Assembly (NCBI GenBank): GCA_951406725.2
Contig: OX597819.1
Coordinates: forward strand, 122,636,001-122,700,000
DNA: 64,000 bases
Reading direction: 5' to 3'
Source of the DNA: Octopus vulgaris
Taxonomy: Eukaryota
The notes beneath the pieces are model-generated. The model had not been told where the DNA came from. It saw only the letters and a list, made by a program, of their open reading frames with translations, and searched no databases. Both the position numbers and the translations under genes were made by a program. Position 1 is the stretch's first letter, and the number at the start of each line of letters is the position of its first letter. This document shows, piece by piece, positions 1 through 64,000 of this stretch.

Positions 1-1683
1 TTTGGGATTTGTCATGATTTATGTTAGTAAAGTTAATGCTACGTAACCTAATTATTTCTCTCTCCTTATATAAGAGATGCGGCAGAATCGTTGGAACGCC
101 GGAAAAATTTCCTCGTGCTATTCCTTAAGCATCCGAAACTCATCGGTCAACTTGTCTTACATCCTTCCAGCATCGATGAAATAAATTACAACTCAAGTAT
201 TTTATCGATCCTGGTATCGACTAGCTATCTTCTCTCAAGGATGCTTATTTTGTGTCTAAATTACAAACAATCATTTATGTCTTTTTATAATGAATTTTAA
301 GTGTTTACCTCTGAAGAACAATATTTATGCGGTATATTTGTGTGTGTGTTTGGGGGCTTTCCATTGAACATATGTTAAAAGAAAATATCTCGTATTTTCT
401 CTTTTCGCAAATGTCTAAATATTTCCTGAGTTGGGTTTTCTTAGTTCTGGTTATATTATCTGCTGCTTGTATACTCTGACTCATTCTCATATGGCATTTT
501 CGGTCTTATTTTTTTTACTTGCAGCTCATGTCAGTTCAAATCAGAATATATTTTTAAAGGCTATTCGCTCGCTTTTGAATTATAACACAGAACAAAGGTC
601 CAAAAGGTCGAAATTTTCTACACTGCTCCTCCTCCCACAAATGGTATTTCTCTGCGAATGAGTCGAGGAGGTATTATATTAGCTGTACTTGGAATGCTTC
701 CAGATCAGGGTCATATTCGAAGATTGGAAGCTTGAAGGACATTGTAAGTGGATATGAGGAGATATATATTTGCTTCCTCGACAATTGTATTGAAAGAAGG
801 GTTGTTTTTCCACAAACAGCGTTAAGTTCCTGATTAACTTCGGCACATCTGATTGCTGTGCGTACCGGGCCTTGAAGGATAATGCATATATTGTTTTTAC
901 AGCATAGGTTATTAAATATTGGTGCTAAACATCAGTCACTTTTGAAGGTATTTATTAGTCAGAAAATAGTCGGTTGCGTATCTACGATTGCGACTGTGTT
1001 AGGATATTTTTACAATCTTTCTGGTAACTTTATTGTGGGTGAGTTCTAGTGACTAAACAACTATAGCTAACTTTAACAGTCTTTCTACCGAAATCTTTGA
1101 ATTTGCGTGTATCTGTGCATTGCAGAGTAATGCATGTCTACTAGAATTAAACACTGTCTAATTAAATTAATAACTTCATTCACCCTAAATTCTGGATGAG
1201 CTATGTAATTTTCTTACTTCTGTGGCTACTAGTTCTAGTAGGATCTAGCTCTACATCAGTAATATTCTCATTTAGTACACTACTGTGGTAAGCGAGAAAG
1301 TAGTCGAATATATTAACACCGTCTAAAGATTGAAATATAGTTGTTGGCATCTGCGTAGTTAAGAAGTTCGCTTCGTAACGATTTCGTTTTGTCTTAGAAC
1401 CTACTATATGACACCTAAGACTAAAGTCTTCTATTCACTGTAGAGTCGTCTTGAAGAATACGCTGTAAGTGGAATTTGGCAAACTGAAACTAAGAGGAAG
1501 CGCAACAAAAGCGATGAATTGCTTTAATGAAACAGAGAATGCCAAAGGATTTCAAATGATGTCCCAACGACTGGCGGCGCTAGACAAGAGAAAAAGCGAA
1601 ATGAATGACGGTCATACATTTACACGCACACATATATACAATATATTTATGTATGTATATGTATGCATGTGCGAGTATAAATG

Positions 1684-1743
<60 letters not shown>

Positions 1744-1761
1744 CATATATATGTATGTATG

Positions 1762-1806
<45 letters not shown>

Positions 1807-1809
1807 ATA

Positions 1810-1865
<56 letters not shown>

Positions 1866-2460
1866 TATATGTATGTATGTATGTACGTATGTATGTACGT
1901 ATGTATGTGTGTGTGTACATATATACAAGCACATAGATATGATTGCGTTCCTGTATACAGACACACACACATACATTACCTTTACACCAATAAATCGATC
2001 GCATCTGTTATTAACACACTCTGTCTAAAGAGAAAAGGCTTTTCTCCGTGAAAAAAAAACAGAGGTCAGGTATTGACGTTTGAATTTGCCAAGACAAGTT
2101 AAGAAATAAATATATTTTTGTTTGGATTTTCACTGTTTTGCGTACATCCAATGCTTTATCTGTTTTCTTCCCCTCTCTCTCTTCCCCCTCCCTTTCTTCC
2201 TATATATGGATATACAGCAATAGGATATATAATTTCTAAATTTCGTTTTTCCTTATAGGAATCGAAAAATAATATGTGTGTAAATAGGGTTGCAAATAGA
2301 AGTGGTCAAGTTAAAAAAAAAACAAGGCAAAAGACAAACTCTGTGTTTAAAAAATAAATATCAGAATCGGGTAAACAACTTCATATCATCTCCATATATT
2401 CACACCGTTGAACATAAATAAATACATATTAAAATACCAGGGCGATACCGGAAGGTATAA

Positions 2461-2525
<65 letters not shown>

Positions 2526-2867
2526 AACACATGTGAAAAACCTCTAAAGAATGATGGATATGAAAGCGTATGAAGAAAAAAATGAAGAGAATATGAATGT
2601 ATATATAGAAAGGTGACTAACAATATAAAAAAAAGATAGTTAAACAATTAATGGTAAAAGGAATCCAGAATAATGTCCATCGTAAAGTGCAAGAAAGAAT
2701 TCAAGTCTACGGCCGTTTCAGGAACCACTGCTACAATCACTAACACATTGAAACACCGAACCGGCAATGGTGCCTTTACCAGAAAAAACATATCTTCACC
2801 AAAGAGGTTTCACATTCTGGTAACCCGTCCTTTTACCTTTAATAGTTTAACTATTTTTTCCCTATTT

Positions 2868-3056
2868 CCTCTTTTACTTGTTTCAGTCATTTGACTGCGG
2901 CCATGCTTCAGCACCGATTTAGTCGAACAAATCGATCTCAAGACTTATTCTTTAGAAGCCTATAACTTATTCTATCTGTCGCTTTGGCCGAACCGCTAAG
3001 TAACACACCACCATCGGTTGTCAAGCGATGTTGGGAGGACAAACACAGACACACAA

Positions 3057-3124
<68 letters not shown>

Positions 3125-3275
3125 GCATATATACGACACGCTTCTTTAAGTTCCCATCTACAAAATCCACTCACAAGGCTTTGGTCGGCCCGAGGCTGAA
3201 GTAGAAGACACTTGCCCAAGGTGCCACGCAGTGGGAATGAACACAGAACCATGTGGTTGGTAAGCAAGCTACTTA
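2868..3275 (-). mobile_element. tRNA-derived SINE family A (CORE-like), internal (CA)n/(AT)n
   Basis: Reverse complement of the 8561-8948 copy, including cacttgcccaag, accatgtggttggtaagcaagctac and tail gtttcagtcatttgactgcggccatgct. Confidence 0.85.
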
Positions 3276-3658
3276 TATGTACTTACGTGCTTATATGTGT
3301 ATATATGTATATTCATATACTTTCTGGTTTTGTGCGCTGAACGCCCTGGCATTTTAATATATATTTATTTAGGTTCAATGGTGTGAATATATGGGGATGA
3401 TATAAAGTTGTCTGCCCAATTCTGATGCTTATTTTTTACACAATCAGTATACAGATGGTGGTTGTCTTCTCCTTATGCAGAGTTTGGCCACCTCTTTACC
3501 TACACCTTACAATCATCATGGCATCTGATGTGGCTTTTTAAACCAGATAATATTTTGAAAAGACACCCACATAGATTGCCTATCCGATTTGTACAACACA
3601 GAGCTGCAGTTAAGTTCTAATCTTTGTGGATCTTAAAATATCTTTTGAGTCCTCCGTT

Positions 3659-3696
<38 letters not shown>

Positions 3697-3769
3697 AATA
3701 ATATATAAATATATGCATATATACATACATGTATGTACATACATATATATGTATATATACATTCATATA

Positions 3770-4070
3770 TGGGTGCAGGGCATAAAAAAACGTTGAACAC
3801 AATGAAAAACAAAAACATAAAAACAAAAACAGAAAGGAACTTTTTTTCGAATAAAGAAAAAAACAGAGAAACGAGACATGCGACATAAAGAATATTCCCC
3901 TTCTTCAGTTGTTCCTGTTTTATCTACTCTGCGTTTGAGGGCAAGGACAATACGCAACTTCGTTGAAAAGTCCTTCCCGCAAAGCAAATTAAATAAAATT
4001 TGAGAATTTTTGTGGAGGGTGAAAGTGGTAAAAAGAACAGGACAATGAGAACAAAACACTAAAAACAAAC
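3770..4070 (-). mobile_element. Short (AT)n-associated non-coding element, probably Penelope-like non-autonomous
   Basis: Homologous to 6548-6745 in opposite orientation and related to 49620-49790. Carries CTGAAGA on the minus strand and abuts an AT-rich microsatellite. Confidence 0.6.
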
Positions 4071-4260
4071 GTTACCGTTAAATAAATGTAAATTGCTATG
4101 AAGATAACCGTTATCAAGATAAAGAAAAGAACTGTGAGAATGACCGTTAATTTCCCTTTATTTAACGGTTATTCTCATAGCTCTTTTGTTTGTCTTAATA
4201 ACGGTCATCTCCATAGTAATTTCCATTTATTTAACGGCCATTTTCAAAGCATTTTTGCTT

Positions 4261-4331
4261 GTCTTAATAGCTGACGAGATGCCGGAGCAGAATTCCGCCC
4301 CGACATCCGAAACTCTGAGTTTTATTATGGC
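4261..4331 (+). ncRNA. Type I hammerhead ribozyme motif
   Basis: Stem I gtcttaatag/ttattatggc; CTGACGA 4271-4277; stem II gatgccgg/ccgacatc; GAAA 4309-4312; near-palindromic stem III ACTC-t-GAGT; GUU triplet. Confidence 0.8.
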
Positions 4332-5563
4332 AACCAACTCATTGTCACATATTACACTATAGATAAATTCCTCTTCATAATATTGTATGTATGTATGTAT
4401 GTATGTATGTATGTATGTATGTATGTATGTATGTATGTATGTATGTATGTATGCTTGTGTGTTTGTGTGTGTATTTACAAAAAGCGGAGTGACAGTCACT
4501 TCGAAGTTTCGGCCTGCTGCCCTTCATGGAATTGTTCGAAGAAACTTCAAAATCCCTATCGTCAACCTGTAAATAAAAGTACGTAAAAATTACCGAGTAA
4601 TTGTTTAGTGTTTAGGGTTTGTATTCGGTTATGACTCAACATAAAACAAACATTAGTATCTTTACATAAATAACTGTATTTTTGAGGGGATAACATTCAG
4701 CGTGCAATCTGTTAAATGAAGAAATGAGAACGATTTACAGTTGCTGGTTTCAAATTTGGGTGTCAGACCAGCAATTTCGGAAGAGGAGGTAAGTCCATTA
4801 CAATAACCCCCAGCACTCAACCGTTACTTATTTTACTCACTCCGAAGTAATCTCGCCGGAATTCGTACTCTGAACGTAAATACGGACGAATTGTCGTTAA
4901 GAATTTTGTCCGGCTGTTAATAATTCTACCAGCTCACCGCCTTATGGTTTACAGTAATTAATACCAGTAATTATCCATGGTATGTTCTAGAACCCACGCC
5001 GTATTAATTCAATATAGGTTCTATGAATACGTGTAATTGCAACTTTACTCGTGTCTATCATACTGCTTTGTCTACGTTAGTCCAAGTCATTCTCATCACA
5101 TGATTATAGCGCAGTGTTATCGTTTTATTGTTAATGAGGCAATCCAATCCAGTTTAAAGCTGTAAATGGGAAAACGAAAATCGTAAATACTGTGAAAGAA
5201 AAGACATGCCAATTAATTCCAAAGCTCTATTTATGCGTACAAGACTCATGTAGAAACTTAATTTGGCTTTAAATTACAATTATATGGTAAATCTAAAACA
5301 TTTCCAACATAACGTTCATTAAAATTCTGAGAAATCATTGTTTATCATCGTCGTATCAACAAGATTAGCAGGAAGCTTTTGTACAATCTTAGATCTCTGA
5401 AGTACTAAATCACACGTGTCTTGAATCCGAAGTACCATTCAGTTCTTGCTTCAAAATTCTTTCACTCCTTTTGCACATAAACTCGGTTAATTCCACTAGT
5501 TACCTATTTTCTATATTGATTATTTCACGATTACCCCTTTGACAATTGTGGGTATGCACAAGG

Positions 5564-6345
5564 CTCAAGAGGACATTTCCTCTAGCTGGTTAACGATGCA
5601 CAGTTGCATCTGATAAAATTGCGAGAAGGGGAGCGAACTCCCACCATTTCCTAGCGACGGAACCAGTAGAGCAGTACTGGTTTCGGGCTATTTCTGCTAC
5701 TCCTCAGGACTGGACACTTCGTCTGCGAGAGATGATAGCAGCTCACTTCTGCACGCCTTCATCTCTAACAGACGCTACCATCTCTACAGACGAGGTGTCC
5801 AGTACTGAAAAGTGGCAGAAATAGCACCAAACTAGGCGAGCTGCCAGAAACGTTAGTACGCCGGGCGAAATGCTTAGCGGTATTTCGTCTGCCGTTACGT
5901 TCTGAGTTCAAATTCCGCCGAGGTCGACTTTGCCTTTCATCCTTTCGGGGTCGATTGAATAAGTACCAGTTACGCACTGGGGTCGATTTAATCGACTTAA
6001 TCCGTTTGTCTGTCCTTGTTTGTCCTCTCTGTGTTTAGCCTCTTGTGGGTGGTAAAGAGATAGGTATTTCGTCTGCCGTTACGTTCTGAGTTCAAATTCC
6101 ACCGAAGTTGACTTTGCCTTTCATCGTTTTTGGAATCGATGAATTAAGTACCAGTTACGCACTTTGTTCGTCTCCTCTATGTTAAACCACTTGTGGGCAA
6201 TAAATAGAATAAGAAACAGCACCAAACCAGGACTGGTCTACCGGTCCCGTCGCCAGAAGATGGTAGGAGTTCACTCCCCTGCTTGCAGCAATTTATCGGA
6301 TGCAGCTGTGCATCGTTAACCAGCTAATGGAGATGTCCTCTTGGG
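5564..6345. mobile_element. Foldback/palindromic MITE interrupted by a SINE
   Basis: 5564-5740 is the imperfect reverse complement of 5773-5834 plus 6230-6345 (e.g. agctggttaacgatgcacag / ctgtgcatcgttaaccagct). Confidence 0.8.
5835..6213 (+). mobile_element. SINE family B (MetaSINE-like domain), dimeric
   Basis: Head ggcgagctg..; B-box-like gagttcaaatt; gcctttcatcctttcggggtcgat..aagtaccag; body repeats from about 6064; ~17-bp TSD gaaatagcaccaaacta / gaaacagcaccaaacca. Confidence 0.85.
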
Positions 6346-6462
6346 ATTAAAAGATCGCTGTGGAGTCCACTCAAACGGACATCAATATTAAAGCGGCTAC
6401 GAATACTACTTTTCAGTACAGCCACTGCGTTAATCTCAGAGAGATTTTAGAACTAGCATCCT

Positions 6463-6547
<85 letters not shown>

Positions 6548-6550
<3 letters not shown>

Positions 6551-6745
6551 CCTTGCCTTCGTAACGTGGGATTGATGAAACAGGGACAGCTGAAGAAGGG
6601 GAATATTCTTTATGTTGTATGCCTCGTTTCTATGTTTTTGTTTTTATGTTTTCGTTTCTCACTGTGTTCAACGTGTTTGTGATGTCCTGTACCCATATAT
6701 GCATGTATATATACATGCAAATATTAATATACTATCTATATTATT
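6548..6745 (+). mobile_element. Short (AT)n-flanked element, same family as 3770-4070
   Basis: tgtccttgcc..cagggacagCTGAAGAaggggaatattctttatg; lies between (AT)n tracts. Confidence 0.6.
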
Positions 6746-6781
6746 ATATGATCGGACCCCCTGCACTCTTTTCCAAGTAAG

Positions 6782-6841
<60 letters not shown>

Positions 6842-6897
6842 GTATATATATATACATATATACATATATACATATATACATATATATACATATATAT

Positions 6898-6930
<33 letters not shown>

Positions 6931-7032
6931 TATATATATACATATATATATACACATATATATATATATGTATATAACCATACATGCATCCAACCATCCA
7001 TCATACATACACATATATATATACATACATTC

Positions 7033-7520
<488 letters not shown>

Positions 7521-7903
7521 TTATGTATTGTCTTCAATGAAGTCTCTTTGATATATTTCTCCACGCGCTCTGTCATAATTTTCTCTGAAAAATTAAATTC
7601 TGCAGTTATTTTTCTTCTCAACAACAACATTTGAGCTGAATGTTATAGAACGTTTCCAGGGGGCATGTTCTTGAAGAATGACATTTCATATTAAAAACAA
7701 AAATATTAGCTCTGTAGAAATGTTTCTGAGGCCTACTTTAATTTTTTAAATGACATTTAACCGCAAGATTTGCTGTTTGCCGCGGCAAAAATTCTCTTTA
7801 GACCTTAGGCTATTTCAGAGTACTCTCTATGGACCAATGAATGCATTTCAAACTATTTAGCTATCATGTGCACTGGACACCAAGAGAAAGAGAGAGAGAG
7901 AGA

Positions 7904-7976
<73 letters not shown>

Positions 7977-8390
7977 CCTGAAGTAACTTTGGAAGTAATA
8001 TCCTTCTGATAGAAAACCGGTTGAAGCCAACTGCAAACGGTGTGACGCCGTCAACTCGAAAAATTATGCAGTAGGCACACGAAGCACGGGTCAAATATGC
8101 CTCAAACCTATTTGAACTTATCTAAAATTTTAATTCACAATACTGCTTCGCCTGCTGACTAAACAAAACTGTATTACTATATTCCGCAAATCTTATATAG
8201 CGACTAACTACAGCCGTTGAATAATTTACAATTGTGACCGAACTTTATCCTGATATTCATACAGCCATTTTGATTGTCGTAGCCGACAGAAATAGCAGAC
8301 GATATGAAATACTTGTAAATGCGACATCATTGTATTGAAAGGTATTGCCTTTCATCATTTACTAGTTACACAGATTCGCATCTGTGTTTA

Positions 8391-9004
8391 TGAGAGGGCG
8401 CTGAAAAGTTTCTGGATTTATGGGTATCGCAAAAGGCCTGGATGGAGACCCAGGCTTCCCAGTTCATTTACAGGGCCTAGAAACACCGAAGGACCGCTGT
8501 AATAAGTAAATAAGTGAATCTGTGAGGGGAATACGTTGAATAAAACATAATTAACATATAGGCACAGGAGTGGTTGTGTGGTAAGTAGCTTGCTAACCAA
8601 CCACATGGTTCCGGGTTCAGTCCCACTGCGTGGCATCTTGGGCAAGTGTCTTCAGCTATAGCCCCGGGCCGACCAATGCCTTGTGAGTGGATTTGGTAGA
8701 CGGAAACTGAAAGAAGCCCGTCGTATATATATATATGTTATGTGTCTGTGTTTGTCTCCCAGCATTGCTTGACAACCGATGCTGGTGTGTTTACGTCCCC
8801 GTAACTTAGCGGTTCGGCAAAAGAGACCGAGAGAATAAGTACTGGGCTTACAAAGAATAAGTCCCGGGGTCGATTTGCTCGTCTAAAGGCGGTGCTCCAG
8901 CATGGGCGCAGTCAAATGACTGAAACAAGTACAAGAGTAAAAGAGTAACAGATCTACCTATATTTTATTTTACTCAAAACCTGGAACTTTTCAGCACGCC
9001 CTCG
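8391..9004. mobile_element. Mariner-type MITE split by a SINE A insertion
   Basis: TIRs tgagagggcgctgaaaagtttctgg / cctggaacttttcagcacgccctcg with TA on each side; same family as 56630-56844. Confidence 0.8.
8561..8948 (+). mobile_element. tRNA-derived SINE family A, full length
   Basis: A-box-like tggttgtgtggtaag, B-box-like gggttcagtccc, CORE-like ttgggcaagtgtctt, internal (AT)n, tail gtaaaagagtaa. Confidence 0.9.
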
Positions 9005-9685
9005 TACATCTACAAGCTATTGGAAGATGAAATGCATTCTGGTGAACACTGACCATTAAAGATATAATAATTACTGAGGTACAATAGCAATCTTTTACTA
9101 GTTGTAGCCATTGTAATGTGGCCTTGCTGGAAGACAACCGTGAAAATCGGAGAAATCGATAATACACACACATATATATGTATACTTGCATGCATGCATC
9201 CATCCATGTATCCATCCATGCATCCATCCATGCATCCATCCATCCATCCATCCATCCATCCATCCATCCATCCATCCATACATACATACATACAGACAGA
9301 CAAACAGACAAAAATATCGTGTTGTTGATGTTGAAATTCCAGTGAAGGAAAGTTGGATCTATTGGAAAGAAATCTTGAAATAAATTGAATAATTACATAC
9401 GTACATACATACATACATACATACATACATAATACATTCAAAAGATAGTGCTCATGGGAACTGCTCAAATCCTACGCAAAATACTTTCTATGTAACCTCA
9501 AGTTTTAAAACAAACATAACTTTCGTTTTTTTTTTAGGCATTCACTAGTACAACACTAAATACAAAACCAAATATATGGCACACTAGGCATAACAACAAT
9601 ACGAACTTCCAGCCTGTTGCCTCTTGAAGTCTCTGGGTGAGACTTTGAGCCAACTTGTACAAATATAAAGCAAAAGTCAAACATA

Positions 9686-9753
<68 letters not shown>

Positions 9754-9773
9754 TAACAATAATAATAATGATG

Positions 9774-9843
<70 letters not shown>

Positions 9844-9895
9844 CAACATCGAAAAATACCTTAGGAATGAGAACCCAGGTTCGAAATTTCCCTAA

Positions 9896-9941
9896 GACAC
9901 CTGATGAAGGCTGGAGGGTATATCAGCCGATACGTTGTGTT
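9896..9941 (+). ncRNA. Minimal hammerhead ribozyme motif (GAAA mutated to GATA)
   Basis: gacac CTGATGA a ggctg-gagggtatat-cagcc GATAC GTT gtgtt; follows an (AAT)n tract. Confidence 0.7.
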
Positions 9942-10105
9942 AACAACAAACAAGATGACGATAAATATCGGTCGAATGTAAATAATGTAAATAATATACA
10001 GTCCATAGTTTTTTATGATTCTTCATTTAATTGGAGAACCCATAACAGTTTCAGCAAGTGTTATGTTGATCACGACACATCTTAAACTTCCTTATTAAAC
10101 CTCAC

Positions 10106-10330
10106 TTGGTGAAGGCGTGTGGTCTAGAGGTTAGAGTGTTGCATTCACGAACTTACGACTGTAGTTTCGATTCCCGGACCGAGTGGTGCGTTGTGTTCTT
10201 GTGTAAAACATTTCATTTCCCGTTGTTGCCCTTCACTCAGCTGCTAATGAGTAACCCGGCGACTGACTTTTGTCCTTTTTACGGGAAATGTTGTGATCAC
10301 GATCACTTAAGGCCATGGAACAAAGTAACA
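10106..10330 (+). mobile_element. Diverged tRNA-derived SINE family C
   Basis: ggcgtgtggtctagaggttag..ttcgattcccggaccg..gcgttgtgttcttg; homologous to 33970-34460. Confidence 0.7.
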
Positions 10331-10394
10331 GGCCCTGTGAGTCCAAGGACTCGAGATAGTAATGTCTAAGTTTGATGACGATGACGATGATCAC

Positions 10395-10439
<45 letters not shown>

Positions 10440-10705
10440 CATGATGATAAAACTGTGCCTGTAAATTCCAATTATCTGGTAATAAGCATTTAAGCGCCAA
10501 GGTCCTCAATTGTGTATTTCCGGATTATTGGAATAGTGACCTCTACATTTTCAATGTTGAATCTAACACCAAAGGTGCATATTGATAAAAATATATTCTC
10601 TTACGCCCACAAGCGCAGCCTACACACGAACTAACAAAACACATGACTTGTGTATGTGTGTTCGATATTATAGATATATATATAATGTATACTAGTCCTG
10701 TTGGC

Positions 10706-10749
<44 letters not shown>

Positions 10750-10927
10750 CATTTATGTATATAACTACGTCCTTAATAATGAAGCACTTGGCCGGCGTCT
10801 CCATTGAATGTGATTTCGAATCCAATGGATATTTGCTGACAAATTTTTCCGCTTTGTAAGGGTAATTTAGCCATATTTCTACTGTTCTAACGGCGTTTCT
10901 GCGTTCGAAAAGTTATCATCTTACAAC

Positions 10928-11011
<84 letters not shown>

Positions 11012-11019
11012 TTATACAT

Positions 11020-11279
11020 AAAGAAACAAGAACGTGAAATACACAAAGGGACGAACACAGAAAACAGACGGGTCTTTCGAACCCTTTAATCTTCAGTCAG
11101 AAACCGGATCATCATAGCAAATTTCGGCTGATTAATTCTGATATTTGCTCCAACGCGGCCAGCCCCAAGGAAAAACTAAGCTGTGAGCATTAGATTCCTT
11201 GGAAAAAGGAACGAATGTAAACGCAACAGAGACGAATATAAATACAAAAAAACGAAAACAAAAATAAAAACAAGAATGG

Positions 11280-11280
<1 letters not shown>
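11020..11280 (-). mobile_element. (AT)n-flanked short element, family shared with 43147-43312
   Basis: Shared gacgggtc..aatcttcagtca..aaccggatcatc..atttcggctg; (AT)n on both sides. Confidence 0.7.
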
Positions 11281-11320
<40 letters not shown>

Positions 11321-11339
11321 CATACATACATACATACAG

Positions 11340-12310
<971 letters not shown>

Positions 12311-12714
12311 CGAAATGGCCTACGTTACCCGACGAAAACAGTTAAGTGTGGCAAAAAGCTTGCTTCCCAATCACATGATTGCAGGTTCAGTCCCACTGCT
12401 TAGTACCTTATTCAAGTGACTTCTATAGCCTCGGGCCGAGTGTAAAACCTTGTGACTGGATTTGCTAGACGTAAATTGAAGGAAACCCGTCGTGTTAATG
12501 TATACACACACACACATAATGGTATATGCGTGTATATGTGTGTAGTTATGTCTGTGTCTGTCTGCCACCACTGCTTGACAAAACAGTGTTGGTTTGTTTA
12601 CATCCTCGCAACTTAGCGGGGGACGTAGACAATACAAGCCCGACAGAATAAATACCAAGCTTCAAAAAAAAAAAACAAAAACAAAAAAACAAACATACAA
12701 AGAAACAAACAATA

Positions 12715-12887
12715 GGCGCAGGAGTGGCTTTGTGGTAAGTAGCTTGCTTACCAACCACATTGTCCCGGGTTCAGTCCCACTGCGTGGCATCTTGGGCAAG
12801 TGTCTTCTGCTATAGCCTCGGGCTGACCAAAGCCTTGTGAGTGGATTTGGTTGACGGAAACTGAAAGAAGCCCGTCGAATATATGTA

Positions 12888-12962
<75 letters not shown>

Positions 12963-13170
12963 TTGTGTGTCTGTGTTTGTCCCGATCGCATTGCTTGACA
13001 ACCGATGCTGGTGTGTTTACGTCACCGTCACTTAGCGGTTCGGCAAAAGAGAACGATGGAATAAGCACTGGGCTTACAAAAAATAAATCCCGGGGTCGAT
13101 ATGCTCGACTAAAGGCGGTGCTCCAGCATGACCGCAGTCAAATGACTGAAACAAGTAAAAGAGAAAGAGA
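12715..13170 (+). mobile_element. tRNA-derived SINE family A, full length
   Basis: Near-identical to 8561-8948; preceded by an older diverged copy at about 12340-12665. Confidence 0.9.
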
Positions 13171-13882
13171 AAGACAAAGAGAAAATAAAAAAGCATAGTG
13201 GGGTCGATTCCTTCGACTGAAAATCCTTTAAAGGCGGTGCTCCAGCATGGTCGCAGTCTAATGACTGAAGCAAGCAATATATAAAGGACAGCCATCAATG
13301 CGTCCGTTACACGTGTGAAGATACTCCAATGCGCAGGTGTGTGTTTACGAGCGAGCATCTAAATAAATTTCTCTACGAGTTGTATGTCACATTAAAGCTT
13401 TCCGTCAACATTTAATGATCGTGTACTTTGGTATATGTGTCATCGTGTGGGTGGGTGGGTGGGTGCTCCAATGATTTATCAAACAACCGGATTGTCACTA
13501 GTAACCGTATGTGTATCAGCCATTTAGTATTTACGATTCTTTCAAAGTGTGACTGACACAGAGTAACACAGTCACACGTTAACACTGCGTTTTTCGTTTT
13601 TTTCTATGCTAACGTCACGGTGAAGGTATGTGATACTTCAGACTTCTCTAAGCATGTCATTTTTTGTAGAGTTCGATATAAGCTACGATTGTGTATATGT
13701 ATGTACATATCTACGTGTAAATATGAGTGTGTGTTTGTATGTATGCGTGTCTATGTATACATAAATAACACTACAGAACTTTATGTGCCACTATGCGCAT
13801 ACACCCACACATACACGCGCACAGAGGAAGAGAAAGAGAGAAATTGAGATAGACAGATAGACATTTGTGGAGTTATATATAG

Positions 13883-13923
<41 letters not shown>

Positions 13924-13942
13924 TAGATAGATATATAGATAT

Positions 13943-13981
<39 letters not shown>

Positions 13982-14005
13982 TACACATACTCTCTCTCTC
14001 TCTCT

Positions 14006-14094
<89 letters not shown>

Positions 14095-14098
14095 CTAT

Positions 14099-14242
<144 letters not shown>

Positions 14243-15222
14243 CGGTTCGGCAAAAGAGACCGATAGAATAAGTACTAGGCTTACAAAGAATAAGTCCTGG
14301 GGTCGATTTGATCGACTAAAGGCGGTGCTCCAGCATGGCCGCAGTCAAATGACTGAAACAAGTAAAAGAGTAAAAGAGTAAAGAGTATATATATATATAT
14401 ATATATATAGCTATGATTGTGTATATGTATGTACATATGTATATGTATGAATGTATAGATATATGTAATGTATGCATATATAAATACATATATGCATGTA
14501 TATGTATGTATATGTGTGTATATGTGTGTGTAGGTGTGTGTATTACAGAGGTGAAGAGACACGTCCATGGAAGCTGTATCTGGACACTTCAAAAACTCCA
14601 AGAAGGCCTGACAGTGAGCAAATATTCATTCACATCAGTATTATAAATTAAATATTTATATACATATGCGTATACACACATGAATACATCAATACACACA
14701 TACATATATGTACATATACACACATACGTAAACGTGTGTGCGTGCGTGTGTTTCCGTGCGTGTGTGTCCGTGCGTGTACGCGTGCGGTTATGTGATATTG
14801 CGTGCCATGTAAATAAATACATAAACACACACATATATATATATATATATATATCTATAGATACATACATAGTTCAGCGAGGATATATGTATGTGTGTGC
14901 GCGCATGGAAATTCGGATCTGTCAGCATCCGTCGCTTCTTTACTCATCAGCTTAGCTGCTTCACCAACTACAATCGCGTTGGAACTTCTTGTATCGGAAT
15001 ACCGGCAAAATAGCCGACTGGCACCGCGGAACAAGGAAGCTTGACAAGAAGACAAACTAGCTTCGGAGGTGATTATAATTCAACTTAACCTAATTCTACT
15101 TCTCGCATTTCAATCGTTTATTACATAATGTTTATTAGTTCGAGTCATTTATCATATGAATATTTACACTCTTATTATAATTACATTGCTGTAAGGTGTA
15201 TGCCTAATTTTTTTCTTATCTG

Positions 15223-15295
<73 letters not shown>

Positions 15296-15318
15296 CTATC
15301 TGTCTATCTATCTGTCTA

Positions 15319-15401
<83 letters not shown>

Positions 15402-15532
15402 ATCTATCTATCTGTCTGTCTATCTCATTTTCTCTCTTTCTCTCTTCCTCTGTGTGTGTGGGGGGGGGGGGCGCATAGTGGCACATAAAGTTCTGTACTG
15501 TTATTTATGTATATCTGCGCATACATACACAC

Positions 15533-15585
<53 letters not shown>

Positions 15586-15595
15586 AACTCCCTCC

Positions 15596-15672
<77 letters not shown>

Positions 15673-15775
15673 GGAGTAAACACATAAATGTGAAACAAGG
15701 TGGAAAAAAGAGTACTCAAATACCAGTGGTAGAGTAATATGCTTTATTTAAAGCAGCAGAAAATTCAACAAAACC

Positions 15776-15811
15776 TGTTACTCTGAGTTTCCCGTTGCCG
15801 TTCATCGGACA
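15776..15811 (-). ncRNA. Minimal hammerhead variant, core CCGAUGA (U4C)
   Basis: Minus strand tgt CCGATGA a cg-gcaa-cg g GAAA CTC a GAG TA aca, in a ~140-bp element bounded by (AT)n. Confidence 0.6.
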
Positions 15812-16002
15812 ATATATATATATATATATACAACTTATCAATAAATATATATATATAAAGACATACATGGATAAATATACACACATACACACACACACAT
15901 ATAAACACACACATATTGAGTTGAGTTTACAAACATATTTTAAGTGTTTATTTTATTATGTATGTATATATAAATGTATGTGTGTATATACGTATATATA
16001 TG

Positions 16003-16045
<43 letters not shown>

Positions 16046-16415
16046 TGATATGTGTAATAAATATATGTTATATATACATACATGCATACATACATACATA
16101 CATACATACATACATACATGCATGCATGCATGCATACATACATACATACATACATACATACATACATACATACATGCATGCATACATACATACATACATA
16201 CATACATACATACATACATACATGCATACATACATACATACATACATACATACATACATACATACATACATGCATGCATACATACATACATACATACATA
16301 CATACATACATACATACATACATGCATGCATACATACATACATACATACATACATACATACATACATACATACATACATACATGCATGCATACATACATA
16401 CATACATACATACAT

Positions 16416-16446
<31 letters not shown>

Positions 16447-16549
16447 TATATACATACATATACTTTTCTTCATTCAGAAAGTTTTTACCCGACGGGAACA
16501 ATATTCTTGGGCTGTTCCAAGCTATTAGTAACTTTACGCCGGCTGTGCT

Positions 16550-16590
16550 ACTCTGAAGGGCTATTATAACAACGAAACATGTCCGGAGTT
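16550..16590 (+). ncRNA. Degenerate hammerhead motif
   Basis: act CTGAAGG g ctattataacaac GAAACATGTC cggagt; palindromic ACATGT stem III and GUC triplet, but stem II is weak. Confidence 0.45.
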
Positions 16591-17367
16591 GTCACCATAC
16601 ATATCAAAGATCATATTAACACCTTACTTAATGCTGTGCAATCTTCTCACATTGTAGGCTGAAATTCCGAAGTTGTTTCCCTTGTTTTTTTGAGAATAAT
16701 TTTTATTCACGCTAAATATATTCCTAATATTGCAATTACTAGCTGACTAGCAAAAATGACGGCTAATTGTAGTATTTTATATATAAATAAAGTAGTAGAT
16801 AAGCACAGATACAAACATTTACATATTTCCCTTGTACATGCACACACATACACACATATACTCACATAGAGTTGAAACGCTGTTTGATTTTTCTTTTCAG
16901 CGTTGAATGTTCACCATTCCGCTTCCATTTGGCACGCACACACACACACGCATTCACATGACTCCACTTTATACACAAACACACATATACTCACGCAGAG
17001 TTGAAACACTGTTTGATTTTTTCACAGTAGAACTTCTATCATCCCACTACCAAGTTTGCCATCACCCCCTTCCTTCCTCATTCATCTATTACCCGTTCCT
17101 TTCTCATTCACATGTTGTGACGGAGAAAAACACACGTGTATTATTATAGTAAAATTTTCGACATGAAATGTTTTTGGGATTCATTAAATTATGTCTCGTA
17201 GACTTTATTTAACATTATATTGGAATATTTCTTGGAAAAATTTCATATTTTTGCCATCACCCACATATACGTATGTATGTATGTATGTATGTATGTATGT
17301 ATGTATGTATGTATGTATGTATGTATGTATGTACGTATGTATGTATGTATGTATGTATGTATGTATC

Positions 17368-17403
<36 letters not shown>

Positions 17404-17441
17404 TGTATGTATGTATGTATGTATGTATGTATGTATGTATC

Positions 17442-17477
<36 letters not shown>

Positions 17478-17487
17478 TGTATGTATC

Positions 17488-17519
<32 letters not shown>

Positions 17520-18258
17520 TGTATGGATGGATGGATGGATGGATGTATATATGCATGTATGTATGAATGTTTGTATGCATGTAAGTCTTGTGTATAACTT
17601 TAAACAGCATTTGCAAGCGGAGCCCAAGGGTTTTTATGGAATGTGGGACCAGCTCATAGTGACTTCTGAATCGGTGTAGCAGCACCTATTTGAGCCCCAA
17701 CTATGGGCTTTCTAGCATGTGAACCATATGATATGACGGAGCCTTAATTCTCGTTACAACATCCCTCTAGGAGACAGCAAACTCGAGTAAAGAACCCTGA
17801 AACGCAGTTGCTTTCTGATCCCCTCAAACCCCTGTTGTGACACTGGTTTTATAACTGATTGCGCCAAAATGTAGTTTCAGGGTTGCGCAACACTTCGTCA
17901 ATTTAAAACAGATTCACGCAGAAGTACTTCTTGAACTCTCGGATCGTTTGCCAGATTTTACTGAGTTTATGAAGAGGTCTTATTCAGTCACGAGTTGAAA
18001 TTCACCATGTATGTTATTAATTATTCAATTTTTTTTTCTGTTAAGGAAGGAGCTGGTTTCTAACAAAGAGTCAATCCATCGTCAGAATGTAGATAACAAA
18101 AACAATTTTAAACTTGAGAAAACTTTGTTATATTTTTACCGTTATATTTTTACCGTTCCGCTTACAGTTTGTATTTGTAACGCGAAAGTCAGTGTCTTGG
18201 TTTATTTTTTGAAAATCCAAGCTTATCCAGATTGTCAGTTACATGACATGCATGGCAT

Positions 18259-19140
18259 CGAGCTGGCAGAACCGTTAGCACGCCGGGCGAAATGTATAGC
18301 CGTATTTCGTCTGCCACTACGTTCTGAGTTCAAATTCCGCCGAGGTCGACTTTGCCTTTCATCCTTTCGGGGTCGATTAAATAAGTACCAGTTACGCACT
18401 GGGGTCGATGTAATCGTCTTAATCCGTTTGTCCTCTCTGTGTTTAGCTTCTTGTGGGTAGTAAAGAAATAGGTATTTCGTCTGCAGTTACATTCTGAGTT
18501 CAAATTCCGCCGAGGTCGACTTTGCCTTTCATCCTTTCGGGATCGATTAAATAAGTACCAGTTACGCACTGTGGTCGATGTAATCGTCTTAATCCGTTTG
18601 TCCTCCCTGTGTTTAGCTTCTTGTGGGTAGTAAAGAAATAGGTATTTCGTCTGCAGTTACGTTCTGAGTTCAAATTCCGCCGAGGTCGACTTTGCCTTTC
18701 ATCCTTTCGGGATCGATTAAATAAGTACCAGTTACGCACTGTGGTCGATGTAATCGTCTTAATCCGTTTGTCCTCTCTGTGTTTAGCTCCTTGTGGGTAG
18801 TAAAGAAATAGGTATTTCGTCTGCAGTTACGTTCTGAGTTCAAATTCCGTCGAGGTCGACTTTGCCTTTCATCCTTTCGGGGTCGATTAAATAACTACGA
18901 GTTACGCACTGGGGTCGATGTAATCGACTTAATCCGTTTGTCTGTCCTTGTTTGTCCTCTTGGGTAGTAACGAAATAGGTATTTCGTTTGCCGTTACGTT
19001 CTGAGTTCAAATTCCGCCAAGGTTTAACTTTGCTTTCATCCTTTCGGGGTCGATAAATTAAGTATCAGTTGCGTACTGGGGGGGGGGTCGATCTAATCAA
19101 CTGGCCTCCAAAATTTCGGGTCAGGTGCATTGAGTAGAAA
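18259..19140 (+). mobile_element. SINE family B multimer: one head plus five tandem bodies
   Basis: Units start gtatttcgt at 18302, 18472, 18642, 18812 and 18979 (170/170/170/167 bp spacing). Confidence 0.9.
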
Positions 19141-19374
19141 AGTTACATTACATGTATGGATGTGTGTGTGTGTGTGTATGTGCGTGTGTATACTTACACA
19201 CACACACACACATGTGGATTCGCGGGTGTGCTGATTAAGAAATTTGATTCGCAAATGTGTGGTTTCGGGTTCAGTACCTCTGCGCGGCATCTTGGACATG
19301 TTACTTATATTATGGCTCCGGGTCGCCCAATGCCTTGTCAGTGAATTCTGCTGTAGAATGCTATGAAGACTGTC

Positions 19375-19456
<82 letters not shown>

Positions 19457-19459
<3 letters not shown>

Positions 19460-19745
19460 ACGATCCCTTTTGATCGTTTTCTTTTCCTCTTCCCCTTTTT
19501 TTCCTCTTTTTTCTTCTTTTTTCATTTTTCTTTTCCTTTGTTCCTTTTCCCTTTTTTTTCTTTTTTTTCCTTTTTTTTGTTCTTTTTTCCCTTTTACGAT
19601 CCCTTTTGATCGAAAACCTACGCCACCCCCTTTTTTTATTCTTTTGTTTTTTGTTTTTTGTTGTATTTTTTCATCCCCCAGAAGAAAAACTCTACCTTGT
19701 AACTTGTCCCATGTGTGTGCAGCCCTGTGTGGCCAATAAAGAAAC

Positions 19746-19802
<57 letters not shown>

Positions 19803-19824
19803 AATCTATCTATCTATCTATCTA

Positions 19825-19912
<88 letters not shown>

Positions 19913-20490
19913 ATTATCTATGTCTGTCTATCTATCTATCTATATATATATATATAAGTTAAATTAGAGATAAAACCACTATTAGGCAAATCAAACAGTG
20001 AAAAACATAAACCAAAATATAAAAATAAAAATAATTAATATAATATACAAAATATATAAAATATAAAATTTAAGAATTTAAATTATTTAATTATATATAT
20101 TCTACTCGTATTGGTTACAGTCATTGAACTGATCAAGTCTTTCATATACACCCACACTTCTTACTTCTGTCCGGTACATATTTTATCGATATGTGTTTGT
20201 CAAATGAAAAGATACCAGGATATAAAAGATAGATATGTTTCTTTATTAGCCACACAGGGCTGCACACAGACAGGACAAAATTACAAGGTAGAGCTTTTCT
20301 TTTGGGGGTAAAAGAAGGGGGTTTGGTTTTCGATCAAAAGGGATCGTAAATGGAAAGAGGACAAAAAAAGGGGGGGATAAAATAAAATTAAGAAAAAAAG
20401 GGGGAAGGTGAGGAAAAAAAAAGGAGAGGTGAGTAAAAAAAAGGGAAAGGAAAAAATTGATCAATAGGGATCGTTATCACAGAAATGTAA
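19457..20490. repeat. Inverted pair of an (ATCT)n-associated repeat
   Basis: 19457-19745 (+) and 20237-20490 (-) share acgatcccttttgatcgaaaacc and ctctaccttgtaa..tgtgcagccctgtgtggc.aataaagaaac. Confidence 0.7.
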
Positions 20491-20819
20491 TAGATAGATA
20501 GATAGATAGATAGAGATGCATAAATACATACATAAATGCATACATACATAAATACATACATACATAAATTCATACATATCTACAAAGAAAGAGAGAGAGA
20601 GAGAGAGTGAGTGGGAGAGAGCGAGAGAGAGAGAGAGAGAAAGACTGGAAAAGTATCAGAGAGAATATGGATGAGAAAGAGAGAGAGAGAGGTGGGCGAG
20701 AAAGAGTGGCATTAATAGAGTTTATGTGTGCACAAGTGCACGCTGATAGATTTCCGCCACGCGATGTTTCGACATGCTAATAATAGCAACCAGATTCCCT
20801 GAAATCTTACCCAAACGTG

Positions 20820-20863
<44 letters not shown>

Positions 20864-21356
20864 ATGTATGAAGGAAAGAAAAGCCAAGGGCAGTTACAGT
20901 CCTACACAAAGAGTCCAAAAGACACGCTGATCACTGCTGCGAAGCTTGTTGTTATCTGCCTGCTCGATCAGATTGTGCCTGGGGCTGAACAACAATAACA
21001 ATAACAGTAACAAAACAACCAACAGCAGCAGCAGCGGCAGCAGTAGTGGCAGCAGCAACAGTAGCAACATAATAATAATAACAACAGCAACACCATCAGC
21101 AACATGCTGGCACATTGCATGTACACTGTCGTACGTTCGCACATGCACGTCAATAGATGAAGAAGAACAACACGTCCATTATTACGCGACACAATACTGG
21201 AAGCACTCGTACAAATATATTCCAAGGTAATCGTGCCTCTTCTCTTTCATCTTCTGTTTTTAAAGTTTACATGTGAGTTTGATTTGGGTACTTCATGTGT
21301 TTATATTGCGAGTGTTCATAGGCAGTGACTCCTGGTAGCGCTTTTCTGTTTGCTTG

Positions 21357-21438
<82 letters not shown>

Positions 21439-21445
21439 CATCCAT

Positions 21446-21478
<33 letters not shown>

Positions 21479-21495
21479 TATCCGTCCATCCATCC

Positions 21496-21558
<63 letters not shown>

Positions 21559-21644
21559 CATCCATCCATCCATTTGTTTATTTATCTATCCATCCATCCA
21601 TCCATCCATCCATCCATCCATCTGTCCGTCTATCTATCTATCTT

Positions 21645-21748
<104 letters not shown>

Positions 21749-22198
21749 ATTGTGTGTCTCTCGGACACTCTGCTGTCCTGTCCGTCTGTCCATGCGTCTA
21801 TCTGTCTATCTGTCTATCTATGCATGACTCCTCGTTCATCCTCACTTTCTTTCTTTCTTTCCTTCTATCTTTCTTTCATTCTTCTTTCATTCTCTTTCTC
21901 TCTGTTTCTATATATAGATGCATACATGCATACACACCTAAAAACACACACTCACACACACACACACACACGCACACTCAAACGTATTCACGCGCACGCA
22001 CATACAAATAATTTATAAAAACGCGGGTGCGCTCACACACGGGCTTATACACCTGGGTCTCTGGTTTAGGTGCTCGCTTTGCGACCACATGGTTTCGGGC
22101 TCTGTCCCAGTACGCGGTACCTCGGGGCACGTGCCTGCTGTTATAACCCAGGACACTGACCAATGGCTTATGAGCGAATTTGGTAGACGATGTATATG

Positions 22199-22249
<51 letters not shown>

Positions 22250-22260
22250 TTATATACATA

Positions 22261-22306
<46 letters not shown>

Positions 22307-22370
22307 TATATACATATATATATACATATACATATATATATATGTGTATATATATATATATGTATGTATG

Positions 22371-22410
<40 letters not shown>

Positions 22411-22834
22411 TAAACATATATACATATATGTAGATAGATAGATAGATAGATAGATATATAGAAATCTGTAAATATCACTTCGTGTTGCTCTCCTATTTCA
22501 CATCACTTACCCCTGTAATCATCGCTCTCCTTCTCTCTATCTCTCTCTCTGTCCCTGTCTCTCTCTCACACACACACACTCTCTCTCTCTTTACTAACAT
22601 ATAAGTATGCAAGTATGAAAGTATTTATATAGGTGTATTAGATATGTGTGTATATATATATGCATGTGTGCGTGCCTGCCTGCATTTAGTGTCAATCTAA
22701 TGAAGAATTTATAACAACAGCACGACACACAAACGCAAAAATGCAACTGTTACTGAAAATGTCATGCAATATCATAAACACGTGATAAGTACGTATCGCG
22801 CGCCCGCACACACACACATACATTTACATATATG

Positions 22835-22946
22835 CATATCACGTTGAAAGCACCGGTTCCCGTCCGAACACCGAAGTTTATCAACGTCGAGTCTAATAAG
22901 TACTAAGATGCGGGGGAACCGCTTGAGAAACGTAGGTGCTGTAAGC
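22835..22946 (+). pseudogene. 5S rRNA pseudogene or 5S-derived repeat
   Basis: catatcacgttgaaagcaccggttcccgtccgaacaccgaagtt..caacgtcgag..agtact..gatg..accgc..ggtgctgtaagc matches metazoan 5S rRNA with many substitutions. Confidence 0.85.
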
Positions 22947-23013
22947 GTCTCACACGTTATAGCCGCAGGAGTGGCTGTGTGGTAAGTAGCTTGCCTACCA
23001 ACCACATAGTTCC

Positions 23014-23195
23014 AGTGAGCAGGTCGCGTTCTCAAAGCGAGGAAAATATTTTGAAAAATTAAATTTAAATGTTGAAGTCAATCTAACGGTTTTGTATTTT
23101 AAAGTGTTTTATAAACACCTTCCACGCTGCAATTGTTTTTGTTTCAGCACACGATCTTAGATCAGGTCACTTGCTATGCAAGTACATCTCCGTAA
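23014..23195 (+). mobile_element. HHR-bearing element (G3-C8 family), 5'-truncated
   Basis: GTGAGCA 23015-23021, gtcgc..gcgag GAAA atatttt, family tail gcacacgatcttagatca..gtacatctcc, then (AT)n. Confidence 0.75.
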
Positions 23196-23340
23196 TATAT
23201 GTATATATATATATATATAAAGTATATATGTATATATATATAAAGTGCATATCCACCTTGGGCAAGTGTCTTCTGCTGTAGCCTCGGGCCGATCAAAACC
23301 TTGCGAGTGAATTTGGTAGACAGAAACTGAAAGAAGCCCG

Positions 23341-23480
<140 letters not shown>

Positions 23481-23678
23481 TTGTGTGTCTGTGTTTTTTC
23501 CCCTCAACATCATTTGACAACCGATGTTGGTGTATTTACGTCCCCACAACCTAGCGGTTAGGCAGAGATGACCAATATAATAAGTACCGTATCACAAAGA
23601 ATAAGTCCTGGGATTGATTTCTTCAAGTAAAGCCAGTGATCCAGCATGGCCGCAGTCAAATGACTGAAACAAAAAAAG

Positions 23679-23740
<62 letters not shown>

Positions 23741-23744
23741 TTTT

Positions 23745-23969
23745 CTTCTTTTCGATTATTTGTCTCAGTCACATGACTGCGGCTATGCTGGAGCTCTGGT
23801 TTTAGTTGAACAAATCGATCCCATGATTTGTTATTTGTAAGCACACTACTTATTCTATCGATCGTTTTTGCAGAACCGCTAAGTTATGGGGACGCAGACA
23901 CACCAGCATCGGTTGTCAAGCGATGTTGGGGGAGGGAGTACAAACACAAACACACAAACACATACACAA

Positions 23970-24036
<67 letters not shown>

Positions 24037-24198
24037 CGACGGGCTTCCTTCAGTTTCCGTCTGCCAAATCCACTCACAAAGCTTTGGCCGGCCCGAGGCT
24101 ATAGTAGAAGACACTTGCCCAAGGTGTCACGCACTGGGACTGAAACCAGAACCATGTGGTTAGTAAGGAAGTTACTTACCACACACCCAATCCTGCGC

Positions 24199-24200
<2 letters not shown>
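23745..24200 (-). mobile_element. tRNA-derived SINE family A
   Basis: Reverse complement homology to 8561-8948. Confidence 0.85.
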
Positions 24201-24240
<40 letters not shown>

Positions 24241-24380
24241 GTTCGTAAACTTCACACACAAAAAAATTTTTCTCAAGAAAACACGTATTTAAATAAATTT
24301 TAATGTCATGAATAGCGAAAACGAAACCGGTCGACAAACGCAATACAAGATATATTAAAACTATATAAAGTATGTGCATG

Positions 24381-24570
24381 TTGTCAGTGAGCAGATCGCG
24401 TTCTCAAAGCGAGGAAAATATTTTGACAAATTAAACTTAAATGTTGAAGTCAATCTAACGGTTTTGTATTTTTAAATGTCTTATAAACACCTTCCACGTT
24501 GCAATTGTTTTTATTTCAGCACACGATCTTAGATCAAGTCACTTGCTATGAAAGTACATCTCTGTAATAT
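24381..24570 (+). mobile_element. HHR-bearing element (G3-C8 family)
   Basis: ttgtca GTGAGCA ga tcgc-gttctcaaa-gcga g GAAA atat tt tgacaa. Confidence 0.8.
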
Positions 24571-24594
24571 ATGTATATAAATATATATATATAT

Positions 24595-24906
24595 ATCACC
24601 GTGATCACCGTGACTGACCAGGCTATCAGATATTGCTACACATCGCTGGTCACAATGCGCTTCGCATTGTTTTAGCCTTCAAATGATGCCATTTCGCTGG
24701 CTAAGCGAGCAAGTCAACAGAAAAAAGAGTGAGAGAAAGTTGTGGCGAAAAAGTACAGCAGGGATCACCACCACCCCCTGCCGGAGCCTCGTGGAGCTTT
24801 AGGTGTTTTCGCTCAATAAACACTCACAACGCCCGGTCTGGGAATTGAAACCGCGATCGTACAACCGCGAGTCCGCTGCCCTAACCACTGGGCCATTGCG
24901 CCTCCA
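24595..24906 (-). mobile_element. tRNA-derived SINE family D
   Basis: Minus-strand head ggaggcgcaatggcccagtggttagggc..ggtttcaattccc; 3' part recurs at 60334-60428 (+); inserted in (AT)n. Confidence 0.8.
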
Positions 24907-25224
24907 TATATATATATATTAAAGTGCATATCCAACCTAACTTCATCGATACACCTACACATGCATACCATATCTTCTTCCATTTCCTTCTAAATTAACA
25001 TATAAATAGACATGTATATTTATACTTTAATTATTTATCCTTTTATCGGATTCAGCTCATAGCAGCGGTCATGCTGGGATACCAATCATCTGAAGATTTT
25101 CTCTCTCTGTTTTCTTTTAATTTACATGTATAAATGTTTATATATTCTGCATATGAAACGCAATGGGTTGTATCTGTTTATTTGCTTCATTGTATCTATA
25201 AATACAAGCATTTATACTTACAGG

Positions 25225-25331
<107 letters not shown>

Positions 25332-25488
25332 TATATCTATAAAATAATATGTTACATTACTCGATAGTCAAGATAAAACTTAAGTTTTATCTTGACTATT
25401 GAGTAATGTAACATTATTTTATAGATAAATTTCCTCTATTTACATAATATTGAGGTCTCTTTCATTCTTTTGTCATCTTACCGTTTTA

Positions 25489-25584
<96 letters not shown>

Positions 25585-26582
25585 GTGGGTATATATATGT
25601 ATATGTCTGTACTTGTGCTTGTATTATGTTTGTGCGCGTGAGTGAGTGTTTATATGTAGAGATGTCCTTAAATATCTGTGTATGAATATGAAAATTAAGC
25701 TACAGTAACACCCACCCTTAGTGGTTAGTCATATTGATATGGCTAGTATACTTTACAATGTGAAAATTGTTTACGAAGTTTGTTTTCTTATCATAACGAC
25801 TTGGATTCGATCCCTTGACGTTGTGCATTGAGCTAAGATCTTTCATTAGGACGTCGTGCACACCTAAGGGTTGCATATGTATTAAATAAGGTCGGCAGAA
25901 GTTATTTATTGACTCGAGAGCGGAACGTTTCGTACATGCATATTATGTATGTCCCATACACATATACATACATGCACCCATATATCCATCCATCCATCCA
26001 TCCATCCATCCATCCATCCATCAATACATCCATCAATCCATCCAATTATCCATGCATACATACGATCACATGGTTCCATGTTCGGTCCCACAGCATGTCA
26101 CATTGGGCAGTTGTCCTCTACTCTTGCTTCGGCGGACCAAAGACTTGTGAATGGAGTTGGTTGAGTGAATCGCATACATACGAGCGGTGCGCACGTGAAT
26201 ATGTGTATATGTGTGTATGTAAGTGCGTCTTTGTGTTTGTGCACGCTCCACCGCTTTATAATCGGTGTTGGTTTGTTTACGACCCTGTAACTTGTCGGTT
26301 CGGTAAAAAAAAATAGGTACCGATAGAATAATTAATTACCAGGCTTAAAAGAAAAAAAGGAAGAAAAAAGAAATCTACTTGGGTCAATTTGTTTGACCGA
26401 CTAAAAAAACTCGTCAAGGGGATGCTCCAGCATGACCGCATTGTAATTACTGAAACAGACAATAAAAAGTGCACACACACACACAGACACACACACACAC
26501 ACACACAAACACACAGAGGTAAGAATGTTTATTGTGTAAGTAGACCGTGCTGCGCCTCCGTTTTATGGCATAGTATTTAAAC

Positions 26583-26882
26583 TAGTTGTTCTCAACCGGG
26601 GTCCAGTATGGCCCTTGCGTTTACAGTATGGCCCTTGGGTGTCCAGTATGGCCCTTGATGGTCCTTAAAAGATTTCGTAGTTAAAATTTATCGGCAATAG
26701 ATTGGATATACTTCTACGCTGCACAGAATATTTTGGCCAATTTTTTATGCCATCCCTAATGATATTTAATTATAAAAGTATAAGAGGGTTTTTTTTTTTA
26801 ACATCGAATGGCTATGAGGGCCCATTCGAATAGAACAGGAATCAAAGGGGGTCGATAGGTAAAAAATGGTTGAGAAACACTT
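26583..26882. mobile_element. hAT (Charlie-type) MITE
   Basis: TIRs tagttgttctcaacc / ggttgagaaacactt; 8-bp TSD atttaaac / atttaaat; internal triple cagtatggcccttg. Confidence 0.75.
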
Positions 26883-27346
26883 ATTTAAATAATAAGATTA
26901 ATGCTTTCGAATTTTTGTAAACCTTCTGAGCGTCCAGGATATTGATCGTGGGCCCTCACTTCGGTGCTGTACCGGAGATCGTTTATCTACTCATCCGATA
27001 ACTTCGTGGACAAAGTCATGGCTGTGTGCTGAGGAAGCTCGTTTTGTAACTTCGGTATTTCAGGTTCAGTCTCCGACAAATCACGTTATATATAAGGGAT
27101 GTAGCTTCGAGTCCAACGGGCTGTCTTCGACGTTTTCTATCCGAAAAAGATCTTCTAAGATTTTCGAGAACCAATTTCAAAACTGAATTATTTCACATTC
27201 TCTCGAAAGCTTATAAATGCTTATGATATCAACTGTGTATATATATATATATATTATAAATTTAACCTTTAAAGGTATTTTTTGATGTGCTGGCCATTGA
27301 TAAAATTTTATTTCTCGAAAAAAAAAAAATTTTTATCGTACATTAG

Positions 27347-27395
<49 letters not shown>

Positions 27396-27404
27396 GCACG
27401 AAGT

Positions 27405-27455
27405 TTTGTCAGTGAACAGGTCGCGGTCTCAAAGCGACGAAAATATTTTGACAAA
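27405..27455 (+). ncRNA. Hammerhead ribozyme variant with G3-C8 core (best copy)
   Basis: TTTGTCA GTGAACA g GTCGC-ggtctcaaa-GCGAC GAAA ATAT TT TGACAAA; perfect stems I and II; palindromic AAATATTT stem III; host element 27393-27593 bounded by (AT)n. Confidence 0.8.
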
Positions 27456-27592
27456 TTAAATTTAAATGTTGAACTGAATCAAACGGTTTTTGTGTGTTTC
27501 TTAAATGGCTTATAAACACCTTCCACGCTGTAATTGCTTTCGTTCTAGCACACGATCTCAGATCAAGTCACTCGCTATGCAAGTACATCCCC

Positions 27593-27651
<59 letters not shown>

Positions 27652-27673
27652 CATACATATATATATATATATA

Positions 27674-28300
27674 GAACAAGGTGTCATCATACCACTTTTC
27701 TCCTCCTTTGTACGGCCACACCTCGAATACTGCTGCCCACTGTGGTCTCCCCATACAAGACAAAACATCTCGAGGATTGAATCACCCCAGAGAGCACTCA
27801 CTAAACGAATTGAAGGCATGGCTGCTCTCGATTATTGAGATCGCCTTAAAGCCTTGAAACTCTACTCTCTCCAGCGTCGCCGTGAGCGGTACATCATTTG
27901 TGGAGAATATACCGCCAACTTTGCCCAAACGACCTTAACATTAGCTTCAAGGTTCATCCAAGACTGGGACCACGGGCCATACGTCCCCTGCCCAATTCAA
28001 GATCACAGCATACAAGTACACTACAACATAATTTCTTTTCCTCAACAGGCCCTGCCCTATTTAACATTGTCCCGAAAGAGATCAAAAAGGAACAGGATCC
28101 CATCAACTTTAAACGGAGTCTGGATAGATTCCTTCAAGGAATACCAGATAAAGCACCCATAATTGGATACAACTCACCCAACAAGAACTCACTACTTGAA
28201 TGGACCATAAACAAAACAATCCTATCAGATGGTGCTATTAAGTTAGACATGGCCTGGACCAATCATTGGTCGAAACATATCTAAGTTTATCTGAGTTTAT
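27674..28300 (+). mobile_element. CR1-clade LINE 3' fragment
   Basis: LFSSFVRPHLEYCCPLWSPH..IESPQRALTKRI..Y*DRLKALKLYSLQRRRER; terminal hairpin gaccaatcattggtc and short tail repeats; stop and frameshift present. Confidence 0.85.
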
Positions 28301-29075
28301 ATATATATATAATGGGACGAAAATGCAATAGAGAGCATTAAAATGTTAGGACAGATAGACGACCCAAAAGCGGACAAGAGAAACAACAATTAGAAGGAAA
28401 GGCAAAAAGAGATGGTCATTTTTGGCTTTCTTTTATCAGTTAAGTGCCAGAAGTCACGATATATATTTATATATATTAATGTTTGTGTCTGTCTCCTATC
28501 CACCCTTGCCTGACACCAATGTTGGTGTGTTTACGTCTCCGTAATATAGCAGTTCGGCAGAATAGACCGATAGAATAAGTACTAGACTTACAAAGAATAA
28601 CTCTTGGAGGCAATTTGTTCAACTAAAAGGCGGTGCTCCAACATGGCCGTTGGTTGTATTGTAGATATGTACAATTCACCTATGTGAAGAGATTCCGCAC
28701 AGTTTCCGCTACCAAAACATTCACAATGTGAGTGAATTATGAACAGATGTTATAAGAAAACGCTTGTCCAAGTTGACGTGTTGTTGTTAGGGAGACAAAT
28801 TCTGAAATAGACGGGTCTGCCAACGCCTCTGTTTCTATGTAATGTTTGTATGGATGGATGAATGGATGTATGGATGGATGGACGGACGGATGGATGGTTG
28901 CATATATTAATGCTTGAAAATAATTCACGTTTGAAGGTATTTTAGAATATTAAAATTCATAATCATATCTTCCCGCAAGCATTATTCTTTATAAATATTT
29001 CATACTGAAATTCATTTCGTACGTTGAAACAATAGCCTGACCAAACTCTCTCCCTTTCTTTCACACACACACACA

Positions 29076-29115
<40 letters not shown>

Positions 29116-29714
29116 CACACACATGTGGACACACAGAGGTATGTGTATGCATATATAGATGTATGTGTATATACGTAGATACACACAAACTCACAAACAG
29201 ACTCGCACATACATACACACACGCTCGCACACACACACACACACACACGCTCACACACAAACACACGCTCACACACAGAAGCATTACTGTATCAGTGCCA
29301 TATACATACGTATGTTTCTGCTAACTTTATACAAGCGGAACTCAATCTACACGCGCTACCAGCTGTATGAAGTGTGAATCAGCGGTTCTCCACCAGACTG
29401 TGGAGAAAAAACTATTTCAAATAATGCGCGGAATTCGTAAGATGAAGCGAATTTTCTCTTTTTGTTTCAGCCAGTGTGAGATGGAGATGTATAGGAAATA
29501 CCGAAGGCAAAAAATGACGCACGGGTATATTATTAGATGCTCCCTAATTTGGCTCTTTGAAATACAAGTATAACACATTTGAGTTGAAAGGGGTCTTTCT
29601 CAAGGACAGAATGCGCCGCTGGAAATCGAACTCACGCTGGGAATAGAACACTCGACTGTAAGGTCCAGGGAAAGTTTTTTTAACTACTGAATCACGCGCC
29701 TTTACATAGACAAG

Positions 29715-29762
<48 letters not shown>

Positions 29763-29809
29763 GACGCACATACACCTACCTACCTACCTACCTACCTACC
29801 TATTTCTTT

Positions 29810-31150
29810 ACTACCTACCTATTTCTTTACACAAGGGGCCAAACACAGAGAGAACAAGCAAGGACAAACAAGGACAGACAAACAGATTAAGTGGATTATA
29901 TCGACCCCGAAAGGATGAAAGGCAAAGTCGACCTCGGCGGAATTTGAACTCAGAACGTAACGGCAGACGAAATACGGCTACGCATTTCGCCCGGCGTGCT
30001 AACGTTTCTGCCAGCTCGCCGCCTTTCTACCTACCTACCTACCTTCCTACCTACATACATACATACATACATATTTCTTTTTGCCCACAAGGGGCTACAC
30101 AGAGAGGGGACAAACAAGGACAGACAAAGTGATTAAGTCGATTACATCGGCCCCAGTGCGTAACTGGTACTTTATTTATCGACCCCGAAAGGATGAAAGG
30201 CAAAGTCGACCTTGGCGGAATTTGAACGCAGCACGAAACGGCAGACGAAATACCGCAAAGCATTTCAGCCGGCGTGCTAACGTTTCTGCCAGCTCGCCGC
30301 CTTCCTACCTACCTACCTACCTACATACATACATATTTTCATACTCGTGTCTGTGGAGGACTCAGCCACTTGCAAGTTAATTTCACGAGCAGGCTGTTCT
30401 ATTGATTGGATCATCTGGAACATTCATCCTCATAATTGACGGAATACCAATTTTTTTTTTCGTTTTTTTACGTCCATCATCAGCTGCCCCACAGATATCA
30501 TTATGGTCTCGACACCTGGGCAGTACCAAGATAGACATATTAAAAGGGATCCGTGAGAAAACTCATTTAAATAAAAATATTTAGTTTTAATAGATAAACC
30601 ATGAGTTCAACTCCTGAGCCGGAGAGCGTATCAGTGTTCTTTAAAAAAGCACTTCACTTGAAGTTGTTGTAGTCATCTCTCCCTCCAGGTGTCACATTCT
30701 ACGTCAGTGGTTCCCAACCTGGTGTCCGCGGTCCCTTATTTCTTTATTCCCCACAAGGGACTAAACGTAGTGGGGACAAACAAGGACAGTTAAAGAGATT
30801 AAGTCGATTACATCGACCCCAGTGCGTAACTGGTACTTATTTAATCGACCCCGAAAGGATGAAAGGCAAAGTCGACCTCTGCGGAATTTGAACTCAGAAT
30901 GTAACGGCAGACGAAATACCTATTTCTTTACTACCTACAAGGGGCTAAACACAGAGGAGACTAACAAGGACAGACTGAGGGTTTAAGTCGATTATATCGA
31001 CCCCAGTGCGTAACTGGTACTTATTTAATCGACCCCGAAAGGTTGAAAGGCAAAGTCGACCTCAGAGGAATTTGAACTCAGAACATAACGGCAGACGAAA
31101 TACCGCTAAGCATTTCGCTCGGCGTGCTAACGTTTCTGCCAGCTCGTCAC
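29810..31150 (-). mobile_element. Cluster of SINE family B copies (29810-30025, 30072-30302, dimer 30740-31150)
   Basis: Reverse complement of family B: cgaccccgaaaggatgaaaggcaaagtcgacct..tgccagctcg. Confidence 0.85.
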
Positions 31151-31843
31151 CAGCAGCTTCCCAACCTAGTGGACCGCCAAAGTCGTACTGGAGTCCTTGA
31201 ATTAAATTCGAAATTTCATATATCAATATATATAAAAAAATGTGTTATAATACTATTCCACTGCCATACCAACAATCCAGCATACGTCCATCATCAGCTG
31301 CCCCACAGATATCATTATGGTCTCGACACCTGGGCAGTACCAAGATAGACATATTAAAAGGGATCCGTGGGAAAACTCATTTAAATAAAAAGGGTCCTCA
31401 AAAGGTGAAAAGAGAGAAACCAGAAAAGTTGCCGATGTCTGCACGTGACTACATAGATGCTTAAAATAATTAACGAAAGCATGATACATGTTACCTGGCT
31501 ATAATTACTCTACAGCACTGTAAACATTTTTTGATAACACTAAAATAATATTAAACTGGGATTAATAACATTAAAACGTGGAAATAATTTTAGATGTTAG
31601 GGTGTTGAATTACATTAATTACAAATCGAACCCAGGGTTCCGTCTGTACTTTGGAGTTTTTTGTTATTTAGTTTTATGGGTCAGATGCTAGAGAGCCGTC
31701 TTTAAGTGTCTTGGTCAGTTAGGTCGACCTCTGTACTTATGAAATATACAAATGCAAATGGACTTTGGTACAAGGAAAGATAATTCTGTCAGGCATGAGG
31801 ACTGTAGTAGGATTTCTGTTAGAATGTCACAGTTAATCCCCTT

Positions 31844-31904
<61 letters not shown>

Positions 31905-31953
31905 TGATGATGATGATGATGATAATAATGATAATAATAATAATAATAATAAC

Positions 31954-32016
<63 letters not shown>

Positions 32017-32017
<1 letters not shown>

Positions 32018-32360
32018 GTCAAGAAGAAAGGCGAAAAGATAGATAGTTACAACCCTCTGAAGTACGAAATAGCAAGACTTTGAGAAATAAAGATGGTGAA
32101 GATAGTGCCAATTATTGTTGGATCCTTGGGAACAGTATCAGAAGGCATCAAGAGGAATATAAAGGAAATTGGAATAGAGTGACCAGTAGAACTGTTACAA
32201 AAGTTTTGTCTCCTTGACACGGTCACAATAATCACGGTCTCGATAATCTGGAATGGGTATCATGGTACTGTAGGCTGCAGGTAGCAAGCCCAATACGCAT
32301 GCAAGACTCCAGGGACTCTAGGGGCTCCAGGGACTCCAACAAAACCTGTGATAATGAGAA
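32017..32360 (+). mobile_element. R4/Dong-like RLE-LINE 3' fragment within (AAT)n
   Basis: EKIDSYNPLKYEIARL*..KIVPIIVGSLGTV; same family as 35580-35900; (AAT)n on both sides. Confidence 0.8.
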
Positions 32361-32723
32361 ATAATAATAATAATAATAGCAATAATGGTTTCAAAGTTTT
32401 GTCACAAGGGCAGCCATTTTGGGGGAGGGTAAATGTCGATTACATCGACACCAGTGTTTCACTGGTACTTTATCGATCCCGAGTGGGTGGAAGAAAAAGT
32501 AGAACTCAGCGGCCTTTGAACTCAGAACGTAGCGACGGGCGAAATACCGCTAATTATTTCGTCCCGCGGGTTAACGATTCTGTCAGCTGGCCACCTTAAC
32601 ATAGAGTGCCGAAATATTGATCATTCGTTTCATTTTAATAAACTCAATCTCTATTTATTACCAATAACAGTTGCGCTCTTCTTCTTGTTTCTTTCTCTTC
32701 GTGAACAGTAACTTTAATCTTAA

Positions 32724-32794
<71 letters not shown>

Positions 32795-33232
32795 GACACA
32801 GATTGAGAAATTAAGGCCAACAGACCAGATATAGTTGTCAGAGATCATGAAGAAAAAAAATGCTTTCTAATTGATGTAACAATACCAGCAGATGACAACG
32901 TGTCTCTAAAAGAAATGGAGAAACTTTCAAAATACAAAGACCTGGAAATAGAGGTAACCAGAATGTGGAATTTAAAAACAGAAACAATTCCTATCATAGT
33001 AGGTGCATTAGGCATGATAAAAAATATTCAGACAAATACATAACAAAATCACCAGGACTTACAAACACATATAACATACGGAAAATTGCACTACTAGGCA
33101 CTGCACACATCCTACGCAGAACACTTTCAATACAGTAACCATCAGAGCATCACAACAAATCACAGCAAATACCCAAGGCACACAGAGCTGCGCTCGGTAG
33201 TGAAGTGAAAGCACGCTATAAAAATAAAACTA

Positions 33233-33237
<5 letters not shown>
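32795..33237 (+). mobile_element. R4/Dong-like RLE-LINE 3' fragment within (AAT)n
   Basis: KANRPDIVVRDHEEKKCFLIDVTIPADDNVSLKEMEKLSKYKDLEIEVTRMW (PD..D RLE endonuclease); pure (AAT)n on both sides. Confidence 0.9.
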
Positions 33238-33310
<73 letters not shown>

Positions 33311-33969
33311 GCTTTCTACTAAAGGCACAACGCCAGAAATTTGGGGAAGGGTACTAGTTGATTACATCGACCGCAGTGTTTCACTGTTACTTGATTTATC
33401 GACCCTGAAAAGATAAAAGGCAAAGCCGACCTCGTCAGAATTTGAATCCAGGATGTAAAGACGGACGAAATACAGCAAAGCATTTTGCCCTGTGTGTTAA
33501 CGATTCTGTCAGCTCGCTACCTTAACACAATAATGATGATGATAATGATGATTATAACTCTTTCTACTACAGGCTCACAGCCTAAAATTTGGGAAGGGTA
33601 CTAGTTGGCAATATAAACCCCAATATTCCCCTGGTACTTGATTTACGAGCGAGTTCCCCGCGAAGTTGGATTAAATCTGTGATTATCAGCAAACATGATT
33701 TGTGAAACAGCAAAAATATGAAAGAAAATTGGTCCCTGATGTAAATTAGATCAGGATACCGAAATATTTCCCTCTTATATGAAATATAGGTTCCTGTCAG
33801 GCACGTTGTCGCAGCAAAACAAGAGTGTGAGACGTGCAGTGGTGCGACTTGCCTGTACATGAGTTGAAACAATACGCGAGAATGCGAGGTTGCTACAGAA
33901 AGACACTCTGAGTACAAGTAATAATCGTATATGCAATATCATCTCTACACATAAATGTAAAAAAAAATG

Positions 33970-34460
33970 TTCCTTCTCGAGCCATGCCAGGATCATAAGG
34001 GGCGGTTTCCCGGTTTCGGTGGCGTAGAAATTCTCCACCTGGACGGGACTCCGGTCCATCGTAGGATTACTCATTTCTTTATTTCTTTACTACCCACAAG
34101 GGGCTAAACACAGAGGGGACAAACAAGGACAGACAAACGGATTAAGTCGATTCTATCGAGCCCAGTGCGTAACTGGTACTTATTTAATCGAACTCGAAAG
34201 GATGAAAGGCAAAGTCGACCTCGACGGAATTTGAACTCGGAACGTAGCGGCAGACGAAATACCTCTAAGCAATTCACCCGGCGTGCTAACGGTTCTGCCA
34301 GCTCGCCGCCTTATTACTCATTTTTGCCAGCTGAGTGGACTGGAGCAACGTGAAATGAAGTGTTTTGCTCAAGAACACAACGCATCGCCTGGTCCAGGAA
34401 TCGAAACCACGACCATACGATCATGAGTTCAACACCCTAACCATTAAGCCACGCGCCTCC
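33970..34460 (-). mobile_element. SINE family C interrupted by SINE B (about 34078-34311)
   Basis: Minus-strand tRNA-like head ggaggcgcgtggcttaatggttagggtg; duplicated ttactcattt flanks the nested SINE B. Confidence 0.8.
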
Positions 34461-34689
34461 ACTACACATAAATGTAGTGTTTACATAATTCACACATGCA
34501 CCTGTACACCTCGTACATAAACAAGACAACGGAGAGCCTACAGTGTTTAAACAAATTAAAAGAGACACAAGATAATAACAATAAATATACAATGTAACAC
34601 GTCTCATTTTAAATAGATGTTCTCGGAAATAAAACTTCGAAAGCAAATAAAGGCTAATTTCTATCCATGGGCTTCAGGCGCTTAAGATA

Positions 34690-35900
34690 CGAAAACAAAA
34701 ATAGCATACAACGAAAGACGGTGAGCGGCGGAAAAGTTACCTCTGAACAGGAAGGCCCCTCTACTGATGTCACTGCCCAAGTGGAATGCAAAATCAAAAG
34801 AGTTGAATGCAGAGAGAAAAGTAGACAGGAGGAATAGGGAAATGGTGATTGGGCTGTAAAGGATAAGGAACTGGAACATTATACTGTGAGCCCTGATATT
34901 ATGGTTGGTTGACATGCAGAGGAAATGAACCAACTAGAATTGCTTGAAATTCAAAGACGACTCACCACAAGAAAAAAATCCCCATGAATACGTAAAGAGT
35001 AGATGGGAATATGATAAATAAAGTAACAGAAAAGATAAATATGGCCTCCAGGCGGAGGACATAACACAAACAAGGAATCTTCTCCGAGCTATAGTACTAC
35101 TTGCTCAGGAGAAATTACTACGTAAGAAAACAAAAAATGGTGGAAACGACGCATTGAAAGGGACATAATACGGGCAAGGCAAGATCTAGGAAAAACTGAG
35201 CAATGGTTAAGAGGTGGGTCAACCTTAGGAATGAGACAATTGCTCATTCCATTGTCTCCGATGTGTTGCATTTGTAAAAGAGTGTATGAAACCATTGACC
35301 ATATCACGAACGAATGCCATAGACTTGCCTCAAACAACTACAAGTTGTGGTGACATGATCAGGTGGCGAAAGTGCTACATTCGAAACCGTGCGCAAAGTT
35401 GGGGTTGGAGAGAAGCAAGACGTGGTATGATCACAAACCGCAATGAGTGGTGGAGTCGGAGATCAGCAAAGTCATCTGGGATTTCCTAATCCAAACAGAC
35501 CGGGTGCTAGAGCATACGGACCGGACAAAACGCACCATATGTGCTATATAGTTGATGTTGCATTCCCCTTTAACCTACGAATAGTCAAGATGGAAGGCGA
35601 AAACATAGATAAATGCAACACTCTTAAGTACGAAATAGCCCAGCTATAGAAAATGAAGACGGTGAAGATAGTGCCAATTATTGTTGGGTCCTTGGGAACA
35701 GTATCAGAAGGCATCAAGGGGATTATCAAATTGGAATACAGTGCCCAGTAGAATTCTTACAAAAGTTTGGCCCCCATAATAATCAGAAAAGTATTAGATT
35801 GCTGAAAAGAACGGATAGCATGGTACCGTAGGTTGCAGATAGTAAGCCCGCTACGCATGCAAGACTCCAGGAGTTCCAACAAAACCTGTGATAAAAAGAA
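34690..35900 (+). mobile_element. Internally deleted R4/Dong-like LINE
   Basis: Degenerate CCHC (MCCICKRVYETIDHITNEC) and RLE motifs; 3' end caaaacctgtgata followed by (AAT)n. The 5' boundary is uncertain. Confidence 0.65.
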
Positions 35901-35909
35901 ATGATAATA

Positions 35910-35948
<39 letters not shown>

Positions 35949-35981
35949 GCTATCAAATTATGGTGATTGTGCTTGAATAGA

Positions 35982-36560
35982 TCAGGGATCAGAGTTAAAT
36001 AAATGCCCTGATGCAGTACCAGGCAGTGGCTCTCATGGCTTCTGATCTTAACTGATTGGAAGTGTTATCATGTACATTGTTTTGTCTTGGTATAAAAGAT
36101 GGGCTACAGCAAATATTCTGCTCAATACCACAGATTTGCTTGTCAGTTGTTTGACCTTAACCAGTTGAGCATGTCCCTTAGTGGCTGACGATATGTGCAT
36201 CTCTGATCACGAGCAGAAGTAGTGGGGGAGCATCATAGCCATGTGTTGAGAGGGATTCTTTGGGGTTTGAATAGTTCACCTCTGGAAACATGGGTGGTCC
36301 TTTCAACATCCTTAAACAACCCTTATTCAGGGACCGTTTGAGCGGGATGGGCTACTCAACCTGAAGAAAATTCTAACTGGGCCCCACCTGCAAGGTCATG
36401 TGCTGTTTATCTTGATATGAGATCACCATGTCGCGCACATATGGTTGTGATGCATGTGTCTGGTGTACATTTATCAGACGGGTAGTCATGATGGGTATAT
36501 TGGGCTTCGTATATTTTACCCCAGTGTCACTTTGATGGCATGAACTGCTCTCTCACTCAA
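35982..36560 (+). mobile_element. ~580-bp non-coding (AAT)n-tailed repeat, copy 1
   Basis: Highly similar to 38762-39270; both end ctctctcactcaat followed by (AAT)n. Confidence 0.8.
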
Positions 36561-36575
36561 TGATAATAATAATAA

Positions 36576-37635
36576 AGAGCAATAAGTTCGCTACTTAACT
36601 CTTAGATACCTACCAGATTGATCAGGTTGAAGGAAATGCGCCAAGTGCTGCTGCGAAGAAAATAAAATTTATTGCAAAAGCGCATGAAAATTCAGCAGAT
36701 GAGAACAGAAACCTCTCCATGGCAAGTAGTTGGCCCGTACCAAACAAGCTGATGTCGACCAGAAACACACGCACCAATGGTTACGAAGTTCAGGGCTAAA
36801 AGCAGAGAGTGAAGGTTTCATATTAGCTGCTCAAGACCAAAGCTTATTAACCCGGAACTAAAAAGCCAAAGTGATAAAAAATGGAGCTGACCAAAAATGC
36901 CGATTATGTAACGATGAGATTGAAACTATAGGCCACTTAATCTCAGTGTGTAGAGTCTTAGCACCTGTAGAATATAAAGCAAGATATGACAGAGTCGGCC
37001 AGTATTTACACTGGACAATATGTCGGCATTATAAAATCAAAACCGCTGACAAATGGTATAAACACCATCCTGAAGCTGTGACTGAGGGAGAAAATGTGTC
37101 GATTCTCTGGGACTACCCTGTACATACCAATAACACTATAAAAGCTAATAAACCGGATATTATTATAAAAGATCAGACAAAAAGGATGTGTTTATTAATT
37201 GACATGGGTATTTCTTGCGATCACAATATAGCGGCGAAAGAATTTGACAAGATCAGTAAATATAAAGACTTGCTAATAGAAATTGAAAAAAATGTGGCAT
37301 CTCAAGTAGACTACAGTACCAGTGATTGTAGGATCTCTAGGAATGATTAAAAAAAAGGTATTGAAACCTATTTGAAAATGATACCAGGCTTACCATCCCT
37401 TGTGCAAAAAATCATGTTAACTGGAACGACTCATGTACTGAGAAGAGCATTATCGCAGTGACAACAGCATCCATTCATGAATATATATATTTATTTATTT
37501 TTTTAAATATATTTTTTACTTGTGAATTTGCGTGTGTAATCTGGGAATGCATACAATGAGCTTCTCTGCCCTAGGTGTACGGAAAACACTCGGCGAGAAA
37601 TGGAAGAAATTTTTGAAGACTGAAGGAAAAAAAAC
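36576..37635 (+). mobile_element. R4/Dong-like RLE-LINE 3' fragment (pseudogenised)
   Basis: WLRSSGLKAESEGFILAAQDQSL; CRLCNDEIETIGHLISVC zinc knuckle; KANKPDIII..LIDM..KISKYKDL; in-frame stops; ends in aataataat. Confidence 0.9.
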
Positions 37636-37749
37636 AATAATAATGATAATTATAATAATTGATTTCAAAGTTTTGGTAGAATGCTGATTGTTTACTATGT
37701 AAATAAGGCACAAAGAAAGCACTACTCCTTCAAGTAAAGAATGTCAGTT

Positions 37750-38560
37750 TATTACATATGCAAAGCGGTCTGGGAAAAACAAGTAGAAAAATAAGAAGAT
37801 TCACGGTCAGTTCTTGAGAGAGATACCAAGAGACATAGACGCAGATAAAAGTGACCTAAAATTTGAAACAGAGGCCTTGGGATGTGCATTAGAGGAACGA
37901 GTGCGGCGAACAAATTGCATCTAACAAAGAATTGGCCAGTGAGCAGAATCTGACAGCTTTTGAATGTGTAGTGAAATTGAAGAGATGGTATGGCATCACT
38001 TTTAAGTGAATGCAGCAAATTGGCCCAGAGAGAATGCAAGAGAAGTCATGGAAAGAGTAGTTCTTTGGGAACTATGTAACACTTTTGGATAGGGAAATGT
38101 GTGAAAAATGGTAAAAAAAAAACGAGTCAAAGGATATGGTAGAAAATGACAAAGCAATGTTACTCTGGGGCGTCATGATTCAGTATAATCATAGAATCGA
38201 ACACCGGAAAGGAAGAGAAAACATGTCTGGTCAATGACCTCGCTTGCCCTGGAGGAAACAGAATCGTCGAAGAAGACAAAAATACAGAAGAAACTACGAG
38301 ATATGAAAACTCTGAGGAGCGAAACCAAAGAGCTGTGGTCAACGAAAAAAAAAATGTACCAAGCACCAATAAGTTTTGATACTTTAGGTATAACCAACAA
38401 AAAAAAAAAGAAAAAGAAAAAAGGAAAAAAACCCCAGAAAAATTGAAAATTGGTTGGAAAAAATAAGAAGAAAAATGAAAATAGAGAATATTCAGAAAAC
38501 AGCACTGGTTGGCAGTGCAAAGTATCTGAAAAGTTCTCAAGGTTTGAAAAGTACCATTTT
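37750..38560 (+). mobile_element. Heavily decayed R4/Dong-like LINE fragment
   Basis: Residual SECSKLAQRECKR and similar C-terminal motifs with many disruptions. Confidence 0.55.
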
Positions 38561-38683
38561 AGTTCACGGGAAGCGAACAGATGGTACAAAAATGACACCT
38601 CAAGCAACATGATGAGTATGCTAGTAGTAGTAATAGCAGCAGCAGTAGTAGTAGTGATGATGATGATGATAATAATAATGATG

Positions 38684-38761
<78 letters not shown>

Positions 38762-39270
38762 CCGATTGGAAGTGTTATCATGTACATTGTTTTGTGTTGA
38801 TATAAAAGATGGGTTTCCAGCAAATATTCTGCTCAATACCACAGATTTGTTTGTTAGTTGTTTGACCATAACCAGTTGAGCATGTCCCTTAGTGGCTGAC
38901 GATATGTGAATCTCTGATCACGAGCAGAAGTAGTGGGGGAGCATCATAGCCATGTGTTGAGAGGGATTCTTTGGGGTTTAAATAGTTCACCTCTGGAAAA
39001 AGGGTGGTTCGTTCAACATCCTTAAACAATCCTTATTCAGGAATATTTTGATCGAGATGGGCTATTCGACCAGAAGAAAATTCTAACTGGGCTCCACCTG
39101 CGAGGTCATGCGCTGTTTATCTTGATATGAGATCACTATGTCGCACACATATGGTTGTGATGCATGTGCCTGGCGTACCCTTATCAGACGGGCAGTCGTG
39201 ATGGGTATACTGGGCTTCGTATATTTTACCCCAGTGTCACTTTGATGGCATGCACTGCTCTCTCACTCAA
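38762..39270 (+). mobile_element. Non-coding (AAT)n-tailed repeat, 5'-truncated copy 2
   Basis: Aligns to about 36050-36560; (AAT)n on both sides. Confidence 0.8.
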
Positions 39271-39309
39271 TAATGATAATAATGATAACAATAATAGTAA
39301 TAATAATAA

Positions 39310-39570
39310 TTAGAAACTGAAGCACTTGTATTCGCAGCACAAGAGCAAGCATTGAGGACAAACTATGTGAAGTGCAAAATTGGTAACACGACTGAAAGAG
39401 ACAAATGTAGAATGCATGGTGAGAGGAAGGATATAGTGTGGGACAGAGTAATTGTTCGAAACTGGAACAACGTGAATGCAAAAGACAACATGACAATTTG
39501 GCAAGAATGATCTATTGGGAGCTCAGTGGAAATTATGGACTAGAAAGATCAAAGCCGTGGTGTGACCACT
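39310..39570 (+). mobile_element. R4/Dong-like LINE fragment
   Basis: ETEALVFAAQEQALRTNYVKCKI..DKCRMHGE, directly after (AAT)n. Confidence 0.8.
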
Positions 39571-39599
39571 TTCCTCTCCACTTTCACTTTCGATTCTAA

Positions 39600-40370
39600 G
39601 TTGTATTGAAAAAAAGTTTATGGCGGTTTGCCCTCAATCATTTCAACTTCGTCAACGCACAACCTCTTTCGCCATAGGCAGACAAAGGCAAAGTGTCTTC
39701 TCAGTCCTACGGAAGGAGGAACATGAGGTGATCTTCAATATAGACTCGGCAGGAAACCGGATTCATCCTATATGAGACAACGGTTTTTCGGCATTAGGCC
39801 ACTTTACAATGGTCAGACACGGCACGAGTTTGAGTAGTCCGGATTCGTCGTTGTGAATGCCTCTCAAATAGTCCCGCCTCTCAGCGCTTTCGTGCCTGTA
39901 GAGTTTATCTCGGAACAATGGTAAGCTTTGGTCGTAAGCCTCGGTAGCCAAATATTTCTGGAAGTTATTCATCATGAACACCGGCTTGGAATTTCTGCAG
40001 AACAAAACAATCCAGATTCTCCACGAACCTCATCGCTCTTATCCATAACCAGTCATCTGTAAATTTCTCGGTGAAAACTCTACTGCTTGTATTGGTTGGA
40101 AGGCGGCTGACGACATTCCAGGTACAAGGCACTCAATCTTGTTTCATATTTTATCCAGGATTGAAGATCCGTCAGATAAGCAACAGAAATGCGTGATTTT
40201 TATACATAAGCCACACTTTCTCACTGCCATGAAATCTCTGCAGTTGATGGGTCTTCAATCCGTGTCTTTACGTTCCAGAGAGCACTAACGACTGATAGAT
40301 TACTTGAGCAGTGAAGGTGTCCCTTACACAAGAAGAGATAAGCAAACGCACCAATTTGGTCAAACTGGGA
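39600..40370 (-). mobile_element. Decayed L1/Tx1-like LINE C-terminal region
   Basis: ORF 39763-40005 LPLFRDKLYRH..NDES..LVPC..W resembles the zf-RVT region (LPxxDKL..CxxC..E...H...C) with the cysteines decayed. Confidence 0.5.
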
Positions 40371-40991
40371 CATCATAATCCTTTCTAATAAAAGCAACAA
40401 CACTGAAATTTGAGGGGAGGGGGATAGTCGATTACATCGACCCCTGTTTTCCACTGGTACTTAATTTAACGATCTCGAAGGATGAAAGGCAAAGTCTACC
40501 TCGACGGAATTTGAACCCAGAACATAAAGACGGACGAAACACGCAAAGCATTTTGTCCTGTGTGCTAACCATTCTACCAGCACGTCACCTTGGACTGGGG
40601 CATAATAATCATAATGAGATTTATATTTGCCGCAGGGGCGTTTGATGATGGTGACATTGCAAAAACAGGTTACACATAGTGTGTGTAGAGGGTAACATGA
40701 AATCGGATGTGGCGGAAAAAGTAAAAATAAAAGCGAAAAGAATGAGATAATCTACATACACGTGACTGGCATCGAGTACGCAGCAGTAAGCTGCCTCCCC
40801 ATAGCCGCAGGCATGAGCATGTGGTTAAGAAGACGGTTTTGCAATATTTGGATCTAGGTTCAGTCTCACTTCTCTTCTAAAATATAGCACCTGGCGGACC
40901 AATGTTTTGTGAATGCGTTGCGTAGACTGAAGCTGGCTGAAAGACTACCGTATATACACACACACACACATACACACACACACACACACAT

Positions 40992-41044
<53 letters not shown>

Positions 41045-41054
41045 CATACATACC

Positions 41055-41146
<92 letters not shown>

Positions 41147-41470
41147 CATATATATATATATATATTGAAGTAGATAAATGAATTATCTTATTAACGGATA
41201 ATTCAAGTGATAACCGATACCTGGGTAGCAAAAATCACAACAGAAAGAGCTCGGTTGAAGTTACGACCATGGGGCATAAAATCCGTACCTTAGTGCGGAA
41301 ATTTGAAGTTTTATATATTAAGTATAGGAAATAATGGAGCTGAACGAAGATTTAACAAAATTCCTTTATTTTATTTTCGACATATGTTAGGGACTTTGCA
41401 GACTTCGAAACATATGTCGAAAATAAAATAAAGGAATTTCGTTAAATCTTCGTTCTGCTCCATTCTTTCC

Positions 41471-41544
<74 letters not shown>

Positions 41545-41933
41545 TTATGAATTCTCCTTTTCGTGGTTTTGGTTCTAACTGGCCTTTTTAGCATGTAAGG
41601 AGTCCGGTCAGTCGTCTCCTCTTTGTGTATAAAAGTATATATATATATATATATATATACACGCACACACATTAATTCATCACAGTATTCATCACTAATT
41701 GTGACTTTATGTGCTACAAGCACATATCTTGCTTGAAATAGCTGTTAAACCATTTATAGCTGGAAAAAGTACATTTATATAAACTGACAGGGTAGATAAC
41801 TGTCCCATGAGCGAAGAACATTTTGCCTATACAGTTTATATTGCACCCAGCAGTCCATATTAATTCTATACTGTGTGTGTGTTGCTTGAATATAACAAAA
41901 TCGATTTATTTCCATAGCTGCCGATAGCGTAAA

Positions 41934-42020
41934 ACCTACGGTCGTTTCAATATCCACCTTGATTCATTTTACAACCAATTACTGCACTATGAACCTAAAA
42001 AGTAGATATCTCTTCAGGGC
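41934..42020 (-). ncRNA. Hammerhead motif with long loop II (left arm of an inverted repeat)
   Basis: Minus strand gcc CTGAAGA GATATCTAC ..~50 nt.. GTGGATATT GAAACGACCGTA ggt. Confidence 0.75.
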
Positions 42021-42342
42021 AAAAATCGACATATTCTCTTCACATCCTAATTAGTTCTTTTAGATGAATGATATTATTTGACCTAAATTCTATGAGACAA
42101 TACTAGCCACTATCCTGCTGTTGGCCAAACTTTAAATTTGGCTATTTTTAGAACTGAATTCCAAAGACAAATAAACTGAAGTACACAAGCTGACGCACAC
42201 ACGTACGCACATACATAGAAAGATACATAGGACAATTCAGCTTCAATACTAACACACATTCACACACAAAAACGCATGCTGCTATATTAGTCTATAATGA
42301 TCGTTCTATCTATTAGGATGTAAAGAGACTATGTCGATTTTT

Positions 42343-42429
42343 GCCCTGAAGAGATATCTAAATTTTAGGTTCATAATGCAATTATTAATTGTAAAATGAA
42401 TGACGGTGAGTATTGAAACGATTGTAGGC
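42343..42429 (+). ncRNA. Hammerhead motif with long loop II (right arm)
   Basis: gcc CTGAAGA gatatc..gagtatt GAAACGATTGTA ggc. Confidence 0.7.
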
Positions 42430-42857
42430 CTTACGTAATCGACAGACATGTAAATAAATTGATTTTGCTGTATTCAAACTCTCCATTTTCTTTATATTAT
42501 ATTATACTACAGTTATTATGTTCGCAAATATCGAATCAGGTGAAAACTTCTAAAAGGACTACTGGAACTCTATAATGTGTACAGTACTAGTGTCAAAAAA
42601 GTACTAATACTAACACAGAGAAATAAATTCCAGTATATTCAGATATATGGATAAACCGGCGTAAGCTTGGATGTAAGACATCCCTGGAAGGAACATCCCT
42701 TTCTTTACAAAATCTCATATATAAGGTTCGAAAATTGATTAACGTTGTTCCTCATTTTTTCAGTCTTCGGAGAAAGGGCTAAAATTTGCCCTGTTTATAA
42801 TTATAGTACATGTTACACACACACACATACACACACACGCACACACACACATCACAC

Positions 42858-42901
<44 letters not shown>

Positions 42902-42959
42902 ACAAACACACACACACGCACACACACACATATATATAATATGTGATAATTATTCGGTT

Positions 42960-43030
42960 GCCATAATAAGATCCGAGTTTCGGATGTCGGGGCGGAAACC
43001 TGCTCCGGCATCTCGTCAATTATCGAGGCA
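42960..43030 (-). ncRNA. Hammerhead motif, same family as 4261 (core TTGACGA)
   Basis: Minus strand ataa TTGACGA gatgccgg..ccgacatc c GAAACTCggatc ttattatggc. Confidence 0.65.
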
Positions 43031-43352
43031 ATCGAATAATTGTCATATCGTATATGACAGATAAATTCCTCTATTACATAATTTCGAGGTCTCTGTCATT
43101 CCTTTGTTGTCTTACCATTACTATTAATATATATATATATATATATACAAAATGGGACAAGAACGCAAAACATTCAAATAGACGATACAAAAAACACGGA
43201 CGGGTCATTCGAAGCCTCTAATCTTCAGTCAAGAACCGGATCATCCTTGCAATTTCGGCTGTTTTTTGTGTCGTCTATTTGAATGTTTTGCGTTCTTGTC
43301 CCATTTTGTATTTTTATATATGTATTACTGCGGCGTACGTACACCTTATTCT

Positions 43353-43409
<57 letters not shown>

Positions 43410-44758
43410 AAGAGTTATTAGTGAGGGATTATCAAACTGTGAAAAATACTTTATGAGCTCTCAGTTAATACACGAAGAACAACAATTTTTTTTAGATTAG
43501 CAAAGAACTCCTTGTGTAATTATGGCAGGGTCTGTGGTTATAGTTCATCACTATTCTGTATTGTAGATCCATAGTCACATTCCCGTTCCGACTAGTCTTT
43601 TACACGGAGTGATATACAAGACAATATATAATTAATGACCATTATATATTCTTTTATTGTATTAAATCTGATGTACAGCCGTTTCTGATAGTCATTATAG
43701 GTTCGTTCATTGATCGGTTGAAAGAAATTTGAACGACATAGAGTATTAATGCTGCCCTCATCAGTTTGATGGTGTTCTGGTGGAAACCAAGCAGAACAAT
43801 GATAAATGAATGGTAGATGCATAGGAAGGGGAGCGAAGAGAGGCGTTAAATATATGGTGAGTGAATAAGAGATTGCGAGAAGAATGGAAGAAATGTGATG
43901 AAATAGAAAAGAAGAGCTAAAGAGAAGAGAAAGAAAGAAAAGGAAGAATGAAATGAAGAGAAAGGGTAGAGGAGAGGAGGCATGGGATGTGAGAATGAAG
44001 ACGAAAAGGGGAAAAATGATAGCCACTAATAAAACCATTAGTGGCCTTGGTGTGTGTAATTGGATCATCACACTCAAAAAAATTTACATTGTCTTCAGGT
44101 CAATGCACACAAACACACACACACATACACACTCACACACAAGTATATATACAATATGCATGTTATAACCCTCACACAGCGAATCATAATTATTTCTGTT
44201 TTTGGAAAAGAGAAGCTAAATCATTGTTACGTGCGTTTCAGTGAGCAAATTCCATTTATTTCATATAAAATACAATGTTGTGAAATTTCATACAGTAAAT
44301 TTAGAGTTCATTCACTTCTTCAGACAATATAATTTGATTCACAATCAACCTATGCGACATGGGTTTTAATCGCTTCATGAGAGTGTTCAACAACCACGCA
44401 GCTAGATAAAATGCAAATGTTATTATATCAGTTCTTTAGTATATCATCTGTCCTGACGAAATTAAGGCAATTAATCAAAATAGAATTTGACCTTTTCTCT
44501 AAATCATCTTCATCTAAGCGATAACTTGGTATCTTTGATGTCATTTAATTAATTCCTAAGGCAGTTAAGATACATACAATGGCAAAAAGAAAAGATAGAT
44601 AAATAAATATCTACTAATTGATCTTCATTAAAACATTGGCTGTTAGTTACTTGAATATAAGAGTAGAAATACACGAGACAGAATATGTAAACTGTGTCAG
44701 ACAAGGCAATTATAGGGAGAAAACTAAAGTAACTGGATACGAAAGAAGAGAAAGGAAT

Positions 44759-44835
<77 letters not shown>

Positions 44836-45200
44836 CATATGTATATACAGGTAATGATAGAAAAAGTGAAAAAAAATAGGCAAAGAAAATAGAAAAACGA
44901 GCAAAGAAATTTGACGAAAGACAGAAAACATTTGTTGAAGTAAGACACCAGCGCGTTCTGATTGCGCGAGAAGGAAGGAATAATTATGAGGGAATGGTGA
45001 GAGAAGGTGAGTAATAGAGAATGAAGTTTGTGATTATGTAACTAACCGAACGGAGGAAGAGAAAGCAGAGTTAAAGTACTGAAGAGGTGAATGCATACGC
45101 AAGTATTGAAGATAGAAAGAGAAAATTATATAATAGTCTAGTCAATAGAAAGACACTGAATATGATACGTATCGATATTACAAGGACAACAGATGATAGG

Positions 45201-45245
<45 letters not shown>

Positions 45246-46544
45246 GAGTGTGTGTGGGTAAAGGAAAATGTGTGCAAGTTTCTACAGACATTACGTAATT
45301 TATACTATTATTTCAAAAAAGAAGTGAGTTTTCTGATAGTGTTCATTTCGCTTTTGAAATAGTTTTGAACAACACGTAGTTAATTAAAGAGTATTTGATA
45401 TAATAAGCGGGTTGGTAAGCAGAATTCTAAATATTTTTAGAACTTCAATGGTCTACAAGAAAAATGTTTGCGCAATTCCAAAGATATTCTCCCGATAAAA
45501 TTACAATATATTCAGCCTATTGGTAAAATAAAGTTCCGTAGAATAAACTTGGTTTGGTGATGACATTTCGAAATTAGCTGATTCATAATACGCGGAATTC
45601 AGCAAATTGAAAGGAGATGACCGTATGAAGAATGTTTTAAATATAAATAAACGGTACGATGTTTTTCATTCCAAATATGGCTTGGCAAATTCTACCAGTG
45701 AATACAGAAGCTGTAGCTATTCTGTCTCTTTTTAAAAAAAAAATTCAGACAATTTGTATGAAGACCGTATTATCTAATAAATCCTTCGGCGTTTCAAAAA
45801 CAGTTGGCTGTGACCTGGGATAGATTTGGCTGTTATTCCAAGCAGAATGAGCGAGCACGTAGAAACTCTTATGAAAAACGCAATATTTTAGATATTTTTC
45901 TCTATCATTTTATCTTACATAGGCCGACCTACGTATATTTAAGCTGAACATCGATTTTACAAATCTGAGATAACCTGTTAATGTCGTGTGTATTGCTCTT
46001 CTTCACTGACTGTATCAATTTAGGTAACACAGAGGAGTGCAAATTATGGCTGAAAGCGGAAGCAGCATTGACTTTCGGGGCCGAATAATTATCTGTTATT
46101 GGCCGGAGTTTTTCAGGGAAACAATTCGTCTCTCTTTTATTTAGCCCCGTGGAAACAAGAGATAATTATTCGCGCTAGGGATCTTTGTAATTAAAAAACC
46201 AATAAAACATGGCTGAGAACGTGTGTTGCAGAGAAAGGAATGGATAGTGATCGGTTAACAGCCCTGTTGGCAGAATGTTACTAAGGGGATTAAGTAATCA
46301 ACCTCAAAGCAGATCACTAGCGATTAATCGTTGATTTTAATCACCCTCATTTCAAACTTTGTGTGATAATCTGATGTGCACATTGTTTTTACTTACTGGA
46401 TTTGGAGGAAATAGCAAAACCCATAAAATTGGCAAGTCTTCCTTAGACGATAAGATTGATACAATTACTTGCTTGGGTGCAGTTTAGGGTGTTCGAGCCT
46501 GCAAAGAGCAGCAGTGGTTGTGTTCCAGATGTAGGAGCTTTAAA

Positions 46545-46865
46545 GGTGGCGAGCTGGCAGAGACGTTAGCATACCGGGCGAAATGCTTAGCGGTATTTCG
46601 TCTGTCATTACGTTCTGAGTTCAAATTCCACCGAGGTCGACTTTGTCTTTCATCCTTTCGGGGTCGATAAATTAAGTACCAGTTACACACTGGAGTCGAT
46701 CTAATCGACTTAATCAGTTTGTCTGTCCTTGTTTGTCCCCTCTGTGTGTAGCCCCTTGTTGGCAGTAAAGAAATAGGTATTTGGACTGTCTTTACGTTCT
46801 GAGTTCAAATTCCGCCAAGGTCGACTTTACTTTTCATCCTTTCGGGGTCGATAAATTAAGTACTA
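46545..46865 (+). mobile_element. SINE family B with partial second body
   Basis: Family B head and body; restart after aaagaaatag at about 46777. Confidence 0.85.
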
Positions 46866-46869
46866 GTCT

Positions 46870-49150
46870 TTATTCGGCTGTAATATTCTTTAGTAACACA
46901 TGGTTTGTTACAGGTGCCACTCTAATATATATTTTCATCCACCTCTAGAAACCTGTAACATTCCTCGTCAGATGCAGGGGAAACAGTCAAATCATTAATG
47001 GAAATGTTACTAGTCTGGTTTATCGTTTTCCCCCTTTTCACAACCATATAACATTTATCCTGACTAAACATCAACCCTGCATCCTTTGAGAATGCTGTAT
47101 CTAGGTCAAGTCTCTTTTTCATCTCATGCATATTCTTTGCATAAAGTTTTTAGTCATCCACCAAGAAACAGTGTGTAATTTTGGTATTTCTGTTTCCTTG
47201 TGAATCAGTGTGATACCCTTATTTAACATGAATGACAAGGAGTTTACGGAAAGTATAAACATCAAAGAGAGGTTGTCTCCTTGGAATATGCCTTTGCGAT
47301 ACTGTATTTTATCGGAGATAATACAGTCACTCTTTGTGTTTAATTTCAAGTTGTGACCCACGATGAAGTCAGGTGAGCTATGGCTTTGATTATTCTCACT
47401 GGAACTTTAGCAAGTTGAAGGGCTTCTCAATATTATACCACACTAGTTAGCTCTGCGTGAGACAAAATTGATCCCCAAATGCAGAACCGTCCACATGGCA
47501 AAAAGCTACCGGTCAATTGCATACCAGAACTTAATGTATGAAATATATACAGCATGTTTAAACCTCTTCCTCCAGGACCATTGTGAAACTAGTAATATTA
47601 TCACAACAGAACAAGCACCTGGAAAGAAGTGAGTCTAGGGATATGACGAATAATTGTTAATCAACAAAACTGTAATGTCAGAGGTGCGAGGGCATGGGGG
47701 GAACCTAGTTTCAAAGTGGCTAGACTACAAGAAAGTCTTTGACTCCCTTCCACACTCGTGGATGCTAGAAGCCCTTCAACTTGCTAAAGTTCCAGTGAGA
47801 ATAATCAATGCCATAGCTGACATGACTTCATCGTGCTGGTACAGATAGATAAGATTGCTGGTACAGATAGATAAGATACGGTCGGTAGAATGTTAGCTTC
47901 TTGTACCGGTTTCCAACAATCAAGTCTCTTCCAAGTCCCATCCTGGAGTTTCTGGATCACAGTTGCAAGAGTTTCACTATCAATATGTCTTGGATGTAAT
48001 GCAGGAGCAATATCTTCTTCGGATTACTTCCAGTCACAGAGCGTCTTGGTTAAATTCCTTCTCTTCACTCCAGATTTTCCTCCAGAAGGAGTCTATGTCT
48101 TCTCGCGAAGGAGCTTCCGTGATGTTTATTGCTCCTCCCCTCATGTACCTGTATGCTGCTGCCTGGTTGAAGTTAAATGCTTTGCTTATTTTTCTTCTCT
48201 CAGTTACTCTCTTCTGATGTCGGAGTTTTTCACTGACAGATTTTAGCTCCTACTTCAGGAAAACCCACGATGGTACTTTCTTTGTTATTTCGGTTTCTGT
48301 TACTTTTTGAATATCATTTATGTACTGTTTTACAGTAGCAGCCAGAGCATATAGACAGGCGTTAATCTGCCAGTATGTGGGTTCATCACACTTTGGTAAA
48401 TGCTGATCCCTAATTTCGTTAACAGCTTTTAATTCAATATCTAGTGTTTTTTTTAACTTACTTTGGTAGGGAATACTTTCTCCTCAAGAGAGTCCTTCGA
48501 AACCAAAGTTATATTTCCTCAGAAAATTTCAGTAAGGACACATTTCACTGGCATATAATCCTGACTATCACTATTACTACTACAATAATCGTTGCGGTTG
48601 TGGCTGCTATTTACCATCGTCGTACAAGGGGGACAGTGGTCAGTTACTTGAGCCAGTAATGTAGTTTGGCTGACAGGCACTATGGAATATCTTGAAATGT
48701 CGCTATCTGTGAAACCACGTGATGGTCTTATATCATTTACGTGTTCATTTTTGTTTATAGAATTGGGAAGAAGGTTAATTTTCGATTTCTTAAGAAAGTT
48801 ACAGTTACTAACCTTCTTTCTATGTTCTGCAAACGTTACCTGTTGGCGTGGTTGCTTCGCAATAAAATGATTTAACTCTGGATGCAGATCGTCCAAATAT
48901 CATTTCAATCGTTTCATATAGCCAACAGCGGGGTTTTGTTTCGCTTTTTCGTAGCAGTTAAATAGATCATTATTCAATTCATAACTTTAGGGGAAATGAA
49001 TTTTGTAGTTAGTGTTTCTTCTATAACTACACCTAGAAAGAATTTGATTACCTGCTGAGCTTCTGTTTCCGTTCCGTTCCTCGAGTGTGATGTTGTTGGT
49101 GTGTTCAGCCATGTTGTTTGTAGTAAGTCTCTGCATGTTAAATTCAAGTG
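46870..49150 (-). mobile_element. Decayed RLE-type (R4-like) LINE, RT and N-terminal region, with internal inversion
   Basis: Minus strand KGIFQGDNLS..FILSVNSLSFML and YRFLEV; plus-strand block WLDYKKVFDSLPHSWMLEAL. Confidence 0.8.
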
Positions 49151-49355
49151 TTTAGTCGAAAATCACTTCGATCGTGAATAAAACGCTCCTTCAGTTAATT
49201 CATCTGAAGATTAACCAGATATTTAACAAGGCTGATAGCTGTGGTTCCAAAGTTGGAGATAGTAGTCATCGTATTTTCGATAAATAGTCTCCCACGCCAA
49301 ATACGCGACTTGTCGTTTCGAATGTGCATGTATGTATGTACGTACGTACATAAGA

Positions 49356-49421
<66 letters not shown>

Positions 49422-49559
49422 TTATCTATCTATTTATCTCTCTGTCTGTCTGTCTGTGTGTCTATATATATACAATATAAATAATATATAAATATATATA
49501 TACATATATATATATATATTTATGCATATATACATACGTATATGTACATACATCTATAC

Positions 49560-49611
<52 letters not shown>

Positions 49612-50108
49612 GTATATGTGGGCACAGGACGTCACGAAACGTGTACAACAAAAAAGTACGAAGCACGAGTACATGGAACATGAACTGTTCTTTCGAACAA
49701 CGATAGACACAAATGAAAAATAAAACAAACATAAAGAACGGCCTTTCATCAGTTGTTGGCTGTTTTCCGAGTCTCGTATTTCGAGACTTTTATTATTTTA
49801 TTCTTCTACTTGCTTCAGTCATTTGATTACGGCCATGCTGGAGCACTGCTATAAAGGGGGTTTTAGTCGAAGAACCATGTTATGTCATAGGCAAACAGCC
49901 GCTGTAAGGTTTCATGGCCTGAGCCAAAAAAGTGAGATTGGTATTTTGATATCGAGGAAGCCTTTTAGCCGTTTTGCTAATTTTCTGTATTCTATAAGAT
50001 TTGTTGCTGGACATTTTGTTTAAGAACGAGAAATAATAATTTCTTAACTGACTTGCAGAACTAATACATAATTCATAAGATGTAACTCAATTTGTGTGAG
50101 TGTATATA

Positions 50109-50308
<200 letters not shown>

Positions 50309-50483
50309 TGTATGTATGTACCTACGTATGTATGTATGTATGTATGTATGTACCTACGTATGTATGTATGTATGTATGTATGTATGTATGTATGTATGTA
50401 CCTACGTATGTGCATGTAAACGTAGATATATAGATAAAAGTATATGCATACATGTAGACTTTCATACACACAAGCGTATACAC

Positions 50484-50559
<76 letters not shown>

Positions 50560-50939
50560 GAGTCTGTGAACATGTGTATATATGCGTATGAGTATGTGCA
50601 TCTATACGTAGATATAGATATATAGATAAACATATATATATTTATATATGTATGTATAATCAGATACATGCATACATACACACATCCAATTAAATACTGC
50701 CACACACACACGCATTGAGCGACACACATGCACTCAGTAGCGCGCAGAGATTTATTATTTTAATATATATTTATATGCATATGTATGTGTATATATATAT
50801 GGGAGGGAGCGTGCGTGTTTGTGTGTATGTGTGTGCGTGTATATGTATATATATATATATATATTTAAAATATACACACACACACTATATGTATCAATGT
50901 GTGTGTGAGTGTGTATGTTAGTGTGCATGTGTGTGCGTG

Positions 50940-50981
<42 letters not shown>

Positions 50982-51770
50982 AAATATGCACACACACACT
51001 ATATGTTTCAGTGTGTGTGTGAGTGTGTATGTGACTGTGTGTATATGTTTGTGTGTGCGTTTTCGTTATCTACACGCAAACGTTGCAAATTTTTACATGC
51101 GGTTCTTCAGTACATTATTCTGTTTAAACGCTAAATATACATAAGAACTGGTACAATCTCCGGTTATCTTTTATTATATCTTGCTTACGTTGGTGTTTTC
51201 ATTCAGTAAATTATTATGGATTTTTGTTTTGTACTGTCAGTTATTAGTTCAGTTATCGACCCGAGGAACGAGCGGAAGAAAAATCAACGTCACGATGATT
51301 TTAAATCACAGCAATGGAAAGAAAGTAAAAATATTATATTTTGTATGGTTTTTAGTTTTACAAATGGCTGCTTTATATTGGATTTGATTTATTTTTCTAT
51401 TGGTTTGATCTGGAGGAAGGGGTTTGTAAGTTGACGGTTTCGAAAATGATGAACCGTGCAGTGAGGGATTTGTTGAAAAGATAACGTATTGGGAAGGAAA
51501 GATTACGTGGAGTGGTACATGTTGGACCTGGGTACGGCGGACGGTATGTAGGTGATGGAAAAGGGTACCGAGAAAGTCAAGCCTGTTTGGGTGGAAACGA
51601 CTCGAAGTCAACCAAGAATATAACAATGTGAACATTTATATTTAACACGTTCCCGTACACGACAACGTGGAAGGCGTCCACAACAGGATTCTTGTCGCAG
51701 AGAAAACTTTCTCTTTGTGGACTTTTGTATATAAAACTATAATGAGCCTGTTCTAAATGGCCTCAGAGTA

Positions 51771-51815
51771 CTGCTAGACACGTGTTTCGGCGTTAATGCA
51801 TCTCCTCAGTGACAG
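51771..51815 (-). ncRNA. Hammerhead ribozyme motif
   Basis: Minus strand ctgtca CTGAGGA gatgcattaacgcc GAAA CACGTG TC tagcag; palindromic stem III, GUC triplet, imperfect stem II. Confidence 0.7.
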
Positions 51816-53171
51816 ACACTTTTTCACTTATTCAGTCCTGTTAGATGTGATTTTACATACAAAGTTTATAAGGAGATTGTTTTTTCAGAGAAAATAGCTC
51901 TGCAGGTAACGTCGTCAAATTTGTAGTGTATAAGAACATGACAAATATAAATATTCACACCTTTATTTTTACCTTCGTCCTTTCATTTCCTTAAAATAAA
52001 TTGGAGTGTTTTGTATAAAAAAAAAAATAACCACAGTAGTTCACAGGCACTTTATTTCTTCGATCGTAGAAAAACGAAAGTTGATTATTTGTCAGTTTAT
52101 AAATGATAGAGTTAATTCTATGGGCTATAGCACCGCCTACTCAACAGAAAGAAACTTACTATTCTTTTGGAATGTGTGGAGAAGAATTAACTGATGTGGT
52201 TCCAAACGTGAAAGAAAGAAAAATGCATTCATACAAACGAGCATACGTTAATGCATACGCACACACACATACATGCATACATGTATATAGAAATACACGC
52301 GTACATACATATACATGTATGTATGTAAATATGTATGTATGTATACACGCAAGCAGACAAGCAGGCACACATACATATATACAAAAGCACTCGCATATAC
52401 ACACACGCGTGTGTTTATATTTACATGTTTTACATATAAAACAGTTTCTTATTTCACATAATGACTGTACAGGTATGAATCTATCTTAATTGAAACTGCA
52501 ATAATTAAAAGCATTATGGCTTCGCTGTCACTGTCACCATGGCACTGTCTGTATTAATTAGATAATTTGAGTAAATTTCGATAAAAATTATATCGGAAGT
52601 TAATAAGATTTTCGAACATAATAATGATAAACTCCAGTGAGAGGATAGATATTTTAATTGAAATGGTGTTTCGGAATAAACTAAGTTACCAGCCAACATT
52701 CTATATTAAGAGAATCCCTCCAATTTTGCTGGAAATATCTACCTGCGATCATCGGAAGCATTTTACTGGTATTTCTTCGTATTTTCATTCCCCGGAGGTA
52801 TGAAAAGCTATGCTAGTCCACGCTGAACGCGAAACTACAAAATGGACAAAGCAAGAGATTTCTGCCAGTCTATCATCGTCCCCGTTGCACAATGAGCTAT
52901 AATTAATTGTTTCTAATTTTGAATGAAAGCCAGTAATTATGAGGGGGGAGGTAACAAGTAAATTCCGTCAACACCAATGCTTGGCTGGTTCGTTATTTTA
53001 TTGACCCCGGTAGGATGAAAGACACATTTGATGTCAGCAGGATTTGAAATCAGAACAACTAATAGAGCAGTTGTCCGACACTCTAACAATTCTGTCAGCT
53101 TGCAACCTACATAATTTTCTACTTTGTTCAAATAGAATTCAAGACTTATTCAGACAGAATACAAGTCGCTA

Positions 53172-53775
53172 AGGTGGCGAGCTGGCAGAATCATTAGAAC
53201 ACCGGGCGAAATGCTTAGCAGTATTTCGTCCGCCGCTACATTCTGAGTTCAAATTCCGACGAGGTCGACTTTGCCTTTCATCCTTTCGGGGTCGATAAAT
53301 TAAGTACCAGTTACGCACTGGGGTCGATGTAATCGACTTAATACCTATGTCTGTCTTTGTTTGTCCCCTCTTTGTTTAGCCCCTTGTGGGTTATAAAGAA
53401 ATAGGTATTTCGTCTGTCGCTACATTCTGAGTTCAAATTCCGCCGAGATCGACTTCACCTTTCATCATTTCGGGATCGATTAAATAAGTACCAGTTACGC
53501 ATTGGGGTCGATAGAATCGACTTAATCCATCTGTCTGTCCTTGTTTTGTCCTCTCTGTGTTTAGCCCCTTGTGGGTAGTAAATAAATAGGTATTTTGTCT
53601 GCCGTTACGTTCTGAGTTCAAATTCCGCCGAAGTCGACTTTGCCTTTCATCCTTTCGAGATCGATTAAATAAGTACCAGTTACGCACTGGGGTCGAGGTA
53701 ATCGACTTAATCCGTTTGTCTGTCTTTGTTTGCCCCCTCTATGTTTAGCCTTTTATGGGCAATAAACAAATAAGA
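53172..53775 (+). mobile_element. SINE family B trimer
   Basis: One head; bodies restart after aaatag at about 53405 and 53590. Confidence 0.9.
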
Positions 53776-53825
53776 ATTCAAGTCTTGAATAAATTGACTT
53801 CGTTTTGAGCATAATTTGCAAAATA

Positions 53826-53866
<41 letters not shown>

Positions 53867-54959
53867 GGGAGAATGAGAAAGAGAGAGAGAATTGCACAGA
53901 CAAAAAAAAATGCTCTCTGTTGTCAAAAATCTGGACCTGAACAAGGACATTTTTGACACACAGAATCCGAAAATGATATCCATTTATTACCATCACGTCA
54001 AGATTTTAAGATAATGGATTCATAGAATTTCAATAAAATTGTTTGCGAAAAACAAGGAATAACATACAAACATACAAAAAAATTTGTTTTGCTTCAAAAC
54101 CAGAAAGTTTTTTAAAAAATTCTTCTGAATGTTTTCTTACAATTCTACTCAAAAACTTGTAAACAACCTTAAAAATTACATCATTGTTGATGCCTAATCT
54201 CCCATGAATTTGCGTTCGGATGATTTTCTTGGGTGATGAACCCCAGAATAATCACGGGAAAAGTTCTAGAAATATTCTGCAATCATATGCAAGTGCGCTA
54301 ACTTTGAGTGATCTCGGTGTTAGCCATCACTTCCTGGATTGTGAGTGTCTTTAGCCGAGTTCACTGAATAACAAGCATTCGCGTTAGTTTTCATGTCTCA
54401 GAATACGTCTAAGAACTTCTATTGTTACACGTGACCAGTCCCATTGGCGTTGCAACAGGATACAGGCGCTATTTTTTATCCTCTAAGCCATAAACAATGC
54501 ATAAATATGAAGAAAAAAACCGCCTAGAACCTATATCATTGTAAATAATAACAGAGAAATTATTGTGATTCAACAATAGAAATGTGAAACAATATAAGTT
54601 TAACGTCAACACAATCGGATATTAAAACAGGATACCATTATCTAGCCGCTGATCTTCAGTACCCTTCTCTTTATTTCGACTGCACGTTAATCTGTATAAT
54701 ACGTCGCCATCTTCCATTACATACAATAGCTTCTATCCTTCCTTGTGTAGTTAGTTATTCATAGAAATATTACAACTTAATCTGATATCTGAAGCTTTCA
54801 TCCAAAATCAGTTTCCTCTGTCCGTCTGAAAGATTGTCTACCATTACATATTCAATATTATAAGATTGAAATTATATTTTGTCATTTTCCATTCAGTTCA
54901 GCATTCAATAACCATCATTCATTTCCGCCATATTTTTCTTTGCTTTCATTCGACCCTCC

Positions 54960-54961
54960 AT

Positions 54962-55027
<66 letters not shown>

Positions 55028-55030
55028 TTC

Positions 55031-55123
<93 letters not shown>

Positions 55124-55216
55124 TTCCCTTCTTTGTTTGTTTGTTTGTTTGTTTCTTTCTTTGTTTCTTTGTTTCTTTCTTTGGTTGTTTGTTTTTCCTC
55201 CGTCCTTCCTTCCATC

Positions 55217-55255
<39 letters not shown>

Positions 55256-55330
55256 TGCTTTTCCTTCTTCCTTCCTCCCTTCATTTCTTTCTTTCTTTCT
55301 CTCTTTCTTTCTTTCTTCCTTTCTTTCTTA
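54960..55330. repeat. (CTTT)n microsatellite
   Basis: Direct reading of the sequence. Confidence 0.95.
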
Positions 55331-56629
55331 CCTATTTTCTATGTATGTATGCAACATTTTTTCTTATGCATTACAATTCTCCTTAGAAATAAAGAGCTGG
55401 TTTCTCACAAAATAATGAAAATCCATAACTTGAATTCAAATAATAGCAACAATACATGTTGAACTATAAAAAATGTCTGCCATATCTTACTATTCCATCA
55501 ACAGACATTAATCTTTACCTGTTTATTAACGAGGGCGAATTCTAGTCTCTCAGATTTATCACTTGAACATTTTCTAAAATAATCAACTACACCGATATTC
55601 ATAGATATAAATATGAATTTATAATCAGAATATAGAAACATTAATTTCGAAGAAGTTACTCATATTCCTTTTCTCACTGAATTCGGAAGAGACGTTCGTT
55701 ATTGGAGGAAACTGACATCTATATTATAATTATAAATGAGTTACTCAAACGTATGTTTTCTTTGAGGTTTATTTAAGTTTTTTTTGTGTGTATGGAGTTC
55801 AAGCTGGTTTTTAACAAAGTGACAAGTCTTTTTGGATTAAACCATTATCTGCCAGATTATTTTATTTATAATGTTTTGGTTTTGTCAGATGTCTTAGGAG
55901 TTAGAATAATATATAGTATTTAAATTTTCTTCATATGTGAATTATTTTGGAAATTATGATAAATTTTTCGAAAAGTCAGAAATAGGGATCGCTGAAAAAA
56001 TTCTACTTTTCTGTTCAATTACAATAAAAAACATTTTAGTTTTTTTTTTAAACTATAGTATCAAATGCAAATGTGTATGAAATATCGATGAATGATATCG
56101 ATGGGAAATGCAAAAAAAAAAAAAAAAAAAACTTTTCAAAACAGACAATATTTTTGTAGTTCAAAAATTGCAATTTATGATATAAAATGTCCTCTAGAAT
56201 TAACCAGAGCTAATAATGACAAACTTTAACTACTAAATACTGTTAAACACACCTCTGCAAATGCTATGCACATAAGCAATTCACTTTAAATACAACGAAC
56301 AACCGGCACTGAGACTATTTTTCACAGATCCCCAAATGGGGCTCATGGCAGGTTAAAAGAGATCCCCGTGTTTGTAAAAATGTGGTGCATGTTTAAGGAT
56401 ACGTAGGTGTATTCACTTGCACTTATCCTTTGTGTAAATATCTTTACTAATTAGATATTTGTGCATGCGTATATATGTGTGTGTGTGTATGCGTGCATAC
56501 CATTACTTTTTACGTATGTGCCTTCGTAGATACACTCAACGATGCGTGCGTGTGTTTATATCCATTTAAAGAATCTCAGGTGACGAAGAATCTTTGGGTT
56601 GTCTTCAAAATCTTACTTAGCCGCTCATA

Positions 56630-56843
56630 CCAGGGGGTGCTGAAAAGTTCCTGGCTCTGGGTAAAAGAAAATACAGGAAGATCAGTTAATTATGATTGTG
56701 ATGAACATATTCCCCTCACAGATTCACACACTTATTGCAGCGGTCCTTCAGTTTTTTTTCTAAGTCTTGTAACTCGGAAGTTTGGGCCTCCACCCATGCC
56801 TTTCGTGATACCCTTAAATCCAGGAGCTTTTTAGCACCCACTC

Positions 56844-56844
<1 letters not shown>
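56630..56844. mobile_element. Mariner-type MITE
   Basis: TA-ccagggggtgctgaaaagttcctgg .. ccaggagctttttagcacccactcg-TA. Confidence 0.85.
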
Positions 56845-56889
<45 letters not shown>

Positions 56890-57071
56890 AAACATAATGA
56901 TGCATATATATAACTACGATTATATATTACTCAGGTTTCACGCACTGACACACAAACACACTTACGTTTATATACCCCCACCATGTATATATATATATAC
57001 ATGTGACCGCGTGTGTACCGTTGACGATTTTTTCCTCCGTCTTCCCTTCTTTGGATCTTTCCTTTTCCTAT

Positions 57072-57106
57072 GTTTCTGACGAAGAGCTCCGCTCGAAACA
57101 TCAAAC
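57072..57106 (+). ncRNA. Minimal hammerhead ribozyme motif
   Basis: GTTT CTGACGA a GAGC-tcc-GCTC GAAAC ATC AAAC, within a ~200-bp element bounded by (AT)n. Confidence 0.75.
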
Positions 57107-57203
57107 CCTCCTTCTTTCCTTCTTTCCTGAGCGTCCAATAACACTATGCTTCTTCCACGTCCTCGCGTTGTTGTGTTTTCTCTTTGTGTTTTCATGTTTG
57201 GAT

Positions 57204-57294
<91 letters not shown>

Positions 57295-57524
57295 GTAGGT
57301 AAATTCATTGTTGAAAATGCACCTAAATTTGAAAACTTGTAATTGTTTTAAAATAAATATATACGAAACTGGTTTCAACATTATTTTTTGTTTATCAAAG
57401 GCAAAAATTTAGAATTATGAATTAAGAGAAACACATTTAAAAGTTTCAATGTTAACAAGTTTCAGAGTTCATAACAGTCAATAATATAGAGACTGTTGAT
57501 CAACAGTTTCTATGCGTGCGAATA

Positions 57525-58812
57525 TATTGGGTCGGCAACTAAGTTCCTACCGTTTTTTAAAAAATTTCGGATTTAATTGCGTTTTTAAATTTTGGAATCT
57601 TTTTTTTTTCGAGAATTCTATTTTATAATTATTTTGGAATCGTTTTTGTTTTTATTTTCTATTAATTTTTGATTATTTTCTGATCATTAAAATGAAATGT
57701 CAAGTTAAGAAAAACGAGCATTTTAGACACCTCCTTCTTTTTACTTTTAATCAAGGTTCTAAGGCCGCAAAATCTGCTCGCGACATTTATGTTGTGCATG
57801 GAGAGGCTGCCATAGCTGAAAGAATCGCTCGTGATTGGTATGCCAAGTTCAAAAATGAAAGTTTTGACCTCAAAGACGCTCCTCATTCTGGCCGTCCAGT
57901 TGAGTTCGATGAAGAGCGATTAAACCATCTTTTCACGAAAATTCTCGTCAATCGACAAGGGAACTGGCAGAGAAAATGGAATTCTCCCACACTGCTATAG
58001 AGAAGCATCTCCAATCGATGAGAAAGGTTCAGAAGTATGGAGCATGGGTTCCGCATGCTTTAAGTGACAACAACAAAAATCAACGAGTCATAATCTCCGC
58101 TGGTTTGCTTGCTCGTCACCGCTCAACTCATGGACGCAAGCAACGATTTCTTTACCGAATCGCTACTGACGACGAAAAATGGTGCTTGTACTTCATTATG
58201 AAGCAGCGTGAGGAATGGCTTAGCTCCGGTAAACAAGCGACACCGCGCATGAAACAAGATCTTTATCCGCGTAAAACGATGTTGTGCATATGGTGGGACT
58301 GGGAAGGGATTATCCATTACGAATTGCTTGAACGGAACCAAACGGTCAACGCGGAACTCTATGTTCAACAGATGGAACGACTCAACACGGGTATTCGAGA
58401 GAAAAGACCTAATCGGCAGCATGGAGTTCTGCTGCACGACAACACCCGCCCTCATATCGCCAAGATGACCAAGGAAGCCATTCAAACGCATGGCTGGAAA
58501 GTGCTGCCACACCCGCCGTACTCTCCTGATTTGGCACCAATGGATTTCCACCTCTTTCGATCTGTTTCAAATGCTATACGCGGAGTTTCGTTCAATACTG
58601 ATGTAGAATTGAAAGCTTCGTTGGATCAATTTTTCGAGTCGAAATCGGGTGATTTCTACCAACGAGCTATTGAAAATCTTGTTGAACGTTGGAAAGAAGT
58701 TGTAAACAACAAACGTGAATACACTATTGGTTAATTAGTTGTTAGTTTTTATTAAACCTTTTAAAAAATTTAAATTTATAAAAACGGTGGGAACTTGGTT
58801 GCCAACCCAATA
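57525..58812 (+). mobile_element. Full-length mariner (DD34D) transposon
   Basis: TIRs tattgggtcggcaactaagttcctaccgtttt / aaaacggtgggaacttggttgccaacccaata; TA on both sides; ~1.29 kb. Confidence 0.95.
57692..58734 (+). pseudogene. Mariner transposase, frameshifted near 57930
   Basis: HTH region (AARDIY..W.AKFK..SGRP), WVPHAL, TDDEKW, LHDNTRPH, HPPYSPDLAPMDFHLF; split over ORFs 57692-58000 and 57976-58734. Confidence 0.92.
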
Positions 58813-59719
58813 TATCCAGGTAAATATGTGCGTGCATGTAAGGGTGTGTGTATTTGTGTGTGTATACATATATATATATATAGGCGTATGCATGTTTGTT
58901 TATATATATGTATATGTGTATATATGTTTGTTTATGTATGTGTATATATGTATGTATGTGTAGGTACATGTATGCGTATCTATGTATTTATGTCTACGTA
59001 TATGTATATATATAAACATGTGTGTATATATATATCTGTGTGTGTGTATGTGCGCATAGATATATGTAGTTATTTGTGGGTATGAACATGTGTATGTATT
59101 TATGCATCGGTGTATGTATTTATGTATGTGCGTATGTATGTATGTTTGTATATATGCATGTACGTATATCTGCGTCTGTATGGATGTATATATAGACATA
59201 TATATATGTGTGTGTGTGTGTGTGTATGCAAGTATGCATGCATGTATATAGATACGTATATATGCATGTTGTGTGGGTCTGTGTATGTGTGTGTAGGTGA
59301 CTATGAGAGTATTTGAGTGTTATGTCTGTACGCGCATGTGTGTGCGGGTTTCCGCGCGCGCGCGTGTGTGTGTGTGTGTGTGCGTGCGCACGCGCATGCG
59401 CGTGTGCACCCGTACTCCTCTGAGTTTATATACGTGTGAACGTATCTATGTGTACATTTCTGGGTGTATGTTCGTCATTTACTATTACTAATTCTACATC
59501 TCCCCTAATGCCGAAACACTCTAAACTCGCAAATTATAGGTCTCCCCACAACATATATCTTTAGCATCCTCATCCTTAGACTCTAGTCTATTGTCTAGTT
59601 ATCTTTTTCATAGACCGTTTCCCTTTAAGTTGTCGCTAATGTAACTGTGCAGTCAAATACATTTTATCGGACGAATCTTGGCAACAGTCGCCCTGACAGT
59701 ACTGGATGACACTCTCCAG

Positions 59720-59770
59720 CTTCTTCTTCTTCTTCTTCTTCTTCTTCTTCTTCTTCTTCTTCTTCTTCTT

Positions 59771-59801
<31 letters not shown>

Positions 59802-59838
59802 TTCTTCTTCTTCTTCTTCTTCTTCTTCTTCTTCTTCT

Positions 59839-59885
<47 letters not shown>

Positions 59886-59910
59886 TTTCCCTTCTCCTTC
59901 TGCTTCTTCC
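59720..59910. repeat. (CTT)n microsatellite
   Basis: Direct reading of the sequence. Confidence 0.95.
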
Positions 59911-60027
59911 GATTCTTCTCTTTCACCTATTCATTATCCCCCATTTTCTCTGCATATATATACATACAACATACAAACATACACACACACACATATATAT
60001 ATATATACACATACATACACACACACG

Positions 60028-60112
<85 letters not shown>

Positions 60113-60302
60113 GAGAGAAAGAGAGAATTTAACTTTATATATAATTTGTATTTTTTGCTGAAATCACCGACGAGGTAAATAGATAAGATTCTGCAATTTT
60201 GAACAAACGACTGCGTAATCTTTTCTCTTGATTTACAGAAACAAGTTTATGTTTTATAAAACTTAAAATGCCAGTTTCGTTTTCTGCAATTTTCATTCAT
60301 AC

Positions 60303-60335
<33 letters not shown>

Positions 60336-60420
60336 CCAGCGGGGTGGCGTCATTTGAAAGCTAAAACAATGCGAAACGCATTGTGACCAGCGATATAGCA
60401 ACATCTATATCCTGGTCGGT

Positions 60421-60471
<51 letters not shown>

Positions 60472-60700
60472 AGGCGGTGAGCTAGCAGAATCGTTAGCCA
60501 GCGGGTGAAATGCTTAGCGGTATTTCGTCTGCCGCTACGTTCTGAGTTCGAATTCCGCCGAGGTCGACTTTGCCTTTCATCCTTTCGGGGTCGATAAATT
60601 GAGTACCAGTTTCGCAGGGTCGTTGTAATCGACTCTAATAGCCTTTGGTCTGTCCTTGTTTGTCCCCTCTATGTTTAGCCCCTTGTGGGCAATAAAGAAA
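60472..60700 (+). mobile_element. SINE family B monomer
   Basis: Complete head and body ending gggcaataaagaaa, inserted in (AT)n. Confidence 0.85.
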
Positions 60701-60769
60701 TATATATATATATAGCATACATACGCACAGATAGACACACTTACAGTCACACATACAATAGTTATCCAT

Positions 60770-61190
60770 CCTCGCGTCTTTTCCCAGTATTCCCGAGAGG
60801 GTCACGACTGTAGGAACTTGAGGTTCCTTTTACCTAGGGCCCTGCTAGAAGCACCTATCGTGAGACTTCTTGGTTGGATTTTCAAGCGTGAGCCAACTGA
60901 GACAATGAAAATTGCCCAGCCGTATTTTTCTTGGTCCACCTCTAGTACCCCTGCCGGTTGGCCCGTCTTGAAAAATCCGTCTTGTGATTCTTTCAGGTGA
61001 CATTCTGACCACATGTCCGTAGTACAAGACTGCATCGTCTCAATGCAGAGTAGTTATGGCTTGACTTCGAGACATTCACTGATCTCCAAGCTACGCACCT
61101 TGTCAACTAATATCACTTCAGAGATACTTTGGAGGAACTGCAATATTCCTGGCTAAGAGTGATAAGTGAAACTTGCTATCTTCACATGAC
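60770..61190 (-). mobile_element. RTE-like LINE 3' fragment
   Basis: YYGHVVRMSPERITRRIF..GTRGGPRK resembles the RTE C-terminal WxGHVxRM..RxRGRP motif. Confidence 0.7.
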
Positions 61191-62129
61191 TTGAAGATAG
61201 CAAGTTTGGCCTTTTTCTCAAATTTGTTTTCTTCTCACGATCGCGTGCTGGAGATGCTGTATTACGGTGTTATAATGCGATTGATTGCTGGAAGGCACTT
61301 TTCGGGAGATGTGAATAATCATGTTATAATCATTTGAATTTAAATAGTTAAAGAGAAAAAATGACAGCAAAGGAGGAACCATTATTGATCACGAAAGTGA
61401 ATGAGGCACTTTAGATAGTGAAGTGGGGCGTACATTTTAGAGGGGAGTAGAACAAGACTTTAATTAGGTGAAAACCAAGTGCGGCTAAATAGAAAGGGGA
61501 TTAATCTTTAACAAAGGGCATTACCAAAATCCCTTTATGTATTCAGCAAGTACAGGCTGATTAAAACGATAGAATTAATTTAAAATTTAAATTAATCAAC
61601 TCCATTTATCGCTGATAGAAGACAAAATAAGCAAAATGTTAATGTTCACAATTAAATGTATCGTAAGACAACAGTTGGCCATTAATAATAGTATTTAATC
61701 ATCTAATGATTATTTGCATGAAGACCTATGTGGAGTTTATATTATCTGTTATGAGAAATGGTACTATAGCTTTATTTAAAATATGGAAAGCTTTTCGTTG
61801 TAAAAATCTTAAATAAATATTTAAGATGCCCAAAATTAAGCGATCAGAGTTAAGTTAGTATTAAATGAGAAATAAATAATTTGAAATTTCGTAGTAATTT
61901 ACAAATCCGTTAAAATCGATTATCCATAGCAGAGCTTAATTTTTATTAAGAATATACACATTACGAAGATTGGATCAGATAATACTAAAGGGCTGTAAAT
62001 AGATACACAATAAAACAGAGACAAACTCACACACACAACTTATTCATACACTCATACATGCATACATACAATCATACGTATATATACATATACACACACA
62101 TATACAGAGTACATACATACATACATACA

Positions 62130-62224
<95 letters not shown>

Positions 62225-62434
62225 ATGTATGTATAATCAAAATAAGCAGCAGGATATCAAGAAGTGGTGCAGTACGACCGTTTCAAGCGGTTCCATTTAA
62301 TTGAACAATGCAATCATTACGTCAATTTGAAATATTGTTGCTTATTTTGATTTTATTTACCTTCGAGCTGTGCGAATAATACCGGACTGACTTAGCGCTT
62401 CAACTTAAGTACCCAATTCAACTGAATCTCAATT

Positions 62435-62569
<135 letters not shown>

Positions 62570-62664
62570 ATAGATACAAAGATAGATATAAGATATCAAA
62601 TGACTATAAAAGATATATAGTATGTATAGATATGTATGTATGTATGTATGATATATATATATAT

Positions 62665-62702
<38 letters not shown>

Positions 62703-64000
62703 TGTATGTATGTATGTATGTATGTATACACGTATACACACACATATATCTGAACGAAGTTCCTTCAGCTTCTAAGTAACAAATTCATTCACCTTGGTCA
62801 ATGTTTGGCTATAGTTGAAGATACTTCACCAAAGCGTCGCGCTGTGGGACTGAAGCAAAAGTCGTGTGATATCGCGCAAGCTTTTTAACAAGACAATCAT
62901 GCCCCTTAATTTTGTAATTCGGTTCGCGAAGTCATCTTTGGCAGTTTGTAAGGGGATCTGCATAACGATGTTTTATTGTTATTTATCACTTGTCTAGGAT
63001 TTTTCCTTTTATCCTTCTTCCAAAATGCCGATGTTACTAGATTAAAGGTATATATTAAGTGTGTGTATTAAATGTAAACAAATGTGTATCGAGTGTGCAC
63101 AAACTTATTTGCATAAATTTAAAAAGTTTTACGGCTGGCCAATTAATAGCAAAGTACCAGTACTTATACAGTTAAGAAACTGAGTGTATATTTAATCCGT
63201 ACTTTTTGAAGAATTATTAAAAATATATATAATAATAGGATTGATAACTTCAGATATGATTTCGTTTGATAAAATTCTTCTGGTATGTACAGACTCAGGA
63301 CTTTTAGCATTCTTGACCTAATCATAGGCAAAACTTTGTGATTAAAAAGTTCTTTATGTTCCATTTTATTGTGCGTTACTTTTGGTAACCGTCAGGTTGA
63401 CCACAGCCTGTAATTGGAATTCGATAGTCGGAAACTAACTGGAAACATTTCAGAAGTAACCCGTCACCCAGTCTATCAGCCCAGTAGAACTTTGGGTGTC
63501 TTCAAATGAGTCTGTACCACAGCATGCACTCGACCCAAATTTTGGGTCTGCAGATAACTTCCTTCCTCCTACAAGTCATAGAGGCCTTTAGAATGGTCAC
63601 GGGAAATATCATTTTTCTTTACAGCGAACAGTGTAGTTTGTTTACATATTTTTAGTCTGTTTAAAAAGAAAATCCCTCACTTAACGCATGCTCTTCAATG
63701 CAATTAATTATCGTCTGCTCAATCGAATCTTTGTTTATAAAATATGGACAACAGACGACAATAGCTAAAAGAGAAAAGAATGCAAAAAGATTATTTTTCA
63801 TAAAATAAACATACAATACATGTAGGGTCTGTCAGTCTCCAAAGTAATTGCATTGAACCCACTTGAATAACAATTACTCTAAAAGTACTTCACATCCTAA
63901 TTCCTCGCATGAAGCTGGCTCCAAACGACTTCAACTTTCATTTCATTTCGGAACGACATCTAACAGAAATGAATATTTTGTATAAAACGCAGAATTTCCA

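Follow-up and report, generated by a model that had tools for sequence, protein, structure and literature searches.

The 5' leader of a Penelope-like retrotransposon in Octopus vulgaris carries a hammerhead motif (HHR) in which the tertiary pair between core positions 3 and 8 reads G3-C8 instead of C3-G8. The copy that we describe lies in a window of 64,000 nucleotides, the whole stretch of DNA that was analysed, and belongs to a family with thousands of short relatives in the genome. On the evidence below, we think it rather probable that this terminal repeat (pLTR) underwent a compensatory swap from C3-G8 to G3-C8, likely retained by selection, and that it encodes a slow, conditional ribozyme predicted to cut after position 27448.

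Hammerhead positions are numbered by the standard scheme, and element position 1 corresponds to window position 27393. The main copy has the following features:

27393-27595, + strand: short pLTR copy from a Penelope-like retrotransposon, spanning the 5' leader and the 30 initial codons; it is inserted in a (TA)n tract and matches both pLTRs of locus L142 at 88% identity
27405-27411, + strand: hammerhead stem I, 5' strand, forming 7 bp with 27449-27455
27412-27418, + strand: core GUGAACA, with G3 at 27412, N7 at 27416 and C8 at 27417
27419, + strand: extra nucleotide G, between A9 and G10.1
27420-27438, + strand: stem II, 27420-27424 with 27434-27438, 5 bp with G10.1-C11.1 and a 9-base loop
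27439-27442, + strand: GAAA box
27442-27447, + strand: palindromic stem III, AAUAUU
27448, + strand: U17; the cut predicted from hammerhead numbering falls between 27448 and 27449
27449-27455, + strand: hammerhead stem I, 3' strand
27505-27594, + strand: start of the retrotransposon ORF (MAYKHLPR...), 30 codons without a stop in the window copy
27540-27595, + strand: "tail" of ~56 bases between the family's two fixed 3' ends, defined by the 3'-end classes among 99 copies

The stretch 27405-27455 has the anatomy of a minimal type I HHR built around the core GUGAACA, with G3 and C8. The three-way junction of stem I, stem II and a short palindromic stem III is present, as are U4, G5, A6 and A9, G12, A13 and A14, the A15.1-U16.1 and G10.1-C11.1 pairs, and H17. 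The literal consensus CUGAnGA is absent, and the Watson-Crick 3-8 pair is retained as G-C. In short, the motif passes every structural HHR test except the literal C3 and G8. A first-pass annotation had already read the stems, core, GAAA box, palindrome, U17 and cut position in this way, and all are confirmed from the sequence; it overlooked the extra G at 27419. Stem II and its 9-base loop are the part that varies among subfamilies.

For the 51-base motif, the predicted fold with stems I and II has an energy of -13.8 kcal/mol (z -2.5), and 2 of 200 shuffles do equally well. A type I descriptor that leaves positions 3 and 8 free finds one site in the window, 27405-27455, and none in 20 shuffled windows. 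By contrast, the bare heptamer GTGANCA occurs 33 times in the window against 32.0 expected, which is chance level, so the heptamer alone carries no meaning. In Rfam, no hammerhead family appears among the 150 listed of 249 window matches, and focused scans give no hammerhead match for 27405-27455 or for a canonical-core sister. With a core reading GUGAACA, the family would, as had been anticipated, be missed by a CUGAnGA descriptor.

Minimal HHRs in Penelope pLTRs were described by Cervera and de la Pena 2014 (PMC4209133), with an extra base between positions 9 and 10.1, a G10.1-C11.1 pair and a palindromic stem III; the authors also reported U3-A8 as a naturally occurring variant and found that activity in the dimeric form is low. 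Among the 56 rows of their alignment, we counted G3 in none, U17 in 23, U3-A8 in two, U3-G8 in one and an extra G in one. The Crassostrea row reads AAUU followed by U, giving a UUU triplet. The octopus motif has the same triplet, which the first-pass annotation considered atypical; with U17 in 23 of 56 published metazoan minimal HHRs, that description does not hold.

Three further copies in the window, one of them with an inverted partner, have decayed:

7262-7464, + strand: decayed copy at 87% identity; G3-C8 persists, both stem I and stem II are broken, z +1.1
7148-7237, - strand: inverted copy covering element positions 48-138 and lying upstream of the 7262 copy, a Penelope-type 5' inversion
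23013-23194, + strand: decayed copy with N7=G, a C11.1 to G change and a truncated stem I
24381-24566, + strand: decayed copy with private changes in common with 23013, G10.1-C11.1 pair lost

These three copies are 86-87% identical to the main one over about 190-200 bases, and only one of the four window copies passes the descriptor with 3 and 8 free. They had been said to vary only at position 7, which is incorrect: the stems of the 7262 copy are broken, and the copies at 23013 and 24381 both combine N7=G with a C11.1 to G change that breaks the closing pair of stem II, to which the 24381 copy adds a G10.1 to A change. An exact pattern for the variant with N7=G and C11.1 to G matches only these two copies genome-wide, so they represent one event, not two, and we rejected an N7=G "subfamily" of just two genomic copies. 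Being decayed, and in two cases non-independent, the three copies lose the value they had been given as evidence of core conservation. The copy at 23013 interrupts a short interspersed repeat, beside which lies a 5S rRNA-like copy (22826-22947; Rfam 69.3 bits) that is probably a pseudogene. A further dispersed repeat family, with members of about 300-370 bases that are 88-91% alike, occupies 30778-31151, 46545-46867, 53173-53546 and 5837-6129.

Patterns were counted genome-wide over an assembly of 2.8 billion bases. An 18-base pattern with positions 3, 7 and 8 free has 7,523 matches, against 3 for a control, in agreement with the initial description of a multi-copy family. G3-C8 is found in 94 of the first 100 matches listed, and the other six are scattered single changes. 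A second, downstream pattern has 7,749 matches. The true copy number is probably higher than these counts, since only one of the four window copies fits the first pattern (inverted partners count separately).

The parent element was found with a pattern just upstream of the element (507 matches), which led to loci with kilobase-spaced pairs. At L142, an inverted pLTR is followed by a pLTR, an ORF region and a second pLTR, with a period of 4,261 bases; both of the L142 pLTRs carry GUGAACA. At L143, an open stretch of 755 residues contains RT motifs, then a CxxxCxxC linker and GIY-YIG motifs, and L142 and L143 place the RT and then the GIY-YIG motifs in a single ORF. All 10 loci from L142 to L151 have pLTR copies in both orientations, and their ORF regions are 96-100% identical; the family is therefore young. 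No fully intact ORF was found in the 20 stretches read. Among Atlas look-alike clusters, at 0.96-0.97, HTH_animal occurs in five of six rows, and RVT_1 with GIY-YIG on part of the members; Pfam returned no family for four protein pieces, and a PDB sequence search gave no match.

The retrotransposon ORF starts at window position 27505, and the HHR motif lies in both pLTRs, 57 bases before the ORF start. Another 22 genomic copies run from the element into the ORF, among them L304, L311 and L319, which carry the window's loop 2. At L026, a copy near the window type, endonuclease sequence lies upstream (89%). Tandem and inverted pLTRs, a tail at one end and microsatellite targets are all present. 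Because the pLTRs flank an RT/GIY-YIG ORF and copies run into that ORF, the short copies are the ends of a protein-coding Penelope-like element with RT and GIY-YIG domains. The family had been taken for a non-autonomous one; L142, L143 and the 22 read-through copies show otherwise. The tandem-looking copies at L073/L074 (C25) are a local duplication, and the adjoining RT was rejected as the parent since it comes from a different Penelope family. L322 holds a local array of element ends, with six or more short copies of the ORF-start region within 3 kb.

The ends of the short copies carry information on how they were made. Ends were mapped for 99 copies from the first 100 listed matches of the downstream pattern, all on contig C1; where sampled, these young copies have G3 in 65 of 69 and C8 in 68 of 73. 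Their 3' ends form two classes, at element positions 138-149 (48 of 99) and 195-203 (50 of 99). At the 5' side, 50 of 99 begin between -7 and +6, six are longer, and 73 begin at or before position 20, so that most copies start about 15 bases before stem I. None of the 99 has its 5' end at positions 55-62, around the predicted cut. For the 26 copies truncated beyond position 20, evenly distributed starts would leave this interval empty by chance with a probability of ~0.06-0.1; the missing starts are weak evidence alone, but there is clearly no peak at the cut site. Both orientations occur at 38 of the 59 loci examined, 31 of them as one short and one long end, and target duplications are visible in L008 and L020.

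The base that precedes short copies starting with AGATG (n=35; for example L017, L029, L197 and L315) is G in 18, C in 12, T in five and A in none, whereas in 28 longer copies it is C or T. This pattern fits a reverse-transcribed cap, although many of these G's could stem from the inverted partner or from a target duplication. Together, the cluster of 5' ends and the G before AGATG in 18 of 35 short copies suggest that transcription starts near position -3, about 15 bases before stem I, which would give a capped RNA. By analogy with Anolis, the protein would nick AT-rich DNA and prime reverse transcription at two internal sites of the RNA, near element positions 145 and 203; extension as far as the RNA 5' end would then yield the thousands of solo copies of 150-205 bases and the head-to-head pairs. 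Since the copies hold the whole ribozyme, the template RNA would be uncut. The sequence at L142:4500-4524, upstream of the element, also resembles a branch point, pyrimidine tract and AG splice acceptor, and a short upstream reading frame there ends at a UGA inside the core.

Because dead copies decay neutrally, only differences between founder lineages count as evidence of selection; within such copies, the core has fared no better than its flanks. Frequent variants within the motif among the 99 young copies lie in loop 2 or keep the pairing (A to G opposite U, 14 of 87). One relative is an older G3-C8 family, represented by 30 loci that are 72-85% identical to the query and include one young-type copy and one with a deletion. 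Position 3 is G in 24 of 29 of them and position 8 is C in 26 of 30, with C or U at N7. Its stems differ from those of the young family in three respects: (i) a stem I pair that is U-A in the young family is G-C; (ii) stem II has gained a sixth pair; (iii) the stem III palindrome has four bases, versus six in the young family. The parent and this older family are identical at 13 of 14 core positions (N7 alone differs) and at 35 of 50 positions in the downstream leader.

Other relatives have the canonical core. Sisters in which CUGAnGA is flanked by identical stem I and stem II letters gave 12 and 41 pattern matches (controls 1 and 0) and form separate old families. Two of them, L273 and L293, have endonuclease remnants upstream that are 38-53% identical to the parent protein. 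Chance double reversion does not account for the 12 canonical matches: none aligns to the young element at E 1e-3. Canonical family C differs from the parent exactly at positions 3 and 8 (12 of 14 core positions identical, 20 of 50 in the leader), a comparison biased by the selecting pattern, which fixed most of the core.

A second, unrelated and very young Penelope family of the same genome has a U3-A8 core in eight of eight loci, and in RT stretches the parent protein is only about 23-31% identical to it. This family is found at L073:8580-10000 with L074:1-1150, at L082-L111 and at L333-L340; its 40 best matches are 99-100% identical, with a tandem period of about 4.4 kb, and its hammerhead, at the element end, has a 4-bp stem II, the palindrome ACCGGU and A17. 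Flanking DNA at L166 and L271 holds two more minimal hammerheads, from other families; the core is C3-G8 in one and U3-A8 in the other.

G12, A13, A14, A9, G5 and A6, and a non-G at 17, are kept in all four families. Stem conservation across genomic copies, on which the first-pass reading depended, is borne out by compensatory stems between founder families, where the stems and the 3-8 pair covary; the independent events are few (four families), and the comparisons use majority sequences of old copies. The swap from C3-G8 to G3-C8 was likely kept by selection: this rests not on the window copies but on the older G3-C8 family, whose core differs just at N7 while its stems are compensated. We dropped the idea that U17 arose to compensate G3, since canonical-core family D also has U17 (L032, L033, L034, L041, L273, L279); U17 is at most a permissive background.

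Would the swapped motif cut? Fold computation gives a pairing probability of 0.67 for G3-U17 in the monomer. A double-hammerhead dimer is computed at -25.4 kcal/mol; two open monomers reach -24.8 and a non-catalytic duplex -30.6, and the cofold minimum differs from the catalytic dimer. Given the G3-U17 wobble and the barely favoured dimer, cutting, if any, is expected to be slow and conditional. It may occur when two copies pair through stem III or when the element's own protein aids folding; full-length tandem transcripts would hold two HHR copies 4.3 kb apart, which could pair. Cutting would then be a side activity, whose most likely role would be to shorten tandem read-through transcripts or to take off the cap. 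Kalweit and Hammann 2013 (PMC3884650) state, as data not shown, that G3-C8 works better with G17 than with C17. Frangieh et al. 2024 (PMC11167929) showed that C3G and G8C each kill a Penelope HHR and that the double change partly restores it; in their system, cutting requires the protein and insertion proceeds without it, and the tail results from reverse transcription that starts at two internal sites.

The main alternative is that the fold is kept without cutting, with the 3-8 pair conserved as a protein-binding or folding signal, or as an attenuated relic in an element that is better off uncut. The copies derive from uncut RNA, HHR mutants of the published Penelope system had no insertion effect and no RNA-seq ends were reported at the cut (PMC11167929), whole Penelope clades have no HHRs (PMC8557442), and the G3-U17 trap and weak dimer point the same way. 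Against it, the residues that the chemistry requires (G12, A13, A14, A9, G5 and A6) and a non-G at 17 persist in all four families, and the same swap, when engineered, partly cuts (PMC11167929). We therefore regard a fold kept without cutting as rather unlikely, though worth serious consideration. Efficient cutting in vivo, with the cut 5' end licensing translation of the ORF 57 bases downstream and the uncut RNA serving as template, would make the motif a switch between messenger and genome. The motif does sit just before the ATG, and type I HHRs in the leaders of fungal viruses have been reported to make translation depend on self-cleavage (PMC13725137), but minimal HHRs are slow in vitro (PMC4209133). 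For the octopus element we consider such a switch improbable. Downstream promoter elements occur about 23-32 bases past a start site, and the core lies at about that distance after the proposed one; yet conserved letters acting as DNA elements of an internal promoter, with an inherited hammerhead likeness no longer under selection, would leave the two-sided changes at 3-8 and in stem I and the palindromic stem III of two lengths unexplained, and this reading is the most improbable that we weighed.

We return to the slow, conditional ribozyme. A more ambitious version of it, which we offer tentatively, is that a purine-3/pyrimidine-8 hammerhead may have worked through at least two amplification waves of one animal Penelope lineage. 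It would have arisen on a U17 background, which sidesteps the G3-C17 trap, and the genome that hosts it contains C3-G8, U3-A8 and G3-C8 side by side. Placed 15 bases from the cap and gated by the protein, it could switch an RNA between staying uncut and being copied, and being cut and meeting a different fate.

It is puzzling that Penelope elements keep hammerheads, since insertion in vitro works without cutting. That positions 3 and 8 both underwent a transversion in nature while the remaining core stayed fixed argues for selection on the catalytic fold in these elements, although the RNA that is copied is the uncut form. The swap is unusually well supported by relatives within the genome and is directly testable: one genome provides a matched natural set (C3-G8, U3-A8 and G3-C8, with C17 or U17) of ready test substrates. 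Penelope clades scored as lacking HHRs by CUGAnGA descriptors warrant a re-scan with free 3-8 pairs. A natural G3-C8 pair appears to be new, whereas engineered G3-C8 rescue and natural U3-A8 were already known, and this is not a new kind of system. In the literature searched, we found no published report of a natural G3-C8 hammerhead; the largest motif survey (Lunse et al. 2017) fell outside that coverage.

Several known systems resemble the octopus family in part. Like non-LTR retrozymes, which are tandem repeats with type I HHRs, the family consists of short HHR-bearing repeats related to Penelope pLTRs. Retrozymes are head-to-tail monomers running from cut to cut with no link to an ORF, an arrangement not seen in the octopus family, whose copies lie scattered, singly or as head-to-head pairs, beginning ahead of the ribozyme and ending inside the ORF. 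Craig et al. 2021 (PMC8557442) described the pLTR, inversion and tail anatomy of Penelope elements, using the string cuganga for searches. Like their Neptune and Nematis elements, whose endonuclease is C-terminal and whose linker resembles a Zn finger, the octopus element has an RT, a CxxxCxxC linker and a GIY-YIG domain with CCHH-type residues, tandem and inverted pLTRs, and microsatellite targets, a likeness of domains and anatomy.

The closest ribozymes are the metazoan Penelope HHRs of PMC4209133, with which the octopus motif shares its presence in both pLTRs, the extra base, G10.1-C11.1, the palindromic stem III, thousands of solo motifs, inverted pairs and a frequent U17. Unlike those HHRs, it has a G3-C8 core, an extra base that is G and a 7-bp stem I. 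Natural covariation of the 3-8 tertiary pair is shared with the U3-A8 hammerheads reported by Perreault et al. 2011 (PMC3088659) and with that of Schistosoma Cercyon, but in the octopus motif position 3 is a purine and position 8 a pyrimidine, which amounts to a double transversion. A further parallel is the Anolis Poseidon element PAc (PMC11167929), in which the HHR likewise sits where pLTR and ORF meet; it too has a pair of fixed 3' ends with a tail within the ORF, inserts at AT-rich targets and is copied from uncut RNA. The octopus HHR differs in lying wholly before the ORF, and the octopus protein in having a Cys linker before the endonuclease. Above all, G3-C8 in PAc is an engineered partial rescue, whereas in the octopus it is the natural state.
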